A stretch of DNA of 64,000 bases, from NCBI GenBank assembly GCA_951804945.1, contig OX638159.1, positions 16,368,001 through 16,432,000 of the forward strand, written 5' to 3'. Below, piece after piece: positions 1 through 64,000 of this stretch. The position numbers and the translations under genes are program-made. How positions within the stretch are numbered: the first letter of the stretch is position 1; every line of letters begins with the position of its first letter. Source of the DNA: Podarcis cretensis. Its lineage: Eukaryota. The notes under the pieces were generated by a model. It worked only from the letters and a program-made list of their open reading frames with translations. It was not told where the DNA came from and searched no databases.

Positions 1-1876
1 AAATAATTGGGTATACATCCCCTATGGCAGATAGTTCCTTACATTAGATAAGGTCTTATAGCATTCATAAAGACTTTGAAATGCTTCCTTCCTAGGCTGG
101 CCAAATTTCAAATTCATTTCTGTATTCTACACTGTATGCACACACACTACAATTAGATATTACATTGCTCTCAAAAACTGTGAAAAGTTTTATGGCTTGG
201 AAATTTAAGATTAGTATCTTTAAATAAGATAAATAAATAAAGCCCTTTGAATGGGTCTGGGCAGACAAGAAAATGCTATGTTTACACTTATGCAGTCCTT
301 ACATCTCAGAAAGCAAAATGCTCTGAGACATATGTATGCTTGCATTGCGTTTATTAGACAGACTTACGTTCCCCAAAGACCTTAGAAAGACCACCAGACT
401 AATTTTGTTTTACACCTCCTAGTGTATTCAGATTACAGTCCCCCTTCAAGTGGAACAAGACTGTTTCAGCCAGTCTCCCAAGAGAGATTTAAAAATGAAC
501 TCCAATGTCTTGGAATGTCTGAACAAACCACCATAGAGAATTGAAGAATTTAAAAGTGACCATCAGACATGGAATAAAATGGACCATTTTCATCCCTGGG
601 GTAGATTTGTACTAGGTATGAACTTGGCCCAGTATCTTTATATTCAGCATACTTCAGCAAAGGGAAACAATTCTTTTGGCTCATAAAGCCCATCTCATAT
701 TGTTTTACTGACTGTTGGAAGCAAGATATTTGATGCAACCCACCAATGGTCATGCAGATGTTTAGAGAGACAGCTTAATCATTCTGAAAGTTACCACAAC
801 AAGTTTATATCACTCCACATTTGCTATGGTATTAAGGCAGACCAGACAGAACACAGGCTGGTTTACATAAACTGTAGGTCTTGAGCCCGTGACATTTTTC
901 AAAATGCCAAACCATGTTCCTGTCTCTTTACCACTGTTGTTGAGTTGAGTTGTATACTGTGACTGGCTGTATGTCTAAATTTAAACTATTTCAGCTGTAA
1001 GATCATCTTTCTGAATAAAGGAATGTAATTTATTGGTTTCCTGGATGCGCACAGCTCATTGTGACTGCAGAGGCCTTTAAAAGATAAAGCAGGTGTCTGC
1101 TGGCAAGTTTTCCAGGTCCGTGAACATTCTAGCTATAAGTCATCAATGAATCAGGGCTGCTACTCATATGAATTTTCCCCAACACCAATATCATTTCAGT
1201 GTAAGGGAGGAAATACATGCTTAGTATCACTTGAATTGAGAGATACAGCATGAATTTCATTTTCCCATTAAGTACATAAGTCAGAAAGGTGCTACACTCA
1301 TTCATAATACTTAAACTTAACATTTATATCACACTTTGAAGGTTCAACGAACTTCACACACCTAATCTTGTAAATTTTACAGAACAACAAACCTGTAATG
1401 ATATTATTACAGTGGTACCTCGGTTCCCAAATGCTGAAAACCCAGAAAACGACATCTGATGTGGCTGTCGGCTATTGTTTCCAGGGCGCCTGCACCAATC
1501 AGAAGCTGTGCCTTGGTTTTCGAACATTTTGGAAGTCAAACGGACTTCTGGAATGGATTAAGTTTGGAGCTTTTGTTTTTGCTTTTTGTGACTATGTGGA
1601 ACCCAGTTCAGCTACTGATTGATTGATTGATTGTGCAACTGTGGAAATGGATAAAAGCCCTCCATCCAAACAAAGACTATCATCAGTGCAGGTAAGAAAA
1701 GAAAATAATTTTAATTTTTATCATCTACAATACTGTCTTATTTATTTTATAGTACAGTACATTGATTATTGCTTTCATTTTTTGGATCAATGGTCTCATT
1801 AGATAGTAAAATTCATGTTAAATTGCTGTTTTAGGGGTTGTTTTTAAAAGTCTGAAACGGATTAATCCGTTTTGCA

Positions 1877-4309
1877 TTACTTTCTACTTTCCAGCAGATC
1901 TTTATATCTAATCCAAACATTATACAATGCTTTCCTTACAATATGGTTTTTAAAACTTTTATACACCTTTACCTTGTCATACCATAAGTATGCATGCCAA
2001 CCAAAGTTATTGTCGTACCCTTCCAGGTCCAAAATGCCAGTGTTCTCAAGAAGTAGCCAGTGTTTCAACCAGCAGAAAGCTGCCGATTCATAATAAAGTC
2101 TTAAGTCCGGCAGGGCAAACCCCCCTCTATCCTTTGCATCAGTTAAGATCTTGAATTTAATTCTGGGCTTTTTGCCCTGCCAGACAAATTTTGATATATC
2201 TTTCTGCCACTTCTTGAAACAGTCCATCTTGTCCAAAATCTGCAACGTCTGGAATAAAAACAGCATTCTAGGCAATACATTCATCTTAATAGTAGCAATT
2301 CGGCCTAACAAGGAAAGTTTCAACCTTGACCATGTTTCCAGATCCTTCTTTACCTCTGCCCAACTTTTTTCATAATTATCCTTAAATAGGTTCACATTCT
2401 TGGTTGTTAAGTTTAACCCCAGGTATTTTACCCTTTTTGTTATTTCCAGGCCTGTTTCATTCTGAAAACTCTCTCTTTCTTCCATTGTTAAATTTTTTTC
2501 CAACACTTTCGTTTTTTGTTTGTTCAATTTAAAACCTGCTACTCGACCAAATATTTCAATTAGTTCTAATACTCTTTTAGTACTAGTGTCTGGCTGTTGC
2601 AAGGTCAATACTAGATCATCTGCAAATGCTCTTAACTTGTAATGTCTAACTCCGACCTGAACTCCTTTAACCAACTGGTCCTTTCTAATCATGTTTAACA
2701 AAACCTCCAGGACTGATATAAAAAGCAAAGGGGATATTGGGCATCCCTGCCGTGTACCTTTTTCTATGGGTATTTCTTCTGTTACCACATTGTTTACAAT
2801 TAACTTGGCCTTTTGTTGGGAATATATTGCACCTATACCGTTTTCAAAACCTTGACCTACCCCCATCCCTTGGAGATTCTTTTTCATAAAAGTCCAACAG
2901 ATATTGTCAAAGGCTTTCTCCGCGTCTACAAAAATCAGAACTGCTTTCCTGTTAATGTCAACATCTAACAACTCCAAAATGTCTATAATGTTCCTCACAT
3001 TGTCTGACATATATCTCCCTGGGAGAAAGCCTGTTTGGTCCTTATGAATCTCGTCTGTCAACACTCTTTTCAATCTTTTTGCCAAAATGTCTGCAAAAAT
3101 TTTGTAATCCACATTGAGTAAAGATATAGGGCGGTAGTTTCTAACCTGGTTCTTCTCAGTTTCTGTCTTCGGTATAAGTGAGATGAAAGCCTCTTTCCAC
3201 GATTCAGGTGCCTTTTTCCCCTTCAGAATTTCATTGCAAACTTCCTTCAATGGTTGTATCAAGCATTCTTTCAGCATTTTGTAGTATTTAGCCGTCAGGC
3301 CGTCTGGTCCTGGTGATTTTCCCAATTTCATATTTTGGATGGCACCCTCTATTTCTTGTTCTGTTATTTCCTCATTTAGAGTCCTTTTACTTTGTTCTGG
3401 AATTTTTGGTAAGCCGTATTTTCTGATGAATTCTTCTATTTCTTGTTCATTAATTGGCCCTTGTGCATACAATTTCTTAAAAAAGCTTTGAAAGCAATTG
3501 TTTATCTCATTAGGTTTGTGGATAATTTTTCCATCCATTTCTAGACTGGTTACAGTGTTCATTTTCTGCCTTTTTTTCAATTGCCATGACAGAAGTTTCC
3601 CACATTTGTCCGCTGATTCGAAAGTTCTTTGTCTCATTTGCTTTATCTTCCATATTTCTACTTTTTTTGTTCTTGACGCCAGACTGCTAGAAATCCAAAT
3701 TTGATCTATTCTTGTCCATGTCATTTTTGCCTCGGAGAAGAAAGTTCCCTCTCTCTCTAGAGGATTCCTTGTTCTCCAAATATCAATCAAGTCCATAGTT
3801 TCAGTCATTTCAAAAAAGATCTTTGGTAGTCTCCCTTCTTTTGAGATCACTTGTCTCTGTGCTTTATCCATGTTTGTTGAGACAACTCCATTCATATCCC
3901 CCATCATTACGATTTTATAGTCTATGAAATCAACTAGTGTCTCATGCAACTTCTTAAAGAATTCGGCCTTCCCCTCATTTGGGGCATATACTCCAACAAT
4001 CAAAATTTTTTCTCCTTGAATTTGTATTTCAATTGCCAGGTATCTTCCTTGTTCATCTTTAAATATCAATTTTGGAGCCAATTTTTCCTTTGCATAGATC
4101 ACCACACCTCTTTTCTTCACTTTGTCTGATGAGATAAATTCTTGACCAAGTCTCTTATTTGTCAATAATTTCCTGTGTATCCTGGCAATATGGGTTTCTT
4201 GCAAACATATTATGTCTAATTGTTCTCTCTTCAAAATGTGAAAAACTTGTCGTCTTTTCCGAGGAAGGTTCAAGCCATTACAGTTCCAACTAAGAAGTTG
4301 CAGAGACAT
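1877..4309 (-). CDS. L1 ORF2p (APE endonuclease + reverse transcriptase), internally deleted and C-terminally truncated, ~810 aa
   Basis: EN motifs SWNCNGLN, LQETH, YAPN, GDMN, RIDQIW; RT motifs KSPGPDG, YRPISLLN, DAEKAFD, GTRQGCPISP, AFADD, YLG. True ATG is at 4309, 7 nt after the ORF1 stop. The stop codon falls inside the TSD. Confidence 0.9.
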   Translation of the reverse strand: MSLQLLSWNCNGLNLPRKRRQVFHILKREQLDIICLQETHIARIHRKLLTNKRLGQEFISSDKVKKRGVVIYAKEKLAPKLIFKDEQGRYLAIEIQIQGEKILIVGVYAPNEGKAEFFKKLHETLVDFIDYKIVMMGDMNGVVSTNMDKAQRQVISKEGRLPKIFFEMTETMDLIDIWRTRNPLEREGTFFSEAKMTWTRIDQIWISSSLASRTKKVEIWKIKQMRQRTFESADKCGKLLSWQLKKRQKMNTVTSLEMDGKIIHKPNEINNCFQSFFKKLYAQGPINEQEIEEFIRKYGLPKIPEQSKRTLNEEITEQEIEGAIQNMKLGKSPGPDGLTAKYYKMLKECLIQPLKEVCNEILKGKKAPESWKEAFISLIPKTETEKNQVRNYRPISLLNVDYKIFADILAKRLKRVLTDEIHKDQTGFLPGRYMSDNVRNIIDILELLDVDINRKAVLIFVDAEKAFDNICWTFMKKNLQGMGVGQGFENGIGAIYSQQKAKLIVNNVVTEEIPIEKGTRQGCPISPLLFISVLEVLLNMIRKDQLVKGVQVGVRHYKLRAFADDLVLTLQQPDTSTKRVLELIEIFGRVAGFKLNKQKTKVLEKNLTMEERESFQNETGLEITKRVKYLGLNLTTKNVNLFKDNYEKSWAEVKKDLETWSRLKLSLLGRIATIKMNVLPRMLFLFQTLQILDKMDCFKKWQKDISKFVWQGKKPRIKFKILTDAKDRGGFALPDLRLYYESAAFCWLKHWLLLENTGILDLEGYDNNFGWHAYLWYDKVKVYKSFKNHIVRKALYNVWIRYKDLLESRK

Positions 4310-6230
4310 TTTGTGTTTAAGTAGCTGTTCCTCCAACTGCTCCAAGCTTCTGTTCTTCCTCCGATGGTGGTGGTAAAAGTCCAAATGATAGATTTGCTAT
4401 ATCAGGTGGTTCTTTCTCCTCTGCAGTTCCTTTCTGCAAATCCTCCAGGTATCTCTCCAGAAATTGTTCTTTGTCCTGAATTGTTTTTATTTTGATCTTT
4501 CTTCCTTTAAAGTTAAAGGATAGTCCTTGTGGGAACTCCCATCTGAATGGTATGGTATTTTTCTTCAACAGGTCTGCTAGGCTTTTATAGTAGGTTCTCA
4601 CCTCTAAAATATATTTGGGAATGTCCTTAAAAATCTGTATTTGACAGTTTTGGATCACCAGTGCCTTTTGATAATGCAAGTTCAGTATTTTATCTCTTTC
4701 TTCTTTTGATCTCAGTGTAATTAGACAATCCCTTGGTTTCTTGTCCTGTCTCCTGCCCAGCCGGAAGGCTGTTGTTATCTCAAATTCATCATCTTCCGCC
4801 CATTCCTCTTGCCAAAAAACTGCAAAGTTCTCTGTAAGGAATTCCACAAGGTTTTCCCCTTCCCCTTCAGGAACCAGTCTAAGTTTTAAATTCTTCTCTT
4901 TCCTCTGAAGTTCCAATAAGGAGAGGGCTGCATCATGCTCATTCACTTTTTTAATAATAGGCCCAAACTTTTCCCTTGTCTCCTCAGCCGTAGTTTTTGC
5001 ACTTTCTGCAATCTTTCGTGTTTCAGAGCTCTCCTGGATTAATCTATTTATAGAATCTGTGTTAGACTTTACACTGGCTGTATTAACATCTAGTCTTGTT
5101 GTCATTTCTGTTAATTTTTTGGAGTTCTCTGTCGATAGCTTTGTCAATGCTTCCAGAGATTGATTTATTTTAAGGAGTGCCTGTGTCATAGGATCCATAG
5201 AAGCTGCTGTTTTTTCCTGTGCAGCTGGTGCAGTTCCTGATATGGAGCCCCTTTTCTTGTGGGATTGTTTTGCTTTAAGCCTTGTTACTATCTCTTCTGT
5301 AGGGCCACTCATATCCTCAAGGTCGTTTTCACAGAGTTAGTTTCCAAGTGGAAAATCCCACTGTTACTTCTCCTAATGCAACAGTTTTACTTAAGACCCT
5401 CTAGAGGGAGCATTCAATTGTATCCAAATGGCAGGGAAAAAACAAAGAAGCAGGAAAGTATAACAGTAGCCATTAATTTCCAATGTCCAAACCACAAAGT
5501 CTCTGTCTTCTATGTAGCCAAAATGCAACAGGGTAAATCTAAGGTCCAGTAACTTTGTTACTAACAAGCCCCCACTTTAAAGAGTTTGACAGTTCATATC
5601 CCGGTGTCTTATTTGGGCAGCCCGTCCTGGGGGGGTTCGACAGTGGAAGATCTTATTTTCCCATTAATTTTCCGGCAGGTTAACAATGTCCCAATCCCTT
5701 CCCCCCTTCTCCTGCCTGTCGGGGGGAAGATTTAGTCCGATGTCAGTTTGACAGCTTAAAAAAAAGAAAAGTTCCCTTCAAATGCAGCTTGATTTTTCGT
5801 TGCTTTGTTTCTCCTGCAGCTCCGGGGAGGCAGACTTCCTTAATTTATGCCTTCCCCGTTTTCAGCCAAATTTCTTTTTAGTGTCCCGTCAATTTCCAAT
5901 CTTACTCACGGGTGTTGTAGTCAATTTCCAGTTACAGGAAGGAATCGGCGCTCTCCGTTCATGGCGACGCGGCTTCACTCCGCTAGCTGGGTGACGACTC
6001 TCAGCACCGCGCTTACCCCGATGCCGCTCAGAAGCCTTTAAAAAGGCTCCTTCACAGTGCCGGGGGGCGCAAAAGGTGCCCACCGAATCTCCTTTGTTCA
6101 CAGGCTCCGCGCCTGTGATTTTAGGGGTCCCCCGCTTGCCGTAGCGGGTAAGACCCGAACTAGCGAAGCAGTCCTGCCTCGGAGCTCGAGGCTCGGACCG
6201 CCATTAAACGCTGGCGCCGACCGGAAGTCC
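1887..6230 (-). mobile_element. L1-clade LINE, 5'-complete and 3'-truncated, with no poly(A) tail
   Basis: GC-rich 5' UTR of ~900 bp starting GACTTCCGG, then ORF1 and ORF2 (EN+RT). Direct repeat TCCGTTTTGCATTACTTTCTA at 1866-1886 and 6228-6248 (TSD 18-21 bp, depending on assignment of TCC). Confidence 0.93.
4317..5312 (-). CDS. L1 ORF1p (coiled coil + RRM + CTD), intact 331 aa
   Basis: Heptad-rich N-terminal half, then NLKLRLVPE, AFRLG, PRDCLI, IFKDIP and FRWEFP motifs typical of vertebrate L1 ORF1. Lies directly upstream of ORF2. Confidence 0.88.
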   Translation of the reverse strand: MSGPTEEIVTRLKAKQSHKKRGSISGTAPAAQEKTAASMDPMTQALLKINQSLEALTKLSTENSKKLTEMTTRLDVNTASVKSNTDSINRLIQESSETRKIAESAKTTAEETREKFGPIIKKVNEHDAALSLLELQRKEKNLKLRLVPEGEGENLVEFLTENFAVFWQEEWAEDDEFEITTAFRLGRRQDKKPRDCLITLRSKEERDKILNLHYQKALVIQNCQIQIFKDIPKYILEVRTYYKSLADLLKKNTIPFRWEFPQGLSFNFKGRKIKIKTIQDKEQFLERYLEDLQKGTAEEKEPPDIANLSFGLLPPPSEEEQKLGAVGGTAT

Positions 6231-6709
6231 GTTTTGCATTACTTTCTATGGGAAAGTGTGCCTTGGTTTTGGAATGCTTTGGTTTTGGAACGGAATTCCG
6301 GGATGGATTAAGTTTGAGAACCAAGGTACCACTGTATGTTCATATTGCATATGGGGGCCTAAGGTTGAGAGGGATTATTCTGCCTACAATACAGTATTAG
6401 CGGCTACAATACAGTATGCCAACTCTCATTACAATTATGTACATGCAGAGAAATTATCATGGCACCTTTACAAGCAATAGTTTACTCAACACCCCACCCC
6501 TTCAGAATCATGTTAACAAATGTCAAATGTGGAGCTGTTCTACATGTTGTCTAGGTATCTTATCTACATACGGATACCTATTTTTGCAATGCGTTTAAGA
6601 AACGGAGCATTCTCTCTTTTTAACTATCTTAATATCTTTGATATCTTAATATCTTTGAAATCAACAGGATTATCAGCGCAGTCCTGTGCATGTGTACTCA
6701 GAGCTCAGC

Positions 6710-6918
6710 CATACCTTCCAACACGATGCAGCCCAAATCTGAGACACCATCTTCTGGGTACGAATTTCACATGACCCACACAATATCAAAGACCTGAAAA
6801 AGCAATCTCGGACTGAAATCGCACAAGAGCAAGGGGCCCAAAATGGCCGTTGTACTTTCATGGGCGGGGGGGGGGGGGGACAGTTGTCCCGGTTTTTCTG
6901 GGGCAGTAGACGGGTATG
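6710..6918. mobile_element. hAT-type MITE
   Basis: Ends CATACCTTCCAAC / GTAGACGGGTATG; 8-bp TSD AGCTCAGC (6702-6709) / AGCTCAAC (6919-6926). Related ends at 34196-34567. Confidence 0.7.
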
Positions 6919-8484
6919 AGCTCAACCCCAGTGAATTCAATGTAACTTACTCCCAAGTTAGTATGTACAGTCCCAAGTTAGTATGTACAGAATTGCAGCC
7001 TTCTGTCAATTTATATGAATCTATCATTGGACATTCAGTAGTTTCAGAACATTTCTAATGAGGACAATTAGCAACGTTCAAGTTGAAAGCATGTCCACCC
7101 CTCTCAGCTGCGCAAAACTGCTTTTTGGAGCATTGTTGTGGTTGACCATGTCCACCTGCAAATTGGCCAAGCTGGACTAGGTGTTTTTGCCTCTACTGCA
7201 GTGAATTGGGGGGGGGGGTGTCAGTGTGTGGGTGCATTTAAATAAGTTAATTTGATGGTGTGGTGAATTAGATCACATTCTTAGCAGGGAAGTGTAGGAA
7301 AGGTTAAGGTCAACTAAGGGAGCAGATAAGCATCCTTCGGCGCCTTTGAAGGTGAAGGACGTTCTTGGAGGTCAGCTCTTCCTGGGTTGTGAGTCCCTTA
7401 GCCTGGATATGGAATATGCTTGAGGTTCACCTGCTGCACCTCCCTGGAGTTGTGGGGGCGCACAAGAGGGTGGGGCAGGAAGGCCTCCCGGTGTGTGGAC
7501 ATTGGGGCTATGCTTTGTCATGCTGCTTGGAAGGTGTAGGGGTTCAGCTTGTCCAAAGCTGAGGTTTAGGATATCTTCCCATACTTCTCATTTCACCTGC
7601 ATACAGTATATTATTTTTAAAAAATACGGCCCTATTTCAACCTATCACTTGTGTTGTCCCACCTCTTTGTTCTAGCCTGGTTGCAACCATACATACCAGG
7701 TTGCCTTTCTATCTACCTGTCAGGATTCTGATACGGATCTGGCCTGTGGAGTCAAAAAGCCAAGAAACGTTATCTACCCAAGTATCATGACTAATGTACA
7801 AAAAAGCCTGCATCATTGCTAGGAACAAATAATATTATTGTACAGGACAAGTAAGTCACGTTGTTTCTTGCCTAATACTGACCGACTTCACAGACTCAGA
7901 GAATTGTAGAGTTTGAAGGGACACTATAGGTCATCTAGTTTAAGTCTCTGCAATACAGGAATCACATTTAAAAGCTCTCAGATGACAAGTTGAAGAGATC
8001 TGTCAAGAATAGTTACTTGAAATTACAGAAATATGAGCAAAATTGCAGTGGAAAGCTATTATTTAGTACGTGTGCTAAAAAAACCTCCATGAATAAAACA
8101 CTGCTTTATCTCATTACTTCATCTTGTAACATTTAAAACATTAAAAAACATATGGAAGCAGCACGGCTGTTAATCTGCTGAAAACAGGCTGCCTTCAAAT
8201 TAATGACTATCCTCAGGTTACAGACTGTTGGGCAGGGGGTTAATCAGCATATGTACCATAGTGACTCATTGCTGTTCCAAGGTAAGAGACAGAGGAGGCA
8301 GATGAGACAAAACCTAACTTCTATTAAGATAAGGGTAGCAAATTACAAGTCAAGCTTAAAGGAGGTCAAGAAGGAGCACACTGTAAATGCAACTTTGTCA
8401 CTGGGCGGGGTGGGGGAGAAGCACCACTTAAAGTAACTTCTACAAATTATATCACTATAATGATTTTTAAAACCTCATGGGAAA

Positions 8485-8993
8485 GATTTCAGAATGCGGC
8501 AGCCAAACTGGTGGCTGGGAGTGGCTGCCGAGACACTATTACACCGGTTGTTAAAGACCTACATTGGCTCCCAGTACATTTCCGAGCACAATTCAAAGTG
8601 TTGGCGCTGATCTTTAAAGCCCTAAATGGCCTTGGCCCAGTATACCTGTAGGGGCATCTCCACCCCCATCGTTCTGCCCGGACAATGAGGTCCAGCTCCG
8701 AGGGCCTTCTTGCAGTTCCCTCACTGCAAGAAATGAGGCTACAGGGAACCAGGCAGAGGGCCTTCTCAGTGGTGGCGCCCATCCTGTGGAACGCCCTCCC
8801 GTCAGATATCAAGGAAATAAACATCTATCTGACTTTTAGAAGACACCTGAAGGCAGCCCTGTTTAGGGAAGTTTTTAATGTTTGATATTTTATTCTATTT
8901 TTAGTGTTCTGTTAGGAGCCACCCAGAGTGGTTGGGGAAATCCAGCCAGATGGGTGGGGTATAAATAATAAAATTCTTATTCTTATTCTTATT
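8485..8993 (+). mobile_element. L2/CR1-group LINE 3' fragment
   Basis: ORF2 C-terminal peptide QNAAAKLV...LHWLPVHFRAQFKVL...RAFSVVAPILWNALP followed by a TTATTC-type tail. Confidence 0.85.
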
Positions 8994-10047
8994 CAGACCT
9001 AAATGAAAACAAAAAAGAAGTCCATATTATACTTTGGCTTCAGAATTTCTTCACAGGCAAATTTTCAGAATAGGCCTTGGATTTAAATGCTCCTTCTTCT
9101 GCTTCTCCCTCCTCCCAATAAACACCACATTTTGACAGCCACTGATATGATGTCCTTATTCTTTTCCCCCTGAATTGAAAGAAGGTCGACTAGCTTGGGC
9201 CCTACACCCAATCTGTTCCCCAGGAAGAATTTGTGAACTAACGTGTTCAATCTAATTGAATTATATTTTTGCCTCAACTGGGAAGGGATAGTTCAGATCA
9301 AATATTAATTTGGGCTGCCTTCCGGGCATCTATTTTCAATGAACAAAACATGGTGCTATAAGAACAAATACTCTGAATTATCACAGCCTATAAATTAACC
9401 CATTATGCTTTTCCAAAATACCCATGAGAACATGCCTCTCAAAAATGAACAATGTGGAACTGCTAATGCTGATGACTAAAAAAAAAACCCACGTAGATAC
9501 ATTTATATGATTGCAGGTGGTGCACAGATCTCATAGCACTTTTCTATAGCAGAAGATATTGTTAGAATATTGTTAGAATCCTGAGAATCACAGGGCTGAG
9601 ATTGTGCACTGGCAAGGCCTTGAAGGAGCTCTTTGATCTAGCCAGGATTTCACAGAAACAGTGGAGTGCCTTCACATGCAGAGTGGGTGCAATGCTGCTG
9701 CAGTTTGTGTACCAATATCATGTAAATTGTAGTGGCTTTATGTGAGCCCTCCATCGCCTGTCCAACCACCCCAACCAGCATCTCCATGTGGACCCAATCC
9801 TACTGCCTGCCCCCAGTGCTCCCATGGGCAGTTGTATGGGGTCAAGAAATGTGAGGAAACAGACTAAAATTGGCAGTGGAAGCCAGTTTCTAGGTATCAT
9901 GATTATGACAATGTTTCCTAAAGAAACCATAAGCCGCCTTAAGGAAAACTGTCAATGTTCCTTATTAACTTTAGCTGCTTTGATACCTCATTGTATTCAC
10001 TGAAAAAATTCAAAAACCTGACATGTTTTTCAGATGTGAGCAAAATA

Positions 10048-10291
10048 CAGTTGTACCTTGACTTTCAAATGCCTTGGGTGTCGAACGTTTTGGCTTCCAG
10101 ACAATCAAAAACTGGAAGTGATTGTTCTGGTTTTCGAACATTATTTGGAACCTGAACGTCCAATGTGACTTCCACGGCTTCTGATTGGCTGCAGGAGCTT
10201 CCTGCAGCCAATCGGAAGCAGCGCCTTGGCTTCCAAATGGCTTCGAACAGACTTCCGGAACCGATTCCATTTGACTTCCAAGGTACCACTG
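10048..10291. mobile_element. pogo/Tigger-like MITE (short subtype)
   Basis: CAGTTGTACC...GGTACCACTG with TA flanks; related to 55924-56113 in the opposite orientation. Confidence 0.85.
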
Positions 10292-10423
10292 TAATGCTGA
10301 AGTACGCAAAATACTATTTTTTAAAAATAGGAGCCTAAAAAGAGATTTGAGCATTTCCCACAACTGGTTTCATTTCCCCAATGCAGTTCCTAAGTTCTTA
10401 ATAAAGTGGCCCTAATTAAAGTC

Positions 10424-10780
10424 AGGACACGGGTGGTGCTGTGGGTTAAACCACAGAGCCTAGGACTTGCCGGTCAGAATGTCGGAGGTTTGAATCCCCA
10501 CGACGGGGTGAGCTCCTGTTGCTCGGTCCCTGCTCCTGCCCACCTAGCAGTTTGAAAGCATGTCATAGTGCAAGTAGATAAATAGATACTGCTTCAGTGG
10601 GAATGTAAACGGCATTTCCGTGCGCTGCTCTGGTGTGCCAGAAGCGGCTTGGTCATGCTGGCCACATGACCTGGAAGCTGTACGCCGGCTCCCTCGGCCA
10701 ATAAAGCAAGATGAGCACCGCAACCCCAGAGTTGGCCACGACTGGACCTAATGGTCAGGGGTCCCTTTACCGTTACTTTA
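10424..10780 (+). mobile_element. Sauria SINE
   Basis: GGACACGGGTGGTGCTGTGGGTTAAACC tRNA-like head, CATGCTGGCCACATGACC core and CCTTTAC tail. Confidence 0.9.
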
Positions 10781-12418
10781 GTTAAAGCCATGTTCAACTA
10801 AATGTGGTATAGTCCAGTCCATCCAACCTAAGAAGGAGAAGGATATTTACAAAGTCTCAAAAAGAATGACAGTGGCTGGATCCAGACACGGCAAAGAAGC
10901 GTTTCAGTTTAAAGCTATGTAAATTTAAACAGGGAAAACAAGTTGAGAAAAATGGGACTCCACATTGTCATCTGATGGCACAATATTATATCACACATAC
11001 AACACATATAAATCACTTTTTCTTTATCAGCCTAGCTGAGCCCAGTGTGAGAGTCCTCCTGAAAATACATCCATCTGAACAGGCCCTTTGTATATCAAGT
11101 TTTATTTTCTGTCCTTTGTTTCCTAGAACAACCCATTCTTTTGGCACATGGCAACAACTTATATGTTCTCCTCCTATTTAAGTACAATGAAGTGCTTCCC
11201 GCTTAATGCTCAAGGAAAATAGGATTTTGAGGTATTACAGGAATGTTGCATTCTGCACCTCAAGTACAGCCCCTTAGAGACACTGTTCTTAAATAATATA
11301 GTATATTATAAGCAAATAAAAACATTTGATTAAACTTTTGTTCGCTTTCTCCCCTTAAACATTCAGATCATTTGGGAGCAATATTGCTTTAGTCCTCTGT
11401 AGTACATATTCAGCAGATCATGCAAAATATAGAACATTTCACTTACAACAACATCTCAAGTGAAAAAGATGCCTTTGGGACTAAGAATATTGCATTATAT
11501 AAACACAATTAAAATGCACAGTACTCTAAGCCAATGCCAGTTTACCATCAACAGCAACAAAGGCAAATTATAAATGCTCTCTGAAGCTCAATGACAAATG
11601 AAAACTTTATACACAGAAACAATCCCAAGTTACCAAAACTTTCCTCCAGAAAAAAAAACTTAGCTGTAATGTAACAGACATCATGCTTCGGACTTTTGCA
11701 CATCTGAAGATGCATTTCACATTCTAATCCAACTCTAATGTACACTACTTAAGATCCAGTCTTACACTTTCCTAAACTTGCAGTGCTTGGCAAACTGAGA
11801 AGCAAGGAAGTCTGATACTATATAACTGGAAAGTGATACATTGCTTGCAATGATTTATTTATTTATTTAGTCAGCAGCCTTTGCCTATGAATAATAAATT
11901 AAAAAAAATAAAATTATTGTTGTTCCAGAACTAATAGCATATTTTGTAAAGTTCCCCTTCTATTCACTTTCATATGTTACACTGTTGGCTTTCGACCTTC
12001 TGGTGTATCTGTCATTTCCCTATTACTGCTGTATATAAAGAAATAATTTGTATTCAGGAATCTAAGCTTCCCCCTCCCCTGTTTCTTTCTTTTCTTTTGT
12101 AAAAGCTTTTTGACCAATGAAGTAGAAGAAAAGAGAAAATGTAATGCCCAGAGGTATAAAAACACTTCAATTGTATTTCTTTCAGACGCTATATATTTCA
12201 CAAGACACTTTAAGGCATTTTGGAATATAATACATGGAACTGAAGAATTGTTTAAAGCAAGTTCGGATAGTTCTTTTTGTTATTCATATACTGAAAAACA
12301 GGATACACTGGAGAATAATTATGATGACAGGAAACTTAAAACCACAAATATGAATGTGGTTCATCACCAAGATACAATCTGTGGCGAGTTTTCCCCTGCT
12401 TAAGTTTCTTATTATCTC

Positions 12419-13441
12419 TGGACAGGAAAATTGGCTTCCAGATGGAAAAATCAAAATTGGAAACAGAATTGTTAGAATCCAATACTAAAAATTTGTCAGA
12501 AATGTATAATTTGCTGTTGAAATGGAATACGCAGGATGAAACAGTGAAATCAGCTATGATTACGTGGGCACAAGACATTGGTCATAACATTATGTTTGCT
12601 GACTGGGAAAAGTTGTGGACCACCGGTATGAAATTTACGGCATGTAATGCCTTAAGAGAAAATATTATGAAAATGATTTATAGATGGTACATGACCCCAG
12701 TCAAGCTTGCAAAAATTTACCACTTACCTGATAATAAATGTTGGAAATGTAAAGAAAATGAAGGTACCTTTTTTCACCTTTGGTGGACGTGCCCTAAGAT
12801 TAAGGCGTTCTGGGAAATGATATATAATTGAATTGAAAAAGGTATTTAAATATACCTTTCTAAAGAAACCAGAGGCCTTTCTCTTGGGTATTGTCGGCCA
12901 AACGGTGTCAAAGAAGGATAGAACATTTTTTATGTATGCTACAACAGCAGCAAGGATACTCATCGCAAAGTATTGGAAGACACAAGATCTACCCACCTTG
13001 GAAGAATGACAGATGAAGGTGATAGACTATATGGGACTGGCAGATATGACGGGCAGAATCCGAGACCAGGGGAGAGAGACAGCGGAAGAAGATTGGAAGA
13101 AATTTAAGGACTATCTTAAGAAATACTGTAAAATTAATGAGTGTTAGAATGGCGTTGGCTTAGAAATTGTGTGGTTTCCAGCTGAATTGGATAAGTAACA
13201 AGAAAAGAAGGGTTAAAAATTTAAATGAAATTAAGGGGAAGGATTTGCTGGATTAACATAATAGAAATTGGAATACAGAGAGGGGAGGTATGGGGAAGTC
13301 GGGAAAGTAAGGTATAAGAAAAAAAGGGAATGAAATTATACCTGTTCTTTTTTGGTTTGTTTTTCTTTGTGTTTTATTATTGTTTTATTTTGCTTTTATA
13401 CAATTATTGGAAAACTTAATAAAATTCTTTTTTAAAAAAAA
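12419..13441 (+). mobile_element. L1-clade LINE, 5'-truncated copy (ORF2 C-terminus, 3' UTR, A tail)
   Basis: CWKC...HLWWTCP zinc-knuckle peptide, frameshift near 12829, AATAAA and A-run. 18-bp TSD TAAGTTTCTTATTATCTC at 12401-12418 and 13442-13459. Confidence 0.92.
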
Positions 13442-13818
13442 TAAGTTTCTTATTATCTCACAGTTCTTTATTTTAATGGAAGTTAAGGATTGTTGATGAT
13501 GTACACACACACACAATATCAAGGAAACAGTGAAACCCATGAAGGCTACCTGAATTACTTTTCGTGCTGCTCACAAGGCTGGTATGGATGACAGTGAGTG
13601 GCCTGAACCCCACCACCATTTTTAGAATATGAAAATACACTTCCATACTTATTGTGTATGATGAAACAATATGTAACTGATTAATTGGTTTACATTCTGA
13701 TATAAATGAACTGGGGATAATGACTTGCATGTAATATGAATATGCACCAAACAAAACAAATAGTTGTTTTGAAGGAAAATTGAAGGAAAATGATTTCATT
13801 GGAAACATAAATGCTATA

Positions 13819-14056
13819 CAGTGGTACCTCAGGTTAAATACGCTTCATGTTACATACGCTTCAGGTTACAGACTCTGCTAACCCAGAAATATTACCTCGG
13901 GTTAAGAACTTTGCTTCAGGATGAGAACAGAAATCATGTTCCGGCGGCACAGCAGCAGCAGGAGGCCCCATTAGCTAAAGTGGTCTTCAGGTTAAGAACA
14001 GTTTCAGGTTAACAGACCTCCGGAACGAATTAAGTACTTAACCCGAGGTACCACTG
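13819..14056. mobile_element. pogo/Tigger-like MITE (~240 bp subtype)
   Basis: CAGTGGTACCTC...GAGGTACCACTG with TA flanks; closely similar to 16701-16942. Confidence 0.9.
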
Positions 14057-14795
14057 TATCTCAAATTTAGGTATATTGGGCTTTCTTGTATTTTTTAAAG
14101 TCGTCCTTCCAGTTGAATGGAATCAAACACAGAATTTGTTTTCAGAACTTGAAGATCTGTAAACTTGAACTTGATGCAAAAGGATGGTGTATGTTTTTAT
14201 AACATACTATGCTTTATAATATATTATGTTATAAAATATGTCTCTTTGTCTCTTTTTATACAAACGGGTTTTTTCCTTGTAACATTATTTTCTACCCTCT
14301 AGCAGATTTTCTTGCAGGTCCTGAGCTTGCCATGTTTAAACGGGGGGGGGGGGGGGGGAGAGAGAGAGATTAAACTCCTTACTCCGATTATTCCACCTAT
14401 CCTCTGAATGCTGGATTCTCTCCTTCAAGTCAGCTGAAGATTTCCTATCTTGACGTGATATTCAACTAAGTTTACTCAGAGTAGACCCACTGAAATTAAT
14501 AAACCTGACTAAGAAAGGTCAATTAATTGACCACTAATAATGAAACAAATGTTGTAGATATTTTTCCACATTTATTATGCTATTTTTGTAATATACAAAT
14601 GACATGAGAAAATTTGTCTGTATAACATTATTCTTGTTTATAAAACCCAATATAAAGAATAAGGTCAATTAATTTCAATAAATCTACGCTGGGTAAAAGC
14701 TAGCCTTGGGTAAAAACCCTTGAAGTTTGAATACTGGGTATTCAAAATGTGAATCTAAAAATTGTGAGTCCTGAGGAACTCAGATTAGGTCCAGG

Positions 14796-14897
14796 ATATA
14801 TATAGATGATATAGATGATATAGATGATATAGATATAGATATAGATATAGATATAGATATAGATATAGATATAGATATAGATATAGATATAGATATA
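14796..14897. repeat. (ATATAG)n microsatellite
   Basis: Direct reading; preceded by an 8-bp GATATAGA variant. Confidence 0.95.
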
Positions 14898-15922
14898 TTA
14901 CAAGATCTACATAAAATTGTAACCAGTTTACATAAAACTATACAGCATTTTGAGCTTCAGATCAAGGATTAGATAGAAAGGGTTGCAATGACCTTAAGTT
15001 AGAGAAATGGGTTGAACATTACCTCATGGCCGAGGTGCTCTATAGTTAGTGCATTCTTTTTATAATGAATATAAATGTAGCCATCTTTCCATTCGTACAT
15101 CAAAATACTTATTTGCCCTGTCGCATCGGACTCCCATCTAGTCTCCTGCTGCCAAGTCCAGAAGAACAGCAGCATACAGATATGGACAAACCGCCCTGAG
15201 ATCTGTAGGTATAGGGCAGTATACAATTTTTAATAAAACACTGAAATATTTGGTTCAAGGGCATGTGATTAATTCTCATTAGACAAGTATTACAACTGTA
15301 ATTGTAACTCTTTCTGTCCTAGAACCATTTTTTTTAAGGATCTGCTCCACTTCTTACTCAACAGACATTTCCAATAATGGCTCTGGTTCAGTTCTGGTTC
15401 AGTTAAAAACAAGATTCAGCTTTGAGTTCAAGTTCAGATTTGGTTTGATTCCCTGGTTATTCTCCTACTGAGTTAGCTGAGTGCATTCCCTGGGTTTGGG
15501 ATGTCAATTCACTTCAGACTTTCAGGGGCTGATTAAAAACTAAATGCTTCTCTGAGAATCTGGCAGTGTTTGCATCTCAAGTGCATATCCCACAGAGATC
15601 GTGCCAAGGGATCCTGTTTCTCCTCTCTTCTGCGTCTGCCAGGTCCTGTGAGAAACATAACTGTGAGTATGGAACTTGCAAACTTTACAGACATTCCTGA
15701 TGGGAAATGGCACCGCAGGGAAGCAAGATGATTGTGTCTGTAAAGTTCCATAATAAACGTGCACAATTCAGAAGTAAAAAGATGTGGAGGGTTTGGTTTT
15801 TTTTTGCTTTTGATCTGTCATGTCTGTTTTGTCAACATGAAATATCAAGTTTAAAAAATGTCTTTCCTTCCCCCCCCCCTCTTCTTGGCCAAACACTCTC
15901 ACTAAATCAGGGGAGCAAAGTA

Positions 15923-16176
15923 CAGCGGTACCTTGGTTCTCAAACCCCTTGGTACTCAAACAACTTGGAATCCAAACACTGCAAACCTGGAAGTAAGTGT
16001 TCTGGTTTGCGAACTTTTTTTGGAAGCCGAACGTGCTCCGTTTTGAGTGTTACGCTTCCAATTTGAGTGCCACACTTCCGTTTTGAGTGTTACACTGAGG
16101 TCTGTGTGTTTTTGCTATTTATTTTGCCTTTTTGTTTTTGCGGCTTTTTTGTTTTGTTTTTGTGACTGTGTGGAAC
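15923..16176. mobile_element. pogo-like MITE, left portion only
   Basis: TA-CAGCGGTACCTTGGTTCTCAAA start; homology ends after TGTGACTGTGTGGAAC. Confidence 0.75.
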
Positions 16177-16371
16177 GTTTCATTTTGAGAAGCGTAAAGG
16201 TGTTGCGTAGTGACAATGAATCACAGGTGAATGCTGGGCTATGCTGCTGCCACCCACTAGGGAGGAGCATTCAGGCCTGGGTACAGGAGGGGACCCACTA
16301 CAGGAGCCCTTGGGGGTGATGAGAGCAGTGGAGGCCCAGGTTGGTGCTGCAGAAGCGGTATAACCAAGGGC

Positions 16372-16942
16372 ACCTTAAGGAGCATCTCCACCCCCATTGT
16401 TCAGCCCGGACACTGAGATCCAGCTCCGAGGGCCTTCTGGCGGTTCCCTCACTGCAAGAAGTGAGGTTACAGGGAACCAGGCAGAGGGCCTTCTCAGTAG
16501 TGGCGCCCACCCTGTGGAACGCCCTCCCATCAGGTATCAAGGAAATAAACAACTATCTGACTTTTAGAAGACATCTTAAGGAAGCCCTGTTTAGGGAAGT
16601 TTTTAAAGTTTGATGTTATAATGTGCTTTTAATATTCTGTTGGGAGCTGCCCAGAGTGGCTGGGGAAACCCAGCCAGATGTGCAGGGTATAAATATATTA
16701 CAGTGGTACCTCGGGTTACATACGCTTCAGGTTACATACGCTTCAGGCTACAGACTCCGCTAACCCAGAAATAGTGCTTCAGGTTAAGAACTTTGCTTCA
16801 GGATGAGAACAGAAATCCTGCTCCGGTGGCACGGCAGCAGCAGGAGGCCCCATTAGCTAAAGTGGTGCTTCAGGTTAAGAACAGTTTCAGGTTAAGTGCA
16901 GACCTCTGGAACGAATTAAGTACTTAACCCGAGGTACCACTG

Positions 16943-16984
<42 letters not shown>
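16372..16984 (+). mobile_element. L2/CR1-group LINE 3' fragment whose (TAT)n tail is interrupted by a MITE
   Basis: Same family as 8485-8993 (LKEHLHPH...RAFSVVAPTLWNALP); the tail resumes as (ATT)n at 16943-16984. Confidence 0.85.
16701..16942. mobile_element. pogo/Tigger-like MITE (~240 bp subtype)
   Basis: CAGTGGTACC / GGTACCACTG TIRs with TA flanks. Confidence 0.9.
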
Positions 16985-19900
16985 GTTTTAGAATGTTAAA
17001 GTCTGAGCTGGGGAGTAGCCATTGATTTTTCACCATATAATAATAATCCCCTCACATGATCTGAATGCTTTGAGAAACAAAGTGTTTCCTAAGTCAGTTT
17101 TATTAAGACTGAGATCCACAGAACTGCTTCCACTGCAGTTCTATCTCCCTTCCCTTCATATTATTTGGAAACAAACAGATCAATCAATACTATTACAGCT
17201 TCGTGAACAATTTTCCCCGACGTGACTCTGACAGTGTGGTGTGCTGATTCTGTAGCTGCAAGGGACAGCTTCAACTTGTTTTGTGTCCAGTTCAAATGAC
17301 ATCGATCTGTCTACAGTATTCACTCAATAATTCTTTAATTTAGTTCCAATGAATGTCAAGTCTTTTGCTGAAAAGAGCATATTTTGTATGTGTATATCCC
17401 ATTACATAATGTAACGTGTCTTTTCCATCCCTTCATCCATTTTCATCAAAATACACTTCAGGCAATACAAACATTCGCTATTATGGTAACACGTTTGCCA
17501 AGGAAAGATCAGATAGAAACAAAAACAAAAAAGCCTAAAGTATCACTTTTCATCTATGATAATTTTTGGAGGATGCTATGGCATGTCATATTCTGACGTC
17601 TCTGCTAAATCTTTGACTCAGAGTGGATATCTCATACTTTGTGAATATGAAACTACTACAATTGCCATTTCAAAACAAAGGCAAAGGAGAAAATTGTGTG
17701 CTTGGAGTTGCTTAGGGGAAATTGTGAAGGGTGTAAGAGGGGCAGTGTTTGGAAGCAGCAGGAAGGTCATTGTATAGCGAGATGTTTGCTGACCTAAGAA
17801 AAAACACATAATGTGTAAAGCAGGGATGCAGGCGTAACAGATAAGAGATTAGAAATCATTTTATAATGAGAGACTAGGAAAGCAAAATGCATCAGGTGGC
17901 TCTGGTAGGACTAATGAAATACAAGACTCTGGTGCTGCAGTGAAAAGAGGTGAACATCCCCGGCAGATGCATCTTGCAAAAATAGTGCGCTAGAGTGTGT
18001 TTATACTGGGCTGTCCACACATCAATCAACATTATTAGTTGTTTGGTGGTTATTTTGCTTACTATATTGTTGTTGGAGGGGCAATTTTGCACTACAAAAT
18101 TTTGCAGTATGTGATATGACATGTCACATAATTTTAGCCGGAAGCTACAGGACATTCACTGACTGGGAATGAAGCAGTATGTTCTCTCTGAAACTTTTGC
18201 AGGTCCAAACAGTATTGAAAGCGGAATCATATATTACCAGCCTGATACTATTGGGAGCACAAATCATAATTGCACAATAAAAATGACGTCTGGAGGGAGC
18301 CTCAATGAGAAAGCAGCAATTTTGTTGCATGTTGCTTCATTCATTATTGTAAGCTACCTCATGTTATCTATCAGAGTCACAACAAGCATTTTTTTTTACC
18401 TTACTCCACTTCAACACAAGGAAGTGTTTTCCATGGGGGAGGGGGGGGGGTTGGTGGAAGGCAGTAGTGAGTTTTATTTTACCTTGACCTAAGTAAGAAC
18501 TCCGCTTTAATTACGCTTCATGCTATCAGTTAGGGCTCATCCAGACTCCCTTTGGTGCTGCATTCCTAAGCAAAGGTCCAAGCTTTAAAGCACTGTGTCC
18601 GAGCACTTTATTTTGGCCCCACAAAACCATGCCTTTTGCCAGTTAATCGGAGCAAGCAGCAACCCATGGAAAACTCGGATCGCCATTCATTCCGATTCAG
18701 CATTATAAAGCGGGTTTTCACAAGAAAGTGCCAGAGCAAAAAGAAGAAGAAAGCTGTATCATTTCCTTAGCTGCAAAATCAGAAGGTCTACAATAAGAGT
18801 TTCAGACATGTTGCATGTCAGCTGCAAAGTAAATAAAGATTTCAGTAACAGAGCAATCCTAACCCCAATCCTCTGTGACGAAGTGGCAGAGGATTCTCTC
18901 TGCATCTACCAAAAGTGCAGGTGGGTGAAAGCAATAGCCAGCATCAATCCTGAAACATGGAGATTAGCCTAAACCTAATCTGGGACTTCCATTTGGAGAA
19001 GCCTAGAGCTGGTGCAGCAAACATCAGCAATTTTTACTACCACCATCTTCCATCCTGGCCAGCATAACTAGAGAGCTGTGGATCTGGTGAGGCTCCGCCA
19101 CTCTGTCCAGTTTTGCTGCACCAGAACTGCAGCCTAAGGAAGCAGTGCACTATTTTTACTAAACCGAAACGGGTATTAAGGACCATACTACAGATTATGT
19201 GAGAGATCTGTAATTGGAATTCCTGATCTATGTACGTTTTCAAAAACCAAAATACAGCTGCAGGGCTGGGACTGCCAATTAGTTGAATGTGGGAGGGTGC
19301 TTGTTGGGAAATATTATCATGAACTGACCACAGTATATGAATAGTTTGGCCCTAACTCCTGGTACTTTTAAAGAGAAATCTGCTGAACTCAAAACTGATG
19401 TGACTTCACATCCAGTAATTGAGAAAATGATCATCTACAAGACCGATAAACAACAAAATACAAACTAGATGTAAAGAAATAAGTAAAAGAGTGTGTGTTT
19501 AAAATCATTTAAAATCAAATTTGCTTTCCGACATGTCAAAAAGTTGTGATGATTAGTTGGATTATAGCTACATATCATGGAAACAGATATTAGGAATACC
19601 TATGATAGTTATAGGGTTCCAACAGATTAGACATGTTTAAAATCACATTGTTAATATGTCTGAAAAAAAAAGTTGTAGCTATTCTTGTATAAATAGCAGG
19701 TCTTTTATTTACCCACCAAAAATATGTTTGACTTAAAAGAGTATACGTGAAAGCAGCTGCTCCAACAATTTCTGAATGGCTTAAAGCACAATATACAATT
19801 GAATTTATAAACAAAGCAACATATTTTTATACACTGTGATGATAAGAAAATAAGTTTGATGAAAAAAGGATTATATTTGCCATGTATTGGAACAAGTATT

Positions 19901-22288
19901 AGGATAATAATGTTCAGTCTTGCTTGACAGAACACATCGCCTAGTTATTTTTTTAAAAAATCTTAAAGGAAGTTTTATTATGCTATGTATGCACTGAACC
20001 AATTACAGATGGACAGAGTAGATGTCCACACACTTTCTCCCAGGATCACTCATTTGTTTATTTGGTGAGAATCCTACTACCACTTCACAATGAAAAGCTC
20101 TATTTGTCAACACAGATGAGGAAATCACACATGCCTTACAGCTCAGATAATAACAAACAGCATAGCTCAAATTATGCAAGCTAAAAGCGTTGCTTCGTTT
20201 TGACTATGGCCAATTTGATTTGCAGCAGGGCAATCCAATAAAAGCAGCATCTCATTCTTCTTTTGTCTGCTAGGGGAACATGGAGGCATGCCAGAAAGCC
20301 CAGGCTGCTTCTCCCCAAACCCTGCCTCAACTGCATGTGAACAAAATGCCTTTTTCTTTCCTAATCTGTCCTTGAAGTATAATTTTTCTGAAGGTTTTTT
20401 TTTTTTAAAAAAGCACCAAGTTAGTTGCAATTCGTATGCAAAAACTTTTTACAGGGGATCACTAACAACCCAGGGGATCTCTCAATTCAAGGTACAGGCT
20501 CGGCAACAAGGGCTCTTTCACATGACTTCTGTTGCACAGAGACAAGAACACAGTATCTGCACTGTTGAACCCGATGACATTAGCAGCAAGTGGCAAAAGA
20601 ACAGAGAGAAAGCAGGGACAGAAGAAAGAGCTTTAGCACCAGCACAAATGAAAGGAAGAAGAAAATAGTTATGGAGAACATAGCAACAAGACTTCGTTCC
20701 TCAAAATGAAATCAGTGGATAATTGAATTTGGTTAAATTGCTGTGCTTTCTTCTGTATTAGAAAAGCAAAGGAAAAAGAACGAAAGCCCCATTTTGCAGG
20801 TATACATAGGCATATTCTGCTGAGTTTCACCTGCAGTTTTAATAATATTTGGAGGAACAGTAAAAATGCCTCCAAGAAAACAGCATGAAAGAAATGCACA
20901 TGAGAACCCACACTTGCGTTTTCCTCTAGACTTCCAGGGAGCCAGAACAGACAAACTGCTACCCTGTTACTAGAATAACACAGATCTCCCCACATTCTAA
21001 ATACCTTCCTGAGAGCATATTTTAGGATTGACCCACTAGTCGATTGTGCCTTGTTTGGGAATAGTTTCTATATACTGACTGTTGCTAGAGTGGTTGAGTT
21101 GCATCCAACACTAGTCATACTCAGAGGAGACCCATTAAAATTAATCGGCATGGCAAATGTAGGCTCATTAATTTCAACGGTCCCACTTCACATAAAACTT
21201 AAATACAATTTAGTGCCATAATTGGCCTGTTATTGTCCTGCTTGGAGCAAGCACATTGAGTTAAAGTAGTAAGGCAACAAGCTCATCACACTCACGGGTT
21301 AAGTGATAAGATAATAAGCATGATGACCAGTTAATGCCAGTTTTTGGTCTTTAGGCTGTCAAGTATGAATCACAAGGATTTATGTAAATAACAACATGTG
21401 AATTCACCTAGCGATACTCAAGTTAAAGTGAAATAGCTGTGTTTACTCTTTTTTTTTCTTGAATCACCATAACAAAACTAAATCTGTGTCCTTGCTATAT
21501 TTATCTATGTTACTTAGTAGTTTCAGTATACAAGGTTGTAGCATTTTACACAGTGAGTTTAACAAACAAAAGTGCAAAAAAATTCATCGATAAATTAGAT
21601 CTGAAACATGAGAAATTGGTTGCCATTTCACCCAAGGACACCCTTCTTTTCTATATTTCCAACATATGTATAGATAGTTTTTATTTATTCTATGTATTTT
21701 TCAGGGGTGATATGCCATCTGGACAAGAATTTAAAGCAGTTCTCTTTTATGCCCATATTCAAGAAGAACTTACCGTACATGCATTTAATGAAGGCTTTCC
21801 CCACACATCAACTTAATATTTTCTCCAATATTTTGGGCCCATTTTACCATGTAGTCTTTGACTGTCATTTTTAATAATTGATGGATTTCCCCCAAAATAT
21901 GTTTTTATTCTTAACGTCCCAAACTCTGTAATATCTCTGATTTGTCCATCAGTTGTAATAAAATACTACACACAATGATTTTGAAAATATTTGAACTGTG
22001 GTTAATTTCCCCCCTTTTTTTCTTTTGGCTTCTAAATATGAAACCATATTCTCCTGAATTATTAGATTTTTGAAAAGGTATGGTTGTTCAAGCTATTTTG
22101 TTGAAATAGCAGCTTTCCATATCATCTGTTCAAGTGCTAAAAGCGACGTCCTGTGTGCCAGGAAACAAATTAATGTAGGGTTTTATCTGCTGACATTTGG
22201 CACTTCCTAATTTAATAAAGAGAAAACAGAGAAACAATCATACGCAGAGAGATCCTATACCTTCCTGTAAATCAGAGCTAACTTTTCA

Positions 22289-22543
<255 letters not shown>

Positions 22544-23332
22544 TTAACCACCTACTTTCCATAATCCAGCTGTTTTATACTGTCTCTGGTTTCTCCTGAA
22601 AAACAAAGACTTATTTAGCATATTTAAAGTTTTTAATAACTTCCCCACATTTGCTGGGTGTTTAATATCCTTGGATTGTCCTCTCTAGTTTCAGTATTTT
22701 GGAAGGAATTTCACCATGGCTGCTTCAACTTTATATATCTATCCAGATAGGAAAAAGCAGCTCTTGTCCTTTAGTGACTCTACATTAGCAACTGTGTGCA
22801 GGAAAGGTGCTTGATAGAGCAATCATAACCAGGTCAGGGAGGAGGAGAATTGGGGAGTCACACCCACATCTGACTTCTGCTGGTATGGATGAAAAATAAG
22901 GACAGGGTTTTTTGTCCATCTTTGCTGTGCCAGCTCCATTGGGTGATCCACATGGCTTCTAAATTCCACAGATTCATAGCCTCTGGCCCCTTACTCCCAC
23001 AATGCCCTATTTCTGGGCTTTTATCCATTCAGGCCTCTGCCACAGGAGAGCCCCCCTGCCATCTCTAGAGGCATTCATCTTCTCCAGTGGAGAGGTGATT
23101 AAGCTGCATCATAATTACCTTCCCCTTCTGTTCCTGCTCTCTTGTTTTATCTCTCTTTTGTGTGTCACATACGCAACTGATATACACCATTTATTTGGCA
23201 ACCATTTATTGGTCTTTTCTTAATTTTGATATACCAGTAAGTCTCATATTTTTGCAGTCATGATCATCAGTGAATATGATAGTCTGTGGCTACTGCATTC
23301 AGAGGTAAACGCAAGAGAAGAGAAAATATATA

Positions 23333-23335
<3 letters not shown>

Positions 23336-23395
<60 letters not shown>
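23336..23395. repeat. (TA)n(CA)n compound microsatellite
   Basis: Direct reading. Confidence 0.95.
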
Positions 23396-23399
<4 letters not shown>

Positions 23400-23654
23400 C
23401 CAGCTTCTCTTACAACATTGAAAACAAAAATTCCAGTGGTGTAAAGAATGAAAAGGGTGGCATTGACTGCTATCAGATTTTCCTACAGGGCAGGTGCATT
23501 CAACATTTTCCCTAACTGTTGAACATCCTTACTATGGGTCTCTACAATTAATCCCTGGTTCTAAAGTCACAATCAGCATTGCAGATAATGTGGCAGTCCC
23601 TACTCTCAACACTTTACCCTGTATAAGGTGTTAAAAGGGCAATTATCCACCAAA

Positions 23655-23949
23655 TAAAGGTAAAGGTAAAGGGACCCCTGACCATTAGGTGACTGACTCT
23701 GGGGTTGCGGCACTCATGTTGCTTTATTAGCCGAGGGAGCCAGCATACAGCTTCCGGATCATGTGGCAAACCAGAACAGCGCATGGAAACGCTGTTTACC
23801 TTCCCGCCGGAGTGCTTTCGAACTGCTAGGTTGGCAGGAGCTGGGACCGAGCAACGGGAGCTCACCCTGTCGCAGGGATTTGAACCGGCGACCTTCTGAT
23901 CGGCAAGTCCTAGGCTCTGTGATTTAACCCACAGCACCACCCGCGTCCC
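23655..23949 (-). mobile_element. Sauria SINE (internally deleted)
   Basis: Reverse-complement head GGGACGCGGGTGGTGCTGTGGG and (ACCTTT)n tail. Confidence 0.9.
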
Positions 23950-25260
23950 GATCCACTGAAGTACCTAAAAACTGACATGAACTTTGGACAAAATATGTGA
24001 GAAACAGCAGATACAACCCTCCCTTTTCCCTGGGTCATTATCCCCTCTTCGTGTTGTCTTCTCTGTTGTCCTTTCCCTCTTGCTTCCTACCATAGCATTC
24101 CATGACATTTTTTGTAAAATGGTGCCAATCTGCATATTAAGCATGCTTCTAAGGCCATGGCATTTTGAAGAGTTTTGATTAAAACAAGATTAAATTTTGG
24201 TCTTCATATGCTAGGAAACATTAAAAAAATAATAGCACAGCTGCTAGGGAGATATGTCACACACTAGAAGCAGCTGTAAGAATATTTACGTTTGGACTGA
24301 GTTCAAAGACTTGCAGAGTTTTAGGAAGGTATAAGGGGATGTGTTTGTATCATGGCTTGCCAAGAAATTTTAAGAGCAGATGCAGGAAAATGTTGAAGTA
24401 CAAAGTACCTTACAATGCAATACTACACAATTACCCAAAGGTAAATCTTAATACATTCAGTGGGGCTTACTCCCAGGTGTGTGGTTAGAGGACTGCAGCC
24501 TTAAAGTCCAGTTTTCTATTAGGAATACAAGGAGCTGCAGCATCAGGAGGCTAGCCTGACCTGCATTATCTAACTGCCTGTAATAACATAATAAAGTGGT
24601 TTTCTCAAAGAGACTGGAAAATTACTGCTAGACACAGAACAATGTTATAAACATTATTATTGCAACTCTTGACCGGAAACCAGAATCTGCTTTTTTCTGC
24701 GTCCGATCATTTTTGTAAATCTATAGAAAAATATCTAGTGTTGGGCAAGTGTTGTGTCTTCAGGAACTCGGGAAGAGGTTTCTTTCTATTGCTGCTATTG
24801 GGTAGCTTTAGAATAGGAATGGAATAAAAAGTTTTGTGTCTCTTTTGTAGGAAATGTATATTTTTTGTGCATTCTGCAATTTCTTGAAGGCATTGGGGAT
24901 AGAACCTGAGACCGTTAGTATGGTGCTCTAAAGCCCGTCCACCTATAAACATCTGTCAGATACAGATGTTACAAAGTATTCCCTTCTCAAAGGAGAACAT
25001 GTCAATAATATCAATTCCTTAATGCTAAAAGTGTGCATAAATTAATTTATTTGCAAATTATATTTTCTTCTGCAGGTAACAATGGCTTTAGACTTACATT
25101 TGTATAGACAGAATGTTTCTGTTTTGCTGATACTACTGGGTTATGCTGGTTAGTTTGTCATTTGAACAGAAAACCAAAATCCTAATACCTACTTAAGGGA
25201 GCCTATATGAGAGGCGGAAAGTGTGGAACTGGTATCTCCTATAGAATACTGAGTGAATTA

Positions 25261-26100
25261 CAGTGGTACCTTGGTTCTCAAATGCCTTGGTTCTCAAACG
25301 CCTTGGTTCCCAAACTCCGAAAACCCTGAAGTGTTCCAGTTTTCAAATGTTTTTCAGAAGTTGAAGATCCGATGCGGTTGTTGGCTATTGTTTCCGGGGT
25401 GCCTGCACCAATCAGAAGCTGCGCCTTGGTTTTCGAACATTTCAGAAGTCAAACAGACTTCCGGAACGGATTAAGTTTGGCGCTTTTGTTTTTGCTATTT
25501 ATTTTGTTGGGTTTTTTTGTTTTTGAGGCTTTTTCAGTTAATTTGTTTTTGTGACTGTGTGGAACCCAGTTCAGCTACTGATTGACTATGTGACTGAGGA
25601 AATTGATAAAAGCCCCCCATCCAAACCATGACTATCATCAGTGCAGGTAAGAAAAAAATATTTTTAATTTTTATCATCTACAATACTGTCTTATTTATTT
25701 TATAGTACAGTACACGGCATTTCCATGCACTGCTCTGGTTCGCCAGAAGCAGCTTAGTCATGCTGGCCACATGACCCGGAAGCTGTCTGCGGACAAACGC
25801 CAGCTCCCTCGGCCTATAGAGCGAGATGACCACACAACCCGAGTCATCCGTGACTGGACCTAACAGTCAGGGGTACCTTTACCTTTACAATTATTCTTGC
25901 TTTCATTTTATGGATCAATGGTCTCGTTAGATAGTAAAGTTCATGTTAAATTGCTATTTTAGGGGTTGTTTTTAAAAATCTGGAACGGATTAATCCATTT
26001 TGCATTACTTTCTTTGGGAATGCACGCCTTGGTTTTGGAACGCTTTGGTTTTGGAACAGACTTCTGGAACGGATTAAGTATGAGAACCAAGGTACCACTG
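25261..26100. mobile_element. pogo-like MITE (long subtype) containing a Sauria SINE fragment
   Basis: CAGTGGTACCTTGG / CCAAGGTACCACTG TIRs with TA flanks. Confidence 0.9.
25714..25888 (+). mobile_element. 5'-truncated Sauria SINE nested in the MITE
   Basis: CATGCTGGCCACATGACCCGGAAG core and ACCTTTACCTTTAC tail inserted after TAGTACAGTAC of the MITE. Confidence 0.85.
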
Positions 26101-28399
26101 TATAAGAAGAATAAAAGGCAGCAGTAGTCGGGCAGTGGCTTCAACTAGTCACCCTTTGGTTAGTTTCTAGTTGAAAGGATATTTGAGCCAAATATAATCA
26201 TTTGAAACATCCACAAGAAGTTGCAATTTTCTTCAATACCAACTATTGCCAGTGAAAACAAAATAAACCACTCTTTTTTTATTTACAAGACCAACATGAA
26301 AAGTTGGCACTAGAAAAAAGGAAACAAATAATAAATGTTATTATCTATGTGTTCATTCTAGATGTTTTCTGCTTCTTTTGCTACTATCAGTGCACATGGG
26401 CACATACAGCTGGAGAAAGTTTATTCCCCAGGGAAGCTCATTATCCAAATCAAGTATGTGCAGTGAGATGACAACATTTGGAGTCATCTCAGTCCATCCC
26501 AGGGAGCAGGACAGAAAGACAAGCCAGAGGCCAGCAACAAAAGTTCCATGTACACCCAGGAAATAAAGTGAGTTTTGTTTTATTTTTTGAAATGGCAAGC
26601 TGATGGAAGCATCAGGGAGGATGGACCTTGAGAATAATCCCTTTATTGTCATGTCACTCTCAAGGCCAATGTTCATGGAATCTCAGACATTCATCTCCAT
26701 CCCTTCCTCTGCAGGAAGAGACCACATTTTTGTTCCCTTTTGCCTGAGAAAGCCACTTTCCACTTTTAATCTTGCACACAAGGATCTTCCTGGCTGACTG
26801 ACAGCTGAAGAAATAATCAGTGGCTCTTCTAATCCTGGCACCAGAGATGCTAGACAGGAACTTACAACTGCCAACTGGAGCTGTCGGTCGAAGAGTTATG
26901 CATCCATCAGCATTGGCACTTACAACGAAAAGGAATTCAGAGGGTGAATTAAAATACAGCCTTTTCAATTACTATCAAATCTTCTTGTTGAAGTCAAGAC
27001 AAACAGACGTGCAAGCCCCTAAGACACCTGCACAGGAAGGTCTACTATGGACTGAAGTTTGGATTAATGTAGCAGTAACCAATTGGTGTCACTCCATCAG
27101 GCACAATGCTTTTTGGGCTCCATAAAGAAATGACCCTACAGCTATATGAAAGCATAATGATAACTCCAACACAATAATGTTAGACCTGTTTTTCTGTCTC
27201 CTTTTCTGTTTTCACTTAAGAATCTCAACTATGTGCTGAGAATCTTTTTTTAAAAAAATGTTGGCTACAATCCTATAATAAAGACTTAATTGTAGCAAGC
27301 CTCTTTAGAACTGAACATTTATATGACTACTAGCTTTAAAAAAAGTATACCAAACTAAATGTATTCTAGAATTACTTTCAAAGATGGGAAGCACTGACGA
27401 TTAAGTGCTCTGTGATACTTCCTTTGCTACCTGAGTTCAAACAACTGCTGTCATCCAGTATATAATCCAAACAATACATTTTATCTGAATTCTATTAGGT
27501 ATTAGCAGTTGTAATTGAATCCCTAATTAACACATACTTTTCAGCTCTGCAAAGTTATTATTCTTTTCAGATATTAGTGCCTGTACTGCAATGATACACT
27601 ACATTAGCCCTTAAACCAAAGAAGATATTGGACATGAAAAATAAAATTTTTTGACAACAAAACGCTTCTCTTTCCAAAGCTCCATCAGGGTTCACACATG
27701 AGCTTCATTTTCTCTTACATGTTAGAGGCAACTCCAAACATGCAAATCACATTACTTTGTGTGCACTGGTGCTCTCAGACATGGAAAAGTCTGTCTGAAG
27801 AGGTTATCTGTGTGAAAGATATAGACTATTCTGCTAAGACAGAGGTCAACCTGCTTACCAGATGTTAATGTGCAACTACTGAAAGCCAACTTCTTATTAT
27901 CTGGCCATTACTGGAATCATTTGAAAAATAAATATTTGGAATTGCCAGCTGACCTTGTGGGGCAGTAAAGTGAGAAGGGTAAAGATTGTCATTTACAAGA
28001 AACAATTGGAAAGCAATGATGGAGGCTGAGGGCATTTAGCAGAACCACACAAATATCAGTACTGCAACTACTATCTATTCTATTTCTTACCTGCCCTTTA
28101 TCTTACAGTCGCAAGGCAGGTTCAACAATTTGAAATCAAATTTTAAAAACAGTTTAAAACAAATTATAATCATAGTAATAGGGTGGGTCCTGAAGAAGTA
28201 TATCTCAGGTATCGAATGCCAGGGCAAAGTGGTACAGCTTTAAAATACAATGGAAATTTTACAATGAAGATGCCAGGCATAGCTATGTGGGAAGGGAATT
28301 CCGCCATCTAGTAGCTGCCACAGAAAATGCCCTCTCCCAAACCACACAAACACTGAACTTATTAGAGCAGTGGAGCTACCAAGATGGCTCCCTCAAGAT

Positions 28400-28783
28400 G
28401 GGACACAGGTGGCACTGTAGTCTAAACAACTGAGCCTCTTGGGCTTGCCGATCAGCAGGTCGGCAGTTGGAATTCCCGCAACGGGGTGAGCTCCCGTTGC
28501 TGTGTCTCAGCTCCTGCCAACCTAGCAGTTCGAATGCATGCCAGTGCAAGTAGATAAATAGGTACTGCTGCGGTGGGAAGGGAAACAGCGTTTTCATGCG
28601 CTCTGGTTTCTGTCACGGTGTCCCATTGCTCCAGAAGCAGTTCAGTCATGCTGGCCACATGACCCAGAAAGCTGTCTGTGGACCAACGCCGGCTCCCTCA
28701 GCCTGAAAGCGAGAGAAGCGCCGCACCCCATAGTTGCCTTTGACTGGACCTAACCGTCCAGGGGTCCTTTACCTTTTTTACCT
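28400..28783 (+). mobile_element. Sauria SINE
   Basis: GGGACACAGGTGGCACTGTAGTCTAAAC head, conserved core and CCTTTACC tail; sits inside an older L2-like fragment (~28075-28910). Confidence 0.9.
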
Positions 28784-29053
28784 CCCTCTGCTGATGTGTA
28801 CCCTGAGAGTATATGTAGGGAAGGTGGTGTTCCCCCCCAGATATTTGGGGCATAAGTCGTTTAATGACTTTGAACACTAATGTGAGTGTATTGAATTGGG
28901 CTTGGAAACAAACTAAGAGCCTCTGGACTCCTGTTCTCAGAGATCAGATAGTCACGGGAAACACTAATACACTTCTCCAAGAGTTGCACACATAGAACTG
29001 AAATCTTGATTACTTAAGCAAATTCTAATGTGATAGTAGCAAAAATCTGTTTA

Positions 29054-29212
<159 letters not shown>

Positions 29213-30410
29213 CTATGGATAATTAGGGATATTGCTGACCTATAAATCAACCCTCCTTTTCCTTTGTTAATTAAGTATTCCTTCCACTAATTCTATATTG
29301 GACTCTTCAACTATTTCAAAAAATATCCTAAGACTTTCAGATACAAACATAAACAAGCTGAATAATTATTAGAACTCAAGCCTGCAATGCATACTTCATA
29401 TGTGGGAAACTGGATTGATCAGACATAGCCAATCTATCCCAGAGGTAGTCAATACCCTCCATATGTTGTTGGACTCCATCTCCCACAAGACTCCATCATC
29501 ATGGCCAAAGGTTTAGGATGATGAAAGCTGCAATCCAACATCATCTGGAGAATACCACATTCGCTACCCCTTAGGGGGATAGATTTGAGTGTCCAGCACA
29601 GGGTTAAAACAGCAGAATTTGTGTACTTATACCCACTGATTTAATGAAGCTGAACTCAAAGAGGAATTTATTTATTTCAGAATTTAGTGACTGCTCTACA
29701 TTCAAGGAATACCTGAGTGGTGTAGAGAAAGAAAGAAAAACCATTAATCCTATCATTATTAAGAACAGATATAAAATACAGTAATTTGGGGAGGCTTAGC
29801 AGAAAATGAAGTGAGAATTCCAGGGAACTGGGGCCACCATGAGAAAAACACATGCCAGAGTCACAGCATACGTTATTGCAGTGGCTCATGGCACCATCAG
29901 TACAAGCATAAAATCTGAAGTGGCCTCATTTCTCTACTGTTCAAGAAGCATTGAAAATGACCACCTTCTATGGTTATATCCCGTATAACAAGATCCATCA
30001 AAATATATGGCAGGCGTGCTACAGAACTGCTTGATCAATTCCTATTTTCAGATAGTAAAAACTGAGTAAGTCACTGCATCAACATTACAAGTCTCTCTGT
30101 AATTCTCTAAAGAAAGGGAACATATTTTCACACTAGTGCCTCACACAATCTTCCACAGCCCAATAATCCTTTGTAACATACAGTGATCACTTGAGAGGAT
30201 TATCCACCTCATAGTCTTACTATGGATAACTTATACCCAGAAGCACACACATGCCGGCATGCAAACTATGGTTGCACTCATACGATCTCATTTGTGCTTG
30301 ATATAAATTATTCTAGACTCTTTTTAACGTGAAACAATCATTAATCACCTACAAAGGATTATTCTAGCAAAGCAATATAAGAACATAGTTTATTGTTTAT
30401 AAGCGAATCA

Positions 30411-30608
<198 letters not shown>

Positions 30609-31317
30609 TTACTAACATTTCAGAGATATTATCTGTGCAAGTGAACACTCACCATGTTTCAGACAAAACAAATCAATTAGTCTTTAAGTTGTTCTACATC
30701 AAATACTATCTGCTTACTATAGTTACATCTTTGATCGCAGAAAAGTATTGTAAACTATGATGAGCGGCAAACTTTTTTCTTTGGTGCAGACCTGAATGCA
30801 TATATTCATCTAATGTTTTGTCGCAGCCCAGAAAGTAAGTGCCTGTTTTCAGCCAGCATCTACTAAAGGAGTTTTCCACTTTTTAAGGCAATGTTTTCTT
30901 CCACCTTCTACCATTTGTGTTCAGAGGTGTCCCACAGATAAAGGAGGGCAACACAGCAAACATTAGAAATGGATTGTGAACCAGAATGCTTTTCTGCACT
31001 ATTGTTGATAGTTAACATTTTAATAAAATTTCCATTAATATAGCAGATGTGGTGCTACAGTTGGATGATCCATACAAATATTCTTACTGTGAAAATGATG
31101 ACCACAAAATGTGGGGAAATGTGATTTGCACCTAGAAAAGCAATCTCGACACTTAGATTTGAATACGTGAGAATTGAAATCCTGCTTCCTTAATTCCAAA
31201 TCTATAGCAGATTCAGTATGTGGAGCTCATGTGAATAAACTTGTTTTGTTTTTTAAAAAGTAAGTGAATGAATACCCCTCAAAAATATATATGAAAAGTC
31301 TAAATACAGTAACAGTA

Positions 31318-31692
31318 TAAAGGTAAGTAAAGGTAAAGGTAAAGGTACCCCTGCCCGTACGGGCCAGTCTTGACAGACTCTGGGGTTGTGCGCCCATCTC
31401 ACTTAAGAGGCCAGGGGCCAGCGCTGTCCGGAGACACTTCCGGGTCACGTGGCCAGCGTGACATCGCTGCTCTGGCGAGCCAGAGCCGCACACGGAAACG
31501 CCGTTTACCTTCCCGCTGGTAAGCGGTCCCTATTTATCTACTTGCACCCGGAGGTGCTTTCGAACTGCTAGGTTGGCAGGCGCTGGGACCGAGCAGCGGG
31601 AGCGCACCCCGCCGCAGGGATTTGAACCGCCGACCTTTCGATCGGCAAGCCCTAGGCGCTGAGGCTTTAACCCACAGCGCCACCTGCGTCCC
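31318..31692 (-). mobile_element. Sauria SINE, young CpG-rich full-length copy
   Basis: Head GGGACGCAGGTGGCGCTGTGGGTTAAAGCC, CpGs largely intact, (ACCTTT)n tail. Confidence 0.92.
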
Positions 31693-32791
31693 TAAAGGTA
31701 TATAGGTATAAAGGTAAACCGTATAAATACAGTATAAAGGTTCCTTGGTGAACACCTACATGAATTACACAGGCCAGCTGTTTCTGTTTATCACTTCCAA
31801 AGAAAAAAGTGTAATTTCACTAAGGTGTCTCATGCTCCTATGCTAACCTACTATAAAATAAGTCCCAGTGAGTTTCATAGGACTGTACACACCGGTGTGC
31901 TGCGTAAGCCTGGTGTTCTGCTCATTCTTAATTCACTTAGAGGCTAGTATCTCATTCCTTTCCCCTACATTCACAATTTAGTTGGAATTATCCTATAGGA
32001 TTGCCAAAGATTCAAGCAGCAACAAGTAATTTGTTGACTACCATCTATCCCAGTGCAACTGCTAGTGGTATGGTAACTTTCCAGATAGTGGTTTATATGT
32101 TCTTCCCTCTTGCCACACCCCTGAATATTGGAAGAAGAATGAAAGAATACTATATTTAGAAATAATCACCAGTCAAACAAATGATGGTTTCTACTAGTTT
32201 TAGGGGCAAGATTCAGACTTTGTTATGCTTAGAGAAGACCTTTTGAAATCTATGAGACTTAAGTTTAGGCAAACCTACGGTAAATCCCATTGATTTCAGT
32301 AGGTCTACTCTAAGCACAACTAACACTGGATCCAACAACATGCAATCAATGCTTCAGATGTTTACATGAAAAGACACAAAAAATTAAAGGCTACAAAATG
32401 AGTAAAAACAGCATCTGAATTTGCTTTTGCAAGCTTGGTATGGTGCTAAATGTGCACCCACAGCCCTTCAACTCTTTGTATGCATGAGAACTCCAGTGGA
32501 TATGCTCCTCCTGTATATGTAATTCCTTCATTCATTTAAGCAAAGGAGACAGATCTGTGAACACATCCCTTAGCATGCACAGAGCTGCCGGTGGAAGACA
32601 CACTGCACTGAAATTATAGCTGTATTTTCCTCCCATGTGAAAATAATTAAACCAACAAGTTTTAAGGTAGATTTTAAAAGCTTCATAATTACACCTGGAT
32701 GGCTTCCAATAGGGCTAATTTGAATATGCACATTCTCCCACAGAGTTAATTGGATTAAAGGTATCCATTTATAGTGTGTCTGGTATTTATA

Positions 32792-33016
32792 CAGTGGTAC
32801 CTTGGGTTACGAACTTAATTCGTTCCGGAGGTCCGTTCTTAACCCGAAACCGTTCTTAACCTGAGGCATGCTTTCGCTAATGGGGCCTCCTGCTGCCACA
32901 GCGTTGCCAGTGTGTGATTTCCATTCTCACCCTGGGGCAAAGTTTTCAACCCAAGGTACTACTTCCGGGTTAGTGGAATTTGTAACCCAAAGTGTTTGTA
33001 ATCCAAGGTACCACTG
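32792..33016. mobile_element. pogo-like MITE (~240 bp subtype), inverted relative to the copies at 13819 and 16701
   Basis: CAGTGGTACC / GGTACCACTG TIRs; internal sequence is the reverse complement of the intron-5 copies. Confidence 0.87.
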
Positions 33017-33064
33017 TTATGGTTTTTATTTCCCATTCCAGGCATGGATATATTTTAAAGTAGA

Positions 33065-33065
<1 letters not shown>

Positions 33066-33097
<32 letters not shown>
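33066..33097. repeat. (TG)16 microsatellite
   Basis: Direct reading. Confidence 0.95.
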
Positions 33098-33098
<1 letters not shown>

Positions 33099-33231
33099 CT
33101 CAGTGATGCATTTTTTCTATATAGCTGCTTTGGGATATAGAGCACAGATCCGTTTTCATACATGCAGTATGCACTTTAAATAAACATAAACATGGACATA
33201 AACTACAAGCAAAATAGCTCTTAAATGTTAC

Positions 33232-33347
33232 CTCTCCCAATGGCTACAGACATTTGGATCCTCAAGATTTAGGGATAAAGTTGTGGTCACCCAGTGGTAC
33301 AAAAGTATGAGAGGGAAGTGAACAAACCAGTCCAAATAAAGAACCAT
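33232..33347 (-). CDS. MEGF10: MEGF10 first coding exon (116 coding bp; the exon extends to 33365 with 18 nt of 5' UTR)
   Basis: tcttttttcacacag acceptor, Kozak [45 protein letters not shown](S) (signal peptide plus the conserved [14 protein letters not shown]), gtaaca donor. Confidence 0.95.
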
Positions 33348-33786
33348 CTTTTTCACAGAATAGCCCTGTGTGAAAAAAGAAAACAATTGCTAGTATTACT
33401 GTTAGGAACTTGTTACAACCAAGTCCAACTTTGCATTGATGGAGGATGAAGCAACCTGTTTCAGATGGGACTATAGGAGTGGATATATGAAAATAAGAAC
33501 TGGTGTCTGAATGGTGGAAAGCACAATAAACTTGGCACAGGTGTATCATTGTATAAGTGGAGAAGAACTCATACTTCCAGTGACATGAAGGAGTTGAGAA
33601 TTGCATTTTAATATCTTCTTCAGCAAGGTAGGGGATGCAGTTCTCGGATGCAACAGACTAGATCACACAGGTCACTTTTGTTTATTTAATATGCAGTGCA
33701 GTCATAGCACGCCTACTCAAAAGTAGGTCCCACTGAGTTAAGTGGCGCTTACTTCCAGCTAGTGAGCATAATTACTATTAATAATT

Positions 33787-34190
33787 AATTTAATTTGTAT
33801 ACTGCCCTATACCCACAGGTCTCAGGGCTGTTCACAACATAAAATCACACTATAAAAACACAAAATACATAACAAAAACAAAAACAAAAACAACCCAATT
33901 ATCCCCCCTTCCACAACACATTTTAAAAGGGCATTGGATGTCAATCAGCCAAAGGCCTGGTTAAAGAGGAACGTTTTCGCTTGGCACCTAAAGGTGTATA
34001 ATGAAGATGCCAGCAGATTCTCCCTGGGGAGAGCATTCCACAAATGGAGAACCACTGAAGAAAAGATACATTGCCACCCTCTGGACTTATCATGGAGAGG
34101 CACACAAAGAAGGGCCTCAGAAGATGTTCTCAGGGTCCAGGTAGGTTCATATGGAGAAAGGCGGTCCTTGAGGTATTGCAGTCCTGAGCT
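33787..34190 (-). mobile_element. Older L2-like LINE 3' fragment
   Basis: Degenerate similarity to the other L2/CR1-group 3' ends (AAAGGCCTGGTTAAAGAGGAACGTTTTCGCTTGGCACC; GGGAGAGCATTCCAC). Confidence 0.65.
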
Positions 34191-34852
34191 GTGTACATAC
34201 CCTCCAACATTTATCTGAAAAAAATAGGTACGTCCTATTCCATAATAATAATTTTACTATTTATATCCGGCCCATCTGACTGGGTTGCACCAGCCACTCT
34301 GGGAGGCTTCCAATATATAGAAAAACATAATAAAACATTAAACATTAAAAAACTTCCCTATACAGGGCTGCTTTTAGATGGCTCAAGGGTCGGATAATTC
34401 CATATCCTGAAACATTTCTCTGATGAAAATAGGGACATCCTACCATACCCTCAACATTTCTCCAATGAAATTAGGGACATCCTGAGGAAAAGGGTCAAAT
34501 CAGAAACCGGGACAGCTTCTCTAAATTCAGGGACATCCCTGGAAAATAGGGACGCTTGGAGGGTTTGTAAATACAGGGCTGCAGCCTCAATCAACTTTCC
34601 ACTGACTATTTATAAATGGGTTTCCTTCACTGCTCTAATTCTGCTTCTAGGGACATAATCAACAGAACTCGAAGAGTAGGGGGAGAGGTACTAAAACAAT
34701 GACAGTGAATGGCCTTTAAGACGCATTTGTTTCCAACAAGCCATAGATCACTGGTAAATATTTGCTTGTGCATGGGATGTGACTCTGCTCTTAAAAGTTT
34801 GTGTTTATTGCACAAGACACCAGTGTAGGCACAGCAAGCAAGACTGCTGCCT

Positions 34853-35032
34853 AGGAACATAGAAAGCCACCTTAAAACAAGCCACACCACTGGTCCATCT
34901 AGCTCAGTACTGTCAACACTGACTAACAGCAGCTCTCTGGGATTTTAGACAGACAAAATTCCTATCTAGAGATGCCAGGTACTGAAATGGGGATCTTCTG
35001 CATTCAAAGCAAACATTCTGCTGTCGAGCTGC
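34853..35032 (-). mobile_element. tRNA-derived SINE with CR1-like tail (degenerate)
   Basis: Reverse strand shows a degenerate A/B-box head and a CTTTCTATGTTCCT tail; a related tail lies at ~52270-52412. Confidence 0.6.
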
Positions 35033-35811
35033 AAATATCCTGTAAGCAGCAATATCCATTCTAGATTTGCTTCCATTATCAGAGGAAAAACCAGCATAAG
35101 ACTGGGCTGAGCTAAATTGCATTCATGGGTTTCTGCACTTCTCAGCTACACAAGCCCTTTGTTCTATGCATGTCAAGATTTGAAAGCTCCTTAAGTAGCA
35201 TTAATACTGTGGTAGTCAATGAGCTATATTAACCAGGAATGAAAAGTTGTGCAGTTGCAGTTTAATTTCCAATGAAGCAGTGATTTCCCTTATCAAAGCA
35301 GATTATGCAGGTAAATTGTATTTCCTTTTCTTAAAATGTCAATAAATTTCCTACTGAATGCCTCTAACAAAAAAGATTAATGTAAAAAAGAAGACTCAAC
35401 TATTTGCATGAACCCCCTAGTGTACAACTTGATTGCATCCTAGTTCTTTTGCTTAATTATTAAGGAAAATCAAAACAGAAAATCAGTACAACTGATTAGC
35501 ATTGCTAAAGTGTTTATATTAGCAAAAAAAAATGTAGAAGATTTAACTCTATCTACAGTATGCAGAAATACATTTCTAAATGATAAATTAATATAAAGGT
35601 CTCAAGGATTCCTCATAACTGGATGAACAACACTGACAACACAAACTATAAAGGGGTTGAAAGTTTCATATGTCAGTTATATTGTTTATAAAGAACATTT
35701 TTAAAAAGATACCCAGTGACCACTTTTCAAGGCCCCCAGATGGAAGATTACATAAGTGAGTGTCACAGTAGAAATGACATGTCAAGGTAAATGCTGATAC
35801 TTATTGGGAGC

Positions 35812-36080
35812 TCTGAGCTCCTGCCAACCTAACAATTAGAAAGCATACCAGCACAAATAGATAAATAGGTATTGATGCAGTGGAAAGGAAAATGGCGTTT
35901 CTGTGTGCTCTACCTTCCATCAGTGTTTAATTGCGCCAGAAGTGGTTTAGTCATGCGGGCCACATGACCTGGAAAAGTCTGCGGACAAACGCCAGCTCCC
36001 TCAGCCTGAAAGAGGAGATGAGCGCCACACCCCATAGTCGAATTCATCTGGACTTAACCATTCAGGGGTCCTTCACCTTA
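35812..36080 (+). mobile_element. Sauria SINE, 5'-truncated and degenerate
   Basis: AGCTCCTGCCAACCTA...CATGCGGGCCACATGACC...GGGGTCCTTCACCTT. Confidence 0.8.
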
Positions 36081-37717
36081 TAAAAGGTATTGGGTAGAAT
36101 CCAATGTTAGTTCTACTCAGAGTAGACCTATTGAAAATTAATAGATGTGTCACCTGGGTCCATTAATTTCAATGAATCTACTATGAGTAAAACTTAGTTA
36201 GAGACAAACTACTGACTATCCCACTATAACTGGTGGAAAGATAGCATTGTTTGAGATTATGAGAAATAGTTGCAGTAGTAAAAAAAAAAAAAATTCTTTA
36301 ACAAATCTGGCAGTGGTAGATAGTTGCATAAAAGAGGACAGGATCTGAAATGAGATGGCACACTCTTGCATAATAATCAACAAAAAGGTAATGGGTGGGG
36401 GGTGGTTTTTATTCAAGGATACTAGCTTGGCACACTCTCACTAATCTCTTTCACTGAGGGATTTCTTAGTTTTCTTGGATTTGAATGAAACCTAGTGCAG
36501 ATATAACATATCCAGTCCCATAAGCAGGATTGAGATATTGTGAGTGAACTGTGGGCTTTCACACTCTTTGCCTCCCTCTTAAAGGTGAGTTTGCATTTTT
36601 TGAAATTCGTTTTTTTGAAAAGCATTGCATTCGCACCATTGTTAATATTAACCATGGTCAGCTTCAAACAAAAGTGCAATCAAGAACGTGAAGTGGATTT
36701 GTAAACACTAGTTAAAGTCTACCATTCTCCTAACTGTGGACAGGAACCCATGGGATTTGGCAGACACCTGAGGGCGTCGTAGTGTGGCATGTGGCAGCTA
36801 TCTGGATCCACCCAATATCAGAAAAGCAAAGAAATTACTGGTTTAGATTTTCCATTAGTATCCCTGGAAAATAAACCGTACAGTTAAAGAGACACCACAT
36901 ATTTCCATTAGGAAAGGAAATTATAGGACAGTAAAAACTTCTTTGGGCTGACCACTCCAGATCTCTTTCAAAATAAGAATCCCCCCCCAAAGAAAAAAGT
37001 AATTAGCAATGACAATTTATTCACATACCAGTCTACCTTTGTGATCACATATATACCTTTTTTAGCGCAATTTTAATATTTTCTTTGCTAATCATATATT
37101 GAAATGGTGCTCTGTTCTCAAAAGCACTTTGGAGAAGCTGAAATCCCAGTAGTGTGCTAAAGGACTTTATAAATGGGAGTGTGTTTCCATGATCCGCAGA
37201 GCCCAGCTATCATCTAAACAGCTGCACATCATATGACAGCTGCAAGAATAGCAGGTTTAAAGTTTTCATCCACTTAGAATGGTGATTATTCTACTCACAG
37301 AGCAGCCCACAAAATGAACGGCACTAAACTGGTTTGGAAAACAACAACAATGGGTTTGGGCTATTACAGACCCACTAGAACAGAGGTAGTCAACCTGGCA
37401 CCCTCCAGGTGTTGTTGTACTACAACATCCATCATCTCTGGCTTTTGGCCAGGCTGGCTAAGGCTGATGCAGGTTGTAGCCCCACAATATATGCAAGCCA
37501 CCTCACAGCTAGAACTGTATGAAATGGCATAAGCTGTTCTTCATACAGCTTTCTTTTTGTGCAATAAGGGTAGTGGAATAGTAAACAACTTTTACATCAG
37601 AATATTTGGCTGCTTGCTATGCAGCAACCACAGGTACTAAATACAAGAAAGGGAAAGCAAGAATATGTGGACTAGCCCTGCTCTCTTTGTGCCACACACA
37701 AGCTGGCATCATGTTCT

Positions 37718-37720
<3 letters not shown>

Positions 37721-37769
<49 letters not shown>

Positions 37770-38168
37770 GCCCACCCATCTGACTGGGTTGCCCTAGCCA
37801 CTCTGGGTGACTTAGCAACAAAATATAAAAACACAGTGAGACATCAAACATAAAAAAACTTCCTGATACAAGGCTGCCTTCAGATTTCTTCTAAAAGTTG
37901 TGTAGTTATTTATCTCCTTGACATCGGAAAGGAGGGTGTTCCACAGGGAGGGTGCCACTACGGAGAAGACCCTCTGCCTGGTTCCCTGTAACTTTACTTC
38001 TTGCAGTGAGGGAACCACCAGAAGGCCTACAGAGCTGGACCTAAGTGTCTGGGCTGAACGATGGAGGTGGAGGCGTTCCTTCAGGTACAGTGCTGAAGCT
38101 GTTTAGGGCTTTAAAGGTCAGCAGCAATACTTTGAATTGTGCTCGGAAATGTACTGGGAGCCAGTGTA
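37721..38168 (-). mobile_element. L2/CR1-group LINE 3' fragment with (TAT)n tail
   Basis: LHWLPVHFRAQFKVL and RVFSVVAPSLWN peptides on the minus strand; (AAT)n at 37721-37767. Confidence 0.87.
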
Positions 38169-38763
38169 GAATGCTCAGCATCATTCCCAAAGAAGGGTGG
38201 CTATGCAAGTTCAAAGCAAGACTACCCAAACACAGATATATGCACACACAGGGCTCCCTCCACGGGGATTAAGATCCCGGTCAGTGTTCTCACCCTCATG
38301 GTGGGGAATCTCGAGCCCATAAGCCAAAAACGGCCTTCCAGGGTTCTCCCTCTGGCCCTCCAGTTTATGCACCCTCTCCCCAGGCCAAACCCTTCATGGG
38401 TCCTTTTGCGTAGCTGGAATGAGTCCTTGAACTGTGATAATCACTCCAACCTGCTTGCCTAAATGGGAGGGATGCATGTCAAAGCATGTCTATAAACCCC
38501 TCTGGCTTTTGTATAGCTGCAATACTGTACAAATGCAGGAGTCACATCCATTTCTTTTCCCACCTTTGCTTCTGCCTCGCCAACATTCCCCACTGGAAAG
38601 TGGCCCTTGGAATGTTACTCTCCAGAGAATGTTGCCTTTGGGGCTGAAAAATGTTGCCCACACTTGATGTAGAGAACTCTATGTGCATACACCTGTACTT
38701 GCACACGTATCCTTCCAACTAAGGTAAAAAATGCAAAGACAGGGAACATGCCTAGGACACGCA

Positions 38764-39154
38764 GGTAAAGGTAAAAAAAGGTAAAGGACCCCTGGATGGT
38801 TAGGTCCAATCAAAGGCGACTATGCAGTTGCAACACTCATCCTGCTTTCAGGCCGAGGGAGCCAGCGTTCGTCCACAGACAGGTTTCCGGGTCATGTGGC
38901 CAGCAGGACTAAATCACTTCTAGTGCAACGGGGCACCATGATGGAAACCAGAGAACACGGAAATGCTGTTTACCTTCCCGCAGCAGTGGTACCTATTTAT
39001 CTACTTGCACTGGTGTGCTTTTGAACTGCTAGGTTGGCAGGAGCTGGAACAGAGCAATGAGAGCTCTCCCTGTCATGGGGATTCGAACCACCAACCTTCT
39101 GACTGGCAATCCCAAGAAGCTAAGTGGTTTAGACCACAGCGCCACCAGCATCCC
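38764..39154 (-). mobile_element. Sauria SINE with TSD
   Basis: Head and tail as in the other copies; TSD TAGGACACGCA (38753-38763) / TAGGACATGCA (39155-39165). Confidence 0.9.
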
Positions 39155-40432
39155 TAGGACATGCATAAGCATCCAAAGGCACAACCAGCACGCCACATTA
39201 TTGTACATCTACGCCCCATCAAACAGCATTCTCAACCCCATGGCAGGAGCTCTAAGCATGTGCAAATGTACTACAGACTGGTTCAGAACTTGCAGCAGTA
39301 GGCAGTGAGGTCACTAAATGCTCAGCGTCCATAGGACAGGACCAGTCCAATGATTATTGCTAACTCTTTCATACATTCTGGTCCCACAGGTATTAAAACC
39401 TCAGTATGGCTTTTGCAGCACACAATCTCTGCTCATAATGTATTCTTAGACAATAAACAACGAACACAAGGCAGCAATGTGGGACTTTGGACATAAAAAC
39501 AAAAATGTTATCTTTTGTTGACAGACATAAACATTAATTAAAGCAACCAATGCTGACCTTATCAAAACTTGTATCTGACCCAATCTTGTCAGCAGTGATT
39601 AGTCTCATGCTAACTTGTGGCTATGAATAAACTTGATTGCTTTTATCGATTCTGCTTGCAGTGTTAATAGATAACAGGCATTAAATGCAGTAGGAGCAGT
39701 GCACTAGGAAATCATTTTCACACATGTATATATTTTTGCATTCTGTCACATACCTTATAATCTGGCTCATGGCACATAAAGTAGAATATAAATTTGCAAG
39801 GCAAATTGTTAACTCATTTGGTATGGAGGGCTGCCATAACCAGCATTAGGTCTTCACTGACGATCTCAAATAAAGGAAAATATACCTTAAGCATTTGCTA
39901 ATGTTAATATAATGAAGAGTATTTTAAGGGCATAGAATGAAGGCTAAGGCATCAAATGTCAAAACTGTATTTTGAAAAAAATGCAAGCTAACGTATCTAT
40001 GAATATATAGAAAAGAGAGCTCAAAAAATATTTTTAAAATAACAGTATACTTGAAGAGCCGTAGAGTAATATTCTTTATAAATGCAATAGCATTTTGTTT
40101 TTTAAAAAAATGCTGGCCACAAATAATAGAAAACTGTGGTGCACATAAACAAAAACAAGTACTATATCAGAAAAGAAGCAAAGACTAGTCCTTCTGTTTC
40201 TAGGCATTCCAAAAGAAGTTATGTTAAAAGTATTAGCAACTTTAGGAAATTTAGGATATACATAACATTAGAGACCTGCAATAAACATTTTATGAAAAAG
40301 CTATAAGTTAATTACTGCTTGCAGAAACAAAACAAACCTATCAATATAAAAGTTTAAGCTTTTCAGAATATTTATTTGGATTATGTTTTACAACAGTTTC
40401 ACATTAAAATTAGTTGATGAATTCACCTAGGA

Positions 40433-40619
40433 TAGAGCTTTCCAAATCTTTTATGTTGGTGACACACTTTTTAAACTTGCATCATTTCACGACACAGTAA
40501 TTTAGTTTTACTAGCAAACTGGGAGTTAAACTAACCCTTTTCCAGCTTTGGGAGGAGCGTGGGGAGCATTCACACAACACACTGACTAATGTGTCACACA
40601 CAATGTTTGGAAAGCTTTG
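40433..40619. mobile_element. hAT-type MITE
   Basis: TIRs AGAGCTTTCCAAA / TTTGGAAAGCTTTG; 8-bp TSD ACCTAGGA / ACCTAGGG. Confidence 0.75.
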
Positions 40620-41864
40620 ACCTAGGGATTTTCCCAAACAGTTCTTTTAACAGAACAGAGTTCATCCTCCTCAGAGATAGCATACCTTGTGCTTTTATTT
40701 TTAAAAATTCAAAATAGACTGCACATATTCTCAAAGGGCATAGCCAGACCATTTTTTTCTTGCATGATCTACTACAGAAAGCCATGGAAAAAAGTGGCCC
40801 ACCGGACACATTTCATGATCCAGAGCCTACAAATACAATAGAAGTATACAGAATGAGGATATGTCATCACTGCAGCATGCTCTGCCCTGCTGTACATACC
40901 CTTGGATATTTGCAAGAAGGCAACTTACATGACTGGAACTCTAGGGCACAATGAGGAACCAGTGAATGAATGAAATTACTTTTTAAAAAGCATCTGATAT
41001 TTGGCATTTGAAATAGAAAATAATGCTATATACACTAATTTAATAGTGGTAAACAAACCTATACATTATGCACAGAAAACACTTTGATAATTTCATACCA
41101 ATTTGATATCAAAGTTCTCAATTGTTATTCATATCAATCTAACTTTTCTTAATGCTACTTAAAAAAAAGAAAAAAGATGCCCCATGTCATTAAACTCTCA
41201 CATTCATTTCCTTTAATGTGAACAGAATCTGCTTTAGAGACAGCCTGCTTCATCATTAAAAGGATCCAACAAAGGCATTGCCTTAGAAACCCTAACAATC
41301 AAAGACTTTTTGTTGTAATTAATATTTTTTTCAAGATAAATCATCCTATTAAAATATGTAAATTGGCTCTGGTTTCAGGTTATCTGAAACCTTCTGAAAG
41401 TGAATTTGGAAGCTAATTCCTTGCTGTGAGCAGTAATTTGAAGGGAAATGAATGATGAGTGTATTTTTATTAACATAAGCAAAAAAAAGATTTCAGTCCT
41501 TTAACCATGTTCCTTATAGAGTACTTATTGAATTATTTAAATCTGACTGCACCCCCTTTTGAAACTGGATAGTACTGATAAAGGGTGCTTATCTGTCATT
41601 ACAAAAATGGATTGTCATTGGTACCATTGTCTAAGGAAGCACCTAGGAGTTATACTGCATTCAATAATCCAAGTTTTACAGCTATTTCAATTCCATTTCT
41701 CCTAAAATAAAATCTGCGGCTATGGACTTAATGAGGCACTTTGTTAAAGTTATTCTCTATAGTAAAAATTAAGAGAAAAGGGGGGGGGGAGAAAGTTCTA
41801 CAGCTTAATTGCAACATGTGTTATGAAGCACTTTACAGTGATTGACTGGAGAGAGAGGGTGTGA

Positions 41865-41866
<2 letters not shown>

Positions 41867-41899
<33 letters not shown>
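41867..41899. repeat. (TG)n microsatellite
   Basis: Direct reading. Confidence 0.95.
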
Positions 41900-41900
<1 letters not shown>

Positions 41901-42251
41901 AAACTCTGTGCCAAAAAAAGGCTTACATACTACATGAGCAGACTTTACATCCCAACTGGTATTAATGGTTTCTTTTACATTATATACTGTTAGTCATTGA
42001 AAGCTAACCAGATATTATGCATGGATTCTGTCATGAAAGACTTAAAAGACACTGATTGCTGGGTAGCTTTTTGTTGCCGATTACCCTAATTTACTACCTT
42101 CAGAAACCATCATTAATGGTCCCTATTACATCAAAGTACATTAAAGTTAAAATATATATAGGGTAGGAGCCAGATACATCTGTGGGATTTGAGAATATAA
42201 TCACCCGGCAATGTTGCATTGATTTCAACTGGAGCACAAGCACACTTAATA

Positions 42252-42886
42252 CAGTGGTACCTTGGTTCTCAAACACCTTGGTTCTCAAACACCCAAAACC
42301 CGGAAGTGTTTTTCTGAAGCCGAACATCCGATGCGGCTGTCGGCTATTGCTTCCGGGGCACCTGCAGCAATCAGAAGCTGTGCCTTGGTTTTTGAACATT
42401 TCGGAAGTCAAACAGACTTCCAGAATGGATTAAGTTCGGCACTTTTGTTTTTGCTATTTATTTTTCATTTTTGATTTTGAGGCTTTTTCGGTTAATTTGT
42501 TTTTGTGACTGGGTGGAACCCAGTTCAGCTACTGACTGATTGACTGATTGTGTGACTGTGGAAATGGATAAAAGCCCCCCATCCAAACAATGACTATCAT
42601 CAGTGCAAGTAAGAAAAAAAAATAATTTTAATTTTAATCATCTACAATACTGTCATTTATTTTATAGTACAGTACATTGATTATTGCTTCAGTTTATGGA
42701 TCAATGGTCTCATTATTCAGTAAAGTTCATGTTAAATTGCTGTTTTAGGGGTTGTTTTCAAGAGTTTGAAACAGATTAATCCATTTTGCATTACTTTCTA
42801 TGGGAAAGTGTGCCTTGGTTTTGGAACGCTTTGGTTTTGGAACAGACTTCTGGAATGGATTAAGTTTGAGAACCAAGATACCACTG
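42252..42886. mobile_element. pogo-like MITE (long subtype), uninterrupted
   Basis: CAGTGGTACCTTGG / CCAAGATACCACTG with TA flanks; gives the empty-site sequence for the L1 insertion at 1887-6230. Confidence 0.9.
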
Positions 42887-44755
42887 TATTTTGGACTGCA
42901 TTCATAATATTCAGCCGCTGCTACAGAACAAGACAAATAAACCCAGACAAAAATATTGCTGGGGTGGGGGGATAAATTTCTTTTCTCTTAATGCCCTTTT
43001 CCTATATAACTTTTTGACCACATTGAGCATGATTCTTTAAAGCCTTGTATTCAAACCTTGTATTCTGCCTAACTGACAGAATACAGTTAGGAAACAGTTG
43101 TTATTTACAATATCTGTCTGGTGAAGAAAAAAAAAGATTAAGAGATCAAGTTTCCCTTGACTTCCAAACTAGTCGAGCCACAGCTGGTGCATCAGATTTT
43201 GAGCAACTGTTTCACATACACACAACAAGACTTCTGTCTTTCCGTGGGGTTTGCTCAGGTCATCTGCATGTGGTGTGGATTAAAGTAGCAATAAAGCTCT
43301 ATTATAAAAGTAGGCTAAACAGTGAATTTATACACCAAACTCCTGTGACACTGGTAAATTCTGTCATCTGACACTCTCTTCAGAGGGGTTTCCGTATCTT
43401 GCACACAGAGAAAGGTCTCTTTTAAGTACAATTGAAAACAGTCCAAAATCTGTGATTAATCCTGTGTACTCTCAGGCTGAATATAAATAATGCATAGGAA
43501 AGTTCAAGATAAATGTAATGTTATGTGGGAGAAAAAATGTTTTGAGAAGTACTACCTTCCAAATGTACCTTTCAATGGTATCTTCAATTTACACACAGGC
43601 CTCTGTCATCAATGAATTGTCCCTTAAAACTACTAAAGCTTAAACAAGTAAAGTACCAATCTGGCTAGCAAGATTACTTTTTTTGCATTTGTCAAAGCTT
43701 TGCTAGTGTGTACTGGGCCTTGGAAGCTTTTTTATTTCAGCACTGTGAGAAGGAGATGTGTATGACAGGAGAGATGTGCAAATTTATGACATACAGCTGT
43801 GAAAATGTGCTTTGAGTTTAAAGGAAAATTCAAATGCTGAGGTTCATATTTTAAAAGAATATCTTTGTTAAATAGGTGAAGCACGCCTCCATACTATGAA
43901 CTTAGTGAACACACATTTCTTCCATTTGGTACACCTTTCAAATTAGCCCACCAAAGTATTGCTAGCCTGCTGGGAACTGATAGAGAAACAAAGAGCTCCA
44001 TCCTTTTTGAGACAACCCGATGCATTTTTATGCTGAAAATGGGGAAAGTGTGTGTCCCTTCTCCGGTGGCAAGCTTGGTTTCTATGCTAGCTGCATAGTA
44101 GAATAGAGTACTCTGTCCCTCCTCCACCAGCTTACTCATTTGTCACCTATGGCTACCATGTTTGATTACAACATTGGAGTAGCAGACATTCGTCATAAGA
44201 GATTGGCATATCATTCATGATGTGCTTCAACACAGTTATTTTTTCTCACGGTTTTCTGCGTATGTATGTACTGCAGTAACAGTTCAATGAGTGGAGTTCA
44301 TATCCTTATCATAGTCTAATCTAGAATACCAAAGTATCTATGAGAGGGAGCCAATTAAGCAATTTGCCCTTTAGACATCCTCCTGTTAAAAGGAAGAAGT
44401 TGGCAGCTGCCCAGATGAGCCACGGAGAGGAACCCCCCTCCCTTTAGACCTTCTCTCACGAGTGAGGTAGGGGCAGTCCAGGTGGTCTATGGAGGAACCC
44501 GCTATAGACTTCCTCCCAAGTAGAGGAAAGAGGTGGCAGCAGGTTGCCCAGGCAACCATGGAGTCCTACTTGGGAGTGAAGGATCAATTGGTGGCATCCA
44601 TAAAGTGGACAGTGGTGGCAGCAGAACAATTGCAGAGGACTGTTGTGACTGTTCCTCTGCAGATTGCCTGGGCTTCCTGCCACCAGCACTGCCCTCCAAT
44701 GCTACTGCGAAGGCCTGGCAGCTCTCTGAAGGTTGTCATCAGTCAATAGTTTTCT

Positions 44756-46586
44756 TTTTTTCTTTTTTTTATAAAATTTTTATTAGGTTTTCACATTTTA
44801 TACACACACACACAACAAAAACAAAAACAAAACATATATAATTTCATACTCTTACTTTCTTTACCCTCTTTCCTTGACTTCCCCCCACCCCCTCTTCATA
44901 CATCCCAATTCCAATAATTAATTCTGCAAGTTCTTATCTCTCATCTTTAACATATTATTATTATTTTTAAAACTTAACTCTTTTTACTTATCCACATTTA
45001 ACTTATCCAATTCTCTTATAAACATTAAATCTTTTTTCTAAGGTCGACCTAATTTCTCTCCAACGAATTTCTCCCTTTATATTTTAATTAATTATATGTC
45101 ATAATGGCCAAATACAAAAATCATAAAATTTTAAAATTCTGTTCTCCCCTCCCTCCCTACCCCGGTTTCCATCCCTTATGTCCACAGAAACAGTTCCTAG
45201 CCCGGATTCCTCACATCCGAGGCCTTCAAGTCTCTGTCAGTCTCTCTCCGCCGATTTTGTTGGTAACCCTTTTTGTTGGTCCTCAGGTCTCGAAGGAGTT
45301 CAGTCGCAGTCACACCAAGTTTTCTTCCATCCAAAATACTTAAAAGCAGGTGCTGCAAAAGGTCAGCTGCTCTCCCATACTCAAAGAGGAAGTCCCAATC
45401 ATATTTCTTTATTCTTTTAAATTCCAGTATTCCAGGTACTCCAGGGACTTCCGCCTTCATCTTTCTCATCTTTCGCAGATTTGTAATCCGAAGATCTTCT
45501 TCTTTATTTCCTGACAATATAGGCTTCTGATTGGTATTTTCCTTTTCCGCTCCTTCTTTCCTCTCCACCTGTTCCAAAAATGTCTCTTCTGGTTCAGCTG
45601 CAGATTTCTTATTAGTCAAATCCTTTATGCATTCAGCAGAGTTGTTTGTTTTAGAATTCAAGGTCATAAGTTCTTTGTTCATAGCCGTACTCTGCTCTTG
45701 CAGGATTCCCACGAGAAAAAAATTTTTTCTATCTCTGCCAGTAATTTTCCCTCTGCAGCCATTGTAATGTCTCTAGTTCCCCCTAGGGGGATTCCAATTA
45801 CTTGATAGTCCTTTTCCAATAGTCCGTTACTTATTGTTTATAGCTACGTTGTTTCCAACCACCTCAGTTCAAATGCAACACTTTTAATTCAGAGAGTTAT
45901 TAAGTAACAAAGTTCTTAACTTTAACCGCCCGTTTGACAGCTCCTTTGACAGCTGTCAAACTCCTTATTCTTTTTCCTCCGGCTTACGCACAGGACACTC
46001 CCAGGTTCGGGGGGGGGGGGTTTACACAAAAGCTTCCAAAATTCCTCACTTTCTCTCCAGCACAAAGACTTCTTCTGTCAAATTCATTGAAGTATCTTTT
46101 ATCTGACACCAAAAACAATACTCTCCACCTTAGTTCTCCAATCCTTGCTTTAGATCGTTTGTAGGTGGGGGGGGGTGCGGACTTCCCTTTAGCACGTCCC
46201 CCGATTGTACCGAATTCAAAGGTATAAATTTTAAAGTCCAGATTCCAATCTACTCACGGGTTGTTTATTTTCCAGTCCGAATTTTGGGAAAAAAGTCAGC
46301 GCTCTCCGGCCATGGCTCGCGGCTACGCTCCACTGAAGTAGCGGTCTACTCACAGCACCACGCCGCTCCCCGTACCCTCTCCGTAGCCTTTAAAAAGGCT
46401 CTTCGTGGGTCGGGGAAGGCGCTTAAAGGTGCCCGCCGAGTCACCAAGTCCGCAGGCTTCCGCGCCTGCGGTTTCTAAGGGTCCCCGCGTCGCCGGCGCG
46501 GTAAGACCCGTCCTCAGCAGAGCCGATTCCCTCCGGAGCTCGGAGGGAATCCGCCATTAATCCGATCGCGCTAACCCGGAAGCTTC
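44756..46586 (-). mobile_element. Non-autonomous L1 derivative (half-L1/HAL1-like), ~1.83 kb
   Basis: 5' end is homologous to the L1 5' UTR at 5890-6230; 3' end is homologous to the L1 3' UTR at 13220-13441; AATAAA and A tail; 19-bp TSD CATCAGTCAATAGTTTTCT (44737-44755, 46587-46605); no EN or RT sequence. Confidence 0.85.
45197..45762 (-). pseudogene. Short coiled-coil ORF of the half-L1-like element (one apparent frameshift)
   Basis: ATG in good context (ACAATGG) at 45762 gives MAAEGKLLAEIEKIF. It joins the 171-codon open frame (45712-45197) only with a 1-nt shift in the A6/T7 homopolymer. Confidence 0.55.
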
Positions 46587-49129
46587 CATCAGTCAATAGT
46601 TTTCTGTGACCAAGCAAACTGCAGCATGGCGACACTCACATTTGAGTGTGTAAATGTGTGTAAATGTTAAGGAATCTTTCATAGACTGTAGTCCTACTTA
46701 TCTGAAAGTTAGTTTCATTGAACCGAATGCATCTTAATTCTGAGACAACACGCAAAGGATTGCACTATTAATATGTTATGCTGTATTTTCATTATTCTGC
46801 TTTGGACAGGAATCCCTAACATACTTCCTAGGAAGTAAATGCAGTGGGAAAGTGGGAATACTCCAGTCTCGCTCTATGGGAAGAAAAACTGTGCCAACTG
46901 CTTTGTTTTATCTGTATGCACCAACAATCTCTGCAACTATACGCCATAAATATAAATATGGCTGGATTTTATGCTCCTATAATAGCCATTACATGTCTAA
47001 ATGGCGTGGGTTTATCTATTGCTGCCCATGCAGAATGTAATTCCACACATGCATCTTTCTATTCTCCCCACTGCACCCCCTGTGGGCCTTCAAAATTTGC
47101 TCCAGAGGGCTGGGGGACCCTCTGGAACAGATTTTACAGCCACACAAAGGCTGCAGGAGGGAGAAGATGAAAGCCTGTCTCCTGAGCAGAAATCTGCTTG
47201 CAGAACACTGGATTCCACCCAAAACTATTAAGTACTGTTCTATAAAAATAGAGCAATGGTGAAACTAGAAAACAACTATATTGAGTAATTTTCAAAAATA
47301 ATTGCTCAGCTCTCCCATACTATCTTACAAACATTAAAAAGCCAGTTTTATGTGACTGTCATTTTTTAAAAAGTGATTATTTTAATGAAGGTGACTTATC
47401 TGCAGAAAAAAATTCAATAATTAAAATCCACTAAAGTCATTAATGATGCTCTGCAGCCCAAGAACACCCTTTAACAATAGTTCATGAAAAGCTCCCAGGC
47501 ATCACTTTCAAAGTACTTCTCTAATAGAACACAATGCCTTTTACTCACCCCACCCGCCATGTCTGAATGACTCAGAAACAAGGGTGTGTTTTTTTAAAAA
47601 ATAAAATGGTTAAATAAAGCTCTTTCTCTTCAAAGTTGCCTTTTACAGAATAGAAACAGGCTGTCTAGCTCAGCCCTACACTTGTGAAGCCTTTATTCAT
47701 CTAACAACTCTAACCCATTCAGCTGTGTTGTCACAGTGATCACTTTTCCTAGGAGGCTGGATCTAGTCAATGGAAAGAATGTCTGAAGCAGATAGCCTAG
47801 ACAGGCTCCGTTTCTGGGTTCAGGCCTGGTGGTGTGTCAACATTCTCCTCGATTTTTTCCTTTACCACTGACAATGATCACAAATTTACTGAACATGTTT
47901 TACCATGATTGCTTCCCTAGTTAGAAATCATCGATGGCAATTCTCAGGAATCATTAGAGACTTGCACTGACTTGATTCAAGTGTGTTAGTAGCTCCAAAT
48001 TGTAAGGCTTTTTGGGAAATTTGCATATTTCAACATGCATTACTTTAATCATATTTTACAGTCATTATAAGTAAAAGTGAGGTTAGCCAAAATGGTAAAT
48101 CTAGGAGAGTGTGATAAATTATGTGTTGTCTGTATAATATAGGAAGTAGTGATTATAACAGTAAGAACTCATATTTCTGTTCTTAATAATGCTCATGATA
48201 TAAAAAGTAGAATCTTTAAATGAAACTACTCTTAGTTTGATATCACCAAATAACTGAGTAGTTTAATTGATATAAATTGATTTCAATTGATCTACTCTGA
48301 ATATGCCTTACCTGGCTATCACCCTCTCTTATAAATTGTAACACAACTAAACAGCAAAACACAGTTTCAGATTTCTCAGTGGATTATATGATCCTCCTGG
48401 AAGCAAATTTTGTTGACACCTTTTTCCAAATGTATATAAATAAATAAAGTTTTTTTAATAGATTAGTGACAGCTAACTGAATAAACAAGATAAATTATTT
48501 AACACAATTCCACTGGCAATGACAAAGAAACTGCTTTTGTTTTCCTTTTACCACTGCAAACACCCTTGTGAGTTATAACATCAATTATTCAATTAATGTA
48601 GTGTAAGTCAGGGTTAATTAAGATAACTTCGCTAAATCTGAGCTGCTAGTTCATTCAAATCCTGCAAGCAAGCCCAGAAAGGCTTCTGATTTAAGCTATC
48701 AAGTTGCTGAGGCTTAGCAAAGTTTTTCAACCTATCTTCTCCCATGCCAGAAAGCTAAACAACAAATCCCCAGATGAAAACTTATGAACAAAGTAGAATA
48801 ATATTTCTGACTACATCTTGGATATTGTGACACTAAATAAAAGAAAACATTTCTGCAAATGTATAGGATCAGATTTGATTCAAGTATTAAAACATAACTA
48901 GTCTACAGTAGTTCTATGACTAGATGGGATGGTGGGGTTTAAAGATTGAGATCTTTTCTCTTTTGAACTGCCAAAGATTTAAATGAGGAACTATAGACTG
49001 GACCTCCTTTTTCCACAACTTGTGGAACCACATTCTTTCCTCTGAAAATTCAGCAAAGACCTATTGGAAAGTGAATGAAAGAGAATGGAGGCTAATTGAA
49101 TGAAGTACAAAATGTCCACAAACCACTCA

Positions 49130-49620
49130 GATATTTTAAGACTCTCACTTCTTAATCTTCTCTTCTGCAGGCAAAACATACCCAGCTTTTTCAACTCTTC
49201 TACAAGCCTTTTTTTTTCATGGGTTACCAGACCACTCTTTGGACATGCTCTGGTTTATCCAGATTCTTCCAAAAATGTGGCACCCAGAACTTGATAAAGT
49301 ATTTCATATGTATGCAAAAAAAAGGGGGGGGGACTGTTACTTCCTGTAATTTAGACATTGTGTTTCTGTTGATACAGACAAATATTGCAATAGCTTTTCT
49401 AACAGCTGCACTACACCACTGGCTCATGTTCAGCTTGTATTCCACTAAGTCACCTAGATTGTGTGCACTGCCACAAGCTCAGTGTCCTTCATCCTATAGT
49501 AGGGCTTTTCATTTATTTGTTCCTAAATGCAAGGCATGGCATTCATCTCCAGAGTGTTTCATCTTCCTGGTTTCAGTTCAGAGTTCCAGACTATCATTTT
49601 GAGTATTGATTCTGTCTTCT
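49130..49620 (-). mobile_element. CR1 LINE ORF2 fragment (degenerate)
   Basis: Minus-strand peptides KLNMSQWCSAAVRKA, FWVPHFWKNLDKPEHVQR and KLGMFCLQKRRLR, typical of the CR1 ORF2 C-terminus. Confidence 0.8.
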
Positions 49621-51878
49621 ATGGTGTCTGTCAGAACTGGACTGAGGACAACAGTGTGAGGTGAGCCAGGAGCCAGGAATCATGAGAGAGGCTAGAAGTC
49701 AGAATCAACAAGCAAGGAAGGACTCAATGGCTCCAATCCAACAGTATATGTGCACAACAGTAAACTGCTGCCTATATGTGACCCTAGTTAGATCATCACT
49801 GAAGACGGTGCTGGTCATCTTTCCAGGGGATCCAGGATGAATGAATTTTTCTCTCCACTTCTTGTGTTATTGCTATGATATCATCACATAGTAGCCTTCA
49901 CTGCATGCTTTTCAGGTTCAAATATCAAATGCACATAAATGAGCTAGGGATATGCATATGAAAGCTTGCTTTCAAATATATATGCCCGTAGATGGGCCAG
50001 CCAATTATATTTTGGAATCATTGTTAGGTGGTGATTCAATATATACTGTACTGCATGAATGCAAGGACACATATAACGCCTGTTTTACACACAGTCAAAA
50101 ATACAAATGCTAGAAATGGCAGGATAAGTTAAATAGCACTACCCTGAGATTCATTACTGGGATAAAAAAAGAGCAGCTATCTTCAACATGGTATGTTTTG
50201 AGGGCAGTTCCCATCAACTGCAGCTAGGGATGTTGGATAATTCCAAAGGAAACAGAAACAGGAGTGGAAATTGCCAGTGTTTGTTGATTTTTATTTTTTA
50301 CTTCTGGAACAAATACTATCGGTATTCACTGCTGTCGCTTTCAGTCCACAAAACAATACATAAATGATGATCCACCCCCATTTGTAATGCGGTGGACCAG
50401 GGTCAGGTAGCATGATTAACTGTAATTAAGCACATAAAATTCCACCACAACAGACAGCAAGACGAATAACACAGTTTTTCTCAGAAGCTGAATTGCAGTG
50501 GAATGGAAAAAAATGATGCATGTGCTGAACATAAAGGAAGTAAAACAGACATTGCTTTCTTATATTCCTAGCCCCAGCCTGCATGGCCAATGATCAGGAA
50601 TGATGGAATGATCAGGAATAACATCTGGAAGCCAACAGGTTGGGGAAGGCTAAACTGGAGCAAAGCAAAAGTTCAATAATGCCTTACATTTTAATGTTAC
50701 AGCTTCCAATTTAACCTTTCATTTGATAATCCCTTCATTGCCTGATCTATGAGACTGCCAGCCAATGAAGACAGTATCAAATTAAAGGGTAAAAATGGAA
50801 CATGGAACATCAAAATGTAACTCATTGGCTAACTTACTGCATATGACCTGCACCTGTTATCTCACTATGAGCAGGATAATTAAAGCAAATCTGGACTTCT
50901 TTGGTTTAATCTGTGACTGATCCCATAATATTGTTATGAGTTTAGCTGCCTTGATCACTGTTGATCTGAGTACTGACAAAAGAACATTAATATTTCTTAA
51001 TGACTATCTATGGTAGTCTTAAAACAGTTTGCAAGAAATAATTAACTTTGGAGTTTGAAACTGAGACAGAGGCAGAAGATGAGAGAAAGCTAAAAGCTTC
51101 TAGCTGGAATTAGCTGGAACAAAGGATGCAACATTGGGGGTGGCCACACAAGTTGCTCTCTGAAAATCTGCTAGCTTTTAGAGCTCTGCTTGATTCTAAA
51201 TCTCAATTGTCTTTATTTGTATGTCATATATTGCATAAAGCAAATATTACAAGGATACTGTAAGTCTCCCATTTTTTTGTCAACTCAAGGAAAAGAAACC
51301 CAGGAGTTCTGGAAGAACTGCCTGGAAGAAGGAAGAGTGTTAACAAAGTAGACTTTCTAAGGTTGGATCTGCCAAGTTTTGCCTGAATATAGGTTTGAGC
51401 AGGCTGCATCTCCAGCTAGCCATGCATAATGGCTTCTTTGTCTAGCTGTCACATGAGCAGCGTTGTGTTACTATGATTGTTACTCCAGGCTTAAAATGGA
51501 AAGCATGCTTTCCAACAGACCACCTACTTCTGTGTTTCATAATTAATACTGTTGTACTCCTTTCATAGTTAATCAGTTTAGGAGATTAATGCAGCTCTGG
51601 AGAACTGTGATAAAAACGGTTCTGATAAATTCAGGGAGTTTCTAACATGATTATAATGACTCAAAATAAAAAGGCTTGTGTTTTTGTACCTGAGACCCAA
51701 AATTTCAAGTGTTAAGGAAGCAACATGCTGTGTACAAGCATTATACAATCGAGTGGAAGAAACAAGAATTTCAGAACTACAGCTGACTTCTTCACCCTTT
51801 GATTATGTATTATGATTCAGGTGGTCTTAAACGCTTATGGTATCTCAACTTTCCAAAAATATATGTGTCTGTTACTAG

Positions 51879-52194
51879 CAGGGTCATCCTTAGCAGACGC
51901 AGCGCTGTGGTGCAAATATCTGCCCAGCACCCCCAAATTAACACATACAATGGGGGGGGCGAAGCTGTGCACTGCCAGACATGGGGGGGGGGCGCAACTC
52001 TCCCCCATGCTGCTGCAGGAGAGCAATCCCCACAGAGGCTTGGGAAGGAAGCTGCATGCCTGCCAGCCATACAGTTGGTGGGGCGCAGGTCGGCATGCAG
52101 GGAAAGGGAAACGTCCCCCACTCACTGGGGGGCCCCTGAGAGGCCAGCACCCTGGCGCAACACACCACTAAGCCCTATGGGAAAGTCGGTTCTG
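51879..52194. mobile_element. GC-rich hAT-like non-autonomous DNA element (degenerate)
   Basis: CAGGGTCATCCTTAG ... AAGTCGGTTCTG ends and a sharply bounded GC-rich interior; no TSD confirmed. Confidence 0.45.
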
Positions 52195-52984
52195 GTTACT
52201 AGGAATATTAAGTACAAAGGAAAGGATATAGCTAAGAAGAACGGTGTCTGTTTTACATGCAGATAGTTCCAAATTCAAACATTAATATCTCCAGGTAGGT
52301 CTGGGAGAGTTCCCTGTGTGAATCCCGGAAAGCTATTGTCAGTCAGTGTAGAAAATACTGTGCTAGCTGGAAGCATTGGTCTAACTCAGTGTAAGGAAGC
52401 TTCCTATATTTCTACGGGACTAAGCTTCCTATGTATCTACAGGATTGACCACTGTTCTTCAAGCAGCAGATTGTAACCCAGCCTACAGTTGTCAAGGAAG
52501 GAAGGCCACCTGCACTTTTAACAGGCAAACAGAAAGGAGTGTTTAAAAGGTGTGGTGTGTGCATGTGGTGCTCAAAACAGTTTCTCCAGTTTGTAAAGTG
52601 CCTTCTGCCCCAGAAATGTTGTTGACCCCCGTCTGAAAGTCAGAAACACTGACTTGAAAGTTTAAAAATTGAAAAGCAGGTTTTAAGTTCCAGAGTTTAG
52701 TTAAAAGTAGCTCCTAAGTTTGAAAAAGTTAAATATTAATAGTGTATACGTTTGTATACATACAGATTTATATCCGTTAAAAAAACAACAACCATGTAAC
52801 ACTGTGAAAAAGAGGCTCAATACAGCACAAGTGGGTTTTGCTTCTTGAGAGGTACCAGGAAATAATTAAAGGTTACACCCACTTTCTCTGACTGGAGATC
52901 ACTGACTGAGCGAGCTCTGTTAAATGTCCATTTAAGAAATGCTTAAATTGATTTATGAAGTAGACGCTGTCTGATGCTGTAGGC

Positions 52985-53756
52985 CAGGGGTTCTTAACCT
53001 AGTCCCTACCGCCCAGTAGTGGGCGTTTCAGGATTCTAGGTGGGCGGTAGAGGGTTCTATGGCACAAGCTGAATCCTCCTTCCATCGAGCACTGGTGGGA
53101 AGTAAGGAAAGTTTACCATGAAGAAAGATGCATTAGTGGGCGGTAGGTATAAAGATGCATTAGTGGGCGGTAGCCACGAAATTAAAAGACGCCTGCTTCT
53201 TGGGAGAAGGGCAATGACAGGCCTAGACAGCATCTTGAGAAGTAGAGACATCACCTTGCCAACAAAGGTCCGTATAGTTAAAGCTATGGTTTTCCCAGTA
53301 GTGATGTATGGAAGTGAGAGCTGGACCATAAAGAAGGCTAATCGCTGAAGAATTGATGCTTTTGAATTATGGTGCTGGAGGAGACTCTTGAGAGTCCCAT
53401 GGACTGCAAGAAGATCAAACCTCTCCATTCTGAAGGAAATCAGCCCTGAGTGCTCACTGGAAGGACAGATTGTGAAGCTGAGGCTCCAGTACTTTGGCCA
53501 CCTCATGAGAAGAGAAGACTCCCTGGAGAAGACCCTGATGTTGGGAAAGATGGAGGGCACAAGGAGAAGGGGGCGACAGAGGATGAGATGGTTGGATAGT
53601 GTTTTCAAGGTTACCAGCATGAGTCTGACCAAGCTGCGGGGTGCAGTGGAGGATAGGAGTGCCTGGCGTTCTCTGGTCCATGGGGTCACGAAGAGTCGGA
53701 CACGACTAAACGACTAAACAACAACAACAAAGGTATAAAAAGGTTGACCACCCCTG
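52985..53756. mobile_element. hAT-like MITE interrupted by Bov-B
   Basis: TIR-like ends CAGGGGTTCTTAACCT / AGGTTGACCACCCCTG; TSD not recognisable. Confidence 0.7.
53172..53730 (+). mobile_element. Bov-B (RTE clade) LINE, 5'-truncated
   Basis: EIKRRLLLGRRAM...VFPVVMYGSESWTIKKA...LRLQYFGHLMRREDSLEKTLMLGK; 3' end CATGGGGTCACGAAGAGTCGGACACGACT plus (CAA)n tail. Confidence 0.95.
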
Positions 53757-53898
53757 CAATCATATCCTTTTGAAACAAGAATGGTCCAAATTACTCCAAA
53801 AAGGTTGAGAGGGTCTTAGTTTTGCTTGAAAAGCTAAAATAACATTTTCTCAAGGAGAGAGAGAACAAGTAGCTCCAAAACAAAAACAAACGAAAAAA

Positions 53899-54041
53899 TA
53901 GAATATCATAGAGTTAGAAGGCACCATGAGGGTCATCTAGCCCAAGCCTCTGCAATGCAGGAATCTTTTGCCCAACATGGGGCTCAAACCCATGACCCTG
54001 AGTTTAAGAGTCTCCTGCTCTACTGACTGAATTACCCCAGC
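53899..54041 (-). mobile_element. tRNA-Lys(CTT)-derived SINE with CR1-like 3' tail
   Basis: Minus strand TCAGTCAGTAGAGCAGGAGACTCTTAAACTCAGGGTCATGGGTTTGAGCCCCATGTTGGGC is followed by GATTCCTGCATTGCAG...CTAGATGACCCT...AACTCTATG; a tail-only copy lies at ~7895-7963. Confidence 0.85.
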
Positions 54042-55597
54042 TTGATTTCTGCAAGGAAATCAAGAGTCTGCTGTGTAACAGCAACTCTCAATTCATATAA
54101 AATCAAACAAATAATAAATATTACAAACTGACTTTTCACAGCCTTATGGCTTTATGTGACACCATATAGAAACAACTGCAAAGAAGCTCACCCAGACAAC
54201 CTACAGACTTCAGCAAAATGCCTAACATACTATACAGTTTGCCAAAGAAAAGCTTATATTCTGCCTTTCAGATAAGGGGACTTACAAACAATTCATGTTT
54301 CAATGATATAAGAAAAGCCGAAGGAGATAAATGATGAAGTGGTAAAACCACTGGAATAAGGCTAATTGTCAGCCACTAATAGTGCATCACATTATTGAAC
54401 AGGAACAATAGCTAAGGCAGGTACTTAAACTGCATTCCACTATTAGAAAACCTGAACATTGTAAATGTTAATAAGATGCAGACTATTGTGTACAATATCA
54501 GCAAGAGAGGACACGACAGAGGTTTACAAAATTAAGCATGAAGTGAATAAAATGGATAGAGGTCTTCCTTTCTCTCCCCTAACCTGAGAATGTGGGGTCA
54601 CCCCATGCTATTTACAACAGCTGTTGCTCAACAAAAAAAGGACCCTGATCCAACTGTAGAACTATAGAAACAGGCACAGAAAATTGTAATGAGCTACGAT
54701 TGTTGGTTTTACTCTGTGTTCTACAGTACTACCATTTCCACCCTACAAAGAAGAGTATCCATGTTCTCTCTTTTATTTACTGTGTTGAAGCAAATAACAC
54801 CAAAATTAGTTCCTGTCACATGATGTAGAAGCTTCTTTGGTGGGAACAAGCTTGAGACAAATTAGTCATATTATACAGAACCGGGAATAACTAGCAGCTG
54901 CTCATTTTGGACGTGATGGGCAAATACAGACGTAAACCACTATGCTCAAGATGAAATTAAAAGCCAAACTTGCCAGTTTTACAAAATTATCCAATAATGA
55001 AATATTGTTAGCCAAATTGTTTTAATACAGGTCATAATTTTATTAAAGTATACAAAGTAATACTATTTAGGATGTAATAAAAACATGGAATCAACTATTA
55101 ATTTCCACTGGCAATCTAGAACACATGCTGAAGAGTACAGATTGTTATAATCTGCACCATGAGAAAATATGGTCCATGGTATGTTGCATACTCAGATAAA
55201 AAGGTTTACAGCATAGCCAATCAACTGACATTCCTAACTTGAGCCTGAAAGATGTAAACAAGTTATTCAGCAGCATAAGAGAACATATATGCTGGCGACT
55301 CAGTTTACTATTTTCCTAAATCCAGTTACAGCAGTTGCATCCCATAGTGCATGCACATCAGGAAGATCAGACATAGCTAATTAAGTGTGCTCTTTTCCTG
55401 AATTGTGTTACTGGGCATTCAGGGGTATTTACAAGGAAAAATGAAGAGTGAAGCCAGCTTTCAGTTTCAGTCTTGCATTAAATATAGAGCTCAGTCAATG
55501 GACACATTTCTTTTAAACAAAACAAAGTGGCTTATCCAGTGCGAAAGCAGAGCACTTTCACTTCTCCAGACTTGTCATTAACCATCCCAAGTTGCTG

Positions 55598-56849
55598 AAC
55601 AATAACAGTTTTCCCTCAAGGCACTACTCTAGCCTTGTATCCAATCTAGCTGACCTTGCTGAGCACAGCTAAGAATTTTGATAAAACCAGACTGAGTTTG
55701 CATATTATGTGAGCTGAAATGCTCGTAGAAAATTACCTGAAATCCTGTGTCCCACTAAACTTAACTAGATTTATTTGCACTCAACCAGTATTTATTTTAT
55801 TTTTTAATACTTCTCTACAACTGTTTCTCAAAAAAAACACACAACAAAAATCAACCATAAAATAATGAAATACATGAGCCCAGTCAACAATTAAACAGAA
55901 GTGATGACATAACAAAACATTGATAGTCGTATCTTGGAAGTCAAACAGAATCCGTTCGACTTTCAAGATGTTCAGAAATCAAAGCACGACTTCTAGTTGT
56001 CTGCAGGAAGCTCCTGCAGACAACCGGAAGCCGTGGAAGCCACTTCCGGGTTTCGATCATTCAGGAGCCAATTTGTTCGGGAGCCAAGGCGTTCGGGATC
56101 CAAGGTACGACTGTACTAAGTTAATGGGGCATAGCAGTGTTCATCAACAATTCTCGGCTGCTACCTAAAAAAGCAAGGGTTTCGCACGCATCTTCATAAA
56201 GAGCATGGTGGAAGCTGTATGGACTCTTCCAGAAGAAAACACAGCGCATAAGTGCTGTTACAAAAAAGGTCCTGCTCCTGATGGAGCCAAATGTAAGCTT
56301 CCCCATGAGTGTCACCAGAATATAGGGTGCTATTGACCTAAGTAATACACAGAGTGGATCTATGAAACTTAATACAGTATACTTGCTCATTGATTTCAGT
56401 GGGTCATATGCAACTAAATCACTGAACAAGTGGAAACCAGCACAATGATGCCCACTCTCACAATGGGACTCTTCTCCCTGCACCCTCCACAAATCTACTC
56501 ATAAAGGAGGCGGGAGAGGTTGTTCCATCAGCGGGTGGAGCAATTTCCTTAGTGTTATGATGAATACAACCCAGTAAGTCTATTCCAGGGTGGGGAACTT
56601 TTTTCAGACCAAAGACCACATCATCATCTGAACAACTTTCCCAAAGCCAACTTCCCCAAATAAATCTTAAGTTTAGTGGGACACAGGATTTCAGATCATT
56701 TTCTACGAGCATTTCAGCTCACATAATATGCAAACTCAGTCTGGTTTTATCAAAATTGCTAAGTTTCTTAGCTATGCTCAGCAAGGTCGGCTAGACTGGA
56801 TACAAGGCTAGAGTAGTGCCTTGGCCCTTGAGGGAAAACTGTTATTGTT
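55598..56849. repeat. Long inverted repeat (arms 55598-55777 and 56657-56849)
   Basis: The arms align as reverse complements over ~180 bp with a few substitutions and three short indels. Confidence 0.95.
55924..56113. mobile_element. pogo-like MITE (short subtype, degenerate)
   Basis: TAGTCGTATCTTGGAAGTCAAA...CCAAGGTACGACTG-TA; reverse-complement relative of 10048-10291. Confidence 0.75.
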
Positions 56850-57505
56850 TTGCTAGAGGCAAAAAAGGGCAAAACAACACATGTAAACTTTTTTATTATT
56901 ATATTTGTTTACACCCTGGCAAGAAACACCAAAAGTATAGAAAACAAACAAACATTAAAACACAATTAAACAGTGATAGAATTTAAATTATATGCACATA
57001 TAAAATCTGTTTAAAACGTACAGATCATTACAGTAAAAACTGTGTGGGATCCTCCCTTTAATGAAAAGCAGTCCAATTCCAAAAAGCCTGTTGGAACAAG
57101 AAATTCTTCACCTACCTGTGGAAGGACAGCTAGGAGGGAGTCTGTCTAGCTTCCCTACAGAGAGAGTGCCAAAGTCTGGGAGCAGTCACTGATAAAGCCT
57201 TTGTAAAGCAGGCTGCTCTCATAGCTCTTGCTATCCTCTATCCAGCCAACCAAGGACACATTCCACTCTATCAAGCAATGAAGTCTAGATGTGACCAGGG
57301 GAAAAGAAAGAAAAAAATTCCTTCCAGTAGCACCTTAGAGACCAACTAAGTTTGTTATTGGTATGAGCTTTTGTGTACTGGAAGGAATTTTTGTATTTTG
57401 TTTCGACTACGGCAGACCAACATGGCTAGGGGGAAAAGGGTGTGGCTGAGGAGGAAGCATGGCTTGGAGAGAGTCCTGAGGGCCAGACAGAGGGGCCTAG
57501 AGTTT
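56586..57505. mobile_element. Fragmented old hAT-like element hosting several later insertions
   Basis: CAGGGTGGGGAACTTTTTTCAG start; remnants resume at ~56851, ~57225 and ~57430 around the inverted copy, an L2-like piece (~56900-57200) and a Penelope-like remnant. Confidence 0.5.
57313..57428. mobile_element. Penelope-like element terminal remnant
   Basis: CCAGTAGCACCTTAGAGACCAACTAAG...GGTATGAGCTTT and GGCAGACCAACATGGCTA; 17-bp perfect inverted repeat at 57313-57329 / 57376-57392. Confidence 0.65.
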
Positions 57506-57736
57506 GTGATGACTGGAACTGATGGGAGTTGCAGTCAAAACATCTGGAGGGCACCTAGTTGGTGAAGGCAGTTGTAACTGAATGTCCTATCTGAAAGCCA
57601 CCAGGCAGGATAGGATTGCTCATAAAACCCTTATTCCAACAGAGCACAATGCTATATCAGTGGAAAGATGCATGCCACTGGACAGAGGAGAAGCAATGAC
57701 TGGCTTGAACCTTGCACTGTCAGGAGTCTGCTAGGG

Positions 57737-57904
57737 CACTGGTCTTTAACTAGTGGGTCAGGGCCCACTAGTGGGTCACAGCTTCATCCAAGTTGGATCG
57801 CAACAGGAGCACTGCCACCATGTATAGAAGGTTAAGAAATGGGTCACCAAATGAGTGTTTGGGTTGAAAGTGGGACCTGGCTCTGAAAAGGTTTAAGACT
57901 ATTG
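57737..57904. mobile_element. hAT-type MITE
   Basis: Ends CACTGGTCTTTAAC / GTTTAAGACTATTG; 8-bp TSD TGCTAGGG / TGCTAGTG. Confidence 0.65.
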
Positions 57905-58719
57905 TGCTAGTGCAAAGAGAAGAAGAGGGATGAAGGGACATGGCAGGGGAATTGATCGGGATCCTATTCTCAGTCAGTAGTAGTCCTAGCCCAAATTATG
58001 CAAACTTCACACGCCAACAACAAAAGTGGCATCTATTAAAATGCTCCCACCAAAATCAATGGGGAGCCCAACATAACAGCCCAAAGCCAGCCATAATGGA
58101 GGCTTTCAATGAACAAAAATGTTGGCACCTGTTTGTCTCTTTGATACTCTCAGAACTCACTCCTATGAAGGCATTCTCCTCCTCATGTGATCAGGGAGAG
58201 AGCAAGAACACATTAGCCATCCTATGCATCATAACCCCAATGCCAGCACTCTCCACATGTTGCAGGTGCATAATTGAGAGATCTAAATCATGCCAGAAGC
58301 CTCAGCTAGCACAGCAGGCACCTCACTGCAGGCATTTGCCCTCCAATGCATAGAAGGTGGTGGGGCACCTGGGTAGCTAGCATACTCTGCTCTCTCCTCA
58401 CACAATTCTAATTGTGTGAAACACCTGCACAGGTCTTCGCTTAACAACCAACCTTGTTCAATAAAAGTTCAGACTGCTGTGCCTCTTTTATCCTCAATAA
58501 TTATCAGTTGGCGAGCACTCTCCCCACCCTCCGGAATCCTTCCTATTCTTCATAGGACACACATGCTTGTGGCTGGAGAAGAGCTCCACCATCACACCCT
58601 ACCAGGGCTAATGTCTCTGCATTTCCTACCAAAGCACTTGCAAGAGGGAGGCCAGGTAGATCAATGTCTTCTTGGCTCCCATCATCACCATCCATTGGTT
58701 TCCAAAAAGGGGGGGGGGA

Positions 58720-58970
58720 GGTGATGACATGATGAAGGTATGTGTGATGCAGAGAAAGTGGGTAGACAGATATTTTACTCTCTTTCTCCTAACACTACAA
58801 CCCAGGGTCATCCAATGCAGCTAAATATTAGAAGATTCAGAACAAACAAGAGAAGGCAGTTGTTCACATACTGTATCATTAAACTGTGGAATTCACTGCC
58901 ACGGGATGAAATGATAGCCACCAACTTGGATAGTTTTATTAAAAGCAGGCTGGGAAAATTCATGGATTGA
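58720..58970 (+). mobile_element. CR1 LINE 3' fragment
   Basis: Peptide TQGHPMQL...RFRTNKRRQLFT...IKLWNSLP...LGKFMD. Confidence 0.8.
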
Positions 58971-59513
58971 TAATTCATACATACCCCACCTTTTTCCCTA
59001 ACGGTACTCAGTGGCAACTAATTATAGTGGCTGTGTTCTGTTTGGCCACTTTGAGAACAAGATACTGGATGAAACGGGCTTCTGGTCTTCAGAGAGGAAG
59101 ACTGAAACAGACAGTATGACACCTCTCCCTGATCCTTTTCCCCTGACCCAGATCTACCATTGAACAAAAGGAGCACATTTTCAGTCTTTTAGAAGTACTG
59201 TGTGCAGCCATCCATCAGGATGCCCAGGCCTCATGCCCCAGGCAGCGAAAGGGGCACAAAAGAAGCTTGTTGGTGTTGCAGGCTTGTAGTAGGACAGAGA
59301 AATGACCTTAGCTTTCTCACTACAGCTGCCCCCACCGCCGCATTTGTCCCCAGCAAGTGTCTGAGTAACAAGGAAATATCTATTCCCTGCTGCAAATCCT
59401 CCATGTGAATAGATCTTGACTATGAAACATGTTTTTCTGTTATTCATCAATCTTCAGGAGACAACAACCCCCACCCACCCCCAAAAAACAGCATAGAATG
59501 GAAAAACATTACA

Positions 59514-59762
59514 GAGAGCCAGTGTGGTGTAGTGGTTAAGAGTGGTAGTCTTGCAATCTGGGGAACCAGGTTTGCGTCTCTACTCCTCCACATGCAGCTG
59601 CTGGGTGACCTTGGGGCAGTCACACTTCTCTGAAGTCTCTCAGCCCCACTCACCTCACAGAGTGTTTGTTGTGGGGGAGGAAGGGAAAGGAGAATGTTAG
59701 CCGCTTTGAGACTCCTTAGGGTAGTGATAAAGCAGGATATCAAATCCAAACTCTTCTTTCTT
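59514..59762 (+). mobile_element. tRNA-derived CORE-type SINE (Squam3-like)
   Basis: GAGAGCCAGTGTGGTGTAGTGGTTAAGAG head, GGGTGACCTTGGG core and (CTT)n-like tail; an older head fragment lies at ~62251-62337. Confidence 0.8.
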
Positions 59763-62092
59763 GCTTGATGTGCAAGAGTTCCAATATAGCAGTCCCATGA
59801 GGGGAAAGGCACTGACATTTTCCCACCCTGACCTCTAGGAAAGAAAGACACATCCTGCTCTGTATTTTATGCAGTCCGCTGGCTCATGTGATTGATTATG
59901 CATCAATTATAAATGGCCATGGAAACAGTGGAAGCATTCCATTAATTCCTGGTTTTGTATATGATTACTCATAGTTTTTAAGCACTAACTCTACACCATG
60001 CCACATATACAAAGGTTAATACTGCCAATGGAGTGGTGCTTGGGGCAATTAAATCCTTCTGACTTTGTAACACACTGCTATTAGAATGAAGCCTGCAACA
60101 AAATGTTGCAGTATGGAGTGTTCTGTTCAGGGTTCAAGGCAGCCAACCATGTACTTTTTACAGAATACTCCATTAGCTCTCCCTGAGTTTCTGCACTTGC
60201 CCCTTGCAGTCAATTAGCAGTCCTTGCTCACTGAGCATACACAGTCCTCAATGGGCAGTTTGGGGTGGTTTCCCCACTGCCACCAGTGGGCTTTCCCTAT
60301 ATTTGTTGTACTTCTGAAAAGTCTGAGGTTCCCCCAAGACTGCTGATATTTCCCTCATGTGTGGATGTTGGCACTTTGGTTTACATAAGGATCAACACTG
60401 GGAAATCAGCTGCTCGCTATTGGACTAAAGGATAGAGTTGTAATTCTCAATGCACCATAGATGGCATTGACAACTCAGATAGCTTTTATAGTGTTTGATC
60501 AAGTCTACATTACTTGTAAAATCAAATAAACTACACCAGTGGGTTGTTAGCATCTATGCAAAATAGCGGCATAAGTACAATAAGACAACCAGTTTAAAGT
60601 AAGCTAGCTCCAGGAAAAATATTTTCAAATACAACCAAACTCAGTACTGTAATTTAGATAAAACAACCAAAACCCAGCAGCAGCATTTACAGTAACACCT
60701 TTCAGTTAAAAGACAGAGATACGTTTTGATGCAGGGAGCCAGACTACAACATACATAGACAGTTTAATTTAAAAAATAGAAAGAGAGGGGTTCTGGGGCT
60801 TAAAGTAGTTAGATATCCCTGTTTTCCATCCTGGAACTTAATTAGGTCAGGAAAAGGTATTCTGCACTTGTTCTGAGAATTCTTCTTTTTAATTATTTCA
60901 CAAGCATTGCCAACAAAGTTTGGAACGAAACCAACGCTTCCACAAATTAAAGTATTCCTTTTAGGCCATTCTCAGCAAGAAATATATGGATCACATGAAA
61001 CAAAAACAAACAAGTTTTACAGCTACGGTCAAAAGTTTTCTCTCTCCAGCTCTAGAGCAAAGCAGCAGCTGTATAGGATGTTGAGCTAGCCAGGCATTTA
61101 AAACCCAATGCTGAACTATCAGCAAAACAACCCAGACCGACAGCCCACCCCTCAAGAAATGCAAAGTGCATGCTGAGTAGAAGACATTCCTGCACGAACT
61201 TAGGAAGGTAGGGGTGAGGAGATGGGGACAAGGAGTTTTCTTTCTCAAAACAAGCCTTTTGTTAGAAGGAGCTCATTTAAATAGAGGGAAAAGTCGCAAT
61301 GGATACGGGAGAAAGTGGAACAACAAAGACAAATGGGCAAAGCACACCCAGTACACCGACAGCAGTAGAAAGTGTGCCGCCTTGGAAATGTAGAAAATTA
61401 GCTTTTATAGGCAAAACTATTATTTATCAGATTTACTTGAAGAGATACGTAGGCTGCTGTGCTCCATTTGTTTACCAAAAAGAGTTCATTTCACAAGACT
61501 ATTTTGCCCACAATGATGTTCCTACAGGGATGTCCCATTTAGTGTGAAAGTTGTGTGTGCCAACGGCATACATGTCTCTTTCGACAGTTGACTAGGCGGG
61601 GTTCAAATGACCTCCTCCATGTATCCAAACATGTGGAGAGGGTCCTGGGACCAGCAGGCAAGCTTCACATCCTGTCGCCACTATGCCCCGCAATCACATT
61701 CCTCAGTGTTCAAAACACACCAGGAGGAATTCTATTTGCACACTAAGGTCTGTGCACAGAGTCCCTCCAAGCAGGGAGAGACCTTTATCGCACCGCGGCC
61801 CCTTCTCCCGTGGAGCAGCTCCACAGGTGCACACCAAAATAACCACTTCCAAAAGAGTTTGGACACATGGACATCAAGGGACGAGGCTTGTCCACATGGC
61901 CCTGCAACCCCTACCACAACTTGAGCACCATGGTGGACCCCACAACTATTATTCAGAACAGAGCAAGAGAGGCGGGGGGAGGGACATTGGCACAGCCAAG
62001 ATTTATTTAAGGGAGGCAAGACAAAACACCTGTCACCATCCTCTGTCTGGCACTGCCTGGGGGATCCAGCATGAAATGGCTCAGCAGCAATT

Positions 62093-62093
62093 C

Positions 62094-62142
<49 letters not shown>
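62093..62142. repeat. (ATT)n microsatellite
   Basis: Direct reading. Confidence 0.95.
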
Positions 62143-62589
62143 TTACTGTGCTTACAATTATTACATTTATTACTTTGTCATAGAACTTTAAATACAAACA
62201 CCCAATTTTTCAGCAGAGGAACATGCATGCACAATTTCTCAGAGTCTCTGGGGAGAGCCAGTGCAGTATATTGGCTACAAGAGGGTTGGACTGTGACCTG
62301 GGAGATCTGGGTCCAAATCCCAACTCAGCCATGAAGCAACAGTTTTAAATTACTTCCTTCCCACCCTAAGCGCTCAGAAAAAACACCTGTCAAAGCCCTT
62401 CTACAATTTCTACTTTCAGTTAGGCGTTTTTATTTATTTCCTTTGTTTGGAGGGGGGGGGAGGAAGTTGCCCCCTGCTCCCTCCCCCCACCATGTGGGGT
62501 GTGTGGCACCGAATTTTGACACTCAAATTTGTAATGAGATTTGCATCCATGGTTATGGGAGGAGGGGCGAGGTTGCCCCGAATTTTGAC

Positions 62590-63830
62590 ACCCCGATGTC
62601 CGCCCCTGCGCAAAGCAGCGCTACCTCCCCTACCGCGTTTCTCCCGACGGGTCGAAACGAGCCTCATTCAGACAACCAACCGCCAGGGGAGGCCGGCATA
62701 GTTTTAGCCCGAACCTTAGCCCCCCCACCCCAATTCCGCCCCGTCGCCTGACCTTCAACGGACAGCTCCCGTGCGCGTGAACGGCCGCAGCACTCCCAAC
62801 ACATCCCCCCCGCCACCCGATCGTCTGAACGGAGCCCCGGACGGACGCGTGGACGCCACACGCGCGCGCCCGCCGTCTTCAAGTTACGCACGCGATACCC
62901 GTGCACGCCCCGTCGCCTGACCTTCAACGGACAGCTCTCATGCGCATGAACGGCGGCAGCAGCAGCAGTCCCACCTAAGCCCCCAAACGATCGTCTGAAC
63001 AGAGCCCTGGACTGATGCGTGTATGTGCGTGGCGTCCACGCATCGGTCAGTGGCTATGTTCAGACGATCGGGTGGTGCTGGGGCCCCGTGTGCGGGGTGG
63101 GGTTGAGGATTCCCCTTTTCATTGGGGTCTTCTCGCAACGCGCGATTCCCGCGAAGCGAGCGGCGGTGGCACCTGCGCTTTTCCCGCCTTCGCCAGTCCC
63201 TCACCTGCCGGCGCGCCGGGCGGGCTCGTCTCCTCAGGCTCCTCCGCGACGGACGGACTTCTTTCCTTTCCCCCAAAAAGCCCAGCTCCCCCCTACAGGC
63301 CGTTCGCCAGAGGCGCGATGGCGCTTCCTCCCGAGCCCGGTCCGAGCGACGACAACTCCCGCTCCGGAGCCCCAACTTTGCCCGGCTTGAGGTGAAGCGA
63401 CTCTTGAGGTGGCTGCGAGAACCGACGGGGCCCCGGAGGGGACAAACGAGCCAAGCCGGCGACCGGCGCCTCGGGGGGGGGGGGGGGACTCGCGCCTCTC
63501 CCGGCTCTCCTCCCTGGCCGAGGCTGAGCGCAGGTGGCCGGCGGCGGAGGCTCCCCCGCAGCCAACTTGAGGCGGCCGAGGAAGTTCCGTCCCGGGCGCA
63601 GCAGTGAGAAGCGCGGGGACGACCAATGCCAATGTCGCCGCCGCGCTTCGCTTAGCCTGAGGAACAGGTGTCGCCGCCTGAGGTCGTGAGGCGAAGGCGA
63701 AATCTCTCGGCCCGCCCCGTCGCGGCAGAGCCTGTTAGCACGCGCGGCCAACTTTGCGCATGCGCGGGGCGGAGTGGGGGGGAGACGCCCTCCTGCCTCA
63801 AGTTCCCTCAGGTCGATGGCGGGAAACGAA
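62590..63830. promoter_or_regulatory. MEGF10: CpG island, probable MEGF10 promoter
   Basis: The only long CpG-dense non-TE tract, ~30 kb upstream of the first coding exon. Contains the NRF1-type palindrome TGCGCATGCGC (63755-63765), a GC box GGGGCGGAGT (63766-63775) and tandem CCAAT (63623-63627, 63629-63633). Confidence 0.82.
63205..63600 (-). other. MEGF10: Putative non-coding exon 1 of MEGF10 (5' boundary/TSS uncertain)
   Basis: Strong minus-strand donor CAG|GTGAGG at 63205/63204 inside the CpG island; no ATG on the minus strand in this interval. Confidence 0.6.
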
Positions 63831-63904
63831 GAAGTCCACCCCCCCCTTTTTATTTTTTTATTTATACTTGTCCAGGTTTTTTTGTTTGTTTTTTGTTTAT
63901 ACCT

Positions 63905-64000
63905 GTCTTTTCTTTCAAAAAAATTTTTTATTGGTTTTCACAACATTATAAACAAACAAACACATAAGACAAACATAAATCATAGCCTTATTAAAAATTA
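63905..64000 (-). mobile_element. 3' end of another L1-clade element (runs off the window)
   Basis: Minus strand ...TGTGAAAACCAATAAAAAATTTT then an A-rich tract, matching the 3' termini at 44770-44800 and 13410-13441. Confidence 0.55.

What the first reader, a model, noticed from the sequence alone, without database searches (positions are those of the whole stretch)
6004..6198. Covariation-supported multi-hairpin RNA structure in the L1 5' UTR, shared with the half-L1 element
Seen: this 5' UTR and the one at 46355-46551 have diverged in sequence but keep four stems in the same order (plus-strand spelling). H1: GCCTCG-gagct-CGAGGC with GTCC/GGAC (6171-6198) versus an 11-bp stem GATTCCCTCCG-gagct-CGGAGGGAATC (46525-46551); same loop, different stem. 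H2: GGGTC/GACCC enclosing CCGCT/AGCGG (6125-6156) versus CCGCG/CGCGG (46479-46509); one compensatory pair. H3: TCACAGGC/GCCTGTGA (6098-6118) versus CCGCAGGC/GCCTGCGG (46450-46471); two compensatory pairs. H4: long arm GCACC/GGTGC with CCCCG/CGGGG, capped by an invariant AGCCTTTAAAAAGGCT hairpin. G-U pairs extend the stems on the minus (sense) strand, which favours an RNA fold. Known: some non-LTR elements carry 5' HDV-like ribozymes or translation elements. Inference: this is a selected cis-acting RNA module (translation, RNP assembly/trans-mobilisation signal, or self-cleavage) that I do not recognise as a described family. This is the best candidate for a new system in the window.
Basis: partly seen in the sequence, partly recalled or inferred. 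Interest (0 to 1): 0.78.

Follow-up and report, generated by a model that had tools for sequence, protein, structure and literature searches.

The report
Structured RNA leader of lizard L1
The first ~270 bases of a lizard LINE-1 retrotransposon and of a small parasitic relative fold into the same hairpin-plus-four-way-junction RNA despite much sequence change, which points to an undescribed RNA-level function in a 5' end so far viewed only as a promoter.

Summary
Observation confirmed and extended. Two target-site-duplication-flanked minus-strand retroelements start at the same nucleotide: a 3'-truncated L1 (1886-6227) and a 1.8-kb poly(A) non-autonomous element (44756-46586). They share only their first ~335 nt. 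With the same columns mutated but letters permuted, 0 of 500 pseudo-copies fold as well as copy B. There are 4-5 clean two-sided compensations, plus helices whose sequence is replaced but still pairs. Rfam gives no match. The 5' tip resembles the published Anolis clade-1 L1 terminus, described only as conserved sequence and promoter, with no RNA fold. Best reading: an ETS/YY1-type internal promoter overlapping a selected sense-strand RNA domain. Its function (RNP assembly, translation or splicing control) is inferred. Limits: only two sequences, so no R-scape-grade statistics, and no usable RNA reads. Self-cleavage and ORF1 homology of the 'half-L1' are unsupported. An unchecked first-stage note (s1-842375) reports a similar fold on another piece of this genome.

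The parts
1886..6227 (-). Element A: L1 copy with its 5' end complete, 3'-truncated within ORF2, no poly(A)
   Evidence: 20-bp target-site duplication at 1866-1885 and 6228-6247. Empty-site paralogue of the host repeat at about 42780-42800. ORF2 has RVT_1 and Exo_endo_phos domains and matches human L1 ORF2p at E 4e-139. ORF1 matches human L1 ORF1p 2ykp at E 0.0025.
44756..46586 (-). Element B: 1.83-kb non-autonomous retroposed element carrying the same 5' module, one 171-codon ORF, AATAAA and an A-rich tail
   Evidence: 19-bp target-site duplication at 44737-44755 and 46587-46605. Tail read. The ORF has no Pfam or PDB match.
6198..6229 (-). 5'-terminal motif of A: GACTTCCGG (6221-6229) ... TTAATGGCGG (6198-6207). 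ETS-like and YY1-like core-promoter motifs; those two names are recalled.
   Evidence: Resembles the Anolis clade-1 consensus GACTTCCGGTGN8ATGGCG (PMC5381506), but with a longer spacer. A contig from a related organism loses its match at 6229 (record 22).
6170..6199 (-). H1 hairpin of A (5 + 6 bp, loop AGCUC)
   Evidence: Two two-sided compensations against B (6190/6178 and 6189/6179).
6158..6169 (-). P1 5' arm of A. It pairs with 5977-5988 (12 bp, 3 G.U) and closes the four-way junction.
   Evidence: Four one-sided wobble changes against B. Family variants at 6163 and 6166 keep pairing.
5977..5988 (-). P1 3' arm of A
6125..6156 (-). H2 of A (6 + 6 bp)
   Evidence: The outer 6 bp are identical in B; the inner stem has a different sequence and is 5 bp in B.
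6098..6118 (-). H3 of A (8 bp, loop GCGGA)
   Evidence: Two-sided compensations U-A>C-G and A-U>G-C.
5993..6092 (-). H4 long arm of A, with the invariant apical hairpin at 6033-6048
5921..5962 (-). Upstream ORF of A (13 codons). Its AUG lies directly 3' of the fold, in a GCCAUG context.
5904..5909 (-). Conserved GTGAGT (5' splice-site-like) of A. Similarity to B ends about 10 nt after it (5894).
46525..46551 (-). H1 of B (11 bp, perfect, loop AGCUC)
46512..46523 (-). P1 5' arm of B. It pairs with 46327-46338 (12 bp).
46327..46338 (-). P1 3' arm of B
46479..46509 (-). H2 of B (6 + 5 bp)
46450..46471 (-). H3 of B (8 bp)
46342..46446 (-). H4 long arm of B, with the invariant apical hairpin at 46385-46400
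46296..46313 (-). Upstream ORF of B (5 codons)
46252..46257 (-). Conserved GTGAGT of B

Best explanation
This is the conserved 5'-terminal module (about 335 nt) of the squamate 'clade 1' L1 5' UTR. It has two overlapping layers. The first ~35 nt (GACTTCCGG ... [quoted passage not shown] Every retroposed copy therefore begins at the same nucleotide. Nucleotides ~31-253 of the transcript act as RNA. They fold into hairpin H1, with an invariant AGCUC loop, followed by a four-way junction: a 12-bp closing helix P1, then H2, H3 and a long arm H4 tipped by an invariant hairpin. Selection on the sense transcript keeps this fold. Stems differ between the L1 and the non-autonomous element through two-sided compensations, wobble intermediates and whole replaced helices, while the architecture stays the same. 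Shown here: the fold, its conservation beyond chance, its position at the exact 5' end, and its limitation to the shared module. Inferred: the fold works in cis after transcription as a leader platform. I think it most likely governs L1 RNP assembly or stability, or access of ribosomes or the spliceosome to the uORF and the GUGAGU that follow it. Non-autonomous derivatives must carry it together with the promoter.
For: Both copies have target-site duplications and the same first nucleotides. A contig from another organism matches 5893-6229 with 10 differences and no gaps, then runs into unlike DNA. Independent folds share one architecture, with z -4.66 and -5.70. Downstream UTR segments give z -1.57, +1.49 and +0.07. 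In permutation nulls 0 of 500 reach B's MFE, 1 of 500 reaches the pairs kept, and 5 of 500 reach the two-sided compensations. The two independent MFEs share 50 pairs: 38 identical, 8 one-sided, 4 two-sided. The alifold consensus has 66 pairs with 5 two-sided, and 0 two-sided in six slid controls. The sense strand is favoured: 13 and 10 G.U pairs, and antisense MFEs weaker by 21 and 15 kcal/mol. All three family variants shown inside the fold are compatible with it: one in an internal loop, two opposite G in P1. The CpG island coincides with the module. The 5' tip resembles the published Anolis clade-1 consensus; a 915-nt UTR and a 68-nt ORF1/ORF2 overlap fit that clade.
Against: There are only two sequences, so no phylogeny-aware covariation statistic is possible. 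Paired columns are more conserved (114 of 132 identical) than unpaired ones (81 of 129), so much of the fold is simply conserved sequence, which DNA-level promoter constraint could also explain. Under a structure-blind alignment 24 of 47 changed pairs are not canonical. The structure-aware alignment and the alifold consensus lean towards the fold by construction. The antisense strand of B also folds well (z -5.25). No reliable RNA evidence exists: run X7 is only guessed to be RNA and laid 9 contigs. Function was not tested. Retention in element B is expected from the promoter role alone.
Confidence: 0.55

Rival explanations
1. DNA-level explanation only. The module is an internal promoter and CpG island, and the hairpins are palindromic or GC-rich transcription-factor sites with no role as RNA.
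For: The CpG island coincides with the module. The ETS-like and YY1-like motifs at the tip are described in print as a transcription start signal. Stems are more conserved than linkers (114 of 132 against 81 of 129). The antisense strand also folds with z -2.67 and -5.25.
Against: Symmetric changes on both arms (H1, H3, H4) and a 12-bp helix whose arms lie about 170 nt apart, with 3 G.U pairs in each copy, are not expected of protein-binding sites. With the same columns mutated but letters permuted, 0 of 500 pseudo-copies fold as well as B. The sense strand is more stable than the antisense by 21 and 15 kcal/mol.
Confidence: 0.2
2. Translation-control leader. The closed, very stable domain blocks scanning, so that ribosomes reach the conserved uORF AUG, and later ORF1, by shunting or internal entry.
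For: The fold is about -130 to -140 kcal/mol, directly followed in both copies by an AUG in a GCCAUG context and a short uORF of 13 and 5 codons. The alifold consensus pairs AUGGC near the 5' end with GCCAU at the uORF start.
Against: The uORF peptide is not conserved. That pairing is invariant, so it carries no covariation. No IRES family matched in Rfam. ORF1 lies about 650 nt further downstream in A.
Confidence: 0.12
3. 5' self-cleaving ribozyme, as in the HDV-like ribozymes of other non-LTR elements or the twister-sister-like ribozyme of the human L1 5' UTR.
For: It sits at the very 5' end of a non-LTR element. A self-cleaving ribozyme in the human L1 5' UTR is in print (search listing and abstracts of 10.1101/2021.04.06.438727 and PMC11620745).
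Against: No ribozyme family appears at E <= 10 in either copy. The element carries its own promoter motifs and starts at a defined nucleotide. The fold is a plain four-way junction, and I found no conserved nested pseudoknot by eye.
Confidence: 0.03
4. No selection on structure. The shared stems are inherited from a common ancestor, and the apparent compensations arose by chance or by a mutational process that makes inverted repeats (template switching).
For: Only two copies are available. H1 of B and both H3 stems are perfect palindromes, as template switching would give.
Against: The permutation nulls. The same five helices sit in the same order with different sequences. Wobble intermediates occur in the long-range helix P1. 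Downstream UTR controls are unstructured.
Confidence: 0.08

Closest known systems
Conserved 5' terminus of Anolis 'lizard clade 1' L1 5' UTRs (Boissinot & Sookdeo 2016, PMC5381506; passages read)
   Same: A long 5' UTR (792-1465 nt in the paper; 915 nt here). ORF1 and ORF2 overlap. The UTR begins with a CpG island. The 5' extremity is GACTTCCGG... followed by ATGGCG. The 5' end is conserved across diverged families, unlike in mammals.
   Different: The paper treats it as conserved sequence and promoter. 'Secondary structure' is discussed there only for the intergenic spacer and the 3' UTR, and the word 'intron' does not occur. Here the spacer between the two motifs is 14-16 nt, not 8. The new element is the RNA fold with compensatory change. 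The paper's Fig. 8 alignment and its supplements could not be seen.
Human L1 5' UTR (YY1 site near +13 to +21 directing initiation, per PMC5381506; splice donors and SpIREs, PMC5860796, listing and abstract only; twister-sister-like ribozyme, PMC11620745, abstract only)
   Same: An internal promoter lying downstream of the start site, with an ATGGCG-type motif close to the 5' end. Splice-donor-like sites occur inside the UTR.
   Different: There is no sequence similarity. No conserved four-way-junction fold has been described for it to my knowledge (recalled). Mammalian 5' UTRs are replaced often, whereas this one is kept across families.
Structured 5' RNAs of other retroelements: R2 5' HDV-like ribozyme and 5' protein-binding RNA, Ty1 5' pseudoknot, retroviral leaders with TAR, DIS and psi hairpins (all recalled, not tested)
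   Same: A multi-helix cis-acting domain at the very 5' end of the transposition intermediate. The hairpin loop is invariant while its stem varies; AGCU in the H1 loop is self-complementary, like a dimerisation loop.
   Different: No homology and no Rfam match. No function has been shown here. L1 RNAs are not known to dimerise or to need a 5' packaging signal.
HAL1 / 'half-L1' non-autonomous L1 derivatives (recalled)
   Same: Element B has an L1-type 5' end, one ORF, a poly(A) tail and a target-site duplication.
   Different: B's ORF shows no detectable ORF1 homology.

Membership tests
Lizard clade-1 L1 (element A) | L1-type ORF2 (endonuclease plus reverse transcriptase) and an L1-type ORF1 | tested here: met
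   Pfam RVT_1 at 1.4e-36 and Exo_endo_phos at 6.7e-12. Human L1 ORF2p 8sxt at E 4e-139. Human L1 ORF1p 2ykp at E 0.0025, which is weak.
Lizard clade-1 L1 (element A) | Long 5' UTR (792-1465 nt) and no spacer between ORF1 and ORF2, or overlapping ORFs | tested here: met
   The UTR runs 6227 to 5313, which is 915 nt. ORF1 and ORF2 overlap by 68 nt. Ranges are from PMC5381506.
Lizard clade-1 L1 (element A) | 5' extremity GACTTCCGGTGN8ATGGCG | tested here: inconclusive
   A reads GACTTCCGGTC + 14 nt + ATGGCG. B reads (GAAG)CTTCCGGGT + 16 nt + ATGGCG. The motifs and their order match, but the spacing does not.
Lizard clade-1 L1 (element A) | Placement in an ORF2 phylogeny with the Anolis clade-1 families | not testable with these tools
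HDV-like / twister-sister / other self-cleaving ribozymes | A match to the family covariance model (nested pseudoknot core) | tested here: not met
   Rfam 15 gave 0 hits on the window at gathering score. No ribozyme family appeared among the 3 and 4 chance-level hits at E <= 10.
HDV-like / twister-sister / other self-cleaving ribozymes | Self-cleavage activity | not testable with these tools
   Needs a bench assay.
tRNA-, 7SL- or 5S-derived SINE-like head | Similarity to a small-RNA gene | tested here: not met
   ARAGORN found 0 genes. Rfam gave no small-RNA hits.
Half-L1 (HAL1-like) for element B | The ORF is homologous to L1 ORF1 | tested here: inconclusive
   BLASTP against ORF1 of A gives E 0.032 over 83 residues at 24% identity. 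Pfam 0 families. PDB 0 hits at E <= 10.
Half-L1 (HAL1-like) for element B | Retroposed by the L1 machinery: target-site duplication, poly(A) tail, L1 5' end | tested here: met
   A 19-bp duplication, AATAAA and an A-rich tail. The 5' module is 71% identical to A over 354 columns.
Selected structured RNA (general criterion) | Statistically significant covariation in a deep alignment (R-scape grade) | not testable with these tools
   Only two copies could be retrieved. Pattern scans of the metagenome and viral collections gave 0 hits. Read laying returns summaries, not sequences.

The most novel reading that the evidence does not exclude
The module is exon 1 of an L1 leader that carries a genuine spliceosomal intron. 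GUGAGU is conserved at 5904-5909 and 46252-46257. Candidate acceptors lie in the 12-nt palindromes CCCTCTAG|AGGG and CCCCCTAG|GGGG, 510 and 475 nt downstream. On this reading the four-way-junction domain works like a retroviral leader or constitutive transport element. It would decide whether the RNA is spliced (protein production) or exported and packaged unspliced (transposition template). The invariant self-complementary AGCU loop of H1 would serve as a kissing or protein-binding site that non-autonomous elements copy in order to be mobilised.
Probability: 0.12. Interest if true: 0.85.

Novelty: new variant of a known kind. Interest (0 to 1): 0.55.

Why it matters
L1 5' UTRs are usually treated as disposable promoters that are swapped in an arms race with the host. 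In lizards they are instead kept across very old families, and the published explanation is dependence on a host transcription factor. A conserved RNA domain maintained by compensatory change would add a second, post-transcriptional constraint and would help to explain why this 5' end cannot be replaced. It would also give a concrete cis element to test for L1 RNP assembly, translation or splicing control, and for how short non-autonomous elements hijack L1. If confirmed in a deep alignment it would merit an Rfam family.

Tried and rejected
Rfam on the whole window at gathering score and on both modules at E <= 10 gave only chance-level hits (algC, a CRISPR repeat, lncRNA pieces, mir-9847, the histone stem-loop at 11.4 bits). 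I rejected all of them. ARAGORN found nothing.

I looked for more copies in several ways. blastn and nhmmer within the window found only the two. An exact-pattern scan of the metagenome and viral contig collections gave 0 hits each. I did not use the second metagenome scan, because a family with thousands of copies per genome would have been hit if lizard DNA were present. The search of earlier findings by sequence was blank.

Read laying gave depth and variant summaries only. 89 further variant rows were not shown, so paired-site variation could not be assessed. No joint across the putative intron was listed, but the contigs are short, and the one run guessed to be RNA (X7) laid only 9 contigs, so this says nothing about splicing.

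I rejected a captured host first exon: the uORF is not conserved as a peptide, and the 5' tip matches a published L1 consensus. I looked by eye for a pseudoknot between the 5' end and the H3 loop. It is complementary in B but not in A, so I dropped it.

The MAFFT alignments misalign H2 and H3 because of 1-2-nt indels. I therefore used them only for the conservative null test, and a structure-annotated alignment for the pair tables. I did not use the count of structure pairs or build_rna_model: I computed the pair counts and slid controls in scripts, and there was no further sequence to search with a model.

None of the listed papers describes an RNA fold in a reptile L1 5' UTR. Only PMC5381506 was read, as passages. 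Its figures and supplements were not seen and may hold alignments that bear on the claim.
Full report
WHAT IS THERE. The finding lies at the 5' end of a minus-strand L1 copy.

Element A spans 1886-6227. It is flanked by a perfect 20-bp target-site duplication (1866-1885 and 6228-6247) and sits inside an abundant SINE-like repeat, whose uninterrupted paralogue is at about 42780-42800. ORF1 (4317-5312) gives a weak match to human L1 ORF1p (2ykp, E 0.0025). ORF2 (1877-4384) has Exo_endo_phos and RVT_1 domains and matches human L1 ORF2p at E 4e-139. The copy is cut inside ORF2 and has no poly(A) tail.

Element B spans 44756-46586 on the minus strand. It has a 19-bp target-site duplication (44737-44755 and 46587-46605), an AATAAA signal and an A-rich tail. 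Its one 171-codon ORF has no Pfam or PDB match, and BLASTP against ORF1 of A gives only E = 0.032.

The two elements share only their first ~335 nt:
- blastn aligns 5894-6227 with 46243-46582 at 71% over 354 columns.
- nhmmer finds no similarity between the rest of A's 5' UTR and B, and no third copy in the window.
- Both begin at the same nucleotides ((GA)CTTCCGG), followed 14-16 nt later by TTAATGGCGG.

Folded separately on the sense strand, the two modules give the same architecture:
- Hairpin H1: 5+6 bp in A and a perfect 11 bp in B, both with the loop AGCUC.
- P1 closes a four-way junction with H2 (6+6 bp and 6+5 bp), H3 (8 bp) and the long arm H4.
- H4 is tipped by a 16-nt hairpin that is identical in both copies and occurs nowhere else in the window (0.14 expected by chance).

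Energies are -129.7 kcal/mol (z -4.66) and -134.6 kcal/mol (z -5.70), and 0 of 200 dinucleotide shuffles reach either. Three 256-nt control segments from the downstream parts of the same UTRs give z -1.57, +1.49 and +0.07. So the signal is specific to the module and is not a general property of these UTRs.

IS IT MORE THAN SHARED ANCESTRY? With a structure-blind MAFFT alignment (168 of 269 aligned positions identical), I permuted B's substituted letters among the same mutated columns. B's real MFE (-141.6 for 276 nt) was reached by 0 of 500 pseudo-copies (mean -120.9, sd 5.7). It was also reached by 0 of 500 when the substitutions were moved to random columns. Of the 90 pairs in A's MFE, 66 are canonical in B, against 58.4 +/- 2.9 in the null (1 of 500 reach this). 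Twelve pairs are kept with both sides changed, against 6.6 +/- 2.0 (5 of 500).

There is evidence against in the same test. 24 of the 47 changed pairs are not canonical under that alignment, partly because 1-2-nt indels shift H1, H2 and the lower part of P1.

In a structure-annotated alignment, 50 column pairs are paired in both independent MFEs: 38 identical, 8 changed on one side and 4 on both. The RNAalifold consensus on that alignment has 66 pairs: 53 identical, 8 one-sided and 5 two-sided (6190/6178, 6189/6179, 6118/6098, 6116/6100, 6060/6023). Six slid-partner controls give 0 two-sided. These last two counts lean towards the fold by construction.

Several helices keep their length with largely different sequence: H1 outer, H2 inner, and the last four pairs of P1. 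Paired columns are more conserved (114 of 132 identical) than unpaired ones (81 of 129). So much of the fold is plain sequence conservation, and the covariation rests on a modest number of sites.

WHICH STRAND. The sense-strand folds contain 13 (A) and 10 (B) G.U pairs. The antisense strand folds less well: -108.7 (z -2.67) and -120.0 (z -5.25). This favours the sense RNA, but it does not exclude single-stranded cDNA or DNA effects for the Watson-Crick hairpins.

RELATED DNA. Runs of three related organisms hold the family in large numbers (all are contigs). One contig of organism C (record 22) matches 5893-6229 with 10 differences and no gaps, then continues into unlike sequence on both sides. 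So the module is a discrete unit with the same 5' end elsewhere. Only three variants inside the fold were among the rows shown:
- 6059 lies in an internal loop of H4.
- 6163 and 6166 are C>U and U>C opposite G in P1, so pairing is kept.
A further 89 variant rows were not shown. The one run guessed to be RNA (X7, 9 contigs) covers 5765-6207 and retains the GTGAGT, which is not usable evidence for or against splicing. Pattern scans of the metagenome and viral collections found nothing.

WHAT IS KNOWN. Boissinot & Sookdeo 2016 (PMC5381506; passages read) describe Anolis 'clade 1' L1s. These have long 5' UTRs that are alignable across very diverged families. Their first ~120 bp are the most conserved, the 5' extremity reads GACTTCCGGTGN8ATGGCG, the UTR has CpG islands, and ORF1 and ORF2 overlap. 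Element A fits on several counts: a 915-nt UTR, a 68-nt overlap, a CpG island confined to the module, and the same two motifs with a longer spacer. The paper explains the conservation by dependence on a host transcription factor. It discusses RNA secondary structure only for the intergenic spacer and the 3' UTR, and it does not contain the word 'intron'.

My four literature searches listed no paper on an RNA fold in a reptile L1 5' UTR. They did list a self-cleaving ribozyme in the human L1 5' UTR (abstracts only). Rfam 15 has no match for either copy. ARAGORN finds no tRNA-like gene.

HOW IT MOST LIKELY WORKS. Shown: a promoter-type 5' tip and CpG island, a fixed start nucleotide, and a conserved sense-strand fold. 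Inferred: the first ~35 nt act as DNA (ETS-like CTTCCGG and YY1-like ATGGCGG; these motif names are recalled), and nt ~31-253 act as RNA.

The domain is directly followed by three further features:
- A conserved AUG in a GCCAUG context, opening a short non-conserved uORF of 13 and 5 codons.
- A conserved CCCGUGAGUA.
- The end of the homology, about 10 nt after that motif.

I therefore favour a cis-acting leader platform. It would control RNP assembly or stability, or access of ribosomes or the spliceosome to the signals just downstream. Non-autonomous elements would keep it together with the promoter. I put 0.55 on 'selected RNA fold with a cis function'. The specific function is open.

Rivals and their confidences:
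- DNA-only promoter: 0.2.
- Translation shunt or internal ribosome entry: 0.12.
- Chance or a mutational origin of the palindromes: 0.08.
- Self-cleaving ribozyme: 0.03.

EARLIER NOTES OF THE SCAN. First-stage notes on other pieces of this genome report two related things: a covarying multi-hairpin fold in three L1 5' UTRs (s1-842375), and a putative 542-nt intron in the L1 5' UTR (s1-842421). Both are unchecked. The second note made me look for acceptors. I found candidates in the 12-nt palindromes CCCTCTAG|AGGG (A, about 5400) and CCCCCTAG|GGGG (B, about 45783), 510 and 475 nt after the GU. I have no read evidence for them.

VERDICT. This is a real, non-random, conserved RNA-type fold at the 5' end of a lizard L1 lineage and of a derivative element. 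The sequence conservation of this terminus is already published. The fold and its compensatory changes appear not to be. The evidence is limited to two copies, and the function is inferred. I rate it a new variant of a known kind (structured cis-acting 5' leaders of retroelements), with interest 0.55.

Noticed in passing
window 1866-1900 and 6228-6247: L1 copy A is complete at its 5' end but cut inside ORF2, at about residue 833. The stop codon falls inside the target-site duplication. The copy has no poly(A) tail and a perfect 20-bp target-site duplication. The last element bases (GGAAAGT) resemble the start of the duplicated target (AGAAAGT), which suggests internal priming of reverse transcription by microhomology.
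   Followed up: partly
window 5904-5909 / 46252-46257 and about 5396-5409 / 45781-45792: A conserved CCCGTGAGTA (5' splice-site-like) lies about 10 nt before the point where A/B similarity stops. 510 and 475 nt downstream are 12-nt perfect palindromes (CCCTCTAGAGGG and CCCCCTAGGGGG), preceded in A by a long pyrimidine tract, that could be acceptors. No read evidence was obtained.
   Followed up: partly
window 5921-5962 and 46296-46313: A short upstream ORF (13 and 5 codons) starts at a conserved GCCAUG directly 3' of the fold. The 14 nt after the AUG are largely conserved as nucleotides, but the peptide is not.
   Followed up: partly
window 6228-6340, 1452-1885, 42324-42892, 25367-26103: The SINE-like repeat into which element A inserted is extremely abundant. 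In the contig depth table its summed depth is about 1.6-2.4 million in run X1, against 0.05-0.3 million over the L1 UTR.
   Followed up: no
window 45197-45800: The 171-codon ORF of element B has no detectable homologue (Pfam, PDB). An ATG-initiated reading frame just upstream (starting near 45762) is out of frame with it, so the original ORF may have been longer and is now broken.
   Followed up: partly
window 44761-44935: The 3' tail of element B has partial matches at 13239-13372, 63906-63984, 33845-33889 and 23362-23399 (72-84% identity). These are probably 3' ends of related, 5'-truncated elements.
   Followed up: no
window 1880-4384: Against human ORF2p, the endonuclease aligns at query 28-244 with chain 8-222, but the RT region aligns at query 240-784 with chain 352-896. 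The linker between the endonuclease and the reverse transcriptase is therefore about 110 residues shorter here than in the human protein.
   Followed up: no
window 6181-6187 and 46535-46541: The invariant H1 loop AGCUC, together with its closing G-C pair, spells the self-complementary GAGCUC. AGCU could form a loop-loop (kissing) contact between two RNAs. This is pure inference.
   Followed up: no
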